A DNA stretch of 64,000 bases, taken from NCBI GenBank assembly GCA_040377305.1, contig JBEIPA010000006.1, positions 32,001 to 96,000 of the forward strand, read 5' to 3'. The position numbers and the translations under genes are program-made. Under the pieces are notes generated by a model that ran no database searches, was not told where the DNA came from, and saw nothing but the letters and a program-made list of their open reading frames with translations. Position 1 is the stretch's first letter. Each line of letters opens with the position of its first letter. This DNA comes from Flavobacteriales bacterium (GTDB taxonomy: Bacteria; Bacteroidota; Bacteroidia; Palsa-965). Positions 1 through 64,000 of the stretch are shown one piece after another.

Positions 1-1246
1 GGTGCAACAGCTGAAGAACTGATAACCATACGATGATCTCAACAATTCCTGCGGGACTTATATGCGGAGTTGTTGCTTCGATCACAGCGTCATTAACTTC
101 CGCCGGACTAGGGGCTGCAGTTCTCGCGAGAAGCAGTACCGCTGCACCTTTTTCAGATATACCAGAATGCTTTCTGATTGATGCCATCCATTCCTTGCAT
201 CTGCTTACGTCGGTTGGTACATCCTGTCGTGCTATCTGATCAAGCGTGTCGAAAACTTCTTCCCCCGGTTGTGGAGTATAATTCACACTCATGCTTCGGA
301 TTTCCGCAGCCAGTTTATCGTTCTGAACTACTCTCGAAAAAACATATCCCGAAAGATTCTTTGTAGCTAGTCCGACGTCGGTTGTGTCAGCATTCAGATT
401 ATCGCGAAGAACTGTGGTCAACGCCAGCACAACTCTCGGTTGTACAATATTCTTCAGAATCGGAAAATCATGGTTCGTCTTTTCTTTAAGATACTCCGTC
501 GCTTGCGCGTACTTGTCAGGAACACCTTTCGTCCACTTTTTTTCCAAACGGATCGCGCCAGGTGCTTGTCTGATTACCCGCAGGTACGTCATGAACGTAT
601 CAGATTTCAGTGTTGACTTCTCAGTAACTTTATATTCACCGTTCACGTGCTTGCCCGCTTTCCACCCGGTTTTCGAAATAAGATCTGCCGTATCATTAAT
701 CGCTTCCTGCTCCAATTCAACTCCGATTGCATCCATAAATTTATTCAGGAAACCCATCATGCTAATTGAGTAGACGATCTGTTCCACTTCCGCTGGAGAG
801 AAATATTGAGCCATGGATTTACAGTGCGCCAAAGTAAGTTCAACAGGCACGCGCGATAAAGCTTCGGCCATCGCAACAACTGCTTCTTCCTTCGCTGTAC
901 GTTTGCCTGCAATCGCTTCTGGTGTTGCTCCTCTTCTCAAGGCAAAAGAACACGTGTGTGCCGAGCAGTACGGACACTCAGCCGCTCTGCTGGATGTGTA
1001 CATCGCAAGACCCATCGCTGCTTTAAAAGATTTCCTGCCAAAAATTGTATTCGGCAAGTTGAACATATTCGGCACAAGGATATTGTATGTTCTGAAACCT
1101 GTCGGCCATATTTCTAAAATCGGATCACACGCCGGCACCACACCAATCAACTCTTTCACCAGCGCCAACATGGGATGATAATATTTGTGCAGCGTTTCAA
1201 AATTTACCGATGCTGATTTTAGACTACTTGCGAGTGTGTGGGTCAT
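1..1246 (-). CDS. AhpD/carboxymuconolactone decarboxylase-like protein (partial, runs off left edge)
   Basis: Not in the ORF track. Hand translation from ATG at 1246 (MTHTLASSLKSAS...) stays open to position 2. Contains SRAAECPYCSAH (AhpD-like CxxCxxH) and MGFLNKFMDA. Confidence 0.75.
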   Translation of the reverse strand, partial: MTHTLASSLKSASVNFETLHKYYHPMLALVKELIGVVPACDPILEIWPTGFRTYNILVPNMFNLPNTIFGRKSFKAAMGLAMYTSSRAAECPYCSAHTCSFALRRGATPEAIAGKRTAKEEAVVAMAEALSRVPVELTLAHCKSMAQYFSPAEVEQIVYSISMMGFLNKFMDAIGVELEQEAINDTADLISKTGWKAGKHVNGEYKVTEKSTLKSDTFMTYLRVIRQAPGAIRLEKKWTKGVPDKYAQATEYLKEKTNHDFPILKNIVQPRVVLALTTVLRDNLNADTTDVGLATKNLSGYVFSRVVQNDKLAAEIRSMSVNYTPQPGEEVFDTLDQIARQDVPTDVSRCKEWMASIRKHSGISEKGAAVLLLARTAAPSPAEVNDAVIEATTPHISPAGIVEIIVWLSVLQLLH

Positions 1247-1439
1247 GTAGACTGTTTTTCTTTTATATTCTTTCGGACAACGACATCGCTGCTACTAAGA
1301 CGCGTATGCATTGCAGCACATGTGTTGGAAAGTTAAGAAATTCCAGACTTGTAAATTGATATACGCTGAATTCAGGGTTCAGCACACATGGCTGAAGTGC
1401 CGATCAGAATTACATCATACATGTTGATCGAATACACAC

Positions 1440-1865
1440 TCATTCGGAAGCCATAAGCCCAAATCGAATTGCCTCTTTCAGCACTTCAATCTTTATATCC
1501 TTCAACGTTTTGAAAGCAATACAATATCCGGTCACTTTCGCTTTGCCTATTTTCTTGCCATACGCATTCTGCAAATGTTTTTTGTCGGCCAGACCAATAA
1601 TGTAAACTGAGATTCCGCTTTTTCCGGCAGCAAATCCAACGCGATAAAACGCTCTGGTTTTTCCACCGGCAAGTTGCATCGTTTGCTCTCCGTAACCAAT
1701 ATTTGGATTAGTCACTTGTTTGCCCTGCTCGTTCTTGCCATCGAGAAACCACAACTTACTTTTTGGAGAAAGCTTAACTGCAAGCTCGTGCAAGGTCTGC
1801 ATGTCGGCACGCTGCGCGTCGGGAAGACTGGCAATATGTTCTTTGATTTGAGCTTTTACGGTCAT
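1440..1865 (-). CDS. DUF1801 family protein
   Basis: MTVKAQIKEHIASLP...NPNIGYG...GISVYI...GKAKVTGYCIAFK matches DUF1801. The track's upstream extension is repeat-derived. Confidence 0.8.
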   Translation of the reverse strand: MTVKAQIKEHIASLPDAQRADMQTLHELAVKLSPKSKLWFLDGKNEQGKQVTNPNIGYGEQTMQLAGGKTRAFYRVGFAAGKSGISVYIIGLADKKHLQNAYGKKIGKAKVTGYCIAFKTLKDIKIEVLKEAIRFGLMASE

Positions 1866-1941
1866 AGATCTTGAAAATTCAAATTGTTTCACTTGTTCGT
1901 AGTAATCGTGCCAGTGTTTCGTACTTGACGGCTCTGCCGTC

Positions 1942-2046
1942 TTGCCACAGATTCGCAGATTTCTCAGATTACGCAAATTGTTTTTTTGCCTTACGGCTCA
2001 AACATTTTAATCTGAGAAATCAGGGTAATCTGCGAATCTGTGGCAA
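1942..2046. repeat. 9-nt periodic inverted-repeat (MITE/REP-like) element
   Basis: ttgccacagattcgcagatt (1942-1961) is the perfect inverse of aatctgcgaatctgtggcaa (2027-2046); cagatt recurs every 9 nt. Confidence 0.85.
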
Positions 2047-2087
2047 AGCGCCTTTAGGCGCAACTGCATGGTGCTTTAGAAGTGCAA

Positions 2088-2588
2088 TTATTTCCCAGTC
2101 AAATCCCTCAGCAACTCATCAAGGCTATTCAACGTCATCTTGAATCCTTCGGTGAAGCCCATTGCAAGTTGTTTCTCCATACGTTCCAGTGATTCATTGT
2201 AAATGGAAATACGCACAGTGGTCTTTCCGTTTTGTTCACTGAACGTGTGATCCCAATCCGATCCCGGTAATTCCATATTTTCATTCTCATCTGCAAACGC
2301 ATTGAGAAATTTGAAATTGGTTTTCGGTGTGATAGAAGTGTACTTCTGCACTGCCCACTTCAGAACCACTCCGTCCGGACCTACCATCGCATAAAATCTT
2401 CGTCCGCCTTCTTCGAAATTCAAAACTTTTGTTCTCGATGTAAATGGTTTCGGCGCCCACCACTGATCCAGAATTTCAGCTACGGTAAAGGCATCCCACA
2501 CGAGTGAAAGTTCTGCATCGAATTCTCTGGTAATGTTTACCGTTTGTTTTGCTTTGTCGACGGTGAAATCGAATAATAGATTGTTCAT
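2088..2588 (-). CDS. SRPBCC (AHSA1-like) domain protein
   Basis: [17 protein letters not shown]...LDQWWAPKP...[13 protein letters not shown]...MGFTEG. Confidence 0.9.
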
Positions 2589-2619
2589 CTGTTGTTGTTT
2601 TAATCGCTTCGCGATTGCT

Positions 2620-2772
2620 TCACCACGGAGACACGGCGAGCACGGCGAATTGTTTGTTATTGTTTTTTTTATCGATCCGCGATTGGTTTACCAAGGAGGC
2701 ACGGCGAGCACGGCATTCTGTTATTTGTACGTCTAACACCTTTAAAATCTTTCGCCGTGCTCGCCGTGGTAA
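2620..2772. repeat. 9-nt periodic inverted-repeat element (accacggNNNcacgg family)
   Basis: caccacggagacacggcgagcacggcgaa ... ttcgccgtgctcgccgtggtaa, with an internal third copy near 2690-2716. Confidence 0.85.
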
Positions 2773-2806
2773 AGCTTCGCCATCGGCGACGCCAAGCATC
2801 AGCCGT

Positions 2807-3301
2807 CTATTTTTTGGCCAGCATCTTGTCGAGATTTTCCATCGCCATCTGCAACCCTTCTTTGAAGCCCATCGCAATCGTTGCCTCCAACTGCGCGAGA
2901 TCTGGAAACACCATGATGCCGTGCACGAGCGTGTTCTCTCCCATGTCCGTGAAATTCATCGTCCACTTTGATTGTGGTAGAGCCGGATTAATATTTCCAT
3001 CTGCGTCACCAAACGCGTCATCGGCAAGAAACAACTTCTGTGGTTCAATCTTCACATAGCTGGCTATTGCCCAGTGCTCTTCACCATTCGGCCCTACGGC
3101 AGCATAATGCCATCTACCGCCTTCACGAAAGTCCATACTTTTTGTGCGCGACTTCCAGGGATGCGGCATCCACCACTGATCGAGAAGTTCTGATTTCGTG
3201 TAACAATCCCAAACCGTCGGGCGGTCAGCCGCGAATTCGCGCTTGATGTTGATCGTGTTCGTTGTTTTGTCGACCGTGAAGTCGGAGAATAAGTTTTTCA
3301 T
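2807..3301 (-). CDS. SRPBCC (AHSA1-like) domain protein, paralog of 2088-2588
   Basis: IKREFAADRPTVWDCYT...LDQWWMPHPW...GGRWHYAAVGPNG...MGFKEG. Confidence 0.9.
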   Translation of the reverse strand: MKNLFSDFTVDKTTNTINIKREFAADRPTVWDCYTKSELLDQWWMPHPWKSRTKSMDFREGGRWHYAAVGPNGEEHWAIASYVKIEPQKLFLADDAFGDADGNINPALPQSKWTMNFTDMGENTLVHGIMVFPDLAQLEATIAMGFKEGLQMAMENLDKMLAKK

Positions 3302-3335
3302 GTTGTTTTGTTTTCTGATTGCTTCGCAATTGCTC

Positions 3336-3492
3336 TACCACGGCGACACGGCGAGCACGGCGATTTTATTTGTTTGCCTTCTATTTTCAATTCGTAATTG
3401 TACAATCACCTCTGCACACAAGTACAGAGTACTATTTGTTCTCCCTTAAATATTTAACCCTTTTCGCCGTGCTCGCCGTGGCACCGTGGTAA
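3336..3492. repeat. 9-nt periodic inverted-repeat element, same family as 2620-2772
   Basis: taccacggcgacacggcgagcacggcga ... tcgccgtgctcgccgtggcaccgtggtaa. Confidence 0.85.
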
Positions 3493-3515
3493 AGCCTGAG
3501 CAGCGCGAAGAGAGT

Positions 3516-3836
3516 TCATCGCTTTTGTTTCTTAATGGTAGCAAGTACTTTGTCTAATTGATTAAATCGATCTTCCCATATCTTTCTGAATTGCTCCAGC
3601 CATTTATCTACTTCTTTCATTTTTTTGATCTCGAGCTCGTAATAAATCTCTCGCCCTTCCTGCTTCGGCTTTACCAATTCACATTCGGTCAGTATTCTCA
3701 GGTGCTTCGAGATAGCCTGCCGTGTCGTGTCGAAATGTTCTGCAATAGCATTAGGCGTCATTGCTTGTAACGCGATGAGTGTAATGATTGCCCTGCGTGT
3801 CGGATCGGCAATGGCCTGAAAAACGTCTCTTCTCAT
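3516..3836 (-). CDS. ArsR/SmtB family transcriptional regulator
   Basis: [18 protein letters not shown]...[12 protein letters not shown]...GREIYY; heads the SRPBCC operon. Confidence 0.92.
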
Positions 3837-3849
3837 TGGTGTTTGGTTA

Positions 3850-3905
3850 TATGCGCAACCATTTGATTGCAAATATATGCGCAACTAATCGGTTTCGCAA
3901 ATATA
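3850..3905 (-). promoter_or_regulatory. Tandem imperfect palindromic operators overlapping TAnnTTTG promoter boxes (probable ArsR autoregulation)
   Basis: tatgcgcaaccatttgattgcaaata (3850-3875) and tatgcgcaactaatcggtttcgcaaata (3876-3903); minus-strand TATATTTG at 3870-3877 and 3898-3905. Confidence 0.65.
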
Positions 3906-3959
3906 TTTCATGAAATTTTGGAAAAATGGGGATTTGATTTGAATTCCGTCCTTTACATT

Positions 3960-4000
3960 CTGCAAATCAGCATATCAACTAATCTGCAAATCAACTAATC
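3960..4000. repeat. 8-nt periodic tandem repeat
   Basis: ctgcaaatcagcatatcaactaatctgcaaatcaactaatc; the 19-mer atcagcatatcaactaatc recurs at 13752-13770. Confidence 0.7.
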
Positions 4001-4039
4001 AAAAGCCGGGATCTCGTTCTCACTATCATTTTCCTCTGT

Positions 4040-4594
4040 TCATCGTGCTGCCGACTGGTAATACATCACCACCGCTCCACACCGCAACGTTTTTGTCTTC
4101 AGCAATTTCAAATCCACCTGTTCCGTAATATTCTTAAACAAGGTCAATCCTTTCCCCAGAATCACCGGGTGAATCATCAGTTGGTATTCATCCACCAAGT
4201 TGAGTTTGGTGAAGGCAACGATCATGCTTGGACTACCTACCATGATATCTTTACCTGTCTGTTGCTTAAGCTCCAGAATCTCCTCTTTGACCAGTTCATT
4301 TTTCAATGTAGAATTCTTCCACGCTACATTCTTCAGTGTACGTGAGTAAACAATTTTTGGAATGTTGTCGATCAGCACTGCAAATTCATCACTGGTCTTG
4401 ATGCCGCTTGGTTCTTCTACCAGCTTTGGCCAGTAGCTTTCCATCATCTGGAACGTTGTCCTTCCGTAGATGAGCGTGCCTGCACTACTCAATAAATCAT
4501 TGTAGTGCTGGTGTGTTTCATCGTCAACGATCCCTGCGGTGTGATCACAGAAACCATCGAGGGTCATATTCATTGCTGCAATTACTTTTCTCAT
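4040..4594 (-). CDS. Dihydrofolate reductase/RibD C-terminal family protein
   Basis: MRKVIAAMNMTLDGF...GRTTFQ...LVDEYQLMIHPVILGKG. Confidence 0.9.
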   Translation of the reverse strand: MRKVIAAMNMTLDGFCDHTAGIVDDETHQHYNDLLSSAGTLIYGRTTFQMMESYWPKLVEEPSGIKTSDEFAVLIDNIPKIVYSRTLKNVAWKNSTLKNELVKEEILELKQQTGKDIMVGSPSMIVAFTKLNLVDEYQLMIHPVILGKGLTLFKNITEQVDLKLLKTKTLRCGAVVMYYQSAAR

Positions 4595-4606
4595 CGCGTT
4601 CCGTAA

Positions 4607-5370
4607 TTAATTCCAAATCTCATTCATCTCTGTCAATATGATCGGCTTTCCATCCGTCACGACAATCGTATGTTCATGTTGCGCCATAAACCCTCCTTTA
4701 TCTCCAACCATGGTCCAACCGTCACTAATCGTTTCAGCATAAGTAGATTTTGTGGAGATAAACGTTTCAATCGCAACAACAGAGTTTTTCTTAAAGCGCG
4801 TCGTATTAAACCGGTCTTTGTAATTCGCAATTTCGCTGGGCTCTTCGTGAAGACTTCTTCCGATTCCGTGACCGGTCAGATTCTTGATCACTTTGTAACC
4901 ACGTTTTTTTGCTTCCGTTTCTATCAGATGACCAATGTCGGAAATGCGAACACCGCCTTTGATACTGAAGATGGCTTTGTGAAGAATCTCTTTCGAAGCC
5001 TCAATGAGTTTCTGGTGTTGATTGATGTCTTCGCCTATCACAAAGAACCGCCGTTGTCCGACCAGAAACCATTCAGCTCGGCAGATACATCGATGTTGAT
5101 CAGGTCGCCTTCCTTCAGAATTCTTTTCTCCGACGGAATACCGTGACAAAATTCATTGTTCACACTGATGCACGTAAAGCCAGGAAACTTGTACGTCTCG
5201 TATGGTGCTGATTTTGCTCCGAGATCAGAAAGTATTTTGGCGCCGTAGTTGTCCAATTCCTTCGTGCTCATTCCGGGCTGAGCGAAGTTTCGCATTTCTT
5301 TCAAAGTCAAAGCAACTGCTTCGCTTGCTTTTTTCATTCCCGATAGTTCGGTGTCGTTGGTGATGGACAT
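4607..5370 (-). pseudogene. map: Type I methionine aminopeptidase, split by a 1-nt frameshift (pseudogene or sequencing error)
   Basis: N-half (CISVNNEFCHGIP...GDLINIDVS...DNGGS) and C-half (GHGIGRSLHEEP...AIETF...AQHEHT) lie in different frames. Adding one T to the minus-strand TTT at 5042-5044 restores GGSFVIGED. Confidence 0.85.
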
Positions 5371-5435
5371 GATACTGTGCGTCTCAATTATTAGCTGATC
5401 CAACTTTCTGTGTTGGGAGTACCAAATTAATGATT

Positions 5436-6431
5436 CTACTTCTCTAAAAAATCATTCAGCGGCTTTATAAACCGGTCAAACGATTCAATGTGCGGAAGAT
5501 GTCCAATATCATCCAGTTCCACCAATGTCGAATTGGGAATAGCCTTTTGTGTTTTCTTTCCCAATTCATTGTACAATCCCATTTTCGCCTGCATCTCTTT
5601 CGTTGCACGCTCTTTTCCGATTGCTGTTCTGTCCCGCGTGCCGATGATCAGCAGAGTCGGACATTTTATATTTCCAAACTCATACACTACAGGCTGAGTG
5701 AACACCATATCAGTCGTCAATGCCGCATTCCACGCAATGAGCGGATAATCTGCATGCAGTGTCCAGCCCGCCAAAAGATATAACCAACGATCATACTGCG
5801 GCTTCCAGTTGTTGTCGTAATAATATTTCAGCTGGTACGCGCGATAACTCTCCACGGTGTTCTTCAGTTCACTCTGGTAATTCGCGTCAATACTCTGATA
5901 GCTCGTCTGCACTTTGTAGTCCTCCAGACCGATTGGATTTTCAAGAATGAGTTTCTCCGTCATCTCCGGATACGACAATGCAAAACGCGTTGCCAGCATT
6001 CCGCCCATAGAATGACCGAGCACAATCACTTTGGTAAGTCTCAGACTGTCCAGAATAGATTTGATATTGAAAGCCAGCTGATGAAAACTGTATTGATAAT
6101 TCTGCGGCTTCGTCGATTTTCCAAAACCAATCTGATCCGGCGCGATGACACGATATCCTTTTGCATTCAGTGCAGCAATGGTCTGTTCCCAATACGCCGC
6201 GTTGAAATTCTTTCCGTGAAGCAACAGAACCGTTTTTCCGTTCGTCATGAGTGGAGCCACATCCATATACGCCATTCGCATCTGCTGACCCTGAGATTTG
6301 AACGCATGAAACTTCACCTCGAAAGGATAAGTCACGGTAGAAAGATCTTTGTCCAGCGCCGTTAATTTATCCTGGGAGAAACAAGGAATTGCCGTTACGA
6401 AAAAGAACAGCAGAAGAATATGGATTTTCAT
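5436..6431 (-). CDS. Secreted alpha/beta fold hydrolase
   Basis: Signal peptide, LLHGKNF, DQIGFGKS, GHSMGG nucleophile elbow, GHLPH. Confidence 0.9.
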   Translation of the reverse strand: MKIHILLLFFFVTAIPCFSQDKLTALDKDLSTVTYPFEVKFHAFKSQGQQMRMAYMDVAPLMTNGKTVLLLHGKNFNAAYWEQTIAALNAKGYRVIAPDQIGFGKSTKPQNYQYSFHQLAFNIKSILDSLRLTKVIVLGHSMGGMLATRFALSYPEMTEKLILENPIGLEDYKVQTSYQSIDANYQSELKNTVESYRAYQLKYYYDNNWKPQYDRWLYLLAGWTLHADYPLIAWNAALTTDMVFTQPVVYEFGNIKCPTLLIIGTRDRTAIGKERATKEMQAKMGLYNELGKKTQKAIPNSTLVELDDIGHLPHIESFDRFIKPLNDFLEK

Positions 6432-6605
6432 TGCGAAATGATTTCAGTTTGAATTTGAACGTGTGGATAATATCACTCGTTCATCACTCAAATTTCATTC
6501 CGGTTTGTATCAATCCAATTTGCTTTCACGTGACTTGGTCTATGAGAACGGCTCACTCACGCAGCGAGTGCATTATCCCCTAAACATGCTTATGATAACC
6601 GCGTC

Positions 6606-6625
6606 GTCCCGATAGCTATCGGGAC
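6606..6625. repeat. REP-like perfect palindrome gtcccgatagctatcgggac
   Basis: 20-bp palindrome; the 18-bp core recurs at 13695-13712. Confidence 0.8.
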
Positions 6626-6846
6626 GCGCGGATAGCAGAAGCAGGTTGGAACAGAATTTTGTCTTGATGACCAATCACCTCATGATTGGGAAGTGTTGCC
6701 TCGGGGAGTGAGAAATCGGTAATAGTTTTATTGAGAGAGGCAATGTGTTGCCGCATGGCAAAACTGATACTTAAGCTTCGCACTGCTTTAGAATTACTTC
6801 AACAGATCGATATTGATCGAAGAGTGGCTACGGTCTTTAATGTAGG

Positions 6847-7011
6847 TCACGCCGCAGAGCGACTTTTGCCTTTAGTTGTACTGCGTTTCTTACTGCGCCT
6901 TTTCAATTTTTGCGCCCGCATGATCTCTCTGAATTCTTCCACTTCCTTGTCCGACCATGGCTCTGACTTAATAATCAGGTCAACGTTTTTAGGTTCTTTG
7001 ATGAGTCCCAT
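6847..7011 (-). CDS. Small hypothetical protein with basic tail (possible antitoxin-like partner)
   Basis: MGLIKEPKNVDLIIKSEPWSDKEVEEFREIMRAQK...; starts 4 nt after the stop of the upstream gene. Confidence 0.7.
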   Translation of the reverse strand: MGLIKEPKNVDLIIKSEPWSDKEVEEFREIMRAQKLKRRSKKRSTTKGKSRSAA

Positions 7012-7015
7012 GATT

Positions 7016-7540
7016 TCAGTTTTTAAAGTATTGTGCGACAAGTTTACCTGCCGATTCAGTATCAATGAACATCCGTTGACCTCGGAGATGTGTCGCCCCG
7101 ATAGACTTTTGATAGTGTGAAATTAACTTTGTCTTACTATCAAATGCAACATAGCCATCATAATTCCTATCGAAAGCAAGCTTACATGCGAATGCCACTA
7201 AGTTGCCTGGAACGCCGAGATATAATTTATGCTTACCAATATTGAATTTTGCACTTTCAAGAAGATGCATGAAAATATGATCTTGCTTATCTTCAATTGC
7301 AACAAGTCCCTGTATTATTGACGCGTTATTGGCAGTAGTCAATTTGTAGATTTCCTTCGACTTGTCCTTGTGCTCTGACTTCCAATTGAACTGCCAGTCT
7401 TTGCGTGTAATTCCTTTTATGTCCTTTTCGGTGACCGCTATTATCTGCGTATCAAAGACTTCCCCGGAAAGAGTGTTTTCAATAGAGTTCGTCAGCTTGT
7501 CAATGACGAAATCAAGGTGCTTTTTTACTTCCCTTTTCAC
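7016..7540 (-). CDS. Hypothetical protein, probable GNAT-like fold
   Basis: IQGLVAI...HIFMHLLESAKFN...YLGVPGNLVAFACKLAF...GYVAFDSKTKLISHYQKSIGA; GTG start. Fold assignment is inference. Confidence 0.65.
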   Translation of the reverse strand: MKREVKKHLDFVIDKLTNSIENTLSGEVFDTQIIAVTEKDIKGITRKDWQFNWKSEHKDKSKEIYKLTTANNASIIQGLVAIEDKQDHIFMHLLESAKFNIGKHKLYLGVPGNLVAFACKLAFDRNYDGYVAFDSKTKLISHYQKSIGATHLRGQRMFIDTESAGKLVAQYFKN

Positions 7541-7622
7541 CCTCTAATTTACGAAATATTAAGCGGACCTGAAAATGCGTTTAAGGAGCAAAAATGGGGC
7601 GAGCCCATCGCTTCACGCACCT

Positions 7623-8441
7623 CTATTCCTTCACAATCCTCTTCACCACTCTCCCCTCATTCGTCGCAACTTCCAGAATGTATACACCCGCTGCGTATCC
7701 GGTCAAGTCAATGCTCGGACTTTTTGAAACCAACACGGTATTACCCTGAAGATCTTTTACGGTAACAGATTCCGTTACACACGAAGATGACGTTGCAATG
7801 GAAATCACACCCGATGTCGGATTCGGATAAACCTGAATCATTGCATCTGCTGTTGCAAGATTATTCGTGTTTGTGATATCGGAAATCGTAAAATCGTCAA
7901 CGAAATTCCAGCCGTACGTACCTGCGATGGTGCGGATGGTGATGTGAGAGCAATTGATCGTCGGAGTAAATGTGACAGTAACAAAATCCCAGGTGAGTCC
8001 GGGAACCGCAGCAGTATCAATTGCCGTTCCGAATAGCGTGCTGTCGTTTGAATAACCAATCTCGAGCAGGTTAGCTCCGTAACCCGGATCTTTGCGGTTA
8101 TAAAAACTCAACAGATAAGTGTTACCTGCAACGAGTGGCGCAGACAACTCCATTGAAAATCCGTCAGTGAGTGTATTCGTAATATCAACTGCCAGCCCTA
8201 CAAATTGATTTCCATGTTCAGCCGTGCCATATCCACAGGGGTTGTTGATTATATCCAGCTGATCTGCAGAACCGAATGCGTAACAATCGTTCATCATACC
8301 GTTGAACGAAGCGTTTGTGATATTGAAATTGCAGTTGCCGGAGGTACTTTCAAAACTGCCGTTGAGGAAGGTTTGGGCGGTGAGAAATGTTGGAGTTGAG
8401 AGAAGGAATGCGGAGAGGGTGAGGAGGTAGGAGTGTTTCAT
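7623..8441 (-). CDS. T9SS type A sorting domain-containing protein
   Basis: Signal peptide MKHSYLL...; NGSFE motif; C-terminal IQVYPNPT...GVYILEV...KRIVKE. Confidence 0.9.
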   Translation of the reverse strand: MKHSYLLTLSAFLLSTPTFLTAQTFLNGSFESTSGNCNFNITNASFNGMMNDCYAFGSADQLDIINNPCGYGTAEHGNQFVGLAVDITNTLTDGFSMELSAPLVAGNTYLLSFYNRKDPGYGANLLEIGYSNDSTLFGTAIDTAAVPGLTWDFVTVTFTPTINCSHITIRTIAGTYGWNFVDDFTISDITNTNNLATADAMIQVYPNPTSGVISIATSSSCVTESVTVKDLQGNTVLVSKSPSIDLTGYAAGVYILEVATNEGRVVKRIVKE

Positions 8442-8702
8442 GGTTGGGGGTTGGTGAGTCGATGATTGTGAGATGAAATTTAGTAAATAATCCTCCAATA
8501 AATTTAGAAGAGTGTGTTCAGGTTAGTTGTGGTATTTCTGACAACCAAATTGCTGTCTTCACCATGCGAGTAATTTGCGTCGGTCCGAATGGGTTGGACG
8601 TAGAAGGTGTTGATTTGGGAGAAGCAGGTGGTGATGGTAACGAAGGAGATGATTGTAAAAATTAATCTCATGAGATGACTGAGCTGATAGGGATGTGTTC
8701 AC

Positions 8703-10562
8703 TCAAAACACAATTTTTACATCTTCTTTATAATTCTGCAGTGTTCCATTCAAACTTGCTGTCCATCCGTCAATAAATACTTTGCCATTTTTAAGGGCAT
8801 TTGAATAATCGTCACTGGCAATTTTCTCACTGTTGGTTATGTAATAATGATGGCCGATTTTGTAAATGCAATCCTTAACCACTTCTTCAGGAACTTGAGT
8901 TGGTTCGTCTAAACCAACGGTGAATACCATATTGTAAATACGACTTAAAGCATCAGTTTCGTTTTCAGTTATTGAGATTTGCCCTTGATCATCCACTTTT
9001 AATTTTGGTGCTTCCACGCTATCAAAAACCTTGAAGCCAATATCAGGAACTTGTTTTTTATCCTCATCAAACAATCCTGCTTTACTGTTTTCCTCTTCAA
9101 TGTGTTGAGCAATCTTTTCACCTGCACGTTTCAAACGTTCAATTGTTATACTTGAAATAACCGGTGATAAATTATTTGCTACACAAAAGTCATAAGAATC
9201 TTTGTTTTTGACTGGATTAATAGGTTCATCTATTTGACACAAAATAAACTTCCGGTTACCACCATCTTCGGCATTAACCTGTATAACTGCATGGCCTGTT
9301 GATCCTGAACCCGCAAAGAAGTCAAGAATTATTCCGTCTTTACCGCTCATTTGTATTATTTGCTCAATCAACTCAACTGATTTAGGAGTTTCAAAAACAA
9401 CTACGCCATCAAACAATTCTTTAATTTTGTTCTTTGCAGTCTCTGTAGTGCCTACGTCTTCTGCGAATAATATAGATTCAGGAGTCAAACCTCTTTCTTT
9501 TGCTTCTAAGTAGGTCTTAACTCTTGGCACTCCATTCCCATCCTTACCGAACCAAATTCTTTTATCCTTAATTGCTTCATCCATCACATTTTCTGTATAA
9601 AGCCAGCACCTACCGCTTTCAAGTTTATGTATTTTCCCATTCGGCGCTTTTAGGTCATAGAATTGCGATTTAGTTCCATGGCCAGCTTGAGCAGTTGCAG
9701 GGTCTGACTTCCAAAGCCCTCTTGGATCATTGTCAGGATTCTTATAGTTGGACAATGCCTTTTCACTCATTGGAGTTTGGCTAATAGACCGGACACCTTC
9801 AATCTGGTTTTTTGAATAACATAAGATGTAGTCATGCCTGTTTGAAACAACTTTTCTATTTTCCCTGTTTGTTCTTTTCTCCCAAATAAAAGTGGCAATA
9901 AAATTCTCCTCACCGAAAATATCATCACAAAGTAATTTCAGATTAGCTTGTTCGTTATCATCGATGCTAATAAAAATAACACCATCTTTTCTTAATAAGT
10001 CTTTAGATAATAAAAGGCGCGGATACATAAACGCTAACCAACCGTTGTGGCTCTTTTTAGTTCTAAAGCTAAAATCCATTCGAGCAAAATCACTTTCATC
10101 CAAGTTAGCCATGCCCAAAACTTCCGCTTCTTCTTTGTCAAACTTATCAGGATAAACAAATTCGTCGCTTTCAGTATTGTATGGTGGATCTATATAAATG
10201 CACTTCACTTGTCCGCTGTAATAATTTTTTAGAATCTTTAAGCTATCCAAATTGTCACCCTTCAGCACCAAATTTTTTGTTGTTTCAATACTCTTGCTCA
10301 ATGTGGGATTTAGGTGGAGTTCTTTATCAGTTTTTTGGTCATATTTAGCTCTGGCAAAGTTTCTTCCGACAAAATTTAATCCGTAACCGTTTACTTTTTC
10401 ATCAATTGGTAAACCCAATGCGGCCTTTAGTTCCTCTATATTTAGTTCGGTGTCGCGTATTACATTAGGGAAGTTCTCTTTCAGAAAACTCAACAATATG
10501 TTTTCGCGGGCTTCTGTTCCAACAACTGTAAATCCTGCTTTTATAAAATCTTGTTCTGCCAT
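8703..10562 (-). CDS. mod: Type III restriction-modification methyltransferase (Mod)
   Basis: KGDNLDSLK, IYIDPPYN, WLAFMYPRL, FISIDDNE, FETPKS, ILDFFAGSGSTGHA. Confidence 0.93.
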   Translation of the reverse strand: MAEQDFIKAGFTVVGTEARENILLSFLKENFPNVIRDTELNIEELKAALGLPIDEKVNGYGLNFVGRNFARAKYDQKTDKELHLNPTLSKSIETTKNLVLKGDNLDSLKILKNYYSGQVKCIYIDPPYNTESDEFVYPDKFDKEEAEVLGMANLDESDFARMDFSFRTKKSHNGWLAFMYPRLLLSKDLLRKDGVIFISIDDNEQANLKLLCDDIFGEENFIATFIWEKRTNRENRKVVSNRHDYILCYSKNQIEGVRSISQTPMSEKALSNYKNPDNDPRGLWKSDPATAQAGHGTKSQFYDLKAPNGKIHKLESGRCWLYTENVMDEAIKDKRIWFGKDGNGVPRVKTYLEAKERGLTPESILFAEDVGTTETAKNKIKELFDGVVVFETPKSVELIEQIIQMSGKDGIILDFFAGSGSTGHAVIQVNAEDGGNRKFILCQIDEPINPVKNKDSYDFCVANNLSPVISSITIERLKRAGEKIAQHIEEENSKAGLFDEDKKQVPDIGFKVFDSVEAPKLKVDDQGQISITENETDALSRIYNMVFTVGLDEPTQVPEEVVKDCIYKIGHHYYITNSEKIASDDYSNALKNGKVFIDGWTASLNGTLQNYKEDVKIVF

Positions 10563-10566
10563 TGTT

Positions 10567-13488
10567 TTATGCGTTGTTTATCAAAGCCGCTAATTGCGTT
10601 TTGTTGATACGTTCTTTGTATGATATTTTTATATTTTGTCCTTTGTAGTGTTCGCCCAATGCCTCAAAATATTTTTTTGCAAAATCGATTTTCTCTTTTT
10701 CATCTACGGGTATTGCGGTCGACGATTTGTAGCCTTTAGCTTCTACTACAAGAAATATTTTGTTTCCTCCTGAGCTTTTGACTGCATAGCAAAAGTCCGG
10801 GTTGTAATCGCCCAAAGGCGTTTTTATTTTTAGGCGCGGAAGTTTGCCAAAAATTTCAATACTGTCAACATCAGGGTCTTGCTCCACAATTTCCAATTCA
10901 AAATCGCTGTCGTATTCAATCACATCTTCAAATATCCATTTGTTTTTCAAAGAAAAATCACCTGCAATGTCTTTTTGAAATTTGCCAACGCTTCCTGTGT
11001 CCAAGTATGTTCTTCCATTTTCGTTCTTAAATACGTTTGGCAGACCGGTTCCGTTAATCCCGTCGTACTTGATATTCGCCTTGAGTATTGCAATTAAGTT
11101 CTTATTGATTATTTGTGTAATTTCTCTTTGGGCTTGTTCAGGATTGTTGCACAGCATCTTATTCTTGAAATCATCACTCAGAGCATTGAATACCTTTACA
11201 ACAAATGAAATAGGTGTTTTGGTCTTGTTTGCTAAAGTGTGAACCAATTCTAGATAATTAATTTTGCTTTTGTAAGAAGCTGTCTCCGTTAGTCTTTCTG
11301 TTATCGCACCTTGTTCACCAATCTTGTTCACGTTTAGTTCAGCACGAATGGTCTGCAACAGAATTTCTTCAATGTTTACGGCTTCTATCTGCACTTTTAT
11401 GTTTTGTATCAATTGTTTTTCTTGTGAATCACTTAAAGTTTCTAGCACATAAAAAGCATTTTTGTTGATAGCGTTCCATAGGTTTTGAAACTCTTCCAGG
11501 TGGGTTGCTTTAATAAAAACCTTCTTTTTGGGTTTAATTTTTTTAGCATCCTGAATGTATTTGTTTGCATCAGTTGCAAACAAGCTTTCAATCGCTTTAA
11601 CTTGCTCTTCGGGCAAATTTTGTTCCTTCAGTATTGCAGTGAACTCGGGTGACTTTTCATAAATCTTTTGTCCGTCAACAATTGCCTTTCTAACAATCAT
11701 TTTCTTCTCCTTCAACACATCATCAACTAACGTAATGATTGTATCATCATCGAAGCCCGATTTTTCTTTAAGGGTTTTAATCAGTTCTTGCTCTGTAAAT
11801 GTTTCGGAAATTAAGAATGAATTACTTAATATTTCGTTTTGAATAGCTTCAACAAAACCTTGTTCCTTACTTGAGACAACCACATCGAGGTTGTTGATTT
11901 TCCAAAAAGCCTCTTGGTCGTCATTCAGGTTTTTAAGTGTATATCGTTGCAAATTTTGATTCACACAAATGCGTAATCCTCTTCCAATTTGTTGAAGCTT
12001 CGATATTTCACTTCCTTGATTGGATAGTTTACATATTGTAAACACATTCGGATTATCCCAACCTTCCTGCAAAGCCCAAATAGAGAAAATGAAACGTGTG
12101 GGACTTTCAAACGAAAGCAACTTCTTTTTGTCTTTTAGAATTTCATCAACCCCTGCTTTGACTTTTTCGTCAGCATTTCCCTTGTCACCGGAAAAATAAC
12201 CTTTGTGCACTTGCAAAGAGTTGTCACTGTCAAAATCGTTTTGCAGGTATTTTTTATACTCACATGTTTGATCAAGTTTGCTTACAAGTGCGGAGTATTG
12301 CTTTTTGTATTCTTCTTCAAATATGTTTTTTACTTTTGGTTTTTCGCCACGAAACAAACTGGTGTCTGCTTCCATAAAAAACAAGGTGAGTGCTTTTACG
12401 CCTTGCTCAAACAGTGATTTTTCCTTCTCAAAATGTATTTTTATTGTTTCTCTGATCATTGCCCGCAATGACTCGTCAGATAAAGAATAATCAACCTTTT
12501 CTATGGTGTCGTCCGCTAGAACAATGGTGTCTTTGTTTATTTTTTTAATGCTTTTGCCGTTGAATATTGCACCAATCCCAGATACTCGCGGCACTACAAT
12601 TCCGTTGGTTAGAGTGTTTACGTACGCCATATATTTTGAGCTAACCTTTTCTATGCCAACTAGCGTATCTGTGTTTTCAACTACGTCCTGAGTGTAAACC
12701 ACGATTTTCTTTACCAGGTTTTGTCGGAAAGAAGAAATGCTGTCCAATACATACGCCACGTTTGATAATGGCAAACTGTCTTTCTTCTTTGGAAATGTAG
12801 CTCCAAAACGCAAATAGTAATTGTCAAACCCTTCAAAATAGGTTTTAAAGGCATTGCCTTCAAAACGGTGAGGTTCGTCCATTATCACAATCGGTTTTAA
12901 GCGTTTCAAACATTCTAAATACGATTTTGGCGTATCCTGATTATTTACAAATAGTTCTGGTGCGTTCATTTCTCTTTCCAACGGACGATTCAGAATGTTG
13001 TCTTTGCTATTAAATGAACTTGGTGTCATCACCAATACCGATAAATGCGAAGCGCCAATAAATTGTTTAACCGCGGAAAGGTTTCCGCCTTCGTAAACGA
13101 ATGCTTCAATTTCCTTTTCTCTTTCGTTAGCGTAAAAACTCTTAAAATAATTTTTGGTATCCTCTAGATTTGTTTTTGTACCCTCGCGAATTGGAACGGT
13201 AGGAATAAGAATGATAAACTTCTTGTAGCCAAAGTTTTTACTCAGCTCAAAAATGGATTTTATAAACGTGAACGTTTTTCCCGTTCCCGTTTCCATCATT
13301 ATGTCAACGTTTTTGTTGTCCTGAACTGGAAAATTGTATTTGTTCCTTTTATGGTGGGCCGTCAGCACATCATCAAAATTTTGTTTTTGGCGAAGGCTTT
13401 CAAAAAGACTGATAATGCTATTTACGCAGTCTTCCTGATAGGTTTGTATTTCGTATTGAAACTGTTTTGCTTCTGTTCTTGTCGTCAT
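10567..13488 (-). CDS. res: Type III restriction endonuclease (Res), SF2 helicase plus PD-(D/E)xK nuclease
   Basis: METGTGKT, DEPH, ALQEGWDNPNVFTICKL, QQIGRGLRI, YNPDF...VVEAKG. Confidence 0.93.
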   Translation of the reverse strand: MTTRTEAKQFQYEIQTYQEDCVNSIISLFESLRQKQNFDDVLTAHHKRNKYNFPVQDNKNVDIMMETGTGKTFTFIKSIFELSKNFGYKKFIILIPTVPIREGTKTNLEDTKNYFKSFYANEREKEIEAFVYEGGNLSAVKQFIGASHLSVLVMTPSSFNSKDNILNRPLEREMNAPELFVNNQDTPKSYLECLKRLKPIVIMDEPHRFEGNAFKTYFEGFDNYYLRFGATFPKKKDSLPLSNVAYVLDSISSFRQNLVKKIVVYTQDVVENTDTLVGIEKVSSKYMAYVNTLTNGIVVPRVSGIGAIFNGKSIKKINKDTIVLADDTIEKVDYSLSDESLRAMIRETIKIHFEKEKSLFEQGVKALTLFFMEADTSLFRGEKPKVKNIFEEEYKKQYSALVSKLDQTCEYKKYLQNDFDSDNSLQVHKGYFSGDKGNADEKVKAGVDEILKDKKKLLSFESPTRFIFSIWALQEGWDNPNVFTICKLSNQGSEISKLQQIGRGLRICVNQNLQRYTLKNLNDDQEAFWKINNLDVVVSSKEQGFVEAIQNEILSNSFLISETFTEQELIKTLKEKSGFDDDTIITLVDDVLKEKKMIVRKAIVDGQKIYEKSPEFTAILKEQNLPEEQVKAIESLFATDANKYIQDAKKIKPKKKVFIKATHLEEFQNLWNAINKNAFYVLETLSDSQEKQLIQNIKVQIEAVNIEEILLQTIRAELNVNKIGEQGAITERLTETASYKSKINYLELVHTLANKTKTPISFVVKVFNALSDDFKNKMLCNNPEQAQREITQIINKNLIAILKANIKYDGINGTGLPNVFKNENGRTYLDTGSVGKFQKDIAGDFSLKNKWIFEDVIEYDSDFELEIVEQDPDVDSIEIFGKLPRLKIKTPLGDYNPDFCYAVKSSGGNKIFLVVEAKGYKSSTAIPVDEKEKIDFAKKYFEALGEHYKGQNIKISYKERINKTQLAALINNA

Positions 13489-13694
13489 TTGTTACTTCGA
13501 TTTCCAGTTGTCGAACCGGCATGCTTGGCGACTGTTTATAGCGGATAATTCACATCTGAAAATTAGCAAATAAAACTGTCCCGTGTCAACGAAATAGACG
13601 CATCATTCATCATAATCGATGTACTCTAAAAACGGCTAACTGCGAACTCCTGACCAGCGAACCGAGCACTAATCAATACCCCAACACCAGCCCC

Positions 13695-13712
13695 TCCCGA
13701 TAGCTATCGGGA
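13695..13712. repeat. REP-like palindrome tcccgatagctatcggga
   Basis: Second copy of the 6607-6624 core. Confidence 0.8.
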
Positions 13713-13768
13713 CATCTCTCCGCCCCCTCAAACTCCATCCCCTTCCCTTTCATCAGCATATCAACTAA

Positions 13769-16700
13769 TCAATAACCGAGCACAGGCCCAAGCCACCGCT
13801 CTGCAATTTCAAAACTCATCCCTTTCCTCTTCCCATACTCCTCCACCTGCTCCTTCGTAATTTTTCCCACTCCAAAATAATGCGCATCCTTCGGAGAGAA
13901 ATACATTCCGCTTACTGCCGCAGTTGGAACCATGGCTTTGCTTTCGGTGAGCACTAATCCGATTTGATTTTCTGCATCGAGCAAACGGAAGAGCTCATCT
14001 TTCTCGGTGTGATCGGGTTGTGCAGGATAGCCCGGTGCAGGACGAATGCCTGCGTACGCCTCTTTGATGAGATCGTCGTTGGAGAGATTTTCGTCTTTCG
14101 CGTAACCCCAGAATTCTTTACGCACACGTTCATGCAGGTGTTCTGCAAATGCTTCTGCTAAACGATCGGCCAATGCTTTCAGCATGATCGCACTGTAGTC
14201 GTCGTGGTTCTTTTCGAACTCCGCGACTTTTTCGTCAATGCCGAAACCGGTGCAGACTGCAAAGCCGCCTATGTAATCGTTCAAGCCCTCAGGTGCAAGA
14301 AAATCAGAAAGCGCAACGTTGTAATGACCGGTCGGCTTTTGTGTTTGCTGACGGATCGCCTGGAATTTCGCTGCGATATTTTTTCGTGATGCGTCGGTGA
14401 ATACCTGCATCTCGTCATCGTTCGCGGTATTCGCCGGCCAGAAACCGATGACAGCACGCGCGGTGAGCCATTTCTCTTCGATGATTTTCTTCAGCATCGC
14501 CTGCGCATCGTTGAAGAGCTTCGTTGCTTCTGCTCCGCGTTCTACATCTTTCAGAATGCGCGGATAGCTTCCTTTCATTTCCCAGGAGATGAAGAACGGC
14601 GTCCAGTCGATGTAAGGAACGAGTGTCTTCAGCGGATAATCATCCAAAACTTTTGTTCCGTTGAATGTCGGCTCTACAAACGTGTGCTTGCTCCAGTCGA
14701 CCGGAAATTTATTTCTGCGCGCTTCTGCCAGCGAGATAAATTTATTCTGACTCTGCGCACGGGCATTCTGCTCACGCACACGATCGTAATCTTCATTGAC
14801 CTGCACCATGAACGGACCACGAAGCTCTTTCGAAATCAAACTCTGCAGAACAGGCACAGATCGCGAAGCATCATGCACATGAACAACAGCATGCTTGTAG
14901 TGCGGAGATATTTTCACCGCGGTGTGAACTTTCGAAGTAGTCGCACCACCAATCAACAGCGGAACTTCCAATCCAACACGCTGCATCTCTTTCGCCATGT
15001 GTACCATTTCATCCAGCGATGGTGTAATCAATCCGCTGAGACCAATGATGTCGACTTTTTCTTTCTTCGCCATGTCGATGATGCGATCAGCCGCCACCAT
15101 CACACCCATGTCAATGATTTCATAATTGTTGCACGCGAGTACAACGCCCACAATATTTTTTCCGATGTCGTGTACGTCGCCTTTCACAGTCGCAAGCAAA
15201 ACTTTTCCTGCCGACTTTCCTTCACCGGCTACTTTCTCCGCTTCGAGATACGGTGTGAGATACGCCACGGCTTTCTTCATCACACGCGCACTCTTCACCA
15301 CTTGCGGCAAAAACATCTTTCCGGCACCGAATAAATCACCGACTACGTTCATGCCGTCCATCAACGGACCTTCAATCACGTGCAGCGATTTCGGAAACTG
15401 CTTACGCGCTTCTTCTACATCTTCGTCGATGTGATCAACAATTCCCTTTACCAATGCGTGAGTCAATCGTTCGGTAACTGTTCCGTTTCTCCACGCTGTA
15501 TCTTTCTCTGCTTTCTTGCCTGCTCCTTCGCCTTTTACTTTTTCAGCGTAAGTGATCAGACGTTCAGTTGCGTCATCGCGACGATCAAGCAAAACATCTT
15601 CAACGAGGTCGAGCAGTTCTTTTGGAATATTATCATACACCTGCAGCTGACCGGGATTTACAATGCCCATGTCCATGCCGTTCTTCACCGCATGATACAG
15701 GAACGCAGAGTGAATCGCTTCACGCACGTGATCATTTCCGCGGAAAGAGAAAGAAACGTTACTCACGCCTCCACTCACTTTTGCATGCGGAAGATTTTCT
15801 TTAATCCACTTCGTTGCATTGAAAAAGTCGAGCGCGTTTTTTCGGTGCTCATCCATTCCTGTCGCGACAGGAAAAATATTCGGATCGAAAATGATATCCT
15901 GTGGAGGGAAGTGCACCTGATTCACGAGAATATCATAAGCGCGCTTACAGATTTCAATTCTGCGCTCATACGTGTCGGCCTGACCTTTTTCATCGAATGC
16001 CATTACGATTACAGCGGCGCCGTACTTGCGCACGATGTGTGCCTGACGAATGAACTCCGCTTCTCCTTCTTTCATGGAGATGGAATTCACAATCGCTTTT
16101 CCTTGCACGCATTTCAGTCCGGCTTCAATCACATGAAACTTCGAAGAGTCGAGCATGATTGGCACACGAGCAATATCCGGTTCTGCTGCAACGAGATTCA
16201 GGAAGCGAACCATAGCCGCTTGAGAATCCAACATGCCTTCATCCATGTTGATGTCGATCACCTGTGCACCGCCTTCAACCTGGTCGCGTGCAATGGCGAG
16301 TGCTTCATCGTATTTCGAATCGATGATGAGCTTTGCAAATTTACGTGAGCCGGTAACGTTGGTACGTTCACCCACGTTCATGAAATTCGAATCGGGACGC
16401 AATGTCACCGGTTCGAGTCCGCTCAAACGTAAATACGGATCTATGTATGGAACCGGTCGTGGATTCGTTCCGTTCGCAATTTCAGCAATGCGTTTGATGT
16501 GCGCCGGAGTTGTTCCGCAACAACCACCAATGATGTTGATGAATCCGCTGTCCAGAAAATCGCGGATCTTCTCGCCCATCTGTTCCGGAGTTTCATCGTA
16601 TTCTCCAAACTGATTCGGTAATCCTGCATTCGGATAACAGCTCACGAAGAACGGAGCCTTGTCGGCAATCTCTTCCATGAACGGACGCATCTGTTCTGCA

Positions 16701-17464
16701 CCGAGTGCGCAATTCAATCCAACGCTGAGCAAGTCAACGTGAGAAATTGAATTCAGAAATGCTTCTGTCGTTTGTCCCGATAACGTTCTTCCGCTTGCAT
16801 CTGTGATTGTACCTGAAACCATCACCGGCAAACGTTTTCCCGTTTCTTCCTGCAAAGTCTGCACAGCAAACAAAGCGGCTTTCGAATTCAATGTATCAAA
16901 AACAGTTTCGATCAGGAACAGATCAACTCCACCTTCCAGTAAAGCACGTGCCTCTTCAAGGTAAGCTGCAACGAGTTCGTCAAAAGAAACACCACGGAAA
17001 CCGGGATCATTTACATCCGGCGACAATGAAGCAGTTCTGTTTGTAGGACCTATTGCACCTGCAACCCAACGGTGCTTCTTCGCCCGCCCGCCTTCGGCAT
17101 TCGGGTGAAGATTTTCCGCAATGAATTTATCAGCAGCTTTTCGCGCAATCTTCGCTGCTTCCACGTTCATCTCATAACAGATTTCCTGCATGTGATAATC
17201 GGCCATGGAAATGCGGTTGGCATTGAACGTATTCGTCTCAATGATATCCGCACCTGCCGCGAGATATTCGCAGTGTATGTCGTAAATAATTTTCGGTTGT
17301 GTGAGAACGAGCAAATCGTTGTTGCCTTTCAGGTCGTGTTTCCAGTCCTTGAAACGTTCTCCGCGGTAATCTGCTTCTTCCAACTTGTAACGTTGGATCA
17401 TCGTGCCCATTGCACCATCGATGATGAGCACGCGCTTTTCTAATTCTTTTCTGATGTCTGTCAT
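13769..17464 (-). CDS. metH: Cobalamin-dependent methionine synthase
   Basis: [36 protein letters not shown]12-binding motif, RPAPGYP. Start taken at MTDIRKEL. Confidence 0.97.
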
Positions 17465-17512
17465 AAATAGTTCTGTCTTCTCCTGCGTGTCGTAATTACG
17501 CTTCGCCTCACT

Positions 17513-17584
17513 TGTCATCCTTCGGCTACGCTCAGTATGACAAGGATCTCGATACACGATTTGTCAGACTGAGCGTAGCCGAAG
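17513..17584. repeat. Inverted REP-like pair (cttcggctacgctcagt)
   Basis: 17520-17536 is the inverse of 17568-17584; related cttcgacaagctcagga at 26418-26434. Confidence 0.8.
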
Positions 17585-17605
17585 TTTGATAAATCGGCGC
17601 CGCAC

Positions 17606-17641
17606 AAAAAAGAAAATCCCTACTGTTTAGTCAGAAGGGAT
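17606..17641 (-). terminator. Intrinsic terminator of the riboswitch expression platform
   Basis: Minus strand atcccttctg-actaaa-cagtagggat followed by tttctttttt. Confidence 0.8.
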
Positions 17642-17670
17642 CGTTGATATATCAAGGAGTTTAGCTTCTG

Positions 17671-17958
17671 ACTTATCTGTAACAGACGGGAGAAAGGAGA
17701 CAGGAGACGGGCGTGCTGAGTGTGGTTAACACAACATTCCATCTTCATCTCAAAACTCCTCTGCGTCTGTAGCAGGAATTGGCACCTTCTTCGCCAGTAG
17801 GCAGTAGTGCAGTCTTGCAGTAGGCAGTCAAAAAGCGAAGCAGGAATTATTCCTGACCACTATTTCTCGACTGCCAACTGCCCTACTGCCCCACTGCCTA
17901 CTGGCACAGGGTTGCCAAGGCATCATCGGGCACGGTCCCTCCGCCTTTCTGGATAAGT
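17671..17958 (-). ncRNA. SAM-I (S-box) riboswitch with expanded P3 and P4
   Basis: Minus strand acttatccagaaaggcggagggaccgtgcccgatgatgccttggcaacc...aaggtgccaattcctgc...agataagt, upstream of metH. Confidence 0.88.
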
Positions 17959-17977
17959 TGTTGGAAAAGAACTGGGG

Positions 17978-17985
17978 CAAAGATA
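17978..17985 (-). promoter_or_regulatory. Bacteroidota -7 promoter box for riboswitch-metH
   Basis: Minus-strand TATCTTTG (TAnnTTTG) about 20 nt upstream of P1. Confidence 0.7.
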
Positions 17986-18012
17986 AGAAATGGACTTTTA
18001 CCAATGACAGAC

Positions 18013-19563
18013 TCAGTTACGAATCACTGGTTTTTGGGCGATTAATACCCCGTTTCGTTCGAGCAGGAGAAAATACAAGCCCGGATTGAGAGCGCTCATG
18101 TCAATCTTGTGCTGGTCAGAACGTAATTGTTCATCCAGTACTGTTCTGCCCGTGACATCACATAACCGTATTCGCGTTTGTCCGTTACCTGAAATCGGTG
18201 TTGCAACAGTTATGATATCCTGTGTTGGATTCGGAAACACACGAAGCAATTCTGTTTCACGTTCCACATTTTGCTGAGTCGTCATCACACATATCGCACC
18301 TGGATTCAGCGTAGTTGATGTTGCAACTGTTGTAAGCACAATTGACGAGTCAGCTATTCCGATTGTTATGCTTGTTGCAAGACCGGGCGTGACATTTATG
18401 AATGTATCGGAAAGTATACTATCGTTGCAAAATGCGGCACCGAGACTATCTGTCTTCGTAATTACAATGCTGATATCGGTGGCGGTTGTTCCATCATTAC
18501 GAGAGGTAATGAACATGTAACCTCCGTCATTACTGCGTACGATTGACGGCTCCATGCCTCCGTTAAGATCCAGATAGGCTCTGGCCCAAATAGGATTACC
18601 GTTTAAATCTATTCGCCCCATAGCAATGTGACCGGTGTTTGCCAAATCACAGATCATGGTATAACCTCCTGCTACCGGCACCATCTGTGTCGCGACGAAA
18701 GAACTGCCAGCCAGATAAGCGCGAGCCCACATCGCAGTACCAAATGCATCGAACTGATACAGCGATGTGAATATGTATCCGGTGTTAATTCCGCAGGTAA
18801 TAAACGCACCAATCGAAGTTTCATGAATGTCGGTTTGACTGGCAGAATTGGGACAACGGTTACACCACAGGAGTACTCCGGATGAACTTACTTTGAGCAG
18901 TATGCCGTCATATCCCAGGCGACCACCAGCAACAAAGTCACCGGTTGAAGCTTCAATAATTGTGTTCAACTCAACATGCTCATTCCATCCAAAAGTTCTG
19001 GTCCACATCAGGTTGCCCACACTGTCTGTGCGCACAATGAATCCTTCACGGTATGTGCCGTTGGGATCGGCTGTCCGTCCGCAGGCAATGAACCCATGAT
19101 CGGATGTTTCCTCTGCATCGTAAAATAAGCTGTAGCGTAAACCTGGATACAGCATCGACCAGAGTACATTTCCCTGTGCGTCTGTTTTGATTAAACGTGC
19201 AGAAGAAGTGTAATCCATTGTCACACTGTCCCGATGAAACCACATTGTTGCAACGGCAAAACCGGAATCATGTGTTTGGACTACGGTGTTGCCATCCGTA
19301 ATTCCTGCTGACCAATTCGATTTCCGATACGTCTGCACCCACTCCTGCGAACCTGTTGAGTCAATCTTCACGAGGTAGCCGAAATTATTGTCCATCGGTG
19401 GCTGCAACTCGGCATCGGCACAGAAAACGTAACCGCCATCGTAAGTTTTCGTCAGGTTATGATGCGCACGCTCTCCCTGCAATTCGAATGCAACAGAAAA
19501 TGGCTGTTGCGCATTTAATGCTGCTGACAACATAACCATAAGTAGGATGTAGCTCGATTTCAT
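18013..19563 (-). CDS. T9SS type A cargo with beta-propeller-like repeats
   Basis: Signal peptide, repeated KTDxxGNxxW motifs, C-terminal LRVFPNPT...GLYFL. Confidence 0.88.
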   Translation of the reverse strand: MKSSYILLMVMLSAALNAQQPFSVAFELQGERAHHNLTKTYDGGYVFCADAELQPPMDNNFGYLVKIDSTGSQEWVQTYRKSNWSAGITDGNTVVQTHDSGFAVATMWFHRDSVTMDYTSSARLIKTDAQGNVLWSMLYPGLRYSLFYDAEETSDHGFIACGRTADPNGTYREGFIVRTDSVGNLMWTRTFGWNEHVELNTIIEASTGDFVAGGRLGYDGILLKVSSSGVLLWCNRCPNSASQTDIHETSIGAFITCGINTGYIFTSLYQFDAFGTAMWARAYLAGSSFVATQMVPVAGGYTMICDLANTGHIAMGRIDLNGNPIWARAYLDLNGGMEPSIVRSNDGGYMFITSRNDGTTATDISIVITKTDSLGAAFCNDSILSDTFINVTPGLATSITIGIADSSIVLTTVATSTTLNPGAICVMTTQQNVERETELLRVFPNPTQDIITVATPISGNGQTRIRLCDVTGRTVLDEQLRSDQHKIDMSALNPGLYFLLLERNGVLIAQKPVIRN

Positions 19564-19720
19564 GGGTATGAAAGTTGCTTCAAGTTAGAAATAAGTCGCT
19601 AAACATCCTTTAACAAATCCATGCGAACGATGCCATACTTTCGGCGTAACTTAACGTATCTGATTGTAGTCCGTTTTTGTGGAATTTAGAGGATTTCACA
19701 TCCTAACTTTTGCCTGCACG

Positions 19721-21019
19721 ATGAAGAAGTTCATGCTGAGTATCGTTTTGCTGTTCGTCGCCTTCACTGCGAATGCACAAAACCTTATTCCAAATCCAGG
19801 CTTCGAAACGTACACACAAGTGCCGTGCGCATGTATGCAAGGCAGCTTGTCGTCATACGTTACGGGATGGGAGAACGCAGCTTCCGGTACACCAGATTTT
19901 ATTTCGACAGAATCAAATCCTGCATGTTACGCTGCTGCTGTTTCAAATCACTGGGACAGTTACGGTCACGAACAACCACACAGCGGAAAAGGAATGGGCA
20001 TGATCATGACTTCGGGTCATGGCGGAACGTATCGCGAATATCTCGGAGTAACCTTGACGAAGCCACTTGTGAAAGGAACAAAATACTACGCGGAGTTTTA
20101 TGTTTCCCTGGGTGACTTCTGCGGAGTTGCAACAAACAACATGGGAATGTTATTCAAGACGGGAACATTCTCTTCTGAGCCGAGTTACATTATCACAGGC
20201 GATCCGCAAGTCAACACAAAGACTGTGATTGATCAGACAGAAGGTTGGTACAAAGTGAGCGGGACTTTTGTTGCTGCAGACAACTACACGCATGTGATCA
20301 TCGGAAACTTTTTCACGCATGCAAACACAACGGTGAAAGTACTGCCTCAGCCGGAATTTATTGAATCACCGCACACGTATCGCCCGGGCATGGGTGCCTA
20401 TTTCATTGACGACTTTATGTTGAATGAAGCTAAGTTTGATGTTGCTGTTACCGGCGATACGCTCGTGTATGCCGGAACTACTTCGACAATAATTGCAAAA
20501 GGCGGAACAACGTACACCTGGTATGATGCAGAACGTCCGGATATAGTTATCGGCAACGGAGATGAATTGAAAGTGACCATGAACAAGAAACGTACGTTCA
20601 TTGTGCGCAGCGAAGGAGATAGTGCTCTGATTACGGTGAACGTTCGCAAACCGGCTTCAGCCTACATGAGCGAACTCAACGGACGTAAGGTTCGCAAAGG
20701 ACGCAACATTGAAATACACAGCGATGAAATCACCATACAGATCTTCGACAAGAATGAAGTGGATGGTGATAGTATTTCACTGTACTATGGCGATTCACTG
20801 ATTGTAGAACACCTCGCCATTACGCACAAGAAAGTTTCGTTCACGATCAAGATGGATAAATCGGGGCCAAAACAGATTGTACTTTTTGCTGAGAATCAAG
20901 GATCCGTTCCTCCGAACACGGCGTGCATCATTATCAAAGACGGACGCAGCAGCACAGAAGTTGTACTGCAGTCGGATTTCAAGTACTGTGATTCGGTGAT
21001 GTTGACTTATAAGGAGTAA
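19721..21019 (+). CDS. Secreted hypothetical protein (NLIPNPGFE carbohydrate-binding-like N-terminal domain)
   Basis: MKKFML signal peptide; YREYL...PLVKG; C-terminal DGDSISL...AENQGSVPPNTA. Confidence 0.8.
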   Translation: MKKFMLSIVLLFVAFTANAQNLIPNPGFETYTQVPCACMQGSLSSYVTGWENAASGTPDFISTESNPACYAAAVSNHWDSYGHEQPHSGKGMGMIMTSGHGGTYREYLGVTLTKPLVKGTKYYAEFYVSLGDFCGVATNNMGMLFKTGTFSSEPSYIITGDPQVNTKTVIDQTEGWYKVSGTFVAADNYTHVIIGNFFTHANTTVKVLPQPEFIESPHTYRPGMGAYFIDDFMLNEAKFDVAVTGDTLVYAGTTSTIIAKGGTTYTWYDAERPDIVIGNGDELKVTMNKKRTFIVRSEGDSALITVNVRKPASAYMSELNGRKVRKGRNIEIHSDEITIQIFDKNEVDGDSISLYYGDSLIVEHLAITHKKVSFTIKMDKSGPKQIVLFAENQGSVPPNTACIIIKDGRSSTEVVLQSDFKYCDSVMLTYKE

Positions 21020-21100
21020 GTCTAAGTTTTTAAGTAGGCGAGTCACATGAATCTTCTCCTCCTTGCCTACTTAACTCCTTTATACCTTAAGGACTTCTTC
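21010..21100. repeat. Degenerate 9-nt periodic hairpin between convergent genes
   Basis: taagtaggc (21031-21039) is the inverse of gcctactta (21065-21073); taag periodicity; overlaps the stop at 21017-21019. Confidence 0.55.
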
Positions 21101-21349
21101 TCACTTCCACATCGCTTTCCACTCGCGGTAAAAAGCTGCAATCTTTTTTCTGAAAAGCAGGAAGAGAAGAATGTAAGGCAACACCATCAGATACAGAATA
21201 GCGTTGTTGATTCCACCGCTCACCGAATGACCATCGTGACTTCCGGTTTCTGCAACGGCTTTACACATCGCACATTGTGCATCAGCGCTCAGAGAAAACA
21301 GGAGCGTGAAGATGACAAGGAAAAAGAGGATGCGGTGCGTGTTTTTCAC
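21101..21349 (-). CDS. Small membrane protein with AQCAMC motif, at the end of the oxidase cluster
   Basis: GTG start; signal-like N-terminus, AQCAMCKA, GINNAILYLMVLPY transmembrane helix. Confidence 0.8.
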   Translation of the reverse strand: MKNTHRILFFLVIFTLLFSLSADAQCAMCKAVAETGSHDGHSVSGGINNAILYLMVLPYILLFLLFRKKIAAFYREWKAMWK

Positions 21350-21388
21350 GAGACAAATTTACGGATTTTTTACCCGGCTCCTGACGAG

Positions 21389-21544
21389 AAATTCAACCCT
21401 TTCAGGGTTGGGGTTTCACGCGTTACAGATTGGTTACCGTAATTAAAGCCCTTCAGGCTTCGCGATATTGAGAACTCCGAAGGAGTATAATTACGGTAAC
21501 CAACACCGTGAGACACAAGCCCCAACCCTGAAAGGGTTGAATTT
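21389..21544. repeat. REPIN-like nested palindromic element
   Basis: 25-bp perfect terminal IR aaattcaaccctttcagggttgggg / ccccaaccctgaaagggttgaattt; inner 16-bp IR 21430-21445 / 21488-21503. Confidence 0.9.
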
Positions 21545-21545
21545 T

Positions 21546-22136
21546 CTACCCGTAATACGGGGCGATCATCAGATACAAAATCGGTCCCGTCAGACTCACG
21601 TAAAACCAGATCGGCCAGGTGATTCTGCCCAGCTTTTTGTGCTTCGGGTATTCTGAAATCATCCCACGATAAGCGGTGTACAGAATGAACGGAAGAATGA
21701 TTCCCGCGAGGAAAATGTGCGTGAGCAAAATGATGAGGTAAATGCCACGAGAAGCTGAAACCGCGGTGCGCTCTGCATCATCGAGAATTCCATTGTGATC
21801 TGAATCGCCGTAAACCGTATCGCCGGTTAAAAGGTGGTGAATGATATAAGACACCAGAAACAAAATCGAAAGCACCATCGCGTACATCATCGTCTTTTTG
21901 TGTGCGATGTACTTCTTCTGGCGGACGAAAATCAACGCAACGACGAGAAGAATTGTGACTATGGAATTGACGACTGCGTTGAACGCTGCGAAAATGTGTT
22001 CGTCGAATCCGAGATCAACGCGCAACTGAATTCTGCTCAGCGAAAGAATGATGCCAAACACCACAATGGAAAATGCGATGATGAGCAAATGTGCTTTCTT
22101 GTCGTTTTTCTGAAGTGACTGCTGCGGATAGCTCAT
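21546..22136 (-). CDS. DUF420 family membrane protein (CtaM-like)
   Basis: FNAVVNS...HKKTM...LFLVSYIIHH...LLTHIFLA...HKKLGRITWPIWFYVSLTG. Confidence 0.88.
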   Translation of the reverse strand: MSYPQQSLQKNDKKAHLLIIAFSIVVFGIILSLSRIQLRVDLGFDEHIFAAFNAVVNSIVTILLVVALIFVRQKKYIAHKKTMMYAMVLSILFLVSYIIHHLLTGDTVYGDSDHNGILDDAERTAVSASRGIYLIILLTHIFLAGIILPFILYTAYRGMISEYPKHKKLGRITWPIWFYVSLTGPILYLMIAPYYG

Positions 22137-22810
22137 TTTTCGTTGATGAGAATATGAATGTCTTCAATCAGCATACGCACCTGCGCTGTGTCGGTTCCGC
22201 CATAGTAACCGCGAATAATGGAATTGCGGTCTACCAGTACAATCTGATCGCTGTGAATGAAATCTTCTTCTCCTCCGTCACCCGGCTCAATATCCGGAAG
22301 CTGATAACCGTAGCGAATAAGATCGTACAGCTTTTTCTTGTCGCCTGTAACGAGCGTCCACTGTGTTGAATCGCAGCCAAAACGTTTGCAGTAATTCTTC
22401 AGCGCAGTTGTTGAGTCGCGATCCGGATCTACCGAATACGAAACAAGATTCACATTGCTGTTACCCGAAAACTCTTTCTGCACCATCGCCATATGATTTG
22501 AAATCACGGGACAAATTCCTTCGCAGCTCGTGAAGAACAATTGAACAACAGAAATATTGCCCTTCAGCTCAGCAGTAGAAAACGTGTTTCCATCCTGATT
22601 GATAAACGTTTCGACCGGAACAATTTTAAAAAGTGTGTCTCCGTTTTCGATGCCGTCGTAATACTTTGCAAGACGTGGAACACCCGTTACGTAAGAACGG
22701 TCGTCGCCAATTGTTTCAGGCCCACAAGAAAAAGTAAACAGTGGCAGTAGCAGTAGCAGCAAACTGCTCCACTGACTGCTACTGCCACTGCTACTGCTAC
22801 TTTTTATCAC
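22133..22810 (-). CDS. SCO family copper chaperone lipoprotein
   Basis: FFTSCEGICP (CxxxC), SVDPDRD, FIHS...IRGYY. Probable GTG start at 22810 with lipobox FTFSC. Confidence 0.88.
   Translation of the reverse strand: MIKSSSSSGSSSQWSSLLLLLLPLFTFSCGPETIGDDRSYVTGVPRLAKYYDGIENGDTLFKIVPVETFINQDGNTFSTAELKGNISVVQLFFTSCEGICPVISNHMAMVQKEFSGNSNVNLVSYSVDPDRDSTTALKNYCKRFGCDSTQWTLVTGDKKKLYDLIRYGYQLPDIEPGDGGEEDFIHSDQIVLVDRNSIIRGYYGGTDTAQVRMLIEDIHILINEK
22741..22800. repeat. 6-nt periodic hairpin (gcagta/tactgc) inside the SCO 5-prime end
   Basis: gtggcagtagcagtagcag ... ctgctactgccactgctactgctac. Confidence 0.8.
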
Positions 22811-23471
22811 GGTTCTGTTCAACTGTAGATTCTTCAATGGTCTGCGCACCTTCATCACGCAATAAAACGTGATTCACATCTTCCTTCATCTTCTTCAGAT
22901 CGGCGGCGTAACGAATATTATAGTAACCGCGAATTCTTCCGAGACGATCAATCAGCACGGCATCTGTTTCAGTCTGCCAGGGATCGCGTTTGCGGGATGC
23001 GTCTGCCACGTAAAAATCAGCACGCACCTTTTCAAATTGTTGCGGAGTAAGAAATACCGTGTACGAAGTGTCGACTCCAAGTCCTAAATCTTTTCCGATA
23101 TCGGGTGCATTCAGTGGAGTTTGTCCAACAGAATCTCCGTGCATAAAGAAAACAAATCGGGCATACCCGTACGTGTTCCTCTTGTGCAGAATGTCTTCGG
23201 CAAAAATCGGCAGCATCGTTTTCAGGCTATCCGGCGGAAGAAACACGGCAACGTATAAACGTCCGTCGAGCTTCGTCGCTGATGAAAAAGAAAGACCTCC
23301 AGTTGTTGAACAACTGAAGGCCGGTATAGTGTAATACGTCGTGTCTTTCCCTTGTGCGGTGCGTGGACCGTATATAGGAGCTTTAATTACTTTAGGAATT
23401 CCCAGTGCGAAATAAACGTAAACTATTGCAGGGAAAAATAGTATTCCTAAAAGAATTGCGGCTTTCTTCAT
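22797..23471 (-). CDS. SCO-like thioredoxin-fold protein lacking CxxxC
   Basis: N-terminal anchor; YYTIPAF...VLIDRLGRIRGYY. Confidence 0.7.
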   Translation of the reverse strand: MKKAAILLGILFFPAIVYVYFALGIPKVIKAPIYGPRTAQGKDTTYYTIPAFSCSTTGGLSFSSATKLDGRLYVAVFLPPDSLKTMLPIFAEDILHKRNTYGYARFVFFMHGDSVGQTPLNAPDIGKDLGLGVDTSYTVFLTPQQFEKVRADFYVADASRKRDPWQTETDAVLIDRLGRIRGYYNIRYAADLKKMKEDVNHVLLRDEGAQTIEESTVEQNRDKK

Positions 23472-23473
23472 TC

Positions 23474-23923
23474 CTAGTGATGCACCTCTGCACCTTCAAC
23501 TGCACTCGTAGGAGTCTGTCCTGTTGTTCCGGTCTGACCATTAGTCGATCCCGTTCCGTTCAGACGGTGTTCCTTTACGTAATTTCCTTCTCCAATCGTC
23601 ATCATGATAATCAGATAACCAATGAACACGGCGTAAGGAATTAGAATTACCCACTTCGTCCATTTGTTCTCTTCGCCAAGGTGCATAAACACCATTACGA
23701 TATAAGCTGCTTTCAAAAGTGTGAACCCGATGAAGAAGAATTTCAGGAAGGTCTTGCCCAGGTTCCAATCAGCTGCGTAAAGACCAACGATAACTTCTAC
23801 GAGAGTTACAGCCAGAAGAAGCCAGAATACTCTCCAAAGTTTTTTGCGAATCTTCTTTCCTGTGGCTTCGTCGTGGTGAGCGAGTCCTTCGTAATCCGGA
23901 TATACGTCGTTAAATTCTGACAT
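23474..23923 (-). CDS. Cytochrome c oxidase subunit IV family protein
   Basis: VFWLLLAVTLVEV...LLKAAYIVMVFMHL. Confidence 0.88.
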   Translation of the reverse strand: MSEFNDVYPDYEGLAHHDEATGKKIRKKLWRVFWLLLAVTLVEVIVGLYAADWNLGKTFLKFFFIGFTLLKAAYIVMVFMHLGEENKWTKWVILIPYAVFIGYLIIMMTIGEGNYVKEHRLNGTGSTNGQTGTTGQTPTSAVEGAEVHH

Positions 23924-23941
23924 AAGAATATTTATTTCTGA

Positions 23942-24763
23942 TTAAAGAAGATAGAAGAAGGTAAATACGAATACCCAAACGAGATCGACAAAGTGCCAGT
24001 AGAGACCAACTTTCTCAACCATCTCGTAGTGACCAACGCGTTTCATGTACCCGTTCAACGCCATGAGGAAGATGCACAGGTTAATGATTACTCCGGAGAA
24101 TACGTGGAAACCGTGGAAGCCCGTAATGAAGAAGAAGAAGTTTGCAAAAGCGGTTTGTCCGTACTCGTTGTACTGGAGATTCGCTCCTTTGAAAACTTCA
24201 CCTTTCGCAAGTATGTCAGCCGATTCAGTTGCAGAAAGCTTTACGCCATGCGACCAAAGAATTGTTTTGTCCGGCACGTGTGTTTCATGGTTGACATCGA
24301 AGGTGTAAATTTCCTTGTTGTAGAGAATCGCCCCGTCGTCTGAACCAACGATGAAGTTTGTCCACTCCCACGCTTGTGATCCTACGAACATAAGTCCGCC
24401 GATAATGGTGAGGAACATCCAGATGAGAACTCCTTTTCGATTATTCCGGTGACCGGCTTCTACTGCAAGTACCATGGTTACCGACGACATGATGAGGATG
24501 AAGGTCATGAGACCCACGTACATCAATGGAAGGTGCATTCCGTGAAGGAACGGGAAGTGATGGAACACCGCCTGTGGGTCAGGCCAATCGCCTGCGAAGT
24601 TGTGTCGGAAAAATCCATACGCACAGAGGAAGCCTGAGAATGTCAGGGCATCTGATACGAGGAAAAACCACATGAAAAGCTTACCGTAACTCGTGCGCAT
24701 CGGAGACATTCCGCCATCCCATGATGCGTACTTTGCGTCGAGTTCTGCAGTTGAACCTGCCAT
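23942..24763 (-). CDS. Cytochrome c oxidase subunit III
   Basis: MWFFLVSDALTF...ITGFHGFHV...GLYWHFVDLVWVFVFTFFYL. Confidence 0.93.
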   Translation of the reverse strand: MAGSTAELDAKYASWDGGMSPMRTSYGKLFMWFFLVSDALTFSGFLCAYGFFRHNFAGDWPDPQAVFHHFPFLHGMHLPLMYVGLMTFILIMSSVTMVLAVEAGHRNNRKGVLIWMFLTIIGGLMFVGSQAWEWTNFIVGSDDGAILYNKEIYTFDVNHETHVPDKTILWSHGVKLSATESADILAKGEVFKGANLQYNEYGQTAFANFFFFITGFHGFHVFSGVIINLCIFLMALNGYMKRVGHYEMVEKVGLYWHFVDLVWVFVFTFFYLL

Positions 24764-24819
24764 AATCTGAAATGTATTTAGTGGTGACTGGTGTTCGCTG
24801 TTTTAACAGCGGTGCAAGT

Positions 24820-25419
24820 TTACTTAAAAAGTGTCAAAAACAGGAACAAATATATCCATAATGCCCCCATAAAATGCCAGTAAATCGATGCGAGTTTTAC
24901 CCCGTGGATGTTAGCAGAATGATATTTGCCCATGAATCCCTTGATCAGGGTGATAAATAGCGAGATTAATCCGCCAAACACGTGGAGCAAGTGAATGCCA
25001 CTCAACACATAAATAAATGATCCGGAAATGAGTGCTCCCTGACCGTCTGAAGGCGACAGGAAAATTCCATTGCGCACGAGTTCCTTCCACCCAAGCCATT
25101 GAAAAAGAGCGAACAGGAATCCGAACAAAAGCGTTGCTCCCATCATGGCATTTCCTAGTCCCTTTTTGTTCTGCACGTACGCCCACTGCGATACGATCAT
25201 GAATACACTGCTGAACAAAATCACCGCCGAGCTGACCCAGAATTCGGAAGGGAGATTGATGCTAAACCATGCACCGCCATCGTGACGAACAACATACGCG
25301 CTGGTCAAACCGCCGAAGAGCATGACGATTGCGAACAAAGAAAGTCGCACGAGATTTCTCTCTGCTTTCTCTTGTACTTTCCGCTCTTCTCCTGAAATTT
25401 TCATTGTGATTGTAGCCAT
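24820..25419 (-). CDS. Cytochrome c oxidase subunit III-like protein
   Basis: MLFGGLTSAY...GIHLLHVFGG...YWHFMGALW. Confidence 0.88.
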   Translation of the reverse strand: MATITMKISGEERKVQEKAERNLVRLSLFAIVMLFGGLTSAYVVRHDGGAWFSINLPSEFWVSSAVILFSSVFMIVSQWAYVQNKKGLGNAMMGATLLFGFLFALFQWLGWKELVRNGIFLSPSDGQGALISGSFIYVLSGIHLLHVFGGLISLFITLIKGFMGKYHSANIHGVKLASIYWHFMGALWIYLFLFLTLFK

Positions 25420-25421
25420 TT

Positions 25422-26327
25422 TTATCCGAACAAATAAGCCAGCTGTACTACCGGCAGGTATATGAATGAGCCAAACATCAATTTGGATGCGGCCTTTATT
25501 TCAAGTGTTGAATACAGTTTCCACGACTGGTAAAAGAAGAAAATTCCACAAAGCAGAACGATGATGATGCCTACAAGTCCTGTCATATTATAAAAGTACG
25601 GAAGCAAACTCATCGGAATCAAAAACATGGCGTAAACCATCACCTGAAATGCACTGCCTTTGTCGCGCTCTTTCGTTGGTAAAAGACGGAATCCAGCTTT
25701 TCGGTAATCGTCATCTACTACCCAGGCAATTGCCCAGAAGTGCGGGAACTGCCACATGAATTGTACCGCGAAAAGCAACAGGGCGTTTGTTCCAACGAAC
25801 CCGAATCCTTCTGTAGCGGCAACCCATCCTAACATAGGAGGAACCGCACCCGGAAATGCACCAACGAGAACAGCCCACGGCGTAATTCTCTTGAGCGGAG
25901 TATATGCGAAAACGTACAGCAATAATGCGACAACACTGAGGATTGCGCTGAGCGGATTCACAAAATACAAGAGCAATCCGGCACCGAGGATGGCACAAAT
26001 TGTAGCGACAACTAAACCTTCTGTAACCGACATTCTTCCGGTGGGAATAGGTCGTGTTGAAGTGCGCGGCATGAGTTTATCGTACTCCCGTTCAATGACC
26101 TGATTGTATCCGTTCGAAGCACCGGTTACCAGGAATCCACCCAAGAATAACATGGTCATTTCCAGCCAGTTGATAGCAACCTGAAGCTCTTCAATGGCAA
26201 TTACGTAACCGATAATAGCGGAGAAAACGACGAGGGCGGAAAGTCGGAGCTTTGTAAACTGAGCGTAATCTGTGACTTTCCCCATAAACCCGGCTGGTTT
26301 GGCAATATGTAAAGCGGTTTCCGGCAA
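25422..26327 (-). CDS. cyoE: Protoheme IX farnesyltransferase (heme o synthase)
   Basis: NQVIEREYDKLMPRTSTRPIPTG, YTPLKR, GAFPGAVPP, WQFPHFWAI. TTG start. Confidence 0.93.
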   Translation of the reverse strand: MPETALHIAKPAGFMGKVTDYAQFTKLRLSALVVFSAIIGYVIAIEELQVAINWLEMTMLFLGGFLVTGASNGYNQVIEREYDKLMPRTSTRPIPTGRMSVTEGLVVATICAILGAGLLLYFVNPLSAILSVVALLLYVFAYTPLKRITPWAVLVGAFPGAVPPMLGWVAATEGFGFVGTNALLLFAVQFMWQFPHFWAIAWVVDDDYRKAGFRLLPTKERDKGSAFQVMVYAMFLIPMSLLPYFYNMTGLVGIIIVLLCGIFFFYQSWKLYSTLEIKAASKLMFGSFIYLPVVQLAYLFG

Positions 26328-26415
26328 GCGTGCAAAGGTAACACTCAGGAACGCTGGAATGTTCTCTTAAATAGAAATATTCTGCTCCGCTTGAGACCCG
26401 GAAATGATGTGCCGA

Positions 26416-26631
26416 CCCTTCGACAAGCTCAGGACAAGTATGCAAATGTGCAGATATGCCGATGGTGTTTGGTGTTAGCTGCTAGTAAATCCTTTGCGGT
26501 CCTTTGCGGCTTGGCGTCTTTGTAGTTAATGACCATCAAGATCTCGGGGACGGGAGAAAAATGTTGGAATAACTCTTTGCGGTCCTTTGCGGCTTGGCGC
26601 CTTTGTAGTAAATGACCACGAAGATCGCGGG
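26416..26631. repeat. Composite repeat cluster: REP-like unit, 8-mer run and two ~57-bp direct repeats
   Basis: cttcgacaagctcagga; atgcaaatgtgcagatatgccgat; ctttgcggtcctttgcggcttggcgYctttgtagtWaatgacca...aagatc at 26492-26548 and 26575-26631. Confidence 0.8.
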
Positions 26632-26677
26632 CCCTCACGACAAAGCCTCAATCCCCGTTCTCAGAATTCAGAAAAAT

Positions 26678-28345
26678 CTAGTAATCGTCCTGCGCCCGGA
26701 ACAGTGGCAAACACAATCCCACCATCACAAACGACGACTTCAACTTGTGATTGATGAGCTTCGTTTTCTCCGAACGTGCAATTGCAGTCAACTGCACACG
26801 CAACGGAAAACTGGTGTTGAACACATACGACGCATTAATCTTCGCAAGGAAAATATTCGTCGCGTATCCCTGGAAAACTTTGTTGCCATAGTCAAACTCG
26901 CGATCGCGGTAAGACTGAAAAACATTCTGCCCGTAATTCATCGTGTCGTTTACATCGCGACCGTAACGCACACCAACGAGCTGACCGGTTACAGTCAATC
27001 CTTTTACGTTGTACGAAAGCAATCCCATCACTTCCGCAAAGTTCGCTCCCATAGGATGTGCAAGAGGCTGCGGTCCGTGCGAATAACTCTGCTGCGGACT
27101 CCCATGCGAATACGTGTACGGGCGAACAACATTCACTTCCATCTGCATGAAAAGATTGTCGATCATCCCGAAGTTGAAACACTTGTAACCAACTTGCGCG
27201 CCTTGTTTATTCGCCCACCAGCCTGCACTCCAGCTCCTGATTTCCTTCAGATAAAATTCATCCAGAATAATCTGTCCGTACAATAAGTTGTTGCGGTTGA
27301 AACGAATTTTTCCCGCGATACCAAGCATGGCATTGTCGGAAGATCCGAGCGAATATTCTACCGGACGAAAGAACACCATCGGATTCAGATAGTTCGCATC
27401 AAACCAACGTTGACGATTCGAGTCTGTTCCCTGCCAAACAATTCCTTCGAAGACAGAAATGTTCAGCCACTTTGCTGCGTTGAAACTGAGGTAATGAAAC
27501 GATGCAAATTTGCTTCTGTAATCTTTGTTGCTGCCGCTAGACATGGTCCAATCCTGCAACCACGCGAACAAAGAAGTGTATTGCAGTTTCCAGACTGTAG
27601 TTTGCGCTTTGATGTATGGATAAGCTGCGCCCTGATCTCCAAGAAATAGCGAACGGTTTCCATCGCCCCAGAAATGTTTATCGCGACCCACCTGCAAATT
27701 AAAAACAGGCGTTGGACGCCAGATGATATTTCCGGAGAGGTGCTGGAATCCATACTTCCCGGATGAGTCAAGCATGTACGCACGATCACCCCAGCCCGGG
27801 ACAAATCCCGAAGTGGAAGCGAGTGAATCCTGATAGTTGGGCAAAACAGTAATCCCGCTTACTAAACGTGCTTCGTATCCGAGCTTCATGTTGAAGTCGC
27901 CGGAGAGCGCAACACCTGCAGCAGTAGTCAAGAGCATACGACTTGCTTTGAGATCGTAGCCTGCACGCAAATCGTAAATAGGACGGATTGCAAATTCTGC
28001 TGAGTGATCAAGCCTCGCTGCAGAAACGTAATTGTAATTCGGCGAACCTTTGCTGTACACCGATTGCATGCTTAGGCGTGGCGGAACAATGATCGGTTTT
28101 GAGGGGCGAATCTCAGAGTCAATCCGGCGAACTGTATCTGCAGGAATTACATCCATGTCAACATACGGCTTAACCGCACTGTGCCGCGTTTGCTGAATCG
28201 CACTATCACGACCAGTCGGTACGCTGCTGTTCATCCACAAAGTATGCTGTGCAGATGCAGTTGTAGTGATCAGGAAAAATACGGGAAAGATGAGGAGACG
28301 GAAACTGCGCATTGCGCGCTGAATGCTGCGTACTGCGTACTGCAT
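26678..28345 (-). CDS. RemB/Wzi-like outer-membrane protein
   Basis: GRDKHFWGDGNRSLFL, YLNPMVFFRPVEYSLGS, VRPYTYSH...PLAHPMGANF. Start at 28345 (TGATG overlap with upstream stop) or 28312. Confidence 0.75.
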   Translation of the reverse strand: MQYAVRSIQRAMRSFRLLIFPVFFLITTTASAQHTLWMNSSVPTGRDSAIQQTRHSAVKPYVDMDVIPADTVRRIDSEIRPSKPIIVPPRLSMQSVYSKGSPNYNYVSAARLDHSAEFAIRPIYDLRAGYDLKASRMLLTTAAGVALSGDFNMKLGYEARLVSGITVLPNYQDSLASTSGFVPGWGDRAYMLDSSGKYGFQHLSGNIIWRPTPVFNLQVGRDKHFWGDGNRSLFLGDQGAAYPYIKAQTTVWKLQYTSLFAWLQDWTMSSGSNKDYRSKFASFHYLSFNAAKWLNISVFEGIVWQGTDSNRQRWFDANYLNPMVFFRPVEYSLGSSDNAMLGIAGKIRFNRNNLLYGQIILDEFYLKEIRSWSAGWWANKQGAQVGYKCFNFGMIDNLFMQMEVNVVRPYTYSHGSPQQSYSHGPQPLAHPMGANFAEVMGLLSYNVKGLTVTGQLVGVRYGRDVNDTMNYGQNVFQSYRDREFDYGNKVFQGYATNIFLAKINASYVFNTSFPLRVQLTAIARSEKTKLINHKLKSSFVMVGLCLPLFRAQDDY

Positions 28346-29484
28346 CAAGCTGCTGCTTCGTTGAGATGACGGGTTTTTCCGCCCGGTTTCTGTTTCGCCG
28401 TATGTGCGCGCTTGAGCATCCATGGTATGAATGTAAGCATCAGAACTGTTCCTCCGGTAACAATGAAAGACATCGTAACATTCATCGTCAGACTGGTAAC
28501 AATTGCCAATCCAATCAATGCAATGTTCGCAGCGTAAATCCAGATTACGGTTTTAGCATGACCCATTCCGCTGTCGATCAGCAAATGGTGCAAGTGATTT
28601 CTGTCGGCAGAGAATGGAGAAACTCCACGCAATGCACGGTGACCGAAAATGCGAAGTGTGTCTGTTAACGGATAGGCAAGTACGGCCATTCCAACAACAG
28701 GATTCAACAGTGGTCTGATCCACGCAGGAGTTGTTGCAGTCGGCGTGTACTCAATGAATGTGATCACCAGAACGCTCATGATGAGTCCGATGCTGAGTGA
28801 ACCGGAGTCGCCCATGAAAATTTTCGCGGGATTAAAGTTGAAAACGAGGAACGCTGCAAGTGCGCCTGTTAATGAGAACGCAAGTACAGCCGGGACAAGT
28901 TGATCCGTGAATGCAAACGCAACACCAAGCGTAGCAGCGCCAATCAATCCAACGCCCGATGCAAGTCCGTCTACGCCATCAATAAGATTGTATGCGTTGA
29001 CAACAACGATGAATGCAAACAAGGAAAGGAAAATACTTGCCCAAAGCGGAATGTCCTGAATGCCGAATAATCCGTGCATGCTGCGGATGCGGGTTTCTGC
29101 CATTAAGACGAGAATCATTCCGACAATCACGTGCGCTGCGAGTTTCTTGATTGGTGCTGTTCCAATGATATCGTCTTTAATGCCGACGAAGAACATGATG
29201 ATGAGTGTTGCCACTACAAACTGGAACAAACGAATTCCGTCCTGACCAACTTCTGCTTCCGACTTATCGAAAGGGAACCACAGTGAACAGGCGAAAAGAG
29301 TTGCCGCAAAAATGATGATGCCGCCGATGGTCGGAACAACCCGCTTGTGAAGTTTCCGGGCATCCCCAGGCTCATCAAACAGACGCTTCAGGAACGCGAC
29401 CTTGATTAAGGACGGCGTAGCCAGCAAAACCACTAAAAAAGCCGTAATTCCGGCTAAAATGAGGTGTGTCATCGGTGTGAGCAT
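28345..29484 (-). CDS. MraY/WecA-family undecaprenyl-phosphate sugar-phosphate transferase
   Basis: RKLHKRVVPTIGG, GIKDD, NAYNLIDGVDGL, FNFNPAKIFMGDSGS, DRNHLHH. Start 29484 or 29472. Confidence 0.9.
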   Translation of the reverse strand: MLTPMTHLILAGITAFLVVLLATPSLIKVAFLKRLFDEPGDARKLHKRVVPTIGGIIIFAATLFACSLWFPFDKSEAEVGQDGIRLFQFVVATLIIMFFVGIKDDIIGTAPIKKLAAHVIVGMILVLMAETRIRSMHGLFGIQDIPLWASIFLSLFAFIVVVNAYNLIDGVDGLASGVGLIGAATLGVAFAFTDQLVPAVLAFSLTGALAAFLVFNFNPAKIFMGDSGSLSIGLIMSVLVITFIEYTPTATTPAWIRPLLNPVVGMAVLAYPLTDTLRIFGHRALRGVSPFSADRNHLHHLLIDSGMGHAKTVIWIYAANIALIGLAIVTSLTMNVTMSFIVTGGTVLMLTFIPWMLKRAHTAKQKPGGKTRHLNEAAA

Positions 29485-29542
29485 AGTCGCAATTAACAAG
29501 CAACCAACAGGTTATGAACAGGTTGCTGACAAAGGTAATGAT

Positions 29543-31255
29543 TTAAAAGAAATCAAAACTCTGGTTGGTGAGCGACGTCCGCAGAGCCACATATACGAAG
29601 GAAGTCGTGGTCGGGTTGCTGGTGCGGTCGATTTTCCGGGACTTATAGCCTACGGACAGATTCAGGTTGCTGGCGTAGCTGATCATCCAGCCTACATGAA
29701 TATCCATGGTGGTCAAAGTGGCGGGCGTGGTGAGCGCCGTGTTTACGACAGCATCTGATTTGAAGAGATTCGTGCCTCCATTGCCATACGCTGAATCTAC
29801 GTTTGCATGGGCAACAAAGTAGTTCGCTGAAAAGAAGAAGTCGCGGAACTTGTAATACACGGTCGCGTTGGTTTCATCAAAACCACCTCCAAGAGGATGG
29901 GCTAGCGCCTGGTTGTAATGCGACCACGACTGCAACGCATCTTCATGCGCGTACGTGAATCGATTAACCTGGTTGTATTCAAAACGTAGATGAAGATGCT
30001 TAACCGTGAATGCATTGAAGTAACGAACACCGAGCTGCCAACCTGTCTTCGCGTGATTGTCTTTGCCCAATTCATCAGCAACAAACTGTCCGTATAGCGT
30101 AACCGTTTTGAAAAGATCAGCACGAGCTGTGAATCCCAGCATGTAATTGTTCGTGTCTTTCAATCCGTACTTGGCCATGCTCGCAAACATCAACGGATTC
30201 CAATACCAGAAATCGAGATTCTGTTTGTTCAGCGAATCGGCGTGTTCGTAAACTGCTCCCTGGAAAACAGAGAATTCAAACTGACGAAGAAATTTGAACG
30301 CGAGGTGATGAACCACCATTGATTTTTTCTGAAACAAGGGTTCCGTTCCAACCGGTGTCGTCACATTTCCGCTGGTCAGATTCATCAGCGATGCATACAT
30401 CACGGTGTACTGAATGTTTTTGTTCGGCAATGCCCAGCCCGTGAACTTCGCATACGGATAATTGAAGCTGTTATCGGACAGCAACAACGAACGCACACCA
30501 TCGCCAATGAAATGTTTTCCGCTTCCGACCTGCACGTTGAAATATTTGCACACGCCCCAGGAAATATTTCCGGAAGCCATGGCATAATCGTAACCGTCGT
30601 TCTTGAATTTTTTCCAGCGACCCATTCCCGGAATCACTCCGAAACCCAACGCAAACGTATCCATGTACGCAGGAAGAAATGCCTGATTTTCCCAGAACGA
30701 AGTTTCAAAAGAGACCTTACCGATGTCGCCGCGCGCAGTTACACCGCGACTGTTTACATACGCCCGTCCTGTGTCACCAGTGCTGAAGTATTGCAGATTC
30801 AAGAGCGGATCGATGTACAAACGGAACAAAGGAATATCTCCGTTAGCGGGCTTTTCTATCTGCAACAAGCTGTTCTGCGTGTGATAACCGTAAATCCACT
30901 TTGCCAATCCACGCCGGCCTCTTATGTTGTGTTTGAACGGTCCATTATTGTGATAATTATAATACTGCCGCAATCCATGTCCTTGTTCAATGATCGGACG
31001 AAATGAAGTTTGACCCGGCCAGGCAATCACGTATGTGTCATTAATCTCAGCGATAGAATCATTCGGATCCGGAATCAGCGCATGCAGCAACGTATCGGTT
31101 TCGTAACGCAACAAATGCGGAACAAGATTGAAGCCTTTTGACCTCACCATCTGCGCTTCAGTTTCTGTCATCCATTGATCGTTCAACGGAAGATTTCCAT
31201 TCTGCGCGAATAGTGCAAGAGGTGCGAGAAAGAGTAAGAGTAGAAATCCTCTCAT
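29543..31255 (-). CDS. RemB/Wzi-like outer-membrane protein, paralog of 26678-28345
   Basis: GSGKHFIGDGVRSLLLSDN, RFTYAH...LAHPLGGGF; C-terminal FDFF. Confidence 0.75.
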   Translation of the reverse strand: MRGFLLLLFLAPLALFAQNGNLPLNDQWMTETEAQMVRSKGFNLVPHLLRYETDTLLHALIPDPNDSIAEINDTYVIAWPGQTSFRPIIEQGHGLRQYYNYHNNGPFKHNIRGRRGLAKWIYGYHTQNSLLQIEKPANGDIPLFRLYIDPLLNLQYFSTGDTGRAYVNSRGVTARGDIGKVSFETSFWENQAFLPAYMDTFALGFGVIPGMGRWKKFKNDGYDYAMASGNISWGVCKYFNVQVGSGKHFIGDGVRSLLLSDNSFNYPYAKFTGWALPNKNIQYTVMYASLMNLTSGNVTTPVGTEPLFQKKSMVVHHLAFKFLRQFEFSVFQGAVYEHADSLNKQNLDFWYWNPLMFASMAKYGLKDTNNYMLGFTARADLFKTVTLYGQFVADELGKDNHAKTGWQLGVRYFNAFTVKHLHLRFEYNQVNRFTYAHEDALQSWSHYNQALAHPLGGGFDETNATVYYKFRDFFFSANYFVAHANVDSAYGNGGTNLFKSDAVVNTALTTPATLTTMDIHVGWMISYASNLNLSVGYKSRKIDRTSNPTTTSFVYVALRTSLTNQSFDFF

Positions 31256-32220
31256 AGACGTTCAGCGCCGGATTTCGATAGCGTATGTTCCGCGCTCAGC
31301 GAATCTTTCACCGCTGCATAAACAGCCGTGATTCCTTCTTCCAGATTAATCTTGTGTTTCCACCCAAAGGAATGAAGTTTCGTTACATCAGTGAGTTTAC
31401 GCGGAGTGCCGTCTGGTTTTGTTGGATCGAATTTCAGTTCTCCGTTGAATCCTACGACTTTTGCAATCAACCGTGCAAGATCACCGATTGAAATTTCCAC
31501 TCCGCTTCCGATGTTGACGAATCCAGGCTCGTTGAAATTCTGCATCATGTGAACGCAGGCATCGGCCATATCATCGGCATGTAAAAATTCGCGCAGTGGT
31601 TTTCCGCTGCCCCAAACTTCCACGTGCGAATCGTTGTTCATTTTCGCATTGTGAATCTTCCGAAGCAACGCGGGCAACACGTGTGAATTCTTCAGGTCGT
31701 AATTGTCATTCGGACCATAAAGATTCGTTGGCATTACAGATATGAAATTGCAATTGTATTGAGCGCGATACGCATCACACATTTTAATGCCGGTGATTTT
31801 CGCAATGGCGTAAGGCTCATTCGTAGGTTCGAGCAGTCCGGTGAGCAACGCGTTTTCATTCAAAGGCTGCGGCGCCATCTTCGGATAAATGCAGGTGGAG
31901 CCGAGGAACAATAATTTCTTCACGCCATTTGCATACGCGGAGTGAATGACGTTCGACTGAATCATCAGATTGTCGTAGAGAAATTCACCACGCAATGTGT
32001 TGTTGGCTTGAATACCTCCAACTTTTGCTGCAGCGAGAAAAACATATTCCGGTTTTTCTTTCGCAAAGAAGTCAGAAACCTGCTGTTGATTGCGTAGATC
32101 AACTTCAGAAGAAGTCTTGAAAACAAAATTCGAGAAGCCTTTCGCTACCAGATTGCGGTGAATGGCAGAACCCACCATTCCTCTATGTCCCGCAATGTAA
32201 ATCTTCGAATCCTTATTCAT
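31252..32220 (-). CDS. fcl: GDP-L-fucose synthase
   Basis: IAGHRGMVGSAI, AAAKVGGI, YAIAK, MPTNLYGPNDN, KPDGTPRK. Confidence 0.95.
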   Translation of the reverse strand: MNKDSKIYIAGHRGMVGSAIHRNLVAKGFSNFVFKTSSEVDLRNQQQVSDFFAKEKPEYVFLAAAKVGGIQANNTLRGEFLYDNLMIQSNVIHSAYANGVKKLLFLGSTCIYPKMAPQPLNENALLTGLLEPTNEPYAIAKITGIKMCDAYRAQYNCNFISVMPTNLYGPNDNYDLKNSHVLPALLRKIHNAKMNNDSHVEVWGSGKPLREFLHADDMADACVHMMQNFNEPGFVNIGSGVEISIGDLARLIAKVVGFNGELKFDPTKPDGTPRKLTDVTKLHSFGWKHKINLEEGITAVYAAVKDSLSAEHTLSKSGAERL

Positions 32221-32291
32221 TGATAAATGACTTGATCATTGAAAATTGAGCGTTGAACATTGAACATTCACTAACAGAGGTGCGTATGGTG

Positions 32292-33380
32292 CTACTCCTG
32301 CGACTGATTCACTTGATGTCCGCCTTCAATTAAATATTTGTCCTTGCTGAACGTTTTCAGATCGGCAGCAACCATTTCGCGACACAATTGCTCAACTGTA
32401 ATTTTTGGTTTCCACCCGAAAGCCTTTTCTGCTTTCGACGCATCGCCCACGAGCAAGTCAACCTCAGCAGGACGGTAGTATTTTTCATCAATCTGCACCA
32501 GCGTCTTTCCGGTGAGCGTATCAATTCCGCGTTCTTCTGCGCCTTTGCCTTCCCAACGCAGCTGAATACTTGCTTCACTGAATGCCAGTTCAACAAAACG
32601 CCGCACAGAAATTTTCTTTCCTGTTGCGAGTACGTAATCGTCTGGCTTGTCCTGTTGCATCATCAGCCACATTCCTTCCACGTAATCTTTCGCGTGACCC
32701 CAATCGCGTTCAGCGTCGAGATTACCGAGATAAAGTTTTTCCTGCAAACCAAGTTTAATCTTCGCTGCGGAACGTGTGATTTTACGTGTAACAAAAGTTT
32801 CTCCGCGAACAGGGCTCTCGTGGTTAAAGAGAATTCCGTTGCACGTGTACATATCGTATGCTTCGCGATAATTTTTCGTAATCCAATACGCGTAAAGCTT
32901 CGCAACTCCGTAAGGGCTGCGTGGATAAAACGGTGTAGTTTCTTTCTGCGGAATTTCCTGTACCAGGCCGTACAACTCAGAAGTTGACGCCTGATAGAAG
33001 CGTGTTTTATTCTCAAGCTTCAGAATTCGGATTGCTTCCAGTAAACGCAAAGTTCCGAGTGCATCCGCATTCGCTGTATACTCGGGAGTTTCAAAAGAAA
33101 CCTTTACATGCGACTGGGCAGCGAGGTTATAGATTTCGTCAGGCTGAACTTCCTGAACAATCCGAATGAGGTTTGTAGAATCTGTGAGGTCACCGTAGTG
33201 CAGGTGAAATCTGCTCCCAGTCTCGTGCGGATCCTGATAAAGGTGATCAATACGTTGAGTGTTGAACAAAGAACTTCTTCTTTTCACTCCATGCACGATG
33301 TACCCTTTGCTGAGCAATAACTCTGCGAGATACATTCCATCCTGTCCGGTAACACCGGTAATCAATGCTGTTTTTGCCAT
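32292..33380 (-). CDS. gmd: GDP-mannose 4,6-dehydratase
   Basis: [50 protein letters not shown]. Confidence 0.97.
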
Positions 33381-33429
33381 AATATAGTCGGTCAAAATTA
33401 CACTTAACTCCGGTAATTACGTTGGAAAA

Positions 33430-35151
33430 TCAGCGTATGATTGTGATCTGTCCGGTAATAGCAACCTCTGCGCCCTCAGTTGAGTTCAGGGTGTAGTAAT
33501 ACGATCCGGATGGCAGATAATTACCGTTAAAGTCGCGACCGTCCCAGGAAGCTGTTAAATCACTGCTTGCATAAACCGGCTGCCCCCACATGTTATAAAT
33601 TCTCCAATCCCCTTTTTTGATACAATCCGCATTTTGGATGGTGATATAATCATTCGTAGTGCTGTTGGGCGACATATAATTTGGAATGATCGGGATACAA
33701 CTCGATGAAATCGCACCTACAGTAGTAATTGAATCATTGACGTAATTGAAGCAGGTTACATCCAGTCGCACTACAAATCCATCTTTCAGTCCGTACGACG
33801 TTTCTGAATAAGGTCCGAAAGTACTATTCGGTCCATCAAAATATCCAACCGCGTAAACCTTGCAATCGTTCGTTGCTTCTACGCCATAACCGCGATCTTC
33901 TCCTGGACTACCAGCTTGCTGTACCCAACGCCATTTTCCGGCCGTGTCAATTCCAGCGACGAACGCCTGAATTCCATCAAGACCCGTGGAGAACGACAAG
34001 CTGTCGCCAAATTGCACATTTGACCCTTGCGTTTGTCCGGTTACATAAATGCAATGCTGATTGTTGGATGCGATGGATCGCCCGCATTCTCCCCCATCGT
34101 CCGATCCGGCTTTCGTGGCCCACTTCCATCCGCCGTTAATGTCCATCTTCGCTACGAAAATGTCTTTGCCACCGGGACCGCCGTTGTTATTCAGCGTATC
34201 GCCATCGAAATTACATTCAGCGCGGAATTCTCCGGTAACGTACAAATACCCGTCGGCTCCACACGTAATACCATTCGCACGATCATCGTTGTAACCACCG
34301 ACCTGATTCACCCACTGAAAATTCCCATTGGAGTCGAACTTCGTTACAAATATGTCGCGACTGTTCGAGTTCGAGTTAAGCGGAATTGGTCCGAACATTT
34401 GATTCTGCCCATAGAATCCTCCAGCGATATAAATTCCACCAGCGTTGTCAATTGCGATATCGTTATCCCGCTGCACATCCGCACCATCAAAAGTTCGCAC
34501 CCACATCCACGTTCCGGTTGATGAAAGCTTAGCGAGGAATGCAATGGAATCGGAGTAAGAAAAGGGTGTAAGGTTTCCGAACTGTGCCGTACAAGTTGGA
34601 GGGCCATAATGAGTAGAGAGAAAACCGGTAACATAAATATCTCCGTTCTGATCTGTAACCATATCGAATGCGTGGTCATCTCCTTGTCCCCCGCCTGTAA
34701 CAGCCCAAATAAGTGCACCGGTCGGGCTATACTTGATAATGAACGGACTATCTGCAGAGCCTTGCAAATTATACGGACCAACTACCATACTCGACCAAAA
34801 TGTTCCGCAGATGAGAACGTTGTCGTCTTTGTCAACGTGAACGCCAAGCGCGCGATCGTCAAGCCCGCTGTTGCAGTAATTCGCCCACAGATAATTTCCG
34901 TTAGGATCTTGTTTCGCCAGAAATGCATCTTTACTGGAACTCCCGCTTCCGGTCACAATAGATCCGAATGTTCCGGTGCCATTAAAAAATCCACACGAGT
35001 AAACAGAGCCGTCAGAACCTAAAGCAACGTCAAGTGCTTTGTCAGAACTTGTGTTCCCGCAATTGTTGGCCCAATTCCAGATAGGTCCTTGGGCTGATAA
35101 ACAAAAGGCGAGCAGGCTAAATGCAAAACTGAGGAAGTAACGGCGCGTCAT
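33430..35151 (-). CDS. T9SS type B (gliding-motility-associated C-terminal domain) cargo with SBBP-like propeller repeats
   Basis: Repeated DxxGxIYVTG and DIFVxK units; C-terminal IPNYMSPN...IYNMWG...WDG...GSYYY...GQITIIR. Confidence 0.85.
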   Translation of the reverse strand: MTRRYFLSFAFSLLAFCLSAQGPIWNWANNCGNTSSDKALDVALGSDGSVYSCGFFNGTGTFGSIVTGSGSSSKDAFLAKQDPNGNYLWANYCNSGLDDRALGVHVDKDDNVLICGTFWSSMVVGPYNLQGSADSPFIIKYSPTGALIWAVTGGGQGDDHAFDMVTDQNGDIYVTGFLSTHYGPPTCTAQFGNLTPFSYSDSIAFLAKLSSTGTWMWVRTFDGADVQRDNDIAIDNAGGIYIAGGFYGQNQMFGPIPLNSNSNSRDIFVTKFDSNGNFQWVNQVGGYNDDRANGITCGADGYLYVTGEFRAECNFDGDTLNNNGGPGGKDIFVAKMDINGGWKWATKAGSDDGGECGRSIASNNQHCIYVTGQTQGSNVQFGDSLSFSTGLDGIQAFVAGIDTAGKWRWVQQAGSPGEDRGYGVEATNDCKVYAVGYFDGPNSTFGPYSETSYGLKDGFVVRLDVTCFNYVNDSITTVGAISSSCIPIIPNYMSPNSTTNDYITIQNADCIKKGDWRIYNMWGQPVYASSDLTASWDGRDFNGNYLPSGSYYYTLNSTEGAEVAITGQITIIR

Positions 35152-35266
35152 GTTAACCGAAAGTTAACTAAAAAGTCTCAGGTCCCTAAGTGGTTAAGCA
35201 GGCGAATCCTTTTCTTCAGCCGGGAACCCCAATGTCATTAAGTTGTGATTATTCGAAATTCACGCT

Positions 35267-35403
35267 CGTGAGCTGAAGCTCACGGCGATCACGTCTATCT
35301 CATAACAAATTGGGTGCAAGAGGGAAAAATGGCGTTGCCATTTTTCCCTCTTGCACTAAAACAAGTGAAGAACAAAAGATCGCCGTTCGGCTTCAGCCAA
35401 CGG
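35267..35403. repeat. REPIN-like element: two inverted gctgaagc palindromes around a 20-bp perfect hairpin
   Basis: cgtgagctgaagctcacggcgatc / gatcgccgttcggcttcagccaacgg; inner gtgcaagagggaaaaatggc-gtt-gccatttttccctcttgcac (35314-35356). Confidence 0.8.
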
Positions 35404-35489
35404 CACTTATCTGAACTAGCGATAAGTATTGTGAACTTCATGAAATTGGTAGAATTCCGTTGTCGCGAAAAAGGAAAAGACTCCACTTT

Positions 35490-36266
35490 CTACTGGATAG
35501 TCGCGAGAAACCAAGGATTCCTCAACTGCTCGCGGTTGTAACGCAATTCCGTCTTTTCCGGCCAAACGACCACACTTCCACCTGCAGCAAGTAAAATTGC
35601 ATGCCCGGCAGCAGTATCCCATTCCATAGTTGGTGCGAATCGTGGATACGAGTGTGCTTTCCCTTCTGCCACGAGACAGAATTTCAGCGATGATCCTGAA
35701 GCAGCGAAATCAACTTCGCCATGTTTTGCTTTCATCTCATCGATGTAAGCTTCCGTTTCTGGTGAACTGTGAGAGCGGGAACCGACGATGGTGAATGCTG
35801 GCGGCAGTTCTTGCGCTGGTAATCTTTCTTCTGGCGAATTTCCAGCTACCGATTTACGAATGTATGCTCCCTCGCCCGGAATGGAATAATACAATTCGTC
35901 GCGGGCGGGAACATAAATGACTCCGAAAATAGGTTTCGAATTTTCCACGAGCGCAATGTTGACTGTGAACTCCCCATTCCGTTTGATAAACTCTTTTGTT
36001 CCGTCAAGTGGATCGACCACCCAACACCGCGTCCACGATTTGCGAACAACAAACTCAACCTGCTCATCGCTTTCCTCACTCAATACCGGAATGTTAGTTT
36101 TCTCCAGATATTTCATAATCACTTTCTGTGAAGCAATATCCGCTTTTGTCAAAGGAGAATTGTCACCTTTCATCTCAACACCAAAATCTTCAGTGCTATA
36201 GATTTTCATGATTTCATGTCCGGCTTCGATCGACGCAGCGATTGCAATTTCAACGAGATTCTTCAC
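35490..36266 (-). CDS. cysQ: 3'(2'),5'-bisphosphate nucleotidase
   Basis: SPLTKAD, LSEE, VDPLDGTKEF, GSSLKFC, EWDTAAG. Confidence 0.93.
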   Translation of the reverse strand: MKNLVEIAIAASIEAGHEIMKIYSTEDFGVEMKGDNSPLTKADIASQKVIMKYLEKTNIPVLSEESDEQVEFVVRKSWTRCWVVDPLDGTKEFIKRNGEFTVNIALVENSKPIFGVIYVPARDELYYSIPGEGAYIRKSVAGNSPEERLPAQELPPAFTIVGSRSHSSPETEAYIDEMKAKHGEVDFAASGSSLKFCLVAEGKAHSYPRFAPTMEWDTAAGHAILLAAGGSVVVWPEKTELRYNREQLRNPWFLATIQ

Positions 36267-36269
36267 AGA

Positions 36270-37151
36270 CTAATATTTTGCCCCACCAACTCCGATATTC
36301 TCAATCGGGTGCCAGGTTGTTTTAATTTCCTGCAGATCCATGATCATGTACGGATCCTGACTCGCAGCATTGTTCCAGTTCTTATTCCAATGGAAGAATC
36401 GTTTCACATTCGACACACACGCTTCCTGAGCCGATTTGATTTCTGTTTTATCGTTCGAGCAATACACAAGCGCATTCACGTCCATGTGTGAAGCCATGTG
36501 AGGCAAAAGTTCTTTCGAATTTCCCGTGAGAATATTTATTACGCCACCGGGAAGATCAGATGTGGCCAGCACTTCTCCGAATGTAATCGAACACAACGGC
36601 ATTTTCTCCGAAGCAAGAACGATGCACACATTTCCTCCTGCGATTACGGGAGCAATTACGGAAACCAATCCGATGAGCGAAGAATCCTGCGGAGCTACAA
36701 TAGCTACTACTCCTGTCGCTTCAGGAACAGAAAAGTTGAAGTGAGACGATTGCACCGGATTCACAGAACTGTAAACGGCAGAATACTTGTCACACCAGCC
36801 TGCGTAATACACCATGCGGTCAATGGCGAGCTTCACTTCTTTTTCCGCAATCGCTTTTGTAGTTCCCTGCAAAATCAATTCTTCTACGAATTGTGCAGAA
36901 CGTGTTTCCATCATCTCTGCAATGCGGTAAAGAATCTGACTTCGGTTGTAGCCATTGCGTGCGCTCCATCCGCCAAATGCTCCGCGAGCAGAAACAACGG
37001 CATTACGGAAATCCTTGCGTGATGAAAGACAAATGTTCGCAATCACATTTTTCTTCTTGTCCGTCAATGGATAATAACGCCCTGATTCGGTTCTCGGAAA
37101 TTGTCCGCCGATGTAAAGCTTATACGTCTTGAGAATTTCTATTCTGCTCAT
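36270..37151 (-). CDS. Short aldehyde dehydrogenase-like protein lacking the catalytic domain
   Basis: KLYIGGQFPRTESGR...YYAGWCDK...LPGGVINILTG...EIKTTWHP; no ELGGK and no catalytic-Cys segment. Confidence 0.85.
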   Translation of the reverse strand: MSRIEILKTYKLYIGGQFPRTESGRYYPLTDKKKNVIANICLSSRKDFRNAVVSARGAFGGWSARNGYNRSQILYRIAEMMETRSAQFVEELILQGTTKAIAEKEVKLAIDRMVYYAGWCDKYSAVYSSVNPVQSSHFNFSVPEATGVVAIVAPQDSSLIGLVSVIAPVIAGGNVCIVLASEKMPLCSITFGEVLATSDLPGGVINILTGNSKELLPHMASHMDVNALVYCSNDKTEIKSAQEACVSNVKRFFHWNKNWNNAASQDPYMIMDLQEIKTTWHPIENIGVGGAKY

Positions 37152-37166
37152 ATCGTGATTTTTTTT

Positions 37167-37321
37167 AACCACATAGGATCATAGCCCGTTGTTTTCTTGT
37201 TGGGCGAAAGAATTACATAGTTCACAGGAGAAATATCGCTTAGCGATATTCTCCTGTGAACTATGATCGCGTAGCGCCTTAGCACGCAACGCAATTAACA
37301 TTTCTATGATCCTATGTGGTT
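37167..37321. repeat. Nested 9-nt periodic inverted-repeat element
   Basis: aaccacataggatcatag / ctatgatcctatgtggtt (18-bp perfect); inner catagttcacaggagaa / ttctcctgtgaactatg (37216-37265). Confidence 0.88.
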
Positions 37322-37324
37322 TCA

Positions 37325-38806
37325 TTACATTTTTAAGTATGCTGATAATCCGTGCAAGCCGCCTTCGCGACCGAAACCGCTTTCCTTATAGCCGCCAAAT
37401 GGTGAAGTTGGATCAAACTTGTTATACGTATTTGCCCAGACAACACCAGCGCGTAGTTTATTGGTCATGTTGAAAATGCGAGAACCTTTGTCGGTCCAAA
37501 CTCCGGCTGACAATCCGTAAGGTGTATTGTTCGCCTTCTCAATAACTTCTTCTATCGTACGGAAAGTCTGAATGGCGAGAACCGGCCCGAAAATTTCCTC
37601 CTGAACAATTCGGTGCGACTGTGATGCGTTCAAAAAAAGTGTTGGGCGACAGAAATATCCCTTCGATGGAATTGCGCATGAACTCTGCCACATTTCTGCT
37701 CCGTCTTCTTTTCCAACTTTCAGGTAGTGATTGATTTTGTCGAGCTGTTCCCTGGAATTGATTGCGCCGATGTCGGTATTCTTATCCAATGGATCGCCGA
37801 CAATCAGTGTTTCCATTCTGTCTTTCAGTTTGCGGATAAGTTTTTCCGCAATACCCTCCTGCACGAACAAGCGCGAGCCTGCACAACACACGTGACCTTG
37901 ATTAAAGAAAATTCCGTTGATGATTCCTTCTACGGCCTGATCAAGTGGAGCATCATCGAAAACAATATTCGCTGCTTTTCCACCCAGTTCGAGCGTCAAT
38001 TTCTTTCCGGTTCCGGCTGTTGCTTTCTGAATGAGCTTACCAACATCGGTTGATCCGGTGAACGCAATTTTATTTACATCAGGATGATTCACCAATGCCG
38101 CGCCCGCATCGCCGAAACCATTTACGATATTCACAACACCCGGAGGCAATCCCGAATCACGGATTATTTCCGCAAGCTTCAATGCTGTAAGCGGTGTTGA
38201 TTCCGCAGGCTTTAGTACAACGGTATTTCCGCAAGCAAGTGCCGGTGCAATTTTCCATGCTGCCATGAGCAAAGGAAAATTCCACGGAATAATTTGTCCC
38301 GCTACGCCAAGCGATTCCGGTTTACGATTCGGGAATGCATAGTCGAGCTTATCCGCCCATCCGGCGTAGTAGAAAAAGTGTGCGGCGGCCAACGGCACGT
38401 CAATGTCGCGAGACTCACGGATAGACTTTCCTCCATCCATTGTTTCAATCACCGCGAGCTCACGTGCACGTTCCTGTATCATGCGTGCAATGCGGAACAA
38501 ATATTTCCCGCGCTCGGACGCAGGCATTTTCTTCCACACCTTGTTGTAAGCTCCGCGCGCAGCTTTCACCGCTTTGTCAATGTCTTTCGCGTCACCTTTC
38601 GCAACTTCCGCGAGTGCCTTTTCCGTGGAAGGACTATACGTCGTATAATACTTCCCCGACGATGGAGCAACAAATTCTCCATTGATGAAATGTCCGTACT
38701 TCTTTTCGAGGCGAATGTGGTCGGTGCTTTCCGGAGCGGCTACATATCCCCACTTGTTGAAATCCAATTTCACTTCAACACTCTTCTTTGTCTTTGTACT
38801 CATCAT
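37325..38806 (-). CDS. Aldehyde dehydrogenase
   Basis: IIPWNFP, KPAE, FTGST, LELGGK, FFNQGHVCCAGSR, EEIFGP, PFGGYKESG. Confidence 0.95.
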   Translation of the reverse strand: MMSTKTKKSVEVKLDFNKWGYVAAPESTDHIRLEKKYGHFINGEFVAPSSGKYYTTYSPSTEKALAEVAKGDAKDIDKAVKAARGAYNKVWKKMPASERGKYLFRIARMIQERARELAVIETMDGGKSIRESRDIDVPLAAAHFFYYAGWADKLDYAFPNRKPESLGVAGQIIPWNFPLLMAAWKIAPALACGNTVVLKPAESTPLTALKLAEIIRDSGLPPGVVNIVNGFGDAGAALVNHPDVNKIAFTGSTDVGKLIQKATAGTGKKLTLELGGKAANIVFDDAPLDQAVEGIINGIFFNQGHVCCAGSRLFVQEGIAEKLIRKLKDRMETLIVGDPLDKNTDIGAINSREQLDKINHYLKVGKEDGAEMWQSSCAIPSKGYFCRPTLFLNASQSHRIVQEEIFGPVLAIQTFRTIEEVIEKANNTPYGLSAGVWTDKGSRIFNMTNKLRAGVVWANTYNKFDPTSPFGGYKESGFGREGGLHGLSAYLKM

Positions 38807-39706
38807 TTAATCTTTTGAAAAATATTCCGGTCCCTGATAAATGCCGCTTGCTTCTTTCGCCAGCTGCATCAATATATCGTTCGCTAAACTACTCGCACCA
38901 AAACGGAACCACTGATTGCTCATCCATGCATTCCCAAGTGTTTCATTCACCATTACGAGATAATTCAACGCCGATTTAGCAGTAGAAATTCCTCCGGCAG
39001 GTTTCATTCCGATCATGATTCCGGTTTCGTAATAGTAATCGCGAATTGCTTCGAGCATGACTAATGTCACAGGTTGCGTGGCTGCAGGTTGAATTTTGCC
39101 GGTAGACGTTTTAATGAAGTCCGCACCTGCTCGCATGGCAATTTCACTTGCGCGACGAACATTGTCCAGCGTAGAAAGTTCTCCCGTCTCGAGAATCACT
39201 TTCAATCTGGCAGCACCACAGGCCGCTTTTACTTCAGCGATTTCGTCAAATACGTAATTGTAATTTCCAGCGAGAAATTCTCCGCGGGAAATTACCATGT
39301 CCACTTCGTCTGCACCGTTATCTACTGCGAACTTTGTGTCTTTGATTTTGATATCGCGCGTAGATTGTCCGGAAGGAAATGCAGTTGCAACGGAAGCAAC
39401 TTTCACTCCAGAATTTCCGAGTTCCTTTTTCGCGAGTCCCACGAAAGTCGGATATACGCACACTGCTGCTACAGTTGGTAAACCTTCCAGTTCATCGTGC
39501 GGATGCATGGCCTTGTAACACATCTGCCGCACTTTTCCTGCCGTGTCTTTCCCTTCCAGTGTGGTGAGGTCAATCATGTTCAAGGCAAGTTTTAATCCTT
39601 GCACTTTCGCCGCTTTTTTGATGCTCCGCGTATTCAATCGGGCAACACGTTCTTCGACGCTTACCTGGTCGATGTTGGGGGTGTTCGAAAAGTCCAATTT
39701 ACTCAT
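38807..39706 (-). CDS. deoC: Deoxyribose-phosphate aldolase
   Basis: IDLTTL, GADEVDMVI, LKVILETGEL, GADFIKTSTGK, KPAGGI, RFGASSL. Confidence 0.95.
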   Translation of the reverse strand: MSKLDFSNTPNIDQVSVEERVARLNTRSIKKAAKVQGLKLALNMIDLTTLEGKDTAGKVRQMCYKAMHPHDELEGLPTVAAVCVYPTFVGLAKKELGNSGVKVASVATAFPSGQSTRDIKIKDTKFAVDNGADEVDMVISRGEFLAGNYNYVFDEIAEVKAACGAARLKVILETGELSTLDNVRRASEIAMRAGADFIKTSTGKIQPAATQPVTLVMLEAIRDYYYETGIMIGMKPAGGISTAKSALNYLVMVNETLGNAWMSNQWFRFGASSLANDILMQLAKEASGIYQGPEYFSKD

Positions 39707-39711
39707 CAAAA

Positions 39712-39719
39712 CAAATGTA
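39712..39719 (-). promoter_or_regulatory. -7 promoter box for the deoC operon
   Basis: Minus-strand TACATTTG, 5 nt from the ATG. Confidence 0.65.
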
Positions 39720-39727
39720 CGGTTTCA

Positions 39728-39834
39728 AGGGATTGGGGTATTGGGGGATTAGGGGATTTAGGCGTATGAACGCATCGCCTACTCCTTGTAGCCCAAATTC
39801 CCCAACTCCTTAATCCCCTAATCCCCTAATCCCT
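39728..39834. repeat. 8-nt periodic inverted-repeat element between divergent promoters
   Basis: agggattggggtattgggggattagggga ... taatcccctaatcccctaatccct. Confidence 0.85.
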
Positions 39835-39842
39835 ATTTTTAT

Positions 39843-39850
39843 TACATTTG
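39843..39850 (+). promoter_or_regulatory. -7 promoter box for leader-cysCDN
   Basis: TACATTTG, 11 nt upstream of the leader ATG. Confidence 0.7.
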
Positions 39851-39861
39851 TGCCCACAGCA

Positions 39862-39933
39862 ATGAAAAACAATTCCGCTATCTATAAATCACTTCTCAAG
39901 ACCATGTCTTGCTGTATGTGTATTTCCCGGTAA
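39862..39933 (+). CDS. Putative Cys/Met-rich leader peptide MKNNSAIYKSLLKTMSCCMCISR
   Basis: 23-codon uORF with ATG TCT TGC TGT ATG TGT, between a promoter box and a terminator-like hairpin upstream of cysC. Confidence 0.75.
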   Translation: MKNNSAIYKSLLKTMSCCMCISR

Positions 39934-39967
39934 GAAAGACTGAATTGCTGTTTAATTTTTTCAGAGG

Positions 39968-40005
39968 AGGTCTTTCAGGTAACAGAGAAAGGCCTTTTGT
40001 ATTTT
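39968..40005 (+). terminator. Attenuator-type terminator hairpin upstream of cysC
   Basis: aggtctttc (39968-39976) pairs with gaaaggcct (39987-39995), followed by tttgtatttt; gaaagac (39934-39940) competes for the 5-prime arm. Confidence 0.65.
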
Positions 40006-40605
40006 ATGTCGCACAACGAAAATATACATCCAACATTTGAACGATTTCTTCGTCGGGAAGACCGGGAAGATATGCTCGGTCAGCACGCGAAAGTAATTTG
40101 GCTAACAGGCTTGTCCGGTTCAGGAAAAACTACGCTTGCCATTGCGCTTGAACAGCAATTGTCCGACGAAGGCAAACTGGTCTACGTACTGGATGGAGAT
40201 AACGTTCGTACAGGAATCAACAGCAATCTCGGATTTTCTGAAGAAGACCGGAAAGAAAATGTACGGCGCATTGCGGAAGTGGCGAAGCTTTTTGCTGATG
40301 CAGGTGTAATTACGATCTGCTGTTTTGTGAGTCCGACCATTGAAATCCGGGAACTCGCGAAAAAAATTATCGGTGAACAGGACTTTCTTGAAGTGTATGT
40401 AAATGCTTCGTTGGAGTCGTGCGAAAAACGTGATGTGAAAGGATTGTATGCAAAGGCGAGAAGTGGCGAACTGAAAGATTTCACTGGAATTCATCAACCG
40501 TTTGAAGCCCCGCTTAACCCTTGGATGGAAATCAAAACAGACACTCAAACTTTAGAGGAGTCTATAGCACAACTTACCGAAGCTGTTCAGAATAGAACTT
40601 ATTGA
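40006..40605 (+). CDS. cysC: Adenylyl-sulfate kinase
   Basis: WLTGLSGSGKTT, LDGDNVR, RDVKGLY, FTGI. Confidence 0.95.
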   Translation: MSHNENIHPTFERFLRREDREDMLGQHAKVIWLTGLSGSGKTTLAIALEQQLSDEGKLVYVLDGDNVRTGINSNLGFSEEDRKENVRRIAEVAKLFADAGVITICCFVSPTIEIRELAKKIIGEQDFLEVYVNASLESCEKRDVKGLYAKARSGELKDFTGIHQPFEAPLNPWMEIKTDTQTLEESIAQLTEAVQNRTY

Positions 40606-40666
40606 TACAATGAAGTCCTGACGTTGATAGTCAGGATTCACGAATTTAAGATTGATAATAATTGCC

Positions 40667-41578
40667 ATGAGTAAAAATTATACACTTAAACATTTACAGG
40701 AGCTCGAATCGGAATCGATTTACGTATTGCGCGAAGTAGCTGCGCAATTTGAGAATCCTGCGTTGCTGTTCTCCGGTGGAAAAGATTCCATCGTGGTGAG
40801 CCACCTGGCACGAAAGGCTTTTGCTCCGGCGAAAATTCCCTTTCCGCTTATGCACATTGATACGGGACATAATTTCCCGGAAACCTTGGAGTATCGCGAC
40901 TGGTGGGCGAATGAAATTGGAGCGAAGTCCATCATTAAATATGTGCAGGATTCTATAGACAAGGGGCGCGCAACGGAAGAGAAAGGAATCAACGCAAGTC
41001 GTAACGTTTTGCAGACGGTAACTCTTCTCGACGCGATTGAAGAACTGAAACTCGATTGTTGCATCGGTGGTGCACGCCGCGATGAAGAGAAAGCACGGGC
41101 GAAAGAACGGTTCTTCTCTCACCGCGATGAATTCGGTCAGTGGGATCCGAAGAACCAGCGTCCGGAATTATGGAACCTGTTCAACGGCAGAAAAAATGTA
41201 GGCGAACACTTCCGCGTATTCCCGATTTCAAACTGGACGGAGATGGATGTGTGGCAATATATCCTCGCAGAAAATATTCCGCTTCCGAAAATCTACTTCT
41301 CGCACAAGCGTAAAGTTTTTATGCGTGATGGGCAATGGCTGGCTGGTGATTTCGATTTTCTCGCGAAGAAACCGACAGAAGTGGTAGAAGAGAAAATTAT
41401 CCGCTTCCGTACGATTGGCGATATTACATGTACGGGTGCAGTAGAATCAACAGCATCAACGCTCGAGGAAATAGTGCAGGAAGTTGCAGCGTCACGCACA
41501 ACCGAACGCGGAACACGTGCTGATGATAAACGTAGCGAAGCTGCAATGGAAGATCGTAAGAAACAAGGCTATTTTTAA
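40667..41578 (+). CDS. cysD: Sulfate adenylyltransferase subunit 2
   Basis: FSGGKDS, GGARRDEEKARAKER, RFRTIGD, MEDRKKQGYF. Confidence 0.96.
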   Translation: MSKNYTLKHLQELESESIYVLREVAAQFENPALLFSGGKDSIVVSHLARKAFAPAKIPFPLMHIDTGHNFPETLEYRDWWANEIGAKSIIKYVQDSIDKGRATEEKGINASRNVLQTVTLLDAIEELKLDCCIGGARRDEEKARAKERFFSHRDEFGQWDPKNQRPELWNLFNGRKNVGEHFRVFPISNWTEMDVWQYILAENIPLPKIYFSHKRKVFMRDGQWLAGDFDFLAKKPTEVVEEKIIRFRTIGDITCTGAVESTASTLEEIVQEVAASRTTERGTRADDKRSEAAMEDRKKQGYF

Positions 41579-41698
41579 GTTCGGAGATAGGAGTTGGGAG
41601 ACGGGAGTAAAATTCCGCTACAATTTCACAACTGAACACAACATACAATTAGTGATATGAGTAATACTACACACCCGGCTCCGAACTCCGAACTCCAA
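41578..41698. repeat. 7-nt periodic hairpin straddling the cysN start
   Basis: agttcggagataggagttgggagacgggag (41578-41608) versus cccggctccgaactccgaactcc (41674-41696). Confidence 0.75.
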
Positions 41699-42952
41699 TC
41701 TTATTTAGACATGGATCTCTTGCGGTTTACCACTGCAGGAAGTGTTGATGACGGAAAATCAACTTTGATCGGACGACTGCTATACGATTCGAAATCGATC
41801 TTCGAAGATCAGTACGAAGCAGTAAAAGCTTCGAGCGAAAAACGTGGCGAAGAATATGTGAACCTCGCACTTCTTACCGACGGATTGCGTGCAGAACGCG
41901 AGCAAGGAATTACGATTGATGTTGCATACCGGTATTTTGCAACACCAAAACGTAAATTCATCATTGCAGATACCCCTGGACATATTCAGTACACACGTAA
42001 CATGGTGACGGGCGCTTCCACAGCAAATCTTGCAATCATTCTCATTGATGCGCGCAAAGGTGTGATTGAACAAACCATGCGTCACACGTTCATCGCTTCC
42101 TTGTTGCGCATTCCGCACATTGTTGTTTGCGTGAACAAAATGGATTTGGTCGAGTATAAAGAAGAGGTCTACAACTCCATCAGGAAAGATTACCAGGCTT
42201 TTGCATCGAAACTGGATTCAATCGACATTCACTTCCTGCCAATTTCTGCCCTGAACGGAGACAACGTTGTTGATCGCTCAGACAAGATGCCGTGGTATGA
42301 AGGTTCTACCCTGCTCTATCTGCTGGAGAATATTCACATTGCATCCGACCACAATCACATCGATTGCCGCTTTCCGGTACAATATGTAATTCGCCCAATG
42401 AGTAACGAACATCACGACTATCGCGGATTCGCTGGTCGTGTTGCAGGTGGTATTTTCAAGACAGGCGATAAAGTCACTGTGCTTCCTTCCGGATTTCAAT
42501 CGAAAGTAAAGTCAATTGACACGTTTTCCGGACCCATCGAAGAAGCATTTGCACCAATGAGTGTGACACTTACACTTGAAGATGAAATTGATATTTCCAG
42601 AGGTGATATGATCGTGCGGGAGAATAATCAGCCGCATGTTTCTCAGGATCTGGATGCAATGATCTGCTGGTTCCATTCAAAACCGCTTCAGGCAAACAGC
42701 AAGTTTGTAATTCGTCATACTTCCCGGGAAGCACGTTGCATGGTGAAAGAAATTCAGTACAAAGTCGACATCAACACACTTCATCGTCTGGAGGATGATA
42801 AAAACATACAGATGAATGATATTGCGAGAATCAGGATTCGCACTACAATTCCGTTGCTGTTCGATAGTTATTCGCGCAACAGAAATACCGGGGGAATAAT
42901 TTTGGTTGATGAAGCAACGAATGAAACGGTGGCGGCTGGAATGATTGTCTAA
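41657..42952 (+). CDS. cysN: Sulfate adenylyltransferase subunit 1 (GTPase)
   Basis: GSVDDGKST, EQGITIDVAYRYF, DTPGH, NKMD. Confidence 0.96.
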   Translation: MSNTTHPAPNSELQSYLDMDLLRFTTAGSVDDGKSTLIGRLLYDSKSIFEDQYEAVKASSEKRGEEYVNLALLTDGLRAEREQGITIDVAYRYFATPKRKFIIADTPGHIQYTRNMVTGASTANLAIILIDARKGVIEQTMRHTFIASLLRIPHIVVCVNKMDLVEYKEEVYNSIRKDYQAFASKLDSIDIHFLPISALNGDNVVDRSDKMPWYEGSTLLYLLENIHIASDHNHIDCRFPVQYVIRPMSNEHHDYRGFAGRVAGGIFKTGDKVTVLPSGFQSKVKSIDTFSGPIEEAFAPMSVTLTLEDEIDISRGDMIVRENNQPHVSQDLDAMICWFHSKPLQANSKFVIRHTSREARCMVKEIQYKVDINTLHRLEDDKNIQMNDIARIRIRTTIPLLFDSYSRNRNTGGIILVDEATNETVAAGMIV

Positions 42953-42978
42953 CTTGTAAAACCCCAACATCACCGCTG

Positions 42979-43602
42979 ATGAAAAAGACGCTTGCATTGT
43001 TCGCCACACTTCTCTACCTGACATCAACTGCACAAGTCATTGATAAAGGTGACTTCATTATTCAAGCGGGTGGTGGTCTCAGTATTTATCACCATCAATT
43101 TACCGATCTGACAAATAACGTGGTTAACGATCGCGACACTTCCGGCTCGTGGTCATTCCCGTTCCAGCTCGAATATGGAGTAAACCGTTGGCTCGGTGGT
43201 GGACTTGCGTTCACGTACAATGCATTCATAGAAGGAGACAGTAGCGGTAACGATAAAGCCACTACAATCGACATTGTTCCAACCGCACATCTTCACGTGC
43301 CGTGGGGCCTGAAACATTTTGATTTCACTGCGAGTGTAGGATTTGGATACATTGCTTTCAAATACACTATTGACGAACCGAACAATCCCGTTGCAAAAGC
43401 TGGAGGCACCGTTCTCGTTATAGGAGTTAATCCCCGTTTGTATTTCGGTGAAAGTGCGCGATTCGGAATCACCGCCTGGTATCGTTACACCAAACACAAT
43501 TTCAAAGAAGGAACGGTGAGTGATGACAACAACTTGGAATACAAGTTCAAGCTGGAAGGTCCGGGCAATGGTTTCGGACTCGGATTGGTTTTTAAAATTT
43601 AG
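42979..43602 (+). CDS. Outer-membrane beta-barrel protein
   Basis: Signal peptide, amphipathic strands, C-terminal GLGLVFKI. Confidence 0.75.
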   Translation: MKKTLALFATLLYLTSTAQVIDKGDFIIQAGGGLSIYHHQFTDLTNNVVNDRDTSGSWSFPFQLEYGVNRWLGGGLAFTYNAFIEGDSSGNDKATTIDIVPTAHLHVPWGLKHFDFTASVGFGYIAFKYTIDEPNNPVAKAGGTVLVIGVNPRLYFGESARFGITAWYRYTKHNFKEGTVSDDNNLEYKFKLEGPGNGFGLGLVFKI

Positions 43603-43604
43603 CG

Positions 43605-44114
43605 ATGTACATTTTCGAATCAGAACGGTTTCGCTTTCGCGAGCTCACGGGTGATGACGCGCAGTTTGGTTTCGACCTCAACAGCGATCCGGAAGTCAAT
43701 CAATACACGGGCGATCCTGCATTTGAATCCGTTGAAGAAGCGCGCGCGTTTATGGATGCGTACACTGAAACGTATCGTCGCAATCGCTGTGGCCGCTGGG
43801 GAATGGAATTGAAATCAACCGGCGAACTTGTTGGTTGGTGCGGATTGAAATTTCACCCGAATGAACAAGTGCATGATGTCGGCTATCGTCTCTTCAAAAA
43901 ACATTGGGGAAAAGGTTACGCCAGTGAAGCTTGTCAACGCACAATCGAATTCGGTTTCCAGGACATGAACCTCGCACGCATAGTTGCGCATGCGCGAAAA
44001 GAAAATTCCGCATCCCTCCGTGTGTTGGAGAAATGCGGAATGAAGGTGATTGGTGAAGGAAAAGAATGCGGAGGAGATATTTTTATTTTTGAAATTATCT
44101 ATCCGAAGTCCTGA
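43605..44114 (+). CDS. GNAT acetyltransferase (RimJ/RimL-like)
   Basis: ESERFRFRE...VGWCGL...GYRL...WGKGYASE...ENSASLRVLEKCGM. Confidence 0.9.
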   Translation: MYIFESERFRFRELTGDDAQFGFDLNSDPEVNQYTGDPAFESVEEARAFMDAYTETYRRNRCGRWGMELKSTGELVGWCGLKFHPNEQVHDVGYRLFKKHWGKGYASEACQRTIEFGFQDMNLARIVAHARKENSASLRVLEKCGMKVIGEGKECGGDIFIFEIIYPKS

Positions 44115-44116
44115 TC

Positions 44117-44905
44117 CTACTTAATCAATGGCGAAACCGTTTCAGTGATTTCCTTTGCGGTTTCAACAATCAACTTGTTGTATTCGTTAAAGCCGTATGC
44201 GAGTCCATTCTGCATCGTGCTGATTGCTCCGCCAAAAGCGAATGCATGGTGCGATGCAACTGCGCTCTGTGTCGGAGATCTCGATACATCACCGAAATAA
44301 GGATCATAAAAACCCGGTTGATACGAAGCGGTAATCTTCTCATCGCTATGCGCAACCTTGTTTACAGTTCCCGTCTTCACAACCGTTTCCCCTTTTTTCA
44401 GTTCGTACGTAACCGTCAAACCCAGGTCGGTTGGTGTACACGACTCTTTCTTCGAACCGAAAGTAATAATGAACAACACAATGATGTATCCTTTGTTGTT
44501 GTACTTGAACTTGAAGTTGGAGCTGTCCACCTTTAAGTTGAGTGTGTAGTTGTCTGCAGGAGACAATTTTTTAGCACTCAGTTCATTTTCAACAGCCGCC
44601 TTCAGATTCTCTTCCATCGGATCCTGCAAAGACGTTTCTCCTGGTTTGAGTGTAAGCTTCTTCCCAAAGAAAGCAACGAAAGGCAAAGGAACTACATAGC
44701 CGCTTTTATCTGCGAGAAGTCCTTTTTCCGGAATTCCCACAACATCATCTGCCGATGTTACTGAAACCGTTACAGAAGCCGGCGCAGCACCCGCAGTAAG
44801 CGAGGGTAATTGTTGCGTGTCCATCCACAATCCAACATTCTTATACGAAGTACAGGCAGTAAACAGTATTCCAACCGCGAGTAGCGGCAGCATAATTTTT
44901 TTCAT
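44117..44905 (-). CDS. Hypothetical lipoprotein
   Basis: MKKIMLPLLAVGILFTAC lipobox. Confidence 0.75.
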   Translation of the reverse strand: MKKIMLPLLAVGILFTACTSYKNVGLWMDTQQLPSLTAGAAPASVTVSVTSADDVVGIPEKGLLADKSGYVVPLPFVAFFGKKLTLKPGETSLQDPMEENLKAAVENELSAKKLSPADNYTLNLKVDSSNFKFKYNNKGYIIVLFIITFGSKKESCTPTDLGLTVTYELKKGETVVKTGTVNKVAHSDEKITASYQPGFYDPYFGDVSRSPTQSAVASHHAFAFGGAISTMQNGLAYGFNEYNKLIVETAKEITETVSPLIK

Positions 44906-44993
44906 AGGTAGGAGTTTCAGCGTTTTAAGGACACAATGTATTAATCGTCCGGCAAAGTATCGATACCAATTAGAGGAAAGTCGTTGGACAACT

Positions 44994-45458
44994 CTAGGAC
45001 ACCGCGCAAATCATGTCCAGATGTGGAATATCATCTTCCAAATACTCCTCTTTCTCACTCCGCTTAAATCCAAACTTCTCATAATATTTCTTCAAATAGC
45101 TCTGCGCTGAAATACGAACCGGCACATCACCAAAGTGATCTTTAATGTACTGCATGGTTTTTTCCATGAGCATCATTCCTGCTCCTGTACCTCGAACAGT
45201 TGAAGACGTTGCCACTCTTCCGATCGAAACTTCATCGTAAGAAACACCCTGCGGAAGAATGCGAGCTACCGCAACGAGTTCTCCGTTGAGCCAACCCATC
45301 ACGTGCATACTGTATTCGTCTTTGTAATCGGGATCCTGATAAGGACACTTTTGCTCAACGACAAATATAGCCGCGCGCAAGGCGAGGACAGCGTGTATTT
45401 CCCCTGCGCTCATGTCGCGGAACTTCTTGCATTGCCAGGTAATTGCTGCGTTGCTCAT
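44994..45458 (-). CDS. ElaA-family GNAT acetyltransferase
   Basis: LRAAIFVVEQKCPYQDPD...IGRV...ISAQSYL...YLEDDIPH. Confidence 0.9.
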   Translation of the reverse strand: MSNAAITWQCKKFRDMSAGEIHAVLALRAAIFVVEQKCPYQDPDYKDEYSMHVMGWLNGELVAVARILPQGVSYDEVSIGRVATSSTVRGTGAGMMLMEKTMQYIKDHFGDVPVRISAQSYLKKYYEKFGFKRSEKEEYLEDDIPHLDMICAVS

Positions 45459-45841
45459 TGGGGTTGCAAAAATTTAATTCGCTTAGCCAAAATACGGTAT
45501 AGCAGTACACCGCTAACCGCTCCGAACGAATTCGCAACGAAATCATACAGGTCTGCAGAACGATCCTGAAAAAATGTGCCCTGCATGATTTCCAGCAATC
45601 CTCCATACGGAATAGCAATCGCCAGTGCGAATAAAACCGTGGTAATATGAGCCACTCGCAAATAAGCGAATTTCATTCCCCGCATCAGCAGAATGACCAG
45701 CACGAAAAATATTCCGGCGTGAACCCACTTGTCGAACGCGAGCATCTCCAAAAAAGAAATGTGCGGAATATCCCTTCCCGGCATCGCACATGCCACGAAG
45801 ATGAAAATGAACCAAACGATTGCAGGGAGAAAATACTTCAT
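45455..45841 (-). CDS. VanZ family protein
   Basis: DKWVH...YGGLLEIMQ...RSADLYDFVANSFG. Confidence 0.88.
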   Translation of the reverse strand: MKYFLPAIVWFIFIFVACAMPGRDIPHISFLEMLAFDKWVHAGIFFVLVILLMRGMKFAYLRVAHITTVLFALAIAIPYGGLLEIMQGTFFQDRSADLYDFVANSFGAVSGVLLYRILAKRIKFLQPQ

Positions 45842-45847
45842 GCTATT

Positions 45848-45980
45848 ATTCGAAAATTTGAAGATTCGAGATTCGAATCCGCGTGCTATAATACAACGTT
45901 CCGCGAGAAATATGGAATGAAAAAACCCGGTGATCTAAACCGGGTTTATTTTCGAATATTCAAATTTTCAAATCCTCGGA
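45848..45980. repeat. 8-nt periodic inverted repeat enclosing the gcvH terminator
   Basis: attcgaaaatttgaagattcga ... ttcgaatattcaaattttcaaatc. Confidence 0.6.
45920..45947 (-). terminator. Intrinsic terminator after gcvH
   Basis: aaacccggt / accgggttt stem with a minus-strand U tract. Confidence 0.7.
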
Positions 45981-46361
45981 TTATTGGCCAACCATCGCTC
46001 TGTAAGCTGTTGCGTCCATCAATCCTGCAACTTCAGAAGCATTGCTCATTTCCACTTTAATCATCCAGCCTTTTCCATAAGGATCTGTATTCACGTCTTG
46101 TGGATTAGCATCAATGCCATCATTCTTTGCTGTTATTGTTCCAGAAACCGGCATGAACAAATCAGAAACTGTTTTCACCGCTTCTACTGTTCCGAAAACT
46201 TCGTGCTGGTTCATTGACTCCCCAACTGTTTCGATTTCAACGTAAACGATGTCACCCAATTCGCCTTGCGCGAAATCAGTAACGCCGATTGTTGCTGTGT
46301 TTCCTTCGATAAGAACCCACTCGTGGTCCTTCGTGTATTTAAGATTGTCAGGGAAGTTCAT
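45981..46361 (-). CDS. gcvH: Glycine cleavage system H protein
   Basis: YTKDHEW, GVTDFAQ, VEAVKTVSD lipoyl-Lys motif, PYGKGW; promoter box TACATTTG at 46381-46388. Confidence 0.96.
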   Translation of the reverse strand: MNFPDNLKYTKDHEWVLIEGNTATIGVTDFAQGELGDIVYVEIETVGESMNQHEVFGTVEAVKTVSDLFMPVSGTITAKNDGIDANPQDVNTDPYGKGWMIKVEMSNASEVAGLMDATAYRAMVGQ

Positions 46362-46411
46362 AGTGCTTTTTTATGGTGAACAAATGTAACCAAAAAATGA
46401 ATCGTCAGTCC

Positions 46412-46957
46412 TCATTTTGGGGATTTTGCCAATGAAACGACAACCTTAAATAGCCGCTCCATATCCTTGCCAGCCGGAGCCATACAATTGATATAGATGA
46501 AACCACTCTGTGTTTTGATCGAACCTACACGCGCAATACATCTAACTGCAATTAGCGGATAATCTGTGAACACCTCGTAATTTCCCAATACGAGCAAAGA
46601 AGTAGTTCCAATCTGAAGCGTTCCTGGAACTGGCCCTTGTCTGTATTTCCACTCCATCTTGAGCTGTGCGCATTTACAGGTGTCACCAATCAAAAAGAAA
46701 GAAAAAGATGAATCCGTAGTTTGGGTCATTCGATACTCTTTCGGCAATCGAATCGTATATCCGGTATTTCCAAGAATCAACAAACTGTCCTCTAGTGCAT
46801 TCTCGTTTGCAACCTGAATATTGATCTCAGAAATCACTGGGATGGTATCCGATGCGCGCTCCCCTTCTGAATTTGATGGAGACAGATTGGCAACTAACAA
46901 AACTGCGCTGATGACAAAAATCACCAGCGCAGTTAATATCACATTATCACGATTCAT
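46412..46957 (-). CDS. Hypothetical membrane-anchored protein
   Basis: 181-aa ORF with N-terminal hydrophobic helix; start overlaps the sprA stop (TAATG). Confidence 0.6.
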   Translation of the reverse strand: MNRDNVILTALVIFVISAVLLVANLSPSNSEGERASDTIPVISEINIQVANENALEDSLLILGNTGYTIRLPKEYRMTQTTDSSFSFFLIGDTCKCAQLKMEWKYRQGPVPGTLQIGTTSLLVLGNYEVFTDYPLIAVRCIARVGSIKTQSGFIYINCMAPAGKDMERLFKVVVSLAKSPK

Positions 46958-49900
46958 TATTGCAGCAGGAATCTCAAACTCAACCCTGCATTCGTGTTCG
47001 CCGTTTTGAACGAAGACGATACAAGTGGATTCGTCATCACGCGATCGCAGAAGAAACGAACGATCAACTTGTCTGTCATCTGATAATCGGCAGAGGTCTT
47101 GATCGAAAGAATGTTCTGTCCCGCTGTGAGTACGTTGATTTCCTCAACACTCTTACGGATCACCGTTTGGTTGTTACGGAATGAAACGTCTGCACGTAAG
47201 TTCAAATCACTCTTCGGAATAGAAATCTTTCCTCCCATGAACTTCTTGAAGAACTTCAACTCCAGCTGCGGAATACGATAACCCATTCCGAACACGTATT
47301 CTTTTCCACTCACCTCTGTAAGCTGGGTGTTCGCAAGGCTAAGGCTCAATGTGCGGTCTTTCTTGAACTCAAACTTCGTAGAGAAATTACGCTTGCCAGC
47401 CCAGACAACATCGATGCTGATCATTGGTGTAAACTGCTCAGAGATCTGAACCGAACCAATCTGATACTTGCTTTCGAAGTCGAGGCTTACGTTACGCGCT
47501 TCTGTGAAGCCATCCTGATCTCCATCAGAGTGATTGAGGTTCGTCAGGAATCCGCTTACCGAATACGTTGAACGATACGTGTGACCAAAAGTAACCGTTT
47601 TGAAAAACTTACGGATTTTAGGAATCTTCGTGAGTCCGTCGTACGTGATGCGCCAGTTCGGCAATGGCATGGCAGGGAAAACTCCTTTTTGACCTACCGG
47701 TTGGTTTGCTGCATTCTTTCCGGTGTAAGCCGCGAGGAATGCAGGAATCAAAACATCCTGAGAAACCCGTGAGTAGCCATCTGCGAAACCATCTGTGTTA
47801 ATACCAGTTGAGTAAGGACTTTCAACACCCATACGTCCGGAAACAACCGCGCGATTATTAAGGAACTGCTCAAACACAGGTGAGTTGTGATCCTTGTCGT
47901 CACCTTTGAATGCCGTGTTCCAGGTGATGATCGATACGCTGTAGCTTCCTGTTTCAGTTGTCGACTGACGAAGGAATTCATTAATGGTTTCATCCCAGCG
48001 GTAGAACTCACTTCTGTTCAATGAATTTGTCTTGCTTATGTTCAGTTCGATTTTCACATCCGGGAATGGCTCAAGCGCTGCACGTCCCGTGAGGTTTTGT
48101 GTATTGCCTCGCGTGTATGGAACATAGATCGATTGCTCTTGCACGAGCCATCCGTTTGCTTCAGCATACAATGGGAAATCCTGGTCTTTGTTCGGTCCGA
48201 AATGTTGTTGCTTTCCGAAGAGGAACCCAAGTCCCGGTGCTGAAAACTTCTCATCGAATCCAAGTAACTGCGTACGCGGTTTGTATCCCGGCAATGCAAG
48301 TGTTGAATTGTTCGAGTAGTTCACCGACACCGTTCTCAACGTCATCACAGCACGTGCGATGTATTCAACGATTTCATACTGGTCGTTGTCTTTCTTCGTT
48401 GTGTCTTTCGGTGCATTCGGTTTCGGTGCTGGTTGTGCTCCGATCTTCTTATTGTTTACTTTCTTCAGGTACGGAATCTTGTTGTACAACGTAACCATGT
48501 TCAGTTGACCGGTGAGTGTCCACTGGGCGTTGTTGCCGATGGAGTTCCCGATTGAATCTGCAGCCAACGGTCCACGAGTCCAGGTGTAACCTGTCTGGTA
48601 ACGCGCGTTCGCAGTTATCCAATCGAATACAGGAATCTTGTTTATCGGAACGGTGTATGAGAAATTCGACTGGTGATGATACGTCATCGTAGTACCGAAT
48701 CCACGGATATTGCTGATGAGCGTATCCTGCTTCTCAGGTGTATCAATCTTTCCATACGGCTCAAGAACCTGTGCCATGTTATCGGCACTGAAATCGAATT
48801 TCAGGTTCTTCGTGATGTCCCAGCGGATATCATAATTTCTGTTCCACACGAAATTCTTGTTGAAGTTCGTCGGCGTGAAAATGTCGTTGTAACCTGTAAT
48901 GTTACGCTGCTTCATTTCACTAAACGTACGATTCAGATCCATCGATGCACCCATGGATGCAGGCAACGGAGCAAGCTGGAATTCGCGCATGATCGTCATC
49001 CATTTGCCTTTCGCCCACTTCTTCTTCTCGAATGGTTTCCACGGTTTCATCTGCGGCTGGTAAGACCATGTAAGTCCGCCTCTGTGATTTTTTGCTGACG
49101 AATACTCGATATTCACGTTGTGACGATACACTTCTGTGTACGCGTAACTCGCTGTGAAATTCGATATATCCCAGATGTTCGACTTACCACCCTTAGCTTT
49201 CTCTTTGTGAACGTTCGTGAAGTTGAGCGATTTTCGTCGTGTATAATCTACCGTCGCGCCACGTATTGAGTCGCGCGCATTGTCTCCCAAATCTTCATTC
49301 GAAAGAACAGGCGCCAACAGAATGTCCGGATCAAGCGGATTGAACTGCGGTGTAATGAATGTTTCACCGTAACCCCAGAAAAGTGGCAAACGAATTCCTG
49401 TTTTCTCAGGGAAGAAACGTCCAAGCTCGAGCTGTGTTGATACGTCGTAGTTCATTTGCTTCTCGCGCAAACGATCACTTACTTTCTTCTCGATGCTTCC
49501 GAAACCTGGAGTTGCCATGTTACCCGACAGGTTCACGATACCGAAGTCAGCAAGCTTAGCAGTAACTCGTGCAGTTGCAGCCCAACCGCCGTCTTCGTTG
49601 AAATCTGTCAAACGTAATTCGTTGAACCAAACTTCCGCACACTTCGACAATCCGTCGTCCGATCCCTGGTTCGCGCTTGTCATTTTCGGATTGCGGATAC
49701 CTAGCATAAATACTTTGATTGATGCAAGGTTTGGATTTCCTTTAACTGTAACGCGACGTTCAGGATGATCAGGATCTACCACTGAGTATTCTGCAGTCAA
49801 TGATGCGGTACCGTTTGCAATGGCGATGTTACGCTGCTGTTTTGCATACTGGAGCAACTCGAATGAAAGTTCCATCGTATTTGCATCCGGCCAAACTTGT

Positions 49901-52900
49901 CTGCGTGCAGCATCATCGTTTGCAGAATATGTTCCGGGAGGAGTAACTGAAAGCGGAATCTCGTACTCGTAATAGTTCTCCGTCTGATCTGAACCAATCC
50001 GGATGAATGCACTCACATCTCCGTCGTTCAAAGGTTGGTTAGAACCTGCGCGTTGCTCAGCGTGAACAAACATGCGGATCTTTCCATAAGAACGTACATC
50101 CATATTGCTCACGGTCTTAAATGCAGCACGTGAATCGCCGTCTTCAAGATCGCACACTTTCATAGAAAGCGACTGCTCATTCAAACGAACAAGTGTTGCG
50201 CTCTGAACGTTCTGCTCGCGATCAATTCCCGGAGGCAACACATAATTGATAGGCGTACGGTTTCCGTTTTCTTCGATGTTGATTGCTGCAATTTCGAATT
50301 CTGTGTCCGACTGATCGTTGCTGATATACTCACCCGGATATAACAGTGAATACTGATACTTTCTCCAGTCAGAACGAACAAATTCAAGACGCGCGAAACG
50401 GCAAGTCACCGGATTATCGGCACCACGAATACCAAGACGAATGAAACGAATCGAGTTGAAGTTTTCGATGTTTCCAACTTTCGCGCTGTATGAACGAACA
50501 GGAACACGGAACTGATACCACACGATTTCACGTGAACGTCCGTCTTTAGTAGTAACGTTCGTAACATACGCGTCCGTGATATAGTTGTTACCAACGTTGT
50601 TACGGTTGATATTCGTCGGATCAAGCTTGATACGATACTCGTAATAACTTTCGTTTTCGTTAAGCGTGTTATCGCGGTTGATGTCTTCCTGGTTTGGAAG
50701 CGTGGTCGATTGTGTTGGATAATCTTCAGAGAATCCATCGTCGTTCGCTTGTCCGTTTGCAGGAGAGTTTCCATCAGGGCCGTTGAACATTTTATAACGC
50801 TCCAGAATTGGCTTCTGCTGGTTATCGTAATCGGATCCACGGTAGTAGTGATAGTTGTCGGCTGCAGGATCTTTCACAGCATTATTATAGGCATCTGCTA
50901 ATGGGAATCCCGCGTTTGCAATTCCCTCCATATAATCCTTAAAGAAAGAAGCTTCATCGTCGTCACCCAATCCATCGAGACCAACGTCTTGCAATGGGCG
51001 CGCCTGTTCGTCATTGTCGAATGCGTTTACGATTGACTGCACAACCGGAACACGTCCCCACTCTGTTGTATCAATCAAAGAGAAATCTCCGTTTCCGGGA
51101 ATTCCATTCTCGAATGAGTTCCGAGAATCTTTCAGCACATCTTCCGAAATGTTTCCGATGTGAATGAAAAGTTCACCCGCGGTTGTTTGCTGGTTAGCCG
51201 GAACGTCTTCGTTGAACGGATCCATCATCCAGAACTGAATGTATTCAATGTTTGCTGCTTCGAAATCGTTGGTCTCAATACGACGTTGTATTCCACCCCA
51301 ACGTGATGCAGGATCAGCTAGTAAACCGTTTCCAGTAGGATCAAGACCAGCTGATACAGCAGTTGGCAACACGTCGAAGTTGTACGGTCCGCGCTCGCTC
51401 GGATAGAAAGAAATATCGAGCATAGAAATGTTCATCGGCTGACCGCTTGGAGGCTGTCTATTCGGGAACACTTCCGTTTCGAGTACTTCACGTACCAGGT
51501 GATTCGATTGATCAGCCAAAGTAACGTGACTCGGTTTTAAGTTGTTATCGGGACGTAAGAACAACGGATCGATTACGTACCAGGCGAACTTCGCACGATT
51601 GATTCCAGGATATAAGCTGTCTTCAATCGCTTCCGGCCAACGGCTAGGTTGTAATTGCGGAACAGATGCAAGCGACCAGCTTTGTGGTGAACGAATATCA
51701 ATCGCAGACTGCGTTCCTTCGAAGTCATCGATATACGAGTTACCGTTTTTACCAATGGCTTTGTTGTGCCCAGGAACGAGATATGCGAATTCACCTTGTG
51801 CCGTAATTGATGAAGGAGCTTTTGTACTGATCAACGGAAGTCGATCGACCATTCGCGTGAGGAAAGGTGCTTCAGTCCGGTAATTCAGATCGAGTCCCCA
51901 GATCGTATTGCTCATTGGCTCGTCACCAATGTTGATCTTTTGTGTGATCGGACGCTCGGTCAGATTCATTACGGTACCACCTACATTGAAGTCGCGGTTC
52001 ACCCGATAGTTCAAATGCGTCCCCCACAAAGTCTTCGACTGAATATTGAAGAGTGAGTTACTCTCCAGCGAGATCTTGATTGGTACTCCTGAATTCAAGA
52101 CACTTTCGTTGATGATTCGCACACGACCAAGCGTGTAGTCAACGGTATAATCCACGTTCTCCTGAAGTGGCGCACCACCTGCAGTTACAGTTACAGAACC
52201 TGCGGGAACGTTTACCGCGTTGAGTGAAATGTCGGAATTGGACGAAGACTTGTACGTGCCTTTGAGCTTGAATCGGTTCTTCCCGGCAAAGGTTGTAGAC
52301 GCGACCGTTTTAGTGGAGTCGTAAAGCTGCGGATAACCGTACTTCAAATACAACTGTGATTGGTTCGGATCACCTGCGAACTTAGAGTTCAGATATTCAC
52401 CGAACGGTTGCGTCACAGGGAATATGACTCGTCCGTTGTTAGAATAAATCGTTATTCGATCAATGAAGTCAAACGCTCCATCGGGTGTAGGTTGTAATTG
52501 TTGATTTAGTTTATCTAATCCCATTACCTGAATGAGCGGAACAGAACCGATTGGTCCCTCCGGAATAAATGGAATATCTGTTCCTGTTGATGGGTTGTTG
52601 TACCAAACCTGCAATACGAAATCCTGTGGGTTCACCTGATACGCACCAATAGAATAGATGTTTTTCATCATCAGATCCCACGTGCGATAAGGAACGCCTT
52701 GTCTGATTTTCGGAACGTTGTTCGTACTCTTTAGCAATTTCACGAAGAGCGCTTCCTGTCCCTGAATACCATCTGTAGAGAATTCACCAACCTGATAAAC
52801 TTGACCGTTCACCGTATACTGGAATGCGACAGCTACAACTTCATCGTAGTTGAGCGCCTGGTTCAGGGAAACGAAACCGAGACGTTCATTCAGGGAGTAT

Positions 52901-54258
52901 TCGGTTGGAAGAAGTTTACGTGCGTTGTTAACCTTTTCGTAATTGACTGCCTGAAGGAAGGTATCCGAAACTGTGAGTGCGCTAAAAGTTTGACTCAATG
53001 GAATCGATGGATTGCGAGCGTCTTCGTAAAGGTTAGTCAGATTCGCATACAAATCGTTGAGTTCATTGTCCGGATACGGTGAACGTGTATTGTCAACTTC
53101 TATCCAATTTGATCCTTGTCTCTCCAGTGAATCTTCACCGATATCGGTAAACGCCACAATGTTACGTGTGTTATCCACTACACCTGTTCTGTTCGTCACC
53201 CACACTTCCACACGCGTGATCTGCACTCCCGAATTAATCACAGGCAAAGTTGCCATCGCCTGATCGTAGTGATTGAAGAAGTACTGCGACAGGAAGAAGT
53301 GTTTGTTGGCTTCGTAGTTGTCGCCATTCACTTCGTAATTCGTGACCTGCGCACCACCGGTTACGTTTACTTCTGATTTCTTACCACGTTGCTGTGAGGC
53401 AATGCTCGTCACGGTAAGACGTCCAAACTGGAGTTCGGTTTTAATACCGAAAAGCGTTTGCGAACCGGTGATGAGCGATGAGTTCAGTCCGAACGTTACG
53501 TTACCCGCTTCGATTTTCTTGATGATCTCATCCTCGAAACCAGTGTATTCTAATTTCATCTGGTTCTCGAATTCGAAAGTCGACTCGGTATTGTAGTTTG
53601 TGGTCAGCTTCAGTTTCTCACCGATCTTACCAACTACGTTGAGCTGAATTTTCTCATCGAACTCAAACGTGGCAATGCGTCGCTGACGTTCAGGCAATGC
53701 AGGATTGTCTGTACGGTTTACGTTCACACCAAAAATCAATTCGGCAGAACCTTGCGGACGAATGTCGATTGTTCCACCACCGAAAATGCGGTCGAACTTT
53801 TCGCTGTTGATTTTAATTGGTGGAATGAGTCCTTTGTCTCCACGACCTTGTGCCTGACTTTCTGCCTGCACACGTTGTTTCCAGTAATCGTCAACCGATT
53901 TCTGCATGTCGTAGTAAACGTATTCCTCCATCGTCATGTACATCGGTGGACGGTATTGAACGCCACCCATGGTTTGTGTAAGCACGTAGATGTTGGAATC
54001 GGGGTCATAAGTAACAGTAGTCTTGATGTTCGCCGGATCATTCAGCGATAGATTACTGTTATTATCGAAGTAGAACGGATCGAGTGCGCTTTGATCCTCG
54101 AAAGGATAAGGCAGATCGCAAGTATCGCATGCCGGGCTATCTGTTCCGCCGACCAATCCGCGGTTACCGATAGCAACACGTGCATCGCTTTTCATCACCA
54201 TGGCGAGGAGAGAAACGGATGCGGCAGCTGCAATTGTATATTTAAAGAATGCGTTCAA
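46957..54258 (-). CDS. sprA: T9SS outer-membrane translocon SprA/Sov
   Basis: 2433 aa; IFGGGTIDIRPQGS, YIDDFEG, WYQFRVP, EVWFNELR; ruvA-sprA-gcvH synteny. TTG start. Confidence 0.95.
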   Translation of the reverse strand: MNAFFKYTIAAAASVSLLAMVMKSDARVAIGNRGLVGGTDSPACDTCDLPYPFEDQSALDPFYFDNNSNLSLNDPANIKTTVTYDPDSNIYVLTQTMGGVQYRPPMYMTMEEYVYYDMQKSVDDYWKQRVQAESQAQGRGDKGLIPPIKINSEKFDRIFGGGTIDIRPQGSAELIFGVNVNRTDNPALPERQRRIATFEFDEKIQLNVVGKIGEKLKLTTNYNTESTFEFENQMKLEYTGFEDEIIKKIEAGNVTFGLNSSLITGSQTLFGIKTELQFGRLTVTSIASQQRGKKSEVNVTGGAQVTNYEVNGDNYEANKHFFLSQYFFNHYDQAMATLPVINSGVQITRVEVWVTNRTGVVDNTRNIVAFTDIGEDSLERQGSNWIEVDNTRSPYPDNELNDLYANLTNLYEDARNPSIPLSQTFSALTVSDTFLQAVNYEKVNNARKLLPTEYSLNERLGFVSLNQALNYDEVVAVAFQYTVNGQVYQVGEFSTDGIQGQEALFVKLLKSTNNVPKIRQGVPYRTWDLMMKNIYSIGAYQVNPQDFVLQVWYNNPSTGTDIPFIPEGPIGSVPLIQVMGLDKLNQQLQPTPDGAFDFIDRITIYSNNGRVIFPVTQPFGEYLNSKFAGDPNQSQLYLKYGYPQLYDSTKTVASTTFAGKNRFKLKGTYKSSSNSDISLNAVNVPAGSVTVTAGGAPLQENVDYTVDYTLGRVRIINESVLNSGVPIKISLESNSLFNIQSKTLWGTHLNYRVNRDFNVGGTVMNLTERPITQKINIGDEPMSNTIWGLDLNYRTEAPFLTRMVDRLPLISTKAPSSITAQGEFAYLVPGHNKAIGKNGNSYIDDFEGTQSAIDIRSPQSWSLASVPQLQPSRWPEAIEDSLYPGINRAKFAWYVIDPLFLRPDNNLKPSHVTLADQSNHLVREVLETEVFPNRQPPSGQPMNISMLDISFYPSERGPYNFDVLPTAVSAGLDPTGNGLLADPASRWGGIQRRIETNDFEAANIEYIQFWMMDPFNEDVPANQQTTAGELFIHIGNISEDVLKDSRNSFENGIPGNGDFSLIDTTEWGRVPVVQSIVNAFDNDEQARPLQDVGLDGLGDDDEASFFKDYMEGIANAGFPLADAYNNAVKDPAADNYHYYRGSDYDNQQKPILERYKMFNGPDGNSPANGQANDDGFSEDYPTQSTTLPNQEDINRDNTLNENESYYEYRIKLDPTNINRNNVGNNYITDAYVTNVTTKDGRSREIVWYQFRVPVRSYSAKVGNIENFNSIRFIRLGIRGADNPVTCRFARLEFVRSDWRKYQYSLLYPGEYISNDQSDTEFEIAAINIEENGNRTPINYVLPPGIDREQNVQSATLVRLNEQSLSMKVCDLEDGDSRAAFKTVSNMDVRSYGKIRMFVHAEQRAGSNQPLNDGDVSAFIRIGSDQTENYYEYEIPLSVTPPGTYSANDDAARRQVWPDANTMELSFELLQYAKQQRNIAIANGTASLTAEYSVVDPDHPERRVTVKGNPNLASIKVFMLGIRNPKMTSANQGSDDGLSKCAEVWFNELRLTDFNEDGGWAATARVTAKLADFGIVNLSGNMATPGFGSIEKKVSDRLREKQMNYDVSTQLELGRFFPEKTGIRLPLFWGYGETFITPQFNPLDPDILLAPVLSNEDLGDNARDSIRGATVDYTRRKSLNFTNVHKEKAKGGKSNIWDISNFTASYAYTEVYRHNVNIEYSSAKNHRGGLTWSYQPQMKPWKPFEKKKWAKGKWMTIMREFQLAPLPASMGASMDLNRTFSEMKQRNITGYNDIFTPTNFNKNFVWNRNYDIRWDITKNLKFDFSADNMAQVLEPYGKIDTPEKQDTLISNIRGFGTTMTYHHQSNFSYTVPINKIPVFDWITANARYQTGYTWTRGPLAADSIGNSIGNNAQWTLTGQLNMVTLYNKIPYLKKVNNKKIGAQPAPKPNAPKDTTKKDNDQYEIVEYIARAVMTLRTVSVNYSNNSTLALPGYKPRTQLLGFDEKFSAPGLGFLFGKQQHFGPNKDQDFPLYAEANGWLVQEQSIYVPYTRGNTQNLTGRAALEPFPDVKIELNISKTNSLNRSEFYRWDETINEFLRQSTTETGSYSVSIITWNTAFKGDDKDHNSPVFEQFLNNRAVVSGRMGVESPYSTGINTDGFADGYSRVSQDVLIPAFLAAYTGKNAANQPVGQKGVFPAMPLPNWRITYDGLTKIPKIRKFFKTVTFGHTYRSTYSVSGFLTNLNHSDGDQDGFTEARNVSLDFESKYQIGSVQISEQFTPMISIDVVWAGKRNFSTKFEFKKDRTLSLSLANTQLTEVSGKEYVFGMGYRIPQLELKFFKKFMGGKISIPKSDLNLRADVSFRNNQTVIRKSVEEINVLTAGQNILSIKTSADYQMTDKLIVRFFCDRVMTNPLVSSSFKTANTNAGLSLRFLLQ

Positions 54259-54269
54259 GTTCTATTTTT

Positions 54270-54857
54270 TCAGAGGTTTTTTAGTGCAAGCTTAATTAGA
54301 TGTTCAACGGAAACCACATTACCCTCTGATTTCAATGATTTATCAATTGCTCTTTCAGCCATGTTGCGTGCAAAGCCGAGTGCGACCAGCGCTGATAACG
54401 CTTCATCGCGGAGCTTATTGTCTGCAGCAGAAAATTGTAAGGGGCTGATTGAAATATCTTTCCCGAATTTTCCTTTGAGATCAACAATAATCCGCTGTGC
54501 CGATTTCTCTCCAATGCCTTTGATGGATTTCAAAGCTGTTACATTACCTGAATGAATTGCTGTTACTACTTCTGCAGGAGTCATTGATGACAAGATCATC
54601 CGTGCAGTGCCGGCACCAACACCGGAAACTGATATTAACTGGCGAAATACTTCGCGCTCTTCGTCGTCTGCAAAACCGTACAGCACCATGGCGTCTTCCC
54701 TTACGGCAAGATGGCTCAGTAAACGAAAGCTTCCCGAATCCGGGATTTTAGAATATGTGTTGAGAGAAATGTTGAGTAAATACCCTACACCGGCACAATC
54801 GATAACTGCGTACGTTGGGGTCTTCACGGATACTTTTCCTTCGAAATGATTAAACAT
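54270..54857 (-). CDS. ruvA: Holliday junction branch migration protein
   Basis: GVGY, VREDAMVLYGF, VSGVGAGTA, IKGIGEKSAQRIIVDLK. Confidence 0.96.
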   Translation of the reverse strand: MFNHFEGKVSVKTPTYAVIDCAGVGYLLNISLNTYSKIPDSGSFRLLSHLAVREDAMVLYGFADDEEREVFRQLISVSGVGAGTARMILSSMTPAEVVTAIHSGNVTALKSIKGIGEKSAQRIIVDLKGKFGKDISISPLQFSAADNKLRDEALSALVALGFARNMAERAIDKSLKSEGNVVSVEHLIKLALKNL

Positions 54858-54860
54858 ACT

Positions 54861-57134
54861 CTACTGCTTTCTTGACTGTGCATCCATAACGGCAATCGTA
54901 ACCATATTCACGATTTCACGGACAGAACTTCCTAGCTGAAGAATATGTACTGGTTTCTTCAAACCGAGAAGGATCGGACCAATTGCTTCTGCTCTTCCAA
55001 GCTCCTGCATCATTTTGTAAGCGATGTTTCCGGAAGCGAGATTCGGGAAGATGAGTGTATTCACTTTCTTTCCGACAAGTTCGCTGAACGGGAACACTTC
55101 TTTGAGGAGCTCGTTGTTCAGTGCAAAATTTGCCTGCAAGTCACCGTCAACGATCAGTCCGGGATAATCCCTGTGCAAAATGGCTGTGGCCTCCTGTACT
55201 TTCTGAGGCAACGGACCATCGGCTGAACCGAAGTTGGTGTACGATAACAATGCAATGCGTGGCACGATGTTAAATTGTCTGACCGCCTGTGCTGTGAGGA
55301 CCGTAATGTCAACCAGTTCCTGGGCAGTGGGTTCCACATTCATAGTCGTGTCGGCAAAGAAAAAGTTGCCTTGTTTTGTCGAAATCATGTACATCCCGGC
55401 CACTTTATTCACGCCGTCCTGAACACCAATACACTGCAATGCGGGTTTGATCGGAACACCGTACTTGCGGGTGAGTCCGGAGATCATTGTATCAGCCATT
55501 CCGGTTTCAACCATCATAGCTCCGAAGTAATTCCGGTCCTGCATGAGCTTCTTAGCCTCATACTGGGTTAAACCACGACGTTTCCGCTTTTGATACAGCA
55601 TTTCACTGAAGCGGTAACGGTTTTCATCGTGTTCTGCACTGCGTGGATCAATGATCGGAACATCAGTCATATCGAGGTTGTGTTCCTCCACCAGACGATT
55701 GATCTTGTTCACATCACCGAGCAATATTGGTTTGCAGATGCCGTCGTCTTTCACAACCTGCACTGCTTTGAGAATCTTGTAAGTATCTGCTTCAGCAAAA
55801 ACTACACGCTTCGGATTCTGGCGTGCCTTCGAAGCGACAGTACGCATGAGCTTGTTGTCGAGACCAAGACGATTGTTCAGCTCTGTTTTGTACGCGTCCC
55901 AGTCCGTAATGTGTTTCTTCGCAACTCCCGAATCCATTGCAGCTTTCGCCACTGCGGGAGCAACGGTTGAAATTAGTCGTCCGTCAATTGGTTTAGGAAT
56001 GATGTATCCCGGACCGAAACTGAGACCACGCGTGTCGTAAGCGAGATTCACATCATCCGGAACTGGTTCCTTCGTGAGATTTGCAATCGCATATGCTGCA
56101 GCAAGCTTCATTTCTTCATTGATAGTCGTTGCCCGAACATCAAGCGCCCCACGGAAAATGAATGGGAATCCGAGTACGTTGTTCACCTGGTTAGGATGAT
56201 CTGAACGACCGGTTGCCATGATGATGTCCTTCCGCGCGCCCATGGCCATGTCGTATGGAATTTCCGGATCAGGATTCGCCAGTGCAAATACGATCGGACG
56301 TTTAGCCATAGACTGAACCATTTCAGCAGTGACGATATTTCCTTTGGAAAGTCCAACGAAAACGTCAGCGTCTTTCATCGCATCTGCTAGTGTTACGCGT
56401 TTGTCTTTTTTGCGAGCGAAATGTCTTTTGTTCTCGTCGAGATCATCCCGGTCATCGGTCAATATTCCTTTGCTGTCGAGCATCGTGATATTGTCTTTCT
56501 TCACACCAACCGCCATGTACATCTTTGCACAGGAATTAGCCGATGCGCCGGCACCATTTACAACAAGCTTTACTTTTTCAATTTTCTTCCCTGCGATTTC
56601 GCAAGCGTTGATCAATGCAGCAGTAGAAATAATTGCAGTTCCGTGCTGATCATCGTGCATCAATGGAATGTCGAGTTCTTCTTTGAGACGACGCTCAATT
56701 TCGAAACACTCCGGCGCCTTGATGTCTTCGAGATTTATACCGCCAAAAGTGGGTGCAATTGCTTTTACAGTTTGTACGATTACGTCAATGTCGTTCGAAT
56801 CAATTTCAATATCGAACACATCGATGTCGGCGTAGATCTTGAAGAGCATTCCCTTTCCTTCCATCACCGGCTTTGAAGCCAGCGGCCCGATGTTTCCAAG
56901 ACCGAGGACAGCTGTTCCGTTGGAGATAACGGCCACGAGATTTCCTTTCGCTGTGTACTTGTACACGTCTTCGGGATTTTTCTCGATGTCGAGACATGGA
57001 TCAGCAACACCTGGAGAATACGCAAGCGTCAAATCACGTTGTGAACTGTAAGGCTTGGTAGGAACAACCTCAATCTTACCCGGACGGCCCTGAGAGTGAT
57101 AATCAAGGGCTTCCTGCTTTCTATATTTGGCCAT
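54861..57134 (-). CDS. maeB: NADP-dependent malic enzyme with PTA domain
   Basis: [34 protein letters not shown]-terminal PTA-like domain. Confidence 0.95.
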
Positions 57135-57252
57135 AATCTATCTACTGAATTCCCGCCGTTTTGCTAAAAAAAGCGGAATTGCGAAGGTAAGGAAAAGGAT
57201 CGCTTTTGAGACCACTATTTGCCATTATAATCACCTGATAGTCTGCAGGTTG

Positions 57253-57366
57253 CCTGCGGCGCTTACCACGGCGGCACAGCGAAACGGCGAAAGTGTTTAT
57301 CGTGCTAAGCCCAACCGGAGGTCACGGAGAGTTGGTTGCAATGTACGCCGTGGTAAGCGCCGCAGG
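57253..57366. repeat. Inverted-repeat element related to the 2620/3336 family
   Basis: 21-bp perfect IR cctgcggcgcttaccacggcg / cgccgtggtaagcgccgcagg. Confidence 0.85.
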
Positions 57367-57441
57367 TACATCTCGACTTAACCTTAGTGAGACAATCATA
57401 GGCAAATCTCAAAACATGTAAACACCGTATCTTCGACTCAC

Positions 57442-58140
57442 ATGGCACGCAAACACATCGTAGTATTTTCCGGAGCAGGCATCAGCGCTGAAAGTGGTAT
57501 TTCTACTTTCCGCGACAATGGTGGTTTGTGGGACAAGTACGACATTAAAGAAGTTGCGACGCCGGAGGCGTGGAGAAACAATCCGAAGCTGGTGCTGGAG
57601 TTTTACAACGACCGACGTAAACAGGTAATTGAAGCAACACCAAACGCGGCACATAAAGCGATTGTTGAGCTGGAGAAAAAATTTGATGTAACTGTCATCA
57701 CACAAAACGTCGACGATCTCCACGAGCGTGCCGGATCGAAAAAAGTGATTCACCTCCACGGAGAAATCCGGAAATCGAGAAGCACTTACGATCCGAAACT
57801 TGTTTACACCATCAAAGGTTGGGAGTTAAATCCTGGTGATCGTTGCGAACAAGGATCGCAATTACGTCCGCACATTGTTTGGTTTGGAGAAATGGTTCCG
57901 GAGATGGAACGCGCACAAGAAATGGCTTCCACCGCTGATGTTCTGATCACAGTTGGAACTTCATTGAACGTTTATCCTGCTGCTGGATTAGTTCACGTTG
58001 CTCCGAAAACAAGTAAGTTGTTTGTGATTGATCCGAATGAAGTTCCGCTCGAAGGATTAGACAATCTCACATTCTACAAGGAGAAAGCCGGTGACGCAAT
58101 GCCACGCGTTGTGAAAGCACTGCTTGAATCTGAAATCTGA
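57442..58140 (+). CDS. cobB: NAD-dependent deacylase (sirtuin)
   Basis: GAGISAESGISTFR, TQNVDDLHERAG, HLHG, RPHIVWFGE, GTSLNVYPAA. Confidence 0.93.
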   Translation: MARKHIVVFSGAGISAESGISTFRDNGGLWDKYDIKEVATPEAWRNNPKLVLEFYNDRRKQVIEATPNAAHKAIVELEKKFDVTVITQNVDDLHERAGSKKVIHLHGEIRKSRSTYDPKLVYTIKGWELNPGDRCEQGSQLRPHIVWFGEMVPEMERAQEMASTADVLITVGTSLNVYPAAGLVHVAPKTSKLFVIDPNEVPLEGLDNLTFYKEKAGDAMPRVVKALLESEI

Positions 58141-58157
58141 AAAAATATTCGTCAACG

Positions 58158-58191
58158 AAAAAGTCCCGTCGATATTTCTACGGGACTTTTC
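58158..58191. terminator. Bidirectional intrinsic terminator
   Basis: aaaagtcccgt ... acgggactttt between convergent genes. Confidence 0.8.
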
Positions 58192-58213
58192 AGTGTATTT
58201 GGTTTGCGAAATA

Positions 58214-58963
58214 TTATTGCACAACAATCTTTCTGCGGGCGGCCATTCCGTTTTCATCCGTAAGGGAAAGCATGTAAACGCCTTTCGCCCACGAAGAAGT
58301 TTCTATGTTGAGAATTCCGTTTTGAGGAGCAAGGCTTAGCGTGTAAACCACTTTACCTGTAAGATCTGTTACGTTAACAGTTCCACCGATATTATCTGCA
58401 AAGCTGTATGCAACCGAGAAATTATTCGTTGCCGGATTCGGATATGGCTCACCCAAAATTGCATTGTGCGATTCAGCAATTCCAACCGGTGTAACATTGT
58501 AACGCAGATGAAGAACAGCTGTATCGTTTGGGTTGTTTACATCATAAAACTTGTAGCGGACGATTGTTATCCCGAATGTTGAACCAGCAGAGAAGTCGCA
58601 CAATAGTTGATTAAACGAAGAACTATCGGTGATGAAATTTCCCGACACTGTCGTATTCGGAATATAACACTGGCTCTGCAGGTCTGCCGGATCTGCATTG
58701 TGATAAACACAGAACCAGGTAGCTGCCGTGGCTGTAATTACAGTGTTCGTTTTCTGAACCTTATACGTTACAGTAGATCCGCTGGTGTTGATGTGATCGA
58801 AATGCGTTTGATGCGACCCATTTGCAGGCACCCAATAGTCAATCGTGTCTCCCGTTACATTGTTACCATTCGGGTCTTCGTAATGGCTCTGTGCAAACGC
58901 GGTCGAAACCAAAAAAGCGGAACTCAGTACGAGCGCCGCTTTTAAAATAGTATTTGTGATCAT
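58214..58963 (-). CDS. T9SS type A cargo protein
   Basis: Signal peptide; PYPNPA...GVYML...RKIVVQ. Confidence 0.88.
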   Translation of the reverse strand: MITNTILKAALVLSSAFLVSTAFAQSHYEDPNGNNVTGDTIDYWVPANGSHQTHFDHINTSGSTVTYKVQKTNTVITATAATWFCVYHNADPADLQSQCYIPNTTVSGNFITDSSSFNQLLCDFSAGSTFGITIVRYKFYDVNNPNDTAVLHLRYNVTPVGIAESHNAILGEPYPNPATNNFSVAYSFADNIGGTVNVTDLTGKVVYTLSLAPQNGILNIETSSWAKGVYMLSLTDENGMAARRKIVVQ

Positions 58964-58967
58964 CGTT

Positions 58968-59705
58968 TTAGTGCGACACAATCAGTCGTTTAGTAGAAAG
59001 CTGTTTGCCATCAACTTCAAGTGCAGTGAAATAAACACCGTTACCAAGTGTAGAAACATCCATACGGAAAGTTCCTTCTGCATCAACAAGTGTTTCTGTT
59101 CTTACAGCTTCACCAAGCATGTTGTAGATTACCATTTTAGCAACACCTTGACCATAAGAAGTGCCCAGATTGTAGTTCATATTAACTACAGACGCGGCTG
59201 GATTTGGCATTGGTGAACCAATGTTCGCTTTCACAGTTGAGTGCGTTCCGATTCCTGTTGGAGAAACGTGGTACTCAATGAAGAAGTAAACTGAATCAGA
59301 TGGATTTGCTGTATTGAATATTGAGTAGCGAACAATAGAAGTTCCAGTTGTGTTGTCCGGAGTAAAATCCGTCACCAAAAGGAATTGTCCTCCTGAGTTA
59401 ACTGTTACGTTTCCGGAAACTACTGTGCTTGGCGTATAGCAAAGTTGATCTGTACAGAAATAAAACACGCTGTTTGGCGACGCTTGTGACTGTATAGCCT
59501 TACGAACTTTTACCGTAACACTTGATCCGGTTGTGTTGTGCACATCGAAATCATGCGTTTCAAGGGCAGTAGCCTGGTCAACGAAATACACAAGTGTTGA
59601 TCCGTTCGCAATTCCACCTTGAGTTGCGTGAGTAATAGAAAGGCTTTGAGCAGAAAGTCCTGCAGCAAACAAAGTTGTAACAGATGCGAGTAATAGTTTT
59701 TTCAT
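58968..59705 (-). CDS. T9SS type A cargo protein, paralog of 58214-58963
   Basis: MKKLLL signal peptide; FCTDQLCY; PMPNPA...GVYF...KRLIVSH. Confidence 0.88.
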   Translation of the reverse strand: MKKLLLASVTTLFAAGLSAQSLSITHATQGGIANGSTLVYFVDQATALETHDFDVHNTTGSSVTVKVRKAIQSQASPNSVFYFCTDQLCYTPSTVVSGNVTVNSGGQFLLVTDFTPDNTTGTSIVRYSIFNTANPSDSVYFFIEYHVSPTGIGTHSTVKANIGSPMPNPAASVVNMNYNLGTSYGQGVAKMVIYNMLGEAVRTETLVDAEGTFRMDVSTLGNGVYFTALEVDGKQLSTKRLIVSH

Positions 59706-59938
59706 GATCCTTGTTATTATGTGTATTGGAGCTATTACAAACATAATCAATCGGAAACGTATTTCAATGCCCACTTGTCGTTCCGTTCCTGCCGTTTGTC
59801 AATCTTGAGCAAGTATTGGTCAAAAACGCCGCATTAAAGGGTTCCGATTATGGCTTGGTTTTTGGTTCTCATTGCTCGCTAATCACTAATTTAGAGCCGC
59901 TCTCCGAAGGAGTCCGACGGACCAGTAAACCAACTATT

Positions 59939-60478
59939 ATGAAAAAGCTATTTACCATTCCACTTGCAGCAATGTTCTTCCTTTTTACAGCATTTACGCT
60001 GAAACAGGATACACCTGCACAGAAACTCGCATCGGTTGATGTAAAAGGTCTTGACGGAAAAATCATCAACACCAGCGCGTTCAGCAATGGTGGCAAACCA
60101 ATCGTGGTATCGTTCTGGGCGACCTGGTGTGCTCCATGTAAAAAAGAACTCAACGAAATTGCTGAAGTGTATGAAGAGTGGCAGAAGGAAACCGGCGTGA
60201 AGGTAATCGCTGTCTCTATCGATGATTCGCGCAACTCTCCGAAAGTGAAACCTTACGTTGAACAACAAGAGTGGACGTATGAAATTTATCTCGACGAGAA
60301 TCAGGATTTCAAACGCGCTATGAACGTAAACAACGTGCCTCACACATTTGTTCTTAATGCGAACAATGAAGTAACGTGGCAAACGAACGTGTACAATCCG
60401 AATGGTGGTGTAGAAGCAATTTATGCGGCTGTAAAAGCAGCTATGCCAACCTCGACTCCTACCCCGGAGAATAAGTAA
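59939..60478 (+). CDS. TlpA-family thiol:disulfide oxidoreductase
   Basis: Signal peptide; SFWATWCAPCKKE; NVPHTF. Confidence 0.92.
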   Translation: MKKLFTIPLAAMFFLFTAFTLKQDTPAQKLASVDVKGLDGKIINTSAFSNGGKPIVVSFWATWCAPCKKELNEIAEVYEEWQKETGVKVIAVSIDDSRNSPKVKPYVEQQEWTYEIYLDENQDFKRAMNVNNVPHTFVLNANNEVTWQTNVYNPNGGVEAIYAAVKAAMPTSTPTPENK

Positions 60479-60502
60479 TCGCACTTTTAAAAACGCTGAT
60501 TA

Positions 60503-62146
60503 GTGAAAAAAGTATTACTACTGATCCCGGTCGCTCTAACCGGGTTCTTCAACTTGGCATACGCACAGATTCCAGGAATGGGTGCCGGACAGATTCACGG
60601 AAATTTCCAGTTTGACGCTGCGTATTACAATCCTGATAGTCTAATCTCTGCTCCTGCTGTTCCGGAGAAAGCGCTTTCGAATGGTTTCGGAAATCTTCTT
60701 TACACCAATGGCAAATTCATGGCTGGTGTTCGCTACGAACATTACCTGAATGTCATGCAAGGTTTTCCGGTAGACTATAAAGGAACAGGCATTCCTTATC
60801 GCTTCGCGACCTATAACAACGATCGTCTCGAAATTACGGTGGGTAACAGCTACGACCAATTCGGTAGCGGATTACTTTACCGTACGTATGAAGAGCGCGG
60901 ACTTGGTTACGATAATTCACTCGACGGAATGCGAATTCGTTTCAATCCTTACCGCGGGGTTTATGTTAAAGGTGTATGGGGTCGTCAGCGTGCGTTCTTC
61001 TCGTATGCTCCCGGAGTTGTTCGGGGTTTCGATGGAGAAATTAACATTAATGAATTTGCGGGCCACAAAATGGATTCGGTGAAAACAACATTCATCGTCG
61101 GAGGAAGTTTTGTGAGCAAATACCAACTCGATCAGAACCCGTTTCTGATTTATCCGCAAAACGTGGGTTCGTGGGCAGGACGGGCAAACATCATCTCGAA
61201 ACGCTGGAATATATTCGGGGAATATGCTTACAAGATCAATGATCCTTCACTGGCGAATAACTATATCTACAAACCGGGAACCGCCTTGTTCGTTTCTGCG
61301 AGCTATGCTCAGAAAGGATTAGGAATACTTGTTTCCATGAAGCAGATCGATAACTTTTCATACCGCTCGGATCGTGATGCGGCAGGAGTAAGTTCAATGA
61401 TCAATTACTTGCCGGCGCTTACGAAACAGCACACGTATCAGCTTGCTGCGTTTTACCCTTATGCAACTCAACCTACAGGAGAAACAGGATTCCAGGCTGA
61501 GCTTGGATACAAATTCAAGAAGGGCACCAAGCTTGGTGGCAAATACGGAACAAGTGTTTCATTGAATTACGGTTCTGCGTACGGTCTCGACACGACAGTG
61601 ATAGTTGAAGACGACACTGCCAGAATGGGCTATACAACGAACTACTTCGGTCTTGGCGATTTGTATTTCCAGGATATCAACATTGAAATCTACAAGAAGT
61701 TCAGTCCGAAATTCAAAGGAACGTTCTTGTATAGCTTCAACACCTACAACAAGAATATTATCGAAGGGAAGATTGATTATCCGCTGCTTCACTCACATAT
61801 CGTTGTGTTCGATCTGATTTATACTGCAAGTGACAAGCTCACGATCAGAACGGATCTTGAGCATATGTACACCGAACACGACTATGGTAGTTGGGGTCTC
61901 GCACTCATTGAATTCACCATGGGCGAGCACTTCTTTGCTGCAGCAATGGATCAATACAACTACGGCAACGAAGATCCTGAACACCGCATTCATTATGTAA
62001 ACGCTCAAGTAGGATACTACTGGGGAACTAACCGAATTGTACTGGGCTATGGTAAGCAGCGTGCAGGCATTTTCTGCGTTGGTGGTGTGTGTCGCTTCGT
62101 ACCTGCTTCAAACGGTTTCGCAATGACGATTACAAGCTCATTTTAA
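60503..62146 (+). CDS. DUF6029-like outer-membrane beta-barrel
   Basis: YDQFGSGLLYR, NYLPALTKQHTY, C-terminal YGKQRAGIFCVGGVCRFVPASNG...SSF. Confidence 0.8.
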   Translation: MKKVLLLIPVALTGFFNLAYAQIPGMGAGQIHGNFQFDAAYYNPDSLISAPAVPEKALSNGFGNLLYTNGKFMAGVRYEHYLNVMQGFPVDYKGTGIPYRFATYNNDRLEITVGNSYDQFGSGLLYRTYEERGLGYDNSLDGMRIRFNPYRGVYVKGVWGRQRAFFSYAPGVVRGFDGEININEFAGHKMDSVKTTFIVGGSFVSKYQLDQNPFLIYPQNVGSWAGRANIISKRWNIFGEYAYKINDPSLANNYIYKPGTALFVSASYAQKGLGILVSMKQIDNFSYRSDRDAAGVSSMINYLPALTKQHTYQLAAFYPYATQPTGETGFQAELGYKFKKGTKLGGKYGTSVSLNYGSAYGLDTTVIVEDDTARMGYTTNYFGLGDLYFQDINIEIYKKFSPKFKGTFLYSFNTYNKNIIEGKIDYPLLHSHIVVFDLIYTASDKLTIRTDLEHMYTEHDYGSWGLALIEFTMGEHFFAAAMDQYNYGNEDPEHRIHYVNAQVGYYWGTNRIVLGYGKQRAGIFCVGGVCRFVPASNGFAMTITSSF

Positions 62147-62172
62147 CAATTGCTTTGCTTAACTTTAAGACA

Positions 62173-63051
62173 ATGAAAATCTCAAAAATTATAATCCCGC
62201 TTGCGTTCCTTGTGGGAGCGTTGTCCTTTGTGAAATGCGACTACGTTGCCGATCCGGATACGATGCCCACTGTAGCTGCATTTGACACAACTAAACGAAA
62301 CGCTATTATTGAAGAGTGGACTGGTCATACATGCATCGCGTGTCCTGCTGCAGCGCGCCTGATTGATACGTTGAAGACAGTTTATGCTGAACGCTTCGTT
62401 GCAATTTCAATTCACGATGGATTCTTCGCAATGTGTCCACCCCTTGCAATGCCCGGTTGTGGCGCTGGTCATCCGGGAGCATTCTCCACCGATCTTGAGT
62501 GCCCAACTGCTGCGAGCTACACATCACTACACCCAACAGGTCCTAATTCGCCACCTATGGGAATGGTGAATCGTCTCGGAATGCCGAACAATGAAGTCAA
62601 ACCCCGCGGCTTATGGGCAGGGCTTGTCGACAGCATTATACAGGAAGATGCAATATGTTCTATTCACATTGACCACACTTACAATTCGGGAACCCGTCAG
62701 GTAACTGCCACCGTTCGCGGAACCTGGTTGATGACTCACAGCAATAACCTGAATGTTGCCATCATGCTCACTGAAAGCGGAATGGTTGGATGGCAGACGG
62801 ATGGAACTGCATGTGATTCTCAGTTTGTATTCAATGATGCTGTTCGCGAGTGCCTGAACACGCCAGGTTCAATTGTCGGGACATCACTTACTACTGCGCC
62901 AACGTTGATCGGATCTACATACTCATACGCGCTTACATCACCTTACACCCTGCCCGCTCAATTCAACGAAGCAGGTTGTCACCTTGTTGCAATCATCTAT
63001 GATACTGTAACCGGTGAGGTAATGCAGTGCTGGGAAGAACATTTGCAGTAG
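62173..63051 (+). CDS. Omp28-related outer-membrane lipoprotein
   Basis: Signal peptide ending FVKC; IEEWTGHTCIACP, ISIH, PMGMVNR. Confidence 0.8.
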   Translation: MKISKIIIPLAFLVGALSFVKCDYVADPDTMPTVAAFDTTKRNAIIEEWTGHTCIACPAAARLIDTLKTVYAERFVAISIHDGFFAMCPPLAMPGCGAGHPGAFSTDLECPTAASYTSLHPTGPNSPPMGMVNRLGMPNNEVKPRGLWAGLVDSIIQEDAICSIHIDHTYNSGTRQVTATVRGTWLMTHSNNLNVAIMLTESGMVGWQTDGTACDSQFVFNDAVRECLNTPGSIVGTSLTTAPTLIGSTYSYALTSPYTLPAQFNEAGCHLVAIIYDTVTGEVMQCWEEHLQ

Positions 63052-63178
63052 GCAGTAGTGCAGTCGGCAGTCAAAAAAAATAACAAGGGTCGCGAAAGTG
63101 GCCCTTTCTTCTTTTCACACCAACAGAATCAGTTTCTTACCGCGCGCTGAAGCCATCGGCCACAACTGACTGCCACTT
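63046..63178. repeat. gcagt periodic element overlapping the Omp28 stop codon
   Basis: cagtaggcagtagtgcagtc (63046-63065) is identical to 17795-17814; short right arm actgactgccact near 63165-63178. Confidence 0.7.
63085..63115 (+). terminator. Intrinsic terminator
   Basis: aagggtcgc-gaaa-gtggccctt followed by tcttctttt. Confidence 0.8.
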
Positions 63179-63196
63179 CTTCAGTATCTTTGCAAC

Positions 63197-63829
63197 ATGC
63201 GCAAACTCCTCTTGTTCGCATTCATGATCTTCTGCGGAACTCTTTCCGCACAGAAAACATTTTCTGCGGGAATGATCGCTGGCATAAACGGCTGTCAGAT
63301 TCACGGCGATGGATACTCCGGTTTCGACCAAATTGGCTTTGTGCTCGGAGGATTTGTACACAGCAACCCCGGAGAGAAATGGCAAGGGCAATTCGGAATA
63401 CAGTATTCGAGAAAAGGAAGTCGGCATGTTGTGCCACGCAACATGGGTGGTTATCGCGACTTCGAAATCCGACTCAACTATATTGACATTCCGCTAAACG
63501 CGCGTTACAACACCAAGAAAGTGTTCTTCGATCTGGGCGTTTCATTTGGTGTGATGTTTAAAGCACGCACCTGGGATGCAAACGGAGAAACAACTCCGCA
63601 GGAATTCAAAGGTTGGGAATTTGCATTGGTGAATGGAATCGGTTACAACGTGAATGACTATATGTTCATTGAACTCACAACTTCCAATTCACTTATACCA
63701 ATTAAGAATTTTCAGGTGCCCGTTTATAATTACGCGAATGTCATTGCGCGCATGTTCAACCGTGGCATGTACAACAACTTACTAGGCGTGATGTTTGGTT
63801 TTCGTTTTGGAGGAGCTGGTGGTGAGTAA
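63197..63829 (+). CDS. Outer-membrane beta-barrel (PorT/porin-like family)
   Basis: Signal peptide; QIHGDGYSGFDQIG...YSRKGS...LNYIDIPL; promoter box TATCTTTG at 63185-63192. Confidence 0.8.
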   Translation: MRKLLLFAFMIFCGTLSAQKTFSAGMIAGINGCQIHGDGYSGFDQIGFVLGGFVHSNPGEKWQGQFGIQYSRKGSRHVVPRNMGGYRDFEIRLNYIDIPLNARYNTKKVFFDLGVSFGVMFKARTWDANGETTPQEFKGWEFALVNGIGYNVNDYMFIELTTSNSLIPIKNFQVPVYNYANVIARMFNRGMYNNLLGVMFGFRFGGAGGE

Positions 63830-64000
63830 ACATAAAATCGTTGTTGCAATATCGGGTGCGAGCGGATCGATCTATGCGAAAGTTCTGCTCGACAAACTCG
63901 TTGCGCTAAGTGATCAGATTGAAGAAGTAGGCGTGGTGATGTCGGATAATGCGAAAGAGATCTGGCTGAAAGAGATCGGAAAATCATCGTACGACAACTA
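63822..64000 (+). CDS. ubiX: Flavin prenyltransferase (partial, runs off right edge)
   Basis: Hand translation from GTG: MSKHKIVVAISGASGSIYAKVLL...VVMSDNAKEIW. Confidence 0.85.
   Translation, partial: MSKHKIVVAISGASGSIYAKVLLDKLVALSDQIEEVGVVMSDNAKEIWLKEIGKSSYDN

Follow-up and report, generated by a model that had tools for sequence, protein, structure and literature searches.

The trpL, hisL and thrL leaders of E. coli are leader-peptide transcription attenuators, and that of thrL senses two amino acids. Is there anything similar for sulfur in Bacteroidota, whose regulation of sulfate assimilation is, to our knowledge, poorly described? One counterpart is uORFC-8-2, a motif predicted 5′ of cysS in Rhodobacterales (PMC8632094). 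In mycobacteria the polycysteine leaderless sORF Ms5788A hides a Shine-Dalgarno site and transcription termination was excluded (10.1101/834739), translational polycysteine attenuation in that group being also the subject of PMC13236596, and Cys leaders without a terminator have been predicted in Actinobacteria (PMC1262725). A 2020 preprint gives Cys uORF attenuation as undescribed before its own translational case. Within Bacteroidota, leader-peptide attenuation is predicted for ilvE, hisG and pheA of Flavobacterium psychrophilum, i.e., for other amino acids, and cys is absent from the five ‘leader peptide’ places in the table of that work (PMC9723704). No Bacteroidota Cys leader was found in PMC7366714, PMC13613805, PMC6429828 or PMC11109978, whose supplements might list one, and literature searches gave none for Bacteroidota or for cysC; broad attenuator surveys could contain Bacteroidetes Cys predictions.

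What, then, lies before the sulfate activation genes in the window, that is, the whole stretch of 64,000 nucleotides that was analysed? In its coordinates the features are:

39843-39850, plus strand: −7 box of Bacteroidota sigma-A (TAnnTTTG), TACATTTG, seen in the sequence.
39856-39863, plus strand: possible, and uncertain, 5′-end strand pairing with 39944-39951 in the untranslated leader (full-length MFE and centroid folds).
39862-39933, plus strand: leader ORF of 23 aa with a Cys/Met cluster near its C-terminus (ATG at 39862, TAA at 39931-39933).
39904-39921, plus strand: putative sensor codons 15-20, Met15-Ser-Cys17-Cys18-Met19-Cys20 (MSCCMC), from the sequence and ribosome-mask folding.
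39934-39941, plus strand: segment 2, the antiterminator strand, adjoining the uORF stop; 8-bp helix with 39969-39976, −7.9 kcal/mol.
39965-39976, plus strand: segment 3, shared, being both the terminator 5′ arm and the partner of segment 2 (folding).
39987-39998, plus strand: segment 4, the terminator 3′ arm; 12-bp hairpin with a 10-nt loop, −13.8 kcal/mol.
39995-40005, plus strand: U tract with interruptions, running up to the cysC start; the RNA 3′ end is predicted here (sequence).
40006-40605, plus strand: cysC, adenylyl-sulfate kinase (TIGR00455, 238 bits against a cut-off of 138.7).
40667-41578, plus strand: cysD, sulfate adenylyltransferase small subunit (TIGR02039, 424 bits, cut-off 396.6).
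41657-42952, plus strand: cysN, sulfate adenylyltransferase large subunit (TIGR02034, 574 bits, cut-off 336.1).

The −7 box, the 23-aa uORF, its MSCCMC cluster and the cysC ATG at 40006 had been placed by a first-pass annotation, and all their coordinates check, as does the complementarity it saw between gaaagac (39934-39940) and gtctttc (39970-39976); the hairpin it described, with a U-rich tract ending at the cysC ATG, does fold, at the energy given above. Because the −7 box is placed at −12 to −5 (PMC9723704), the transcript is predicted to start at ~39855, 7 nt 5′ of the uORF. The box lies 5-16 nt 5′ of the uORF ATG in 19 of the 23 homologous cysC leaders introduced below, which for such predicted starts implies a 5′ UTR of ~1-12 nt. 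Profile searches with NCBIfam and Pfam gave no match to the leader ORF, Rfam covariance models gave nothing at gathering score, nor at E ≤ 5 for 39750-40050, and a consensus promoter/terminator scan, built on a sigma-70 pattern and with a loop limit of 8 against the 10-nt loop here, made no plus-strand call, the cysC hairpin included. The whole leader is no stabler than shuffled sequences (z −0.73). Short intergenic ORFs with at least 3 Cys in 6 residues number 40/5012 in the own genome, and a terminator of −9 kcal/mol or below follows only 2 of the 40, both 5′ of sulfur operons. As to the surroundings, deoC is divergent from cysC, and the two are back-to-back in many relatives; the minus strand carries deoC, an aldehyde dehydrogenase gene, a short ALDH-like gene and cysQ (35490-39709), and between deoC and the cysC promoter is a long inverted repeat, imperfect and built of G-rich/C-rich units of 7-8 nt (39718-39834), in place of which the closest relative (L002) has other sequence.

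The Cys/Met leader ORF with its competing hairpins is very probably a ribosome-mediated transcription attenuator of cysC-cysD-cysN, the likely trigger being predicted to be scarce charged tRNA-Cys, and possibly tRNA-Met. The attribution is made because the uORF and its Cys cluster are conserved, as are both pairings, 2:3 and 3:4, with their register to the ribosome, and because such leaders recur before many different sulfur genes. RNA polymerase would start at ~39855 with a ribosome close behind. A ribosome stalled anywhere from Met15 to Cys20 would leave segment 2 free to capture segment 3 as it emerges, the terminator would then be too late to form, and cysC-cysD-cysN would be transcribed; a ribosome reaching Ser22 to the stop would cover segment 2, so allowing the 3:4 hairpin and termination in the U tract before cysC. 

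The first-pass proposal that stalling at Cys codons frees segment 2, while a ribosome at the stop masks it, agrees with folding in which the nascent RNA was cut before segment 4 and the ribosome was assumed to mask everything as far as 12 nt 3′ of the first A-site base, PMC4833913 giving coverage that reaches at most 12 nt beyond the stop. In this model the probability of 2:3 pairing in the own leader is 0.98-1.00 at Met15 to Cys20, 0.81 at Ile21, and 0.00 at Ser22, Arg23 and the stop, i.e., with footprints masked the flip comes between Cys20 and Ser22. Among the 23 cysC leaders it exceeds 0.5 at the last Cys in 20 and at the stop in just one. In full-length RNA the terminator forms under every ribosome mask (P 0.99 at equilibrium), and since it wins there the switch must be kinetic and co-transcriptional. 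With no ribosome, 2:3 is still favoured at equilibrium in 17/23, and in 14/23 segment 2 is partly paired upstream before segment 3 emerges. Since the His leader behaves in the same way (0.97), a default-ON state in the absence of a ribosome was no longer taken as a particular match to Met sensing, an idea also weakened in that 5′-end helices could form first. The genome has a His-rich leader with a terminator 5′ of hisG-hisD (G000:C17 118828-118772, minus strand; L049).

How does this compare with the classical leaders? As in trpL, hisL and thrL there is a short ORF rich in codons for the end product (across the 23 cysC leaders 19.4% Cys and 11.8% internal Met, against backgrounds of ~1.2% and ~2.2%), an intrinsic terminator 5′ of a biosynthetic operon (here one with a U-rich tract but without a call by the strict scan), and an antiterminator that excludes it and, as computed with the assumed 12-nt mask, is exposed by a stall on the sensor codons. 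Unlike them, the cysC leader would sense Cys/Met, its segment 2 is after the stop and so masked directly, its predicted start is nearly leaderless, and no 1:2 helix over the sensor codons is conserved. On this last point the trp/his-type layout of 1:2, 2:3 and 3:4 pairing first proposed did not survive whole: 2:3 and 3:4 are conserved and fold, whereas the 5-bp gtctt/aagac pairing within the Met-Ser-Cys codons exists but is matched by 53/100 shuffles, which is chance level, and its position is not conserved, so that a segment 1 inside these codons was rejected. An upstream partner of segment 2 beats shuffles in only 2/23 cysC leaders, the 5′-end helix is the best such partner in only 7/23, and where a 1:2 helix is present, in the first of the tandem leaders of sulfite reductase (sir) operons considered below, it is at codons 3-5. 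The cysC leader would thus work like trp/his in a variant layout without the 1:2 feature. With uORFC-8-2 it shares a uORF with tandem Cys codons, a U-tailed terminator and read-through on low Cys-tRNA, predicted in both cases; that motif differs in being from Alphaproteobacteria, before cysS only, and with two stems of which the first holds its Cys codons, and its description mentions no Met cluster, which by description sets the cysC leader apart (PMC8632094). Cys runs near the end of a 5′-proximal sORF and a sulfur-gene regulon are common to it and the mycobacterial cases (10.1101/834739, PMC1262725); unlike those sORFs, which have no terminator hairpins, the cysC leader has a segment 3 that pairs with 2 or 4, and in the folds its Cys codons do not pair with the cysC start region.

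For the conservation, cysC is present in 46 of 61 genomes and 500 nt upstream of it was inspected in all 46; Cys leaders heading operons with an internal cysC would escape such a count. A Cys-cluster ORF with a terminator is there in 25/46, that is, in 24 of 32 genomes of the same family (own included; 8 are without) and in one of 14 outside it, the unpublished genome G012 (L015) being included in both 25/46 and 24/32 and related genomes not being independent samples. Besides that one, the 23-leader set leaves out L054, L078 (which is weak) and, in L035, an ORF that overlaps. Its members are 19-26 aa long and keep the start codon, the Cys/Met cluster and the frame, while the other residues drift, the Cys codons are mixed (TGC 56, TGT 43) and the stops vary (TGA 15, TAG 5, TAA 3). 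The segment 3 core, GTCTTTC(C), is nearly invariant, and, counted from the stop codon’s first base, segment 2 begins at 2-12 nt in 20/23. Across the cysC leaders 2:3 pairing is kept in 88.6% of 184 cells with the MAFFT alignment at slide +1, a one-column slip (72.3% are paired unslid). The recurrence of the Cys uORF that had been sought in relatives is thus found, but within the cysC leaders alone 2:3 is conserved with no excess of covariation (341 vs 339). Over 55 distinct leaders of all types the picture is different: the terminator has compensatory changes, on both sides, at 6/8 consensus pairs, and a leader’s own segment 3 pairs with its segment 2 better than foreign ones do (752 vs 603 ± 22; 0/5000 permutations), as is so inside both sir leader types (6/5000 and 17/5000), these permutation tests being inflated by relatedness among leaders. 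Segment 2 has two geometries, post-stop (+2 to +12) or intra-ORF (−16 to −27), but lies 9-33 nt 3′ of the last CC pair in every case. In one relative (L003:1500-1920) a short ORF, presumably for a GxxExxY-type protein, which it resembles, is inserted 3′ of cysD.

The only other Cys leader with a terminator in the genome is paralogous:

G000:C50 23451-23356, minus strand: paralogous Cys/Met leader.
G000:C50 23451-23175 (L048:15452-15176), minus strand: that leader with its terminator region (sequence).

The terminator is followed by tRNA-Cys(GCA) and then by sulfite reductase, cobA, a peroxiredoxin gene, two DUF2490 genes, cysG-TauE, cysH and hom. The tRNA-Cys is an extra, diverged one, another being elsewhere in the genome. 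Matches to sir were found in 32/61 genomes; among the best 30 sir loci, one of them G012, a Cys leader with a terminator is within 1450 nt in 26, and in 18 there are two in tandem. Salmonella mgtCBR is a known case of attenuators in tandem (PMC3641672); the tandem leaders and the tRNA gene of the paralogous operon set it further apart from trpL, hisL and thrL. The first leader of the sir tandem has the geometry of the cysC leader; in the second the antiterminator strand is inside the ORF, at medians of 19 nt before the stop codon and 17 nt 3′ of the last CC pair (12/22 scored). Only the second is retained in the own genome and its nearest relatives, and at the paralogous locus there is a stub hairpin where relatives have the first; under the mask the own genome’s leader of this second type, B, stays unflipped at the last Cys (0.15 vs 0.51). 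No Cys leader was found further 5′ of sir in G038, G037, G045 or G035. A tRNA-Cys is inside the operon in 7/30 sir loci, and a tRNA pattern search gave two more second copies (G020, G023), both directly 3′ of a Cys-leader terminator. The paralogous leader would control the second half of the pathway, with its extra tRNA-Cys, sulfite reductase, siroheme genes, cysH and hom, and the two leaders would make a two-operon regulon for which a protein regulator is not needed.

How widespread are such leaders? A strict pattern applied to 401 genomes of the phylum gave one match, not a leader, and missed both of the own genome’s leaders, and is thus uninformative on breadth. A contig pattern scan that used neither segment 2 nor reading frame matched 73 loci, 57 of them with an in-frame short ORF, of which 50 are 5′ of a sulfur gene or operon; where the in-frame uORF is missing, a sulfur gene is 3′ in just 1/16. 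The targets of the 50 are a sulfhydrylase-type PLP enzyme (20), cysC (13), sir (9), a peroxiredoxin or aldo-keto reductase followed by sir (5) and a cysK-type gene (3). By record title the carriers are Bacteroidia, Flavobacteriales, Sphingobacteriaceae, Lentimicrobiaceae, Ignavibacteria and Calditrichia, all titled MAGs, and part of the matches are the same loci as in the relatives. All 20 sulfhydrylase loci were scanned for a SAM-I riboswitch and 17 have it 3′ of the Cys leader (L080, L083, L084, L091, L094, L097, L099, L102, L104, L107, L108, L126, L131, L134, L138, L139 and L141; titles Ignavibacteria, Calditrichia and Bacteroidetes). The sole clear target outside sulfur pathways is a 2-oxoacid:ferredoxin oxidoreductase, behind a convincing Cys leader and terminator (L149:1-900, minus strand), and 5′ of leuA there is a leader rich in Ile/Leu whose last residues are Cys-Cys-Met and whose terminator is of the same style (L136:1930-2130, plus strand).

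Is it really Cys and Met that are sensed? To the alternative that Cys alone is sensed, the Met codons having come from slippage in TG-rich sequence, or that PAPS is made mainly for sulfotransferases and general sulfur status is read, we give appreciable but minority weight; what is at issue there is which signal is read and to what end, rather than the switch itself. The Met-Cys codon runs are hexamer repeats, sulfotransferase-family genes in the genome could draw on PAPS, and what reads like the methionine synthase gene metH, a 1262-aa ORF, has its own SAM-I riboswitch (Rfam RF00162; window 17754-17959, minus strand). The 32 family genomes divide into 19 with leader and sulfite reductase, 5 with the leader only, 2 with the reductase only and 6 with neither, and of the five that retain the leader and lack a sir match, two have a completeness of 97-99%. 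Against this, the leader is in 19/21 family genomes with both sir and cysC vs 5/11 without sir, and in 23/23 cysC leaders an internal Met is at most 2 residues from a Cys. Moreover, the genome has MetX-, MetZ-, cystathionine beta-synthase-, cystathionine lyase/synthase- and cysK-like genes, several below family cut-offs, its profile search gave no cysE over the cut-off, and hom is the last gene of the sir operon, all of which is suggestive of a homocysteine route, through which sulfide may enter to supply both Cys and Met. In L020 and L028, with no sulfite reductase match, a terminator-like hairpin remnant is 5′ of cysC and the Cys leader is lost.

Might the 3:4 hairpin instead, or in addition, hide the cysC initiation region, so that attenuation is of translation? 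We consider this improbable. The hairpin does end ~8 nt 5′ of the cysC start, a distance of 4-14 nt in 16/23 leaders, the U tract is interrupted and, as noted, the terminator scan passed the hairpin over, and the mycobacterial leaders of the Ms5788A kind act on translation (10.1101/834739). However, the U tract is retained in homologues whose cysC starts anywhere from 4 to 80 nt 3′ of the hairpin, in 4/23 of them as far as 62-80 nt, and elements for which start-site masking would be of little relevance, namely a tRNA gene, which directly 3′ of a terminator is controllable at transcription only, a second leader or a SAM riboswitch, are what follows the paralogous leaders; these favour termination. 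Less probable still is that the leader peptide, binding metal or thiol, or a short RNA is itself the product, with the hairpin a plain terminator and cysC expressed by leak or from another promoter: Cys-Cys-Met-Cys could perhaps bind metals, and the terminator does dominate at equilibrium, but clustering of Cys/Met is all that is kept of the peptide, segment 2 follows segment 3 from one leader type to another, in the window the stretch from hairpin to cysC is too short for another −7 box, and the leaders are almost exclusively 5′ of sulfur genes.

With attenuation of transcription by the Cys/Met leader the preferred reading, what the first-pass annotation observed is confirmed and its interpretation largely supported. 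Beyond the single locus, we would propose only tentatively, with about as much doubt as trust and slightly more of the former, that sulfur assimilation in Bacteroidota, Ignavibacteria and Calditrichia is an RNA-only regulon of dual Cys/Met attenuators, single 5′ of cysC-cysD-cysN, doubled 5′ of sulfite reductase and in series with SAM-I 5′ of sulfhydrylase, with some lineages releasing an extra tRNA-Cys. If that is true, a switch with a tRNA-Cys gene behind it would boost the very tRNA that it senses. A terminator-type Cys/Met attenuator on sulfate activation would be the classical counterpart to the translational Cys case, and the leader signature could serve to locate sulfur-regulated genes in uncultured lineages.
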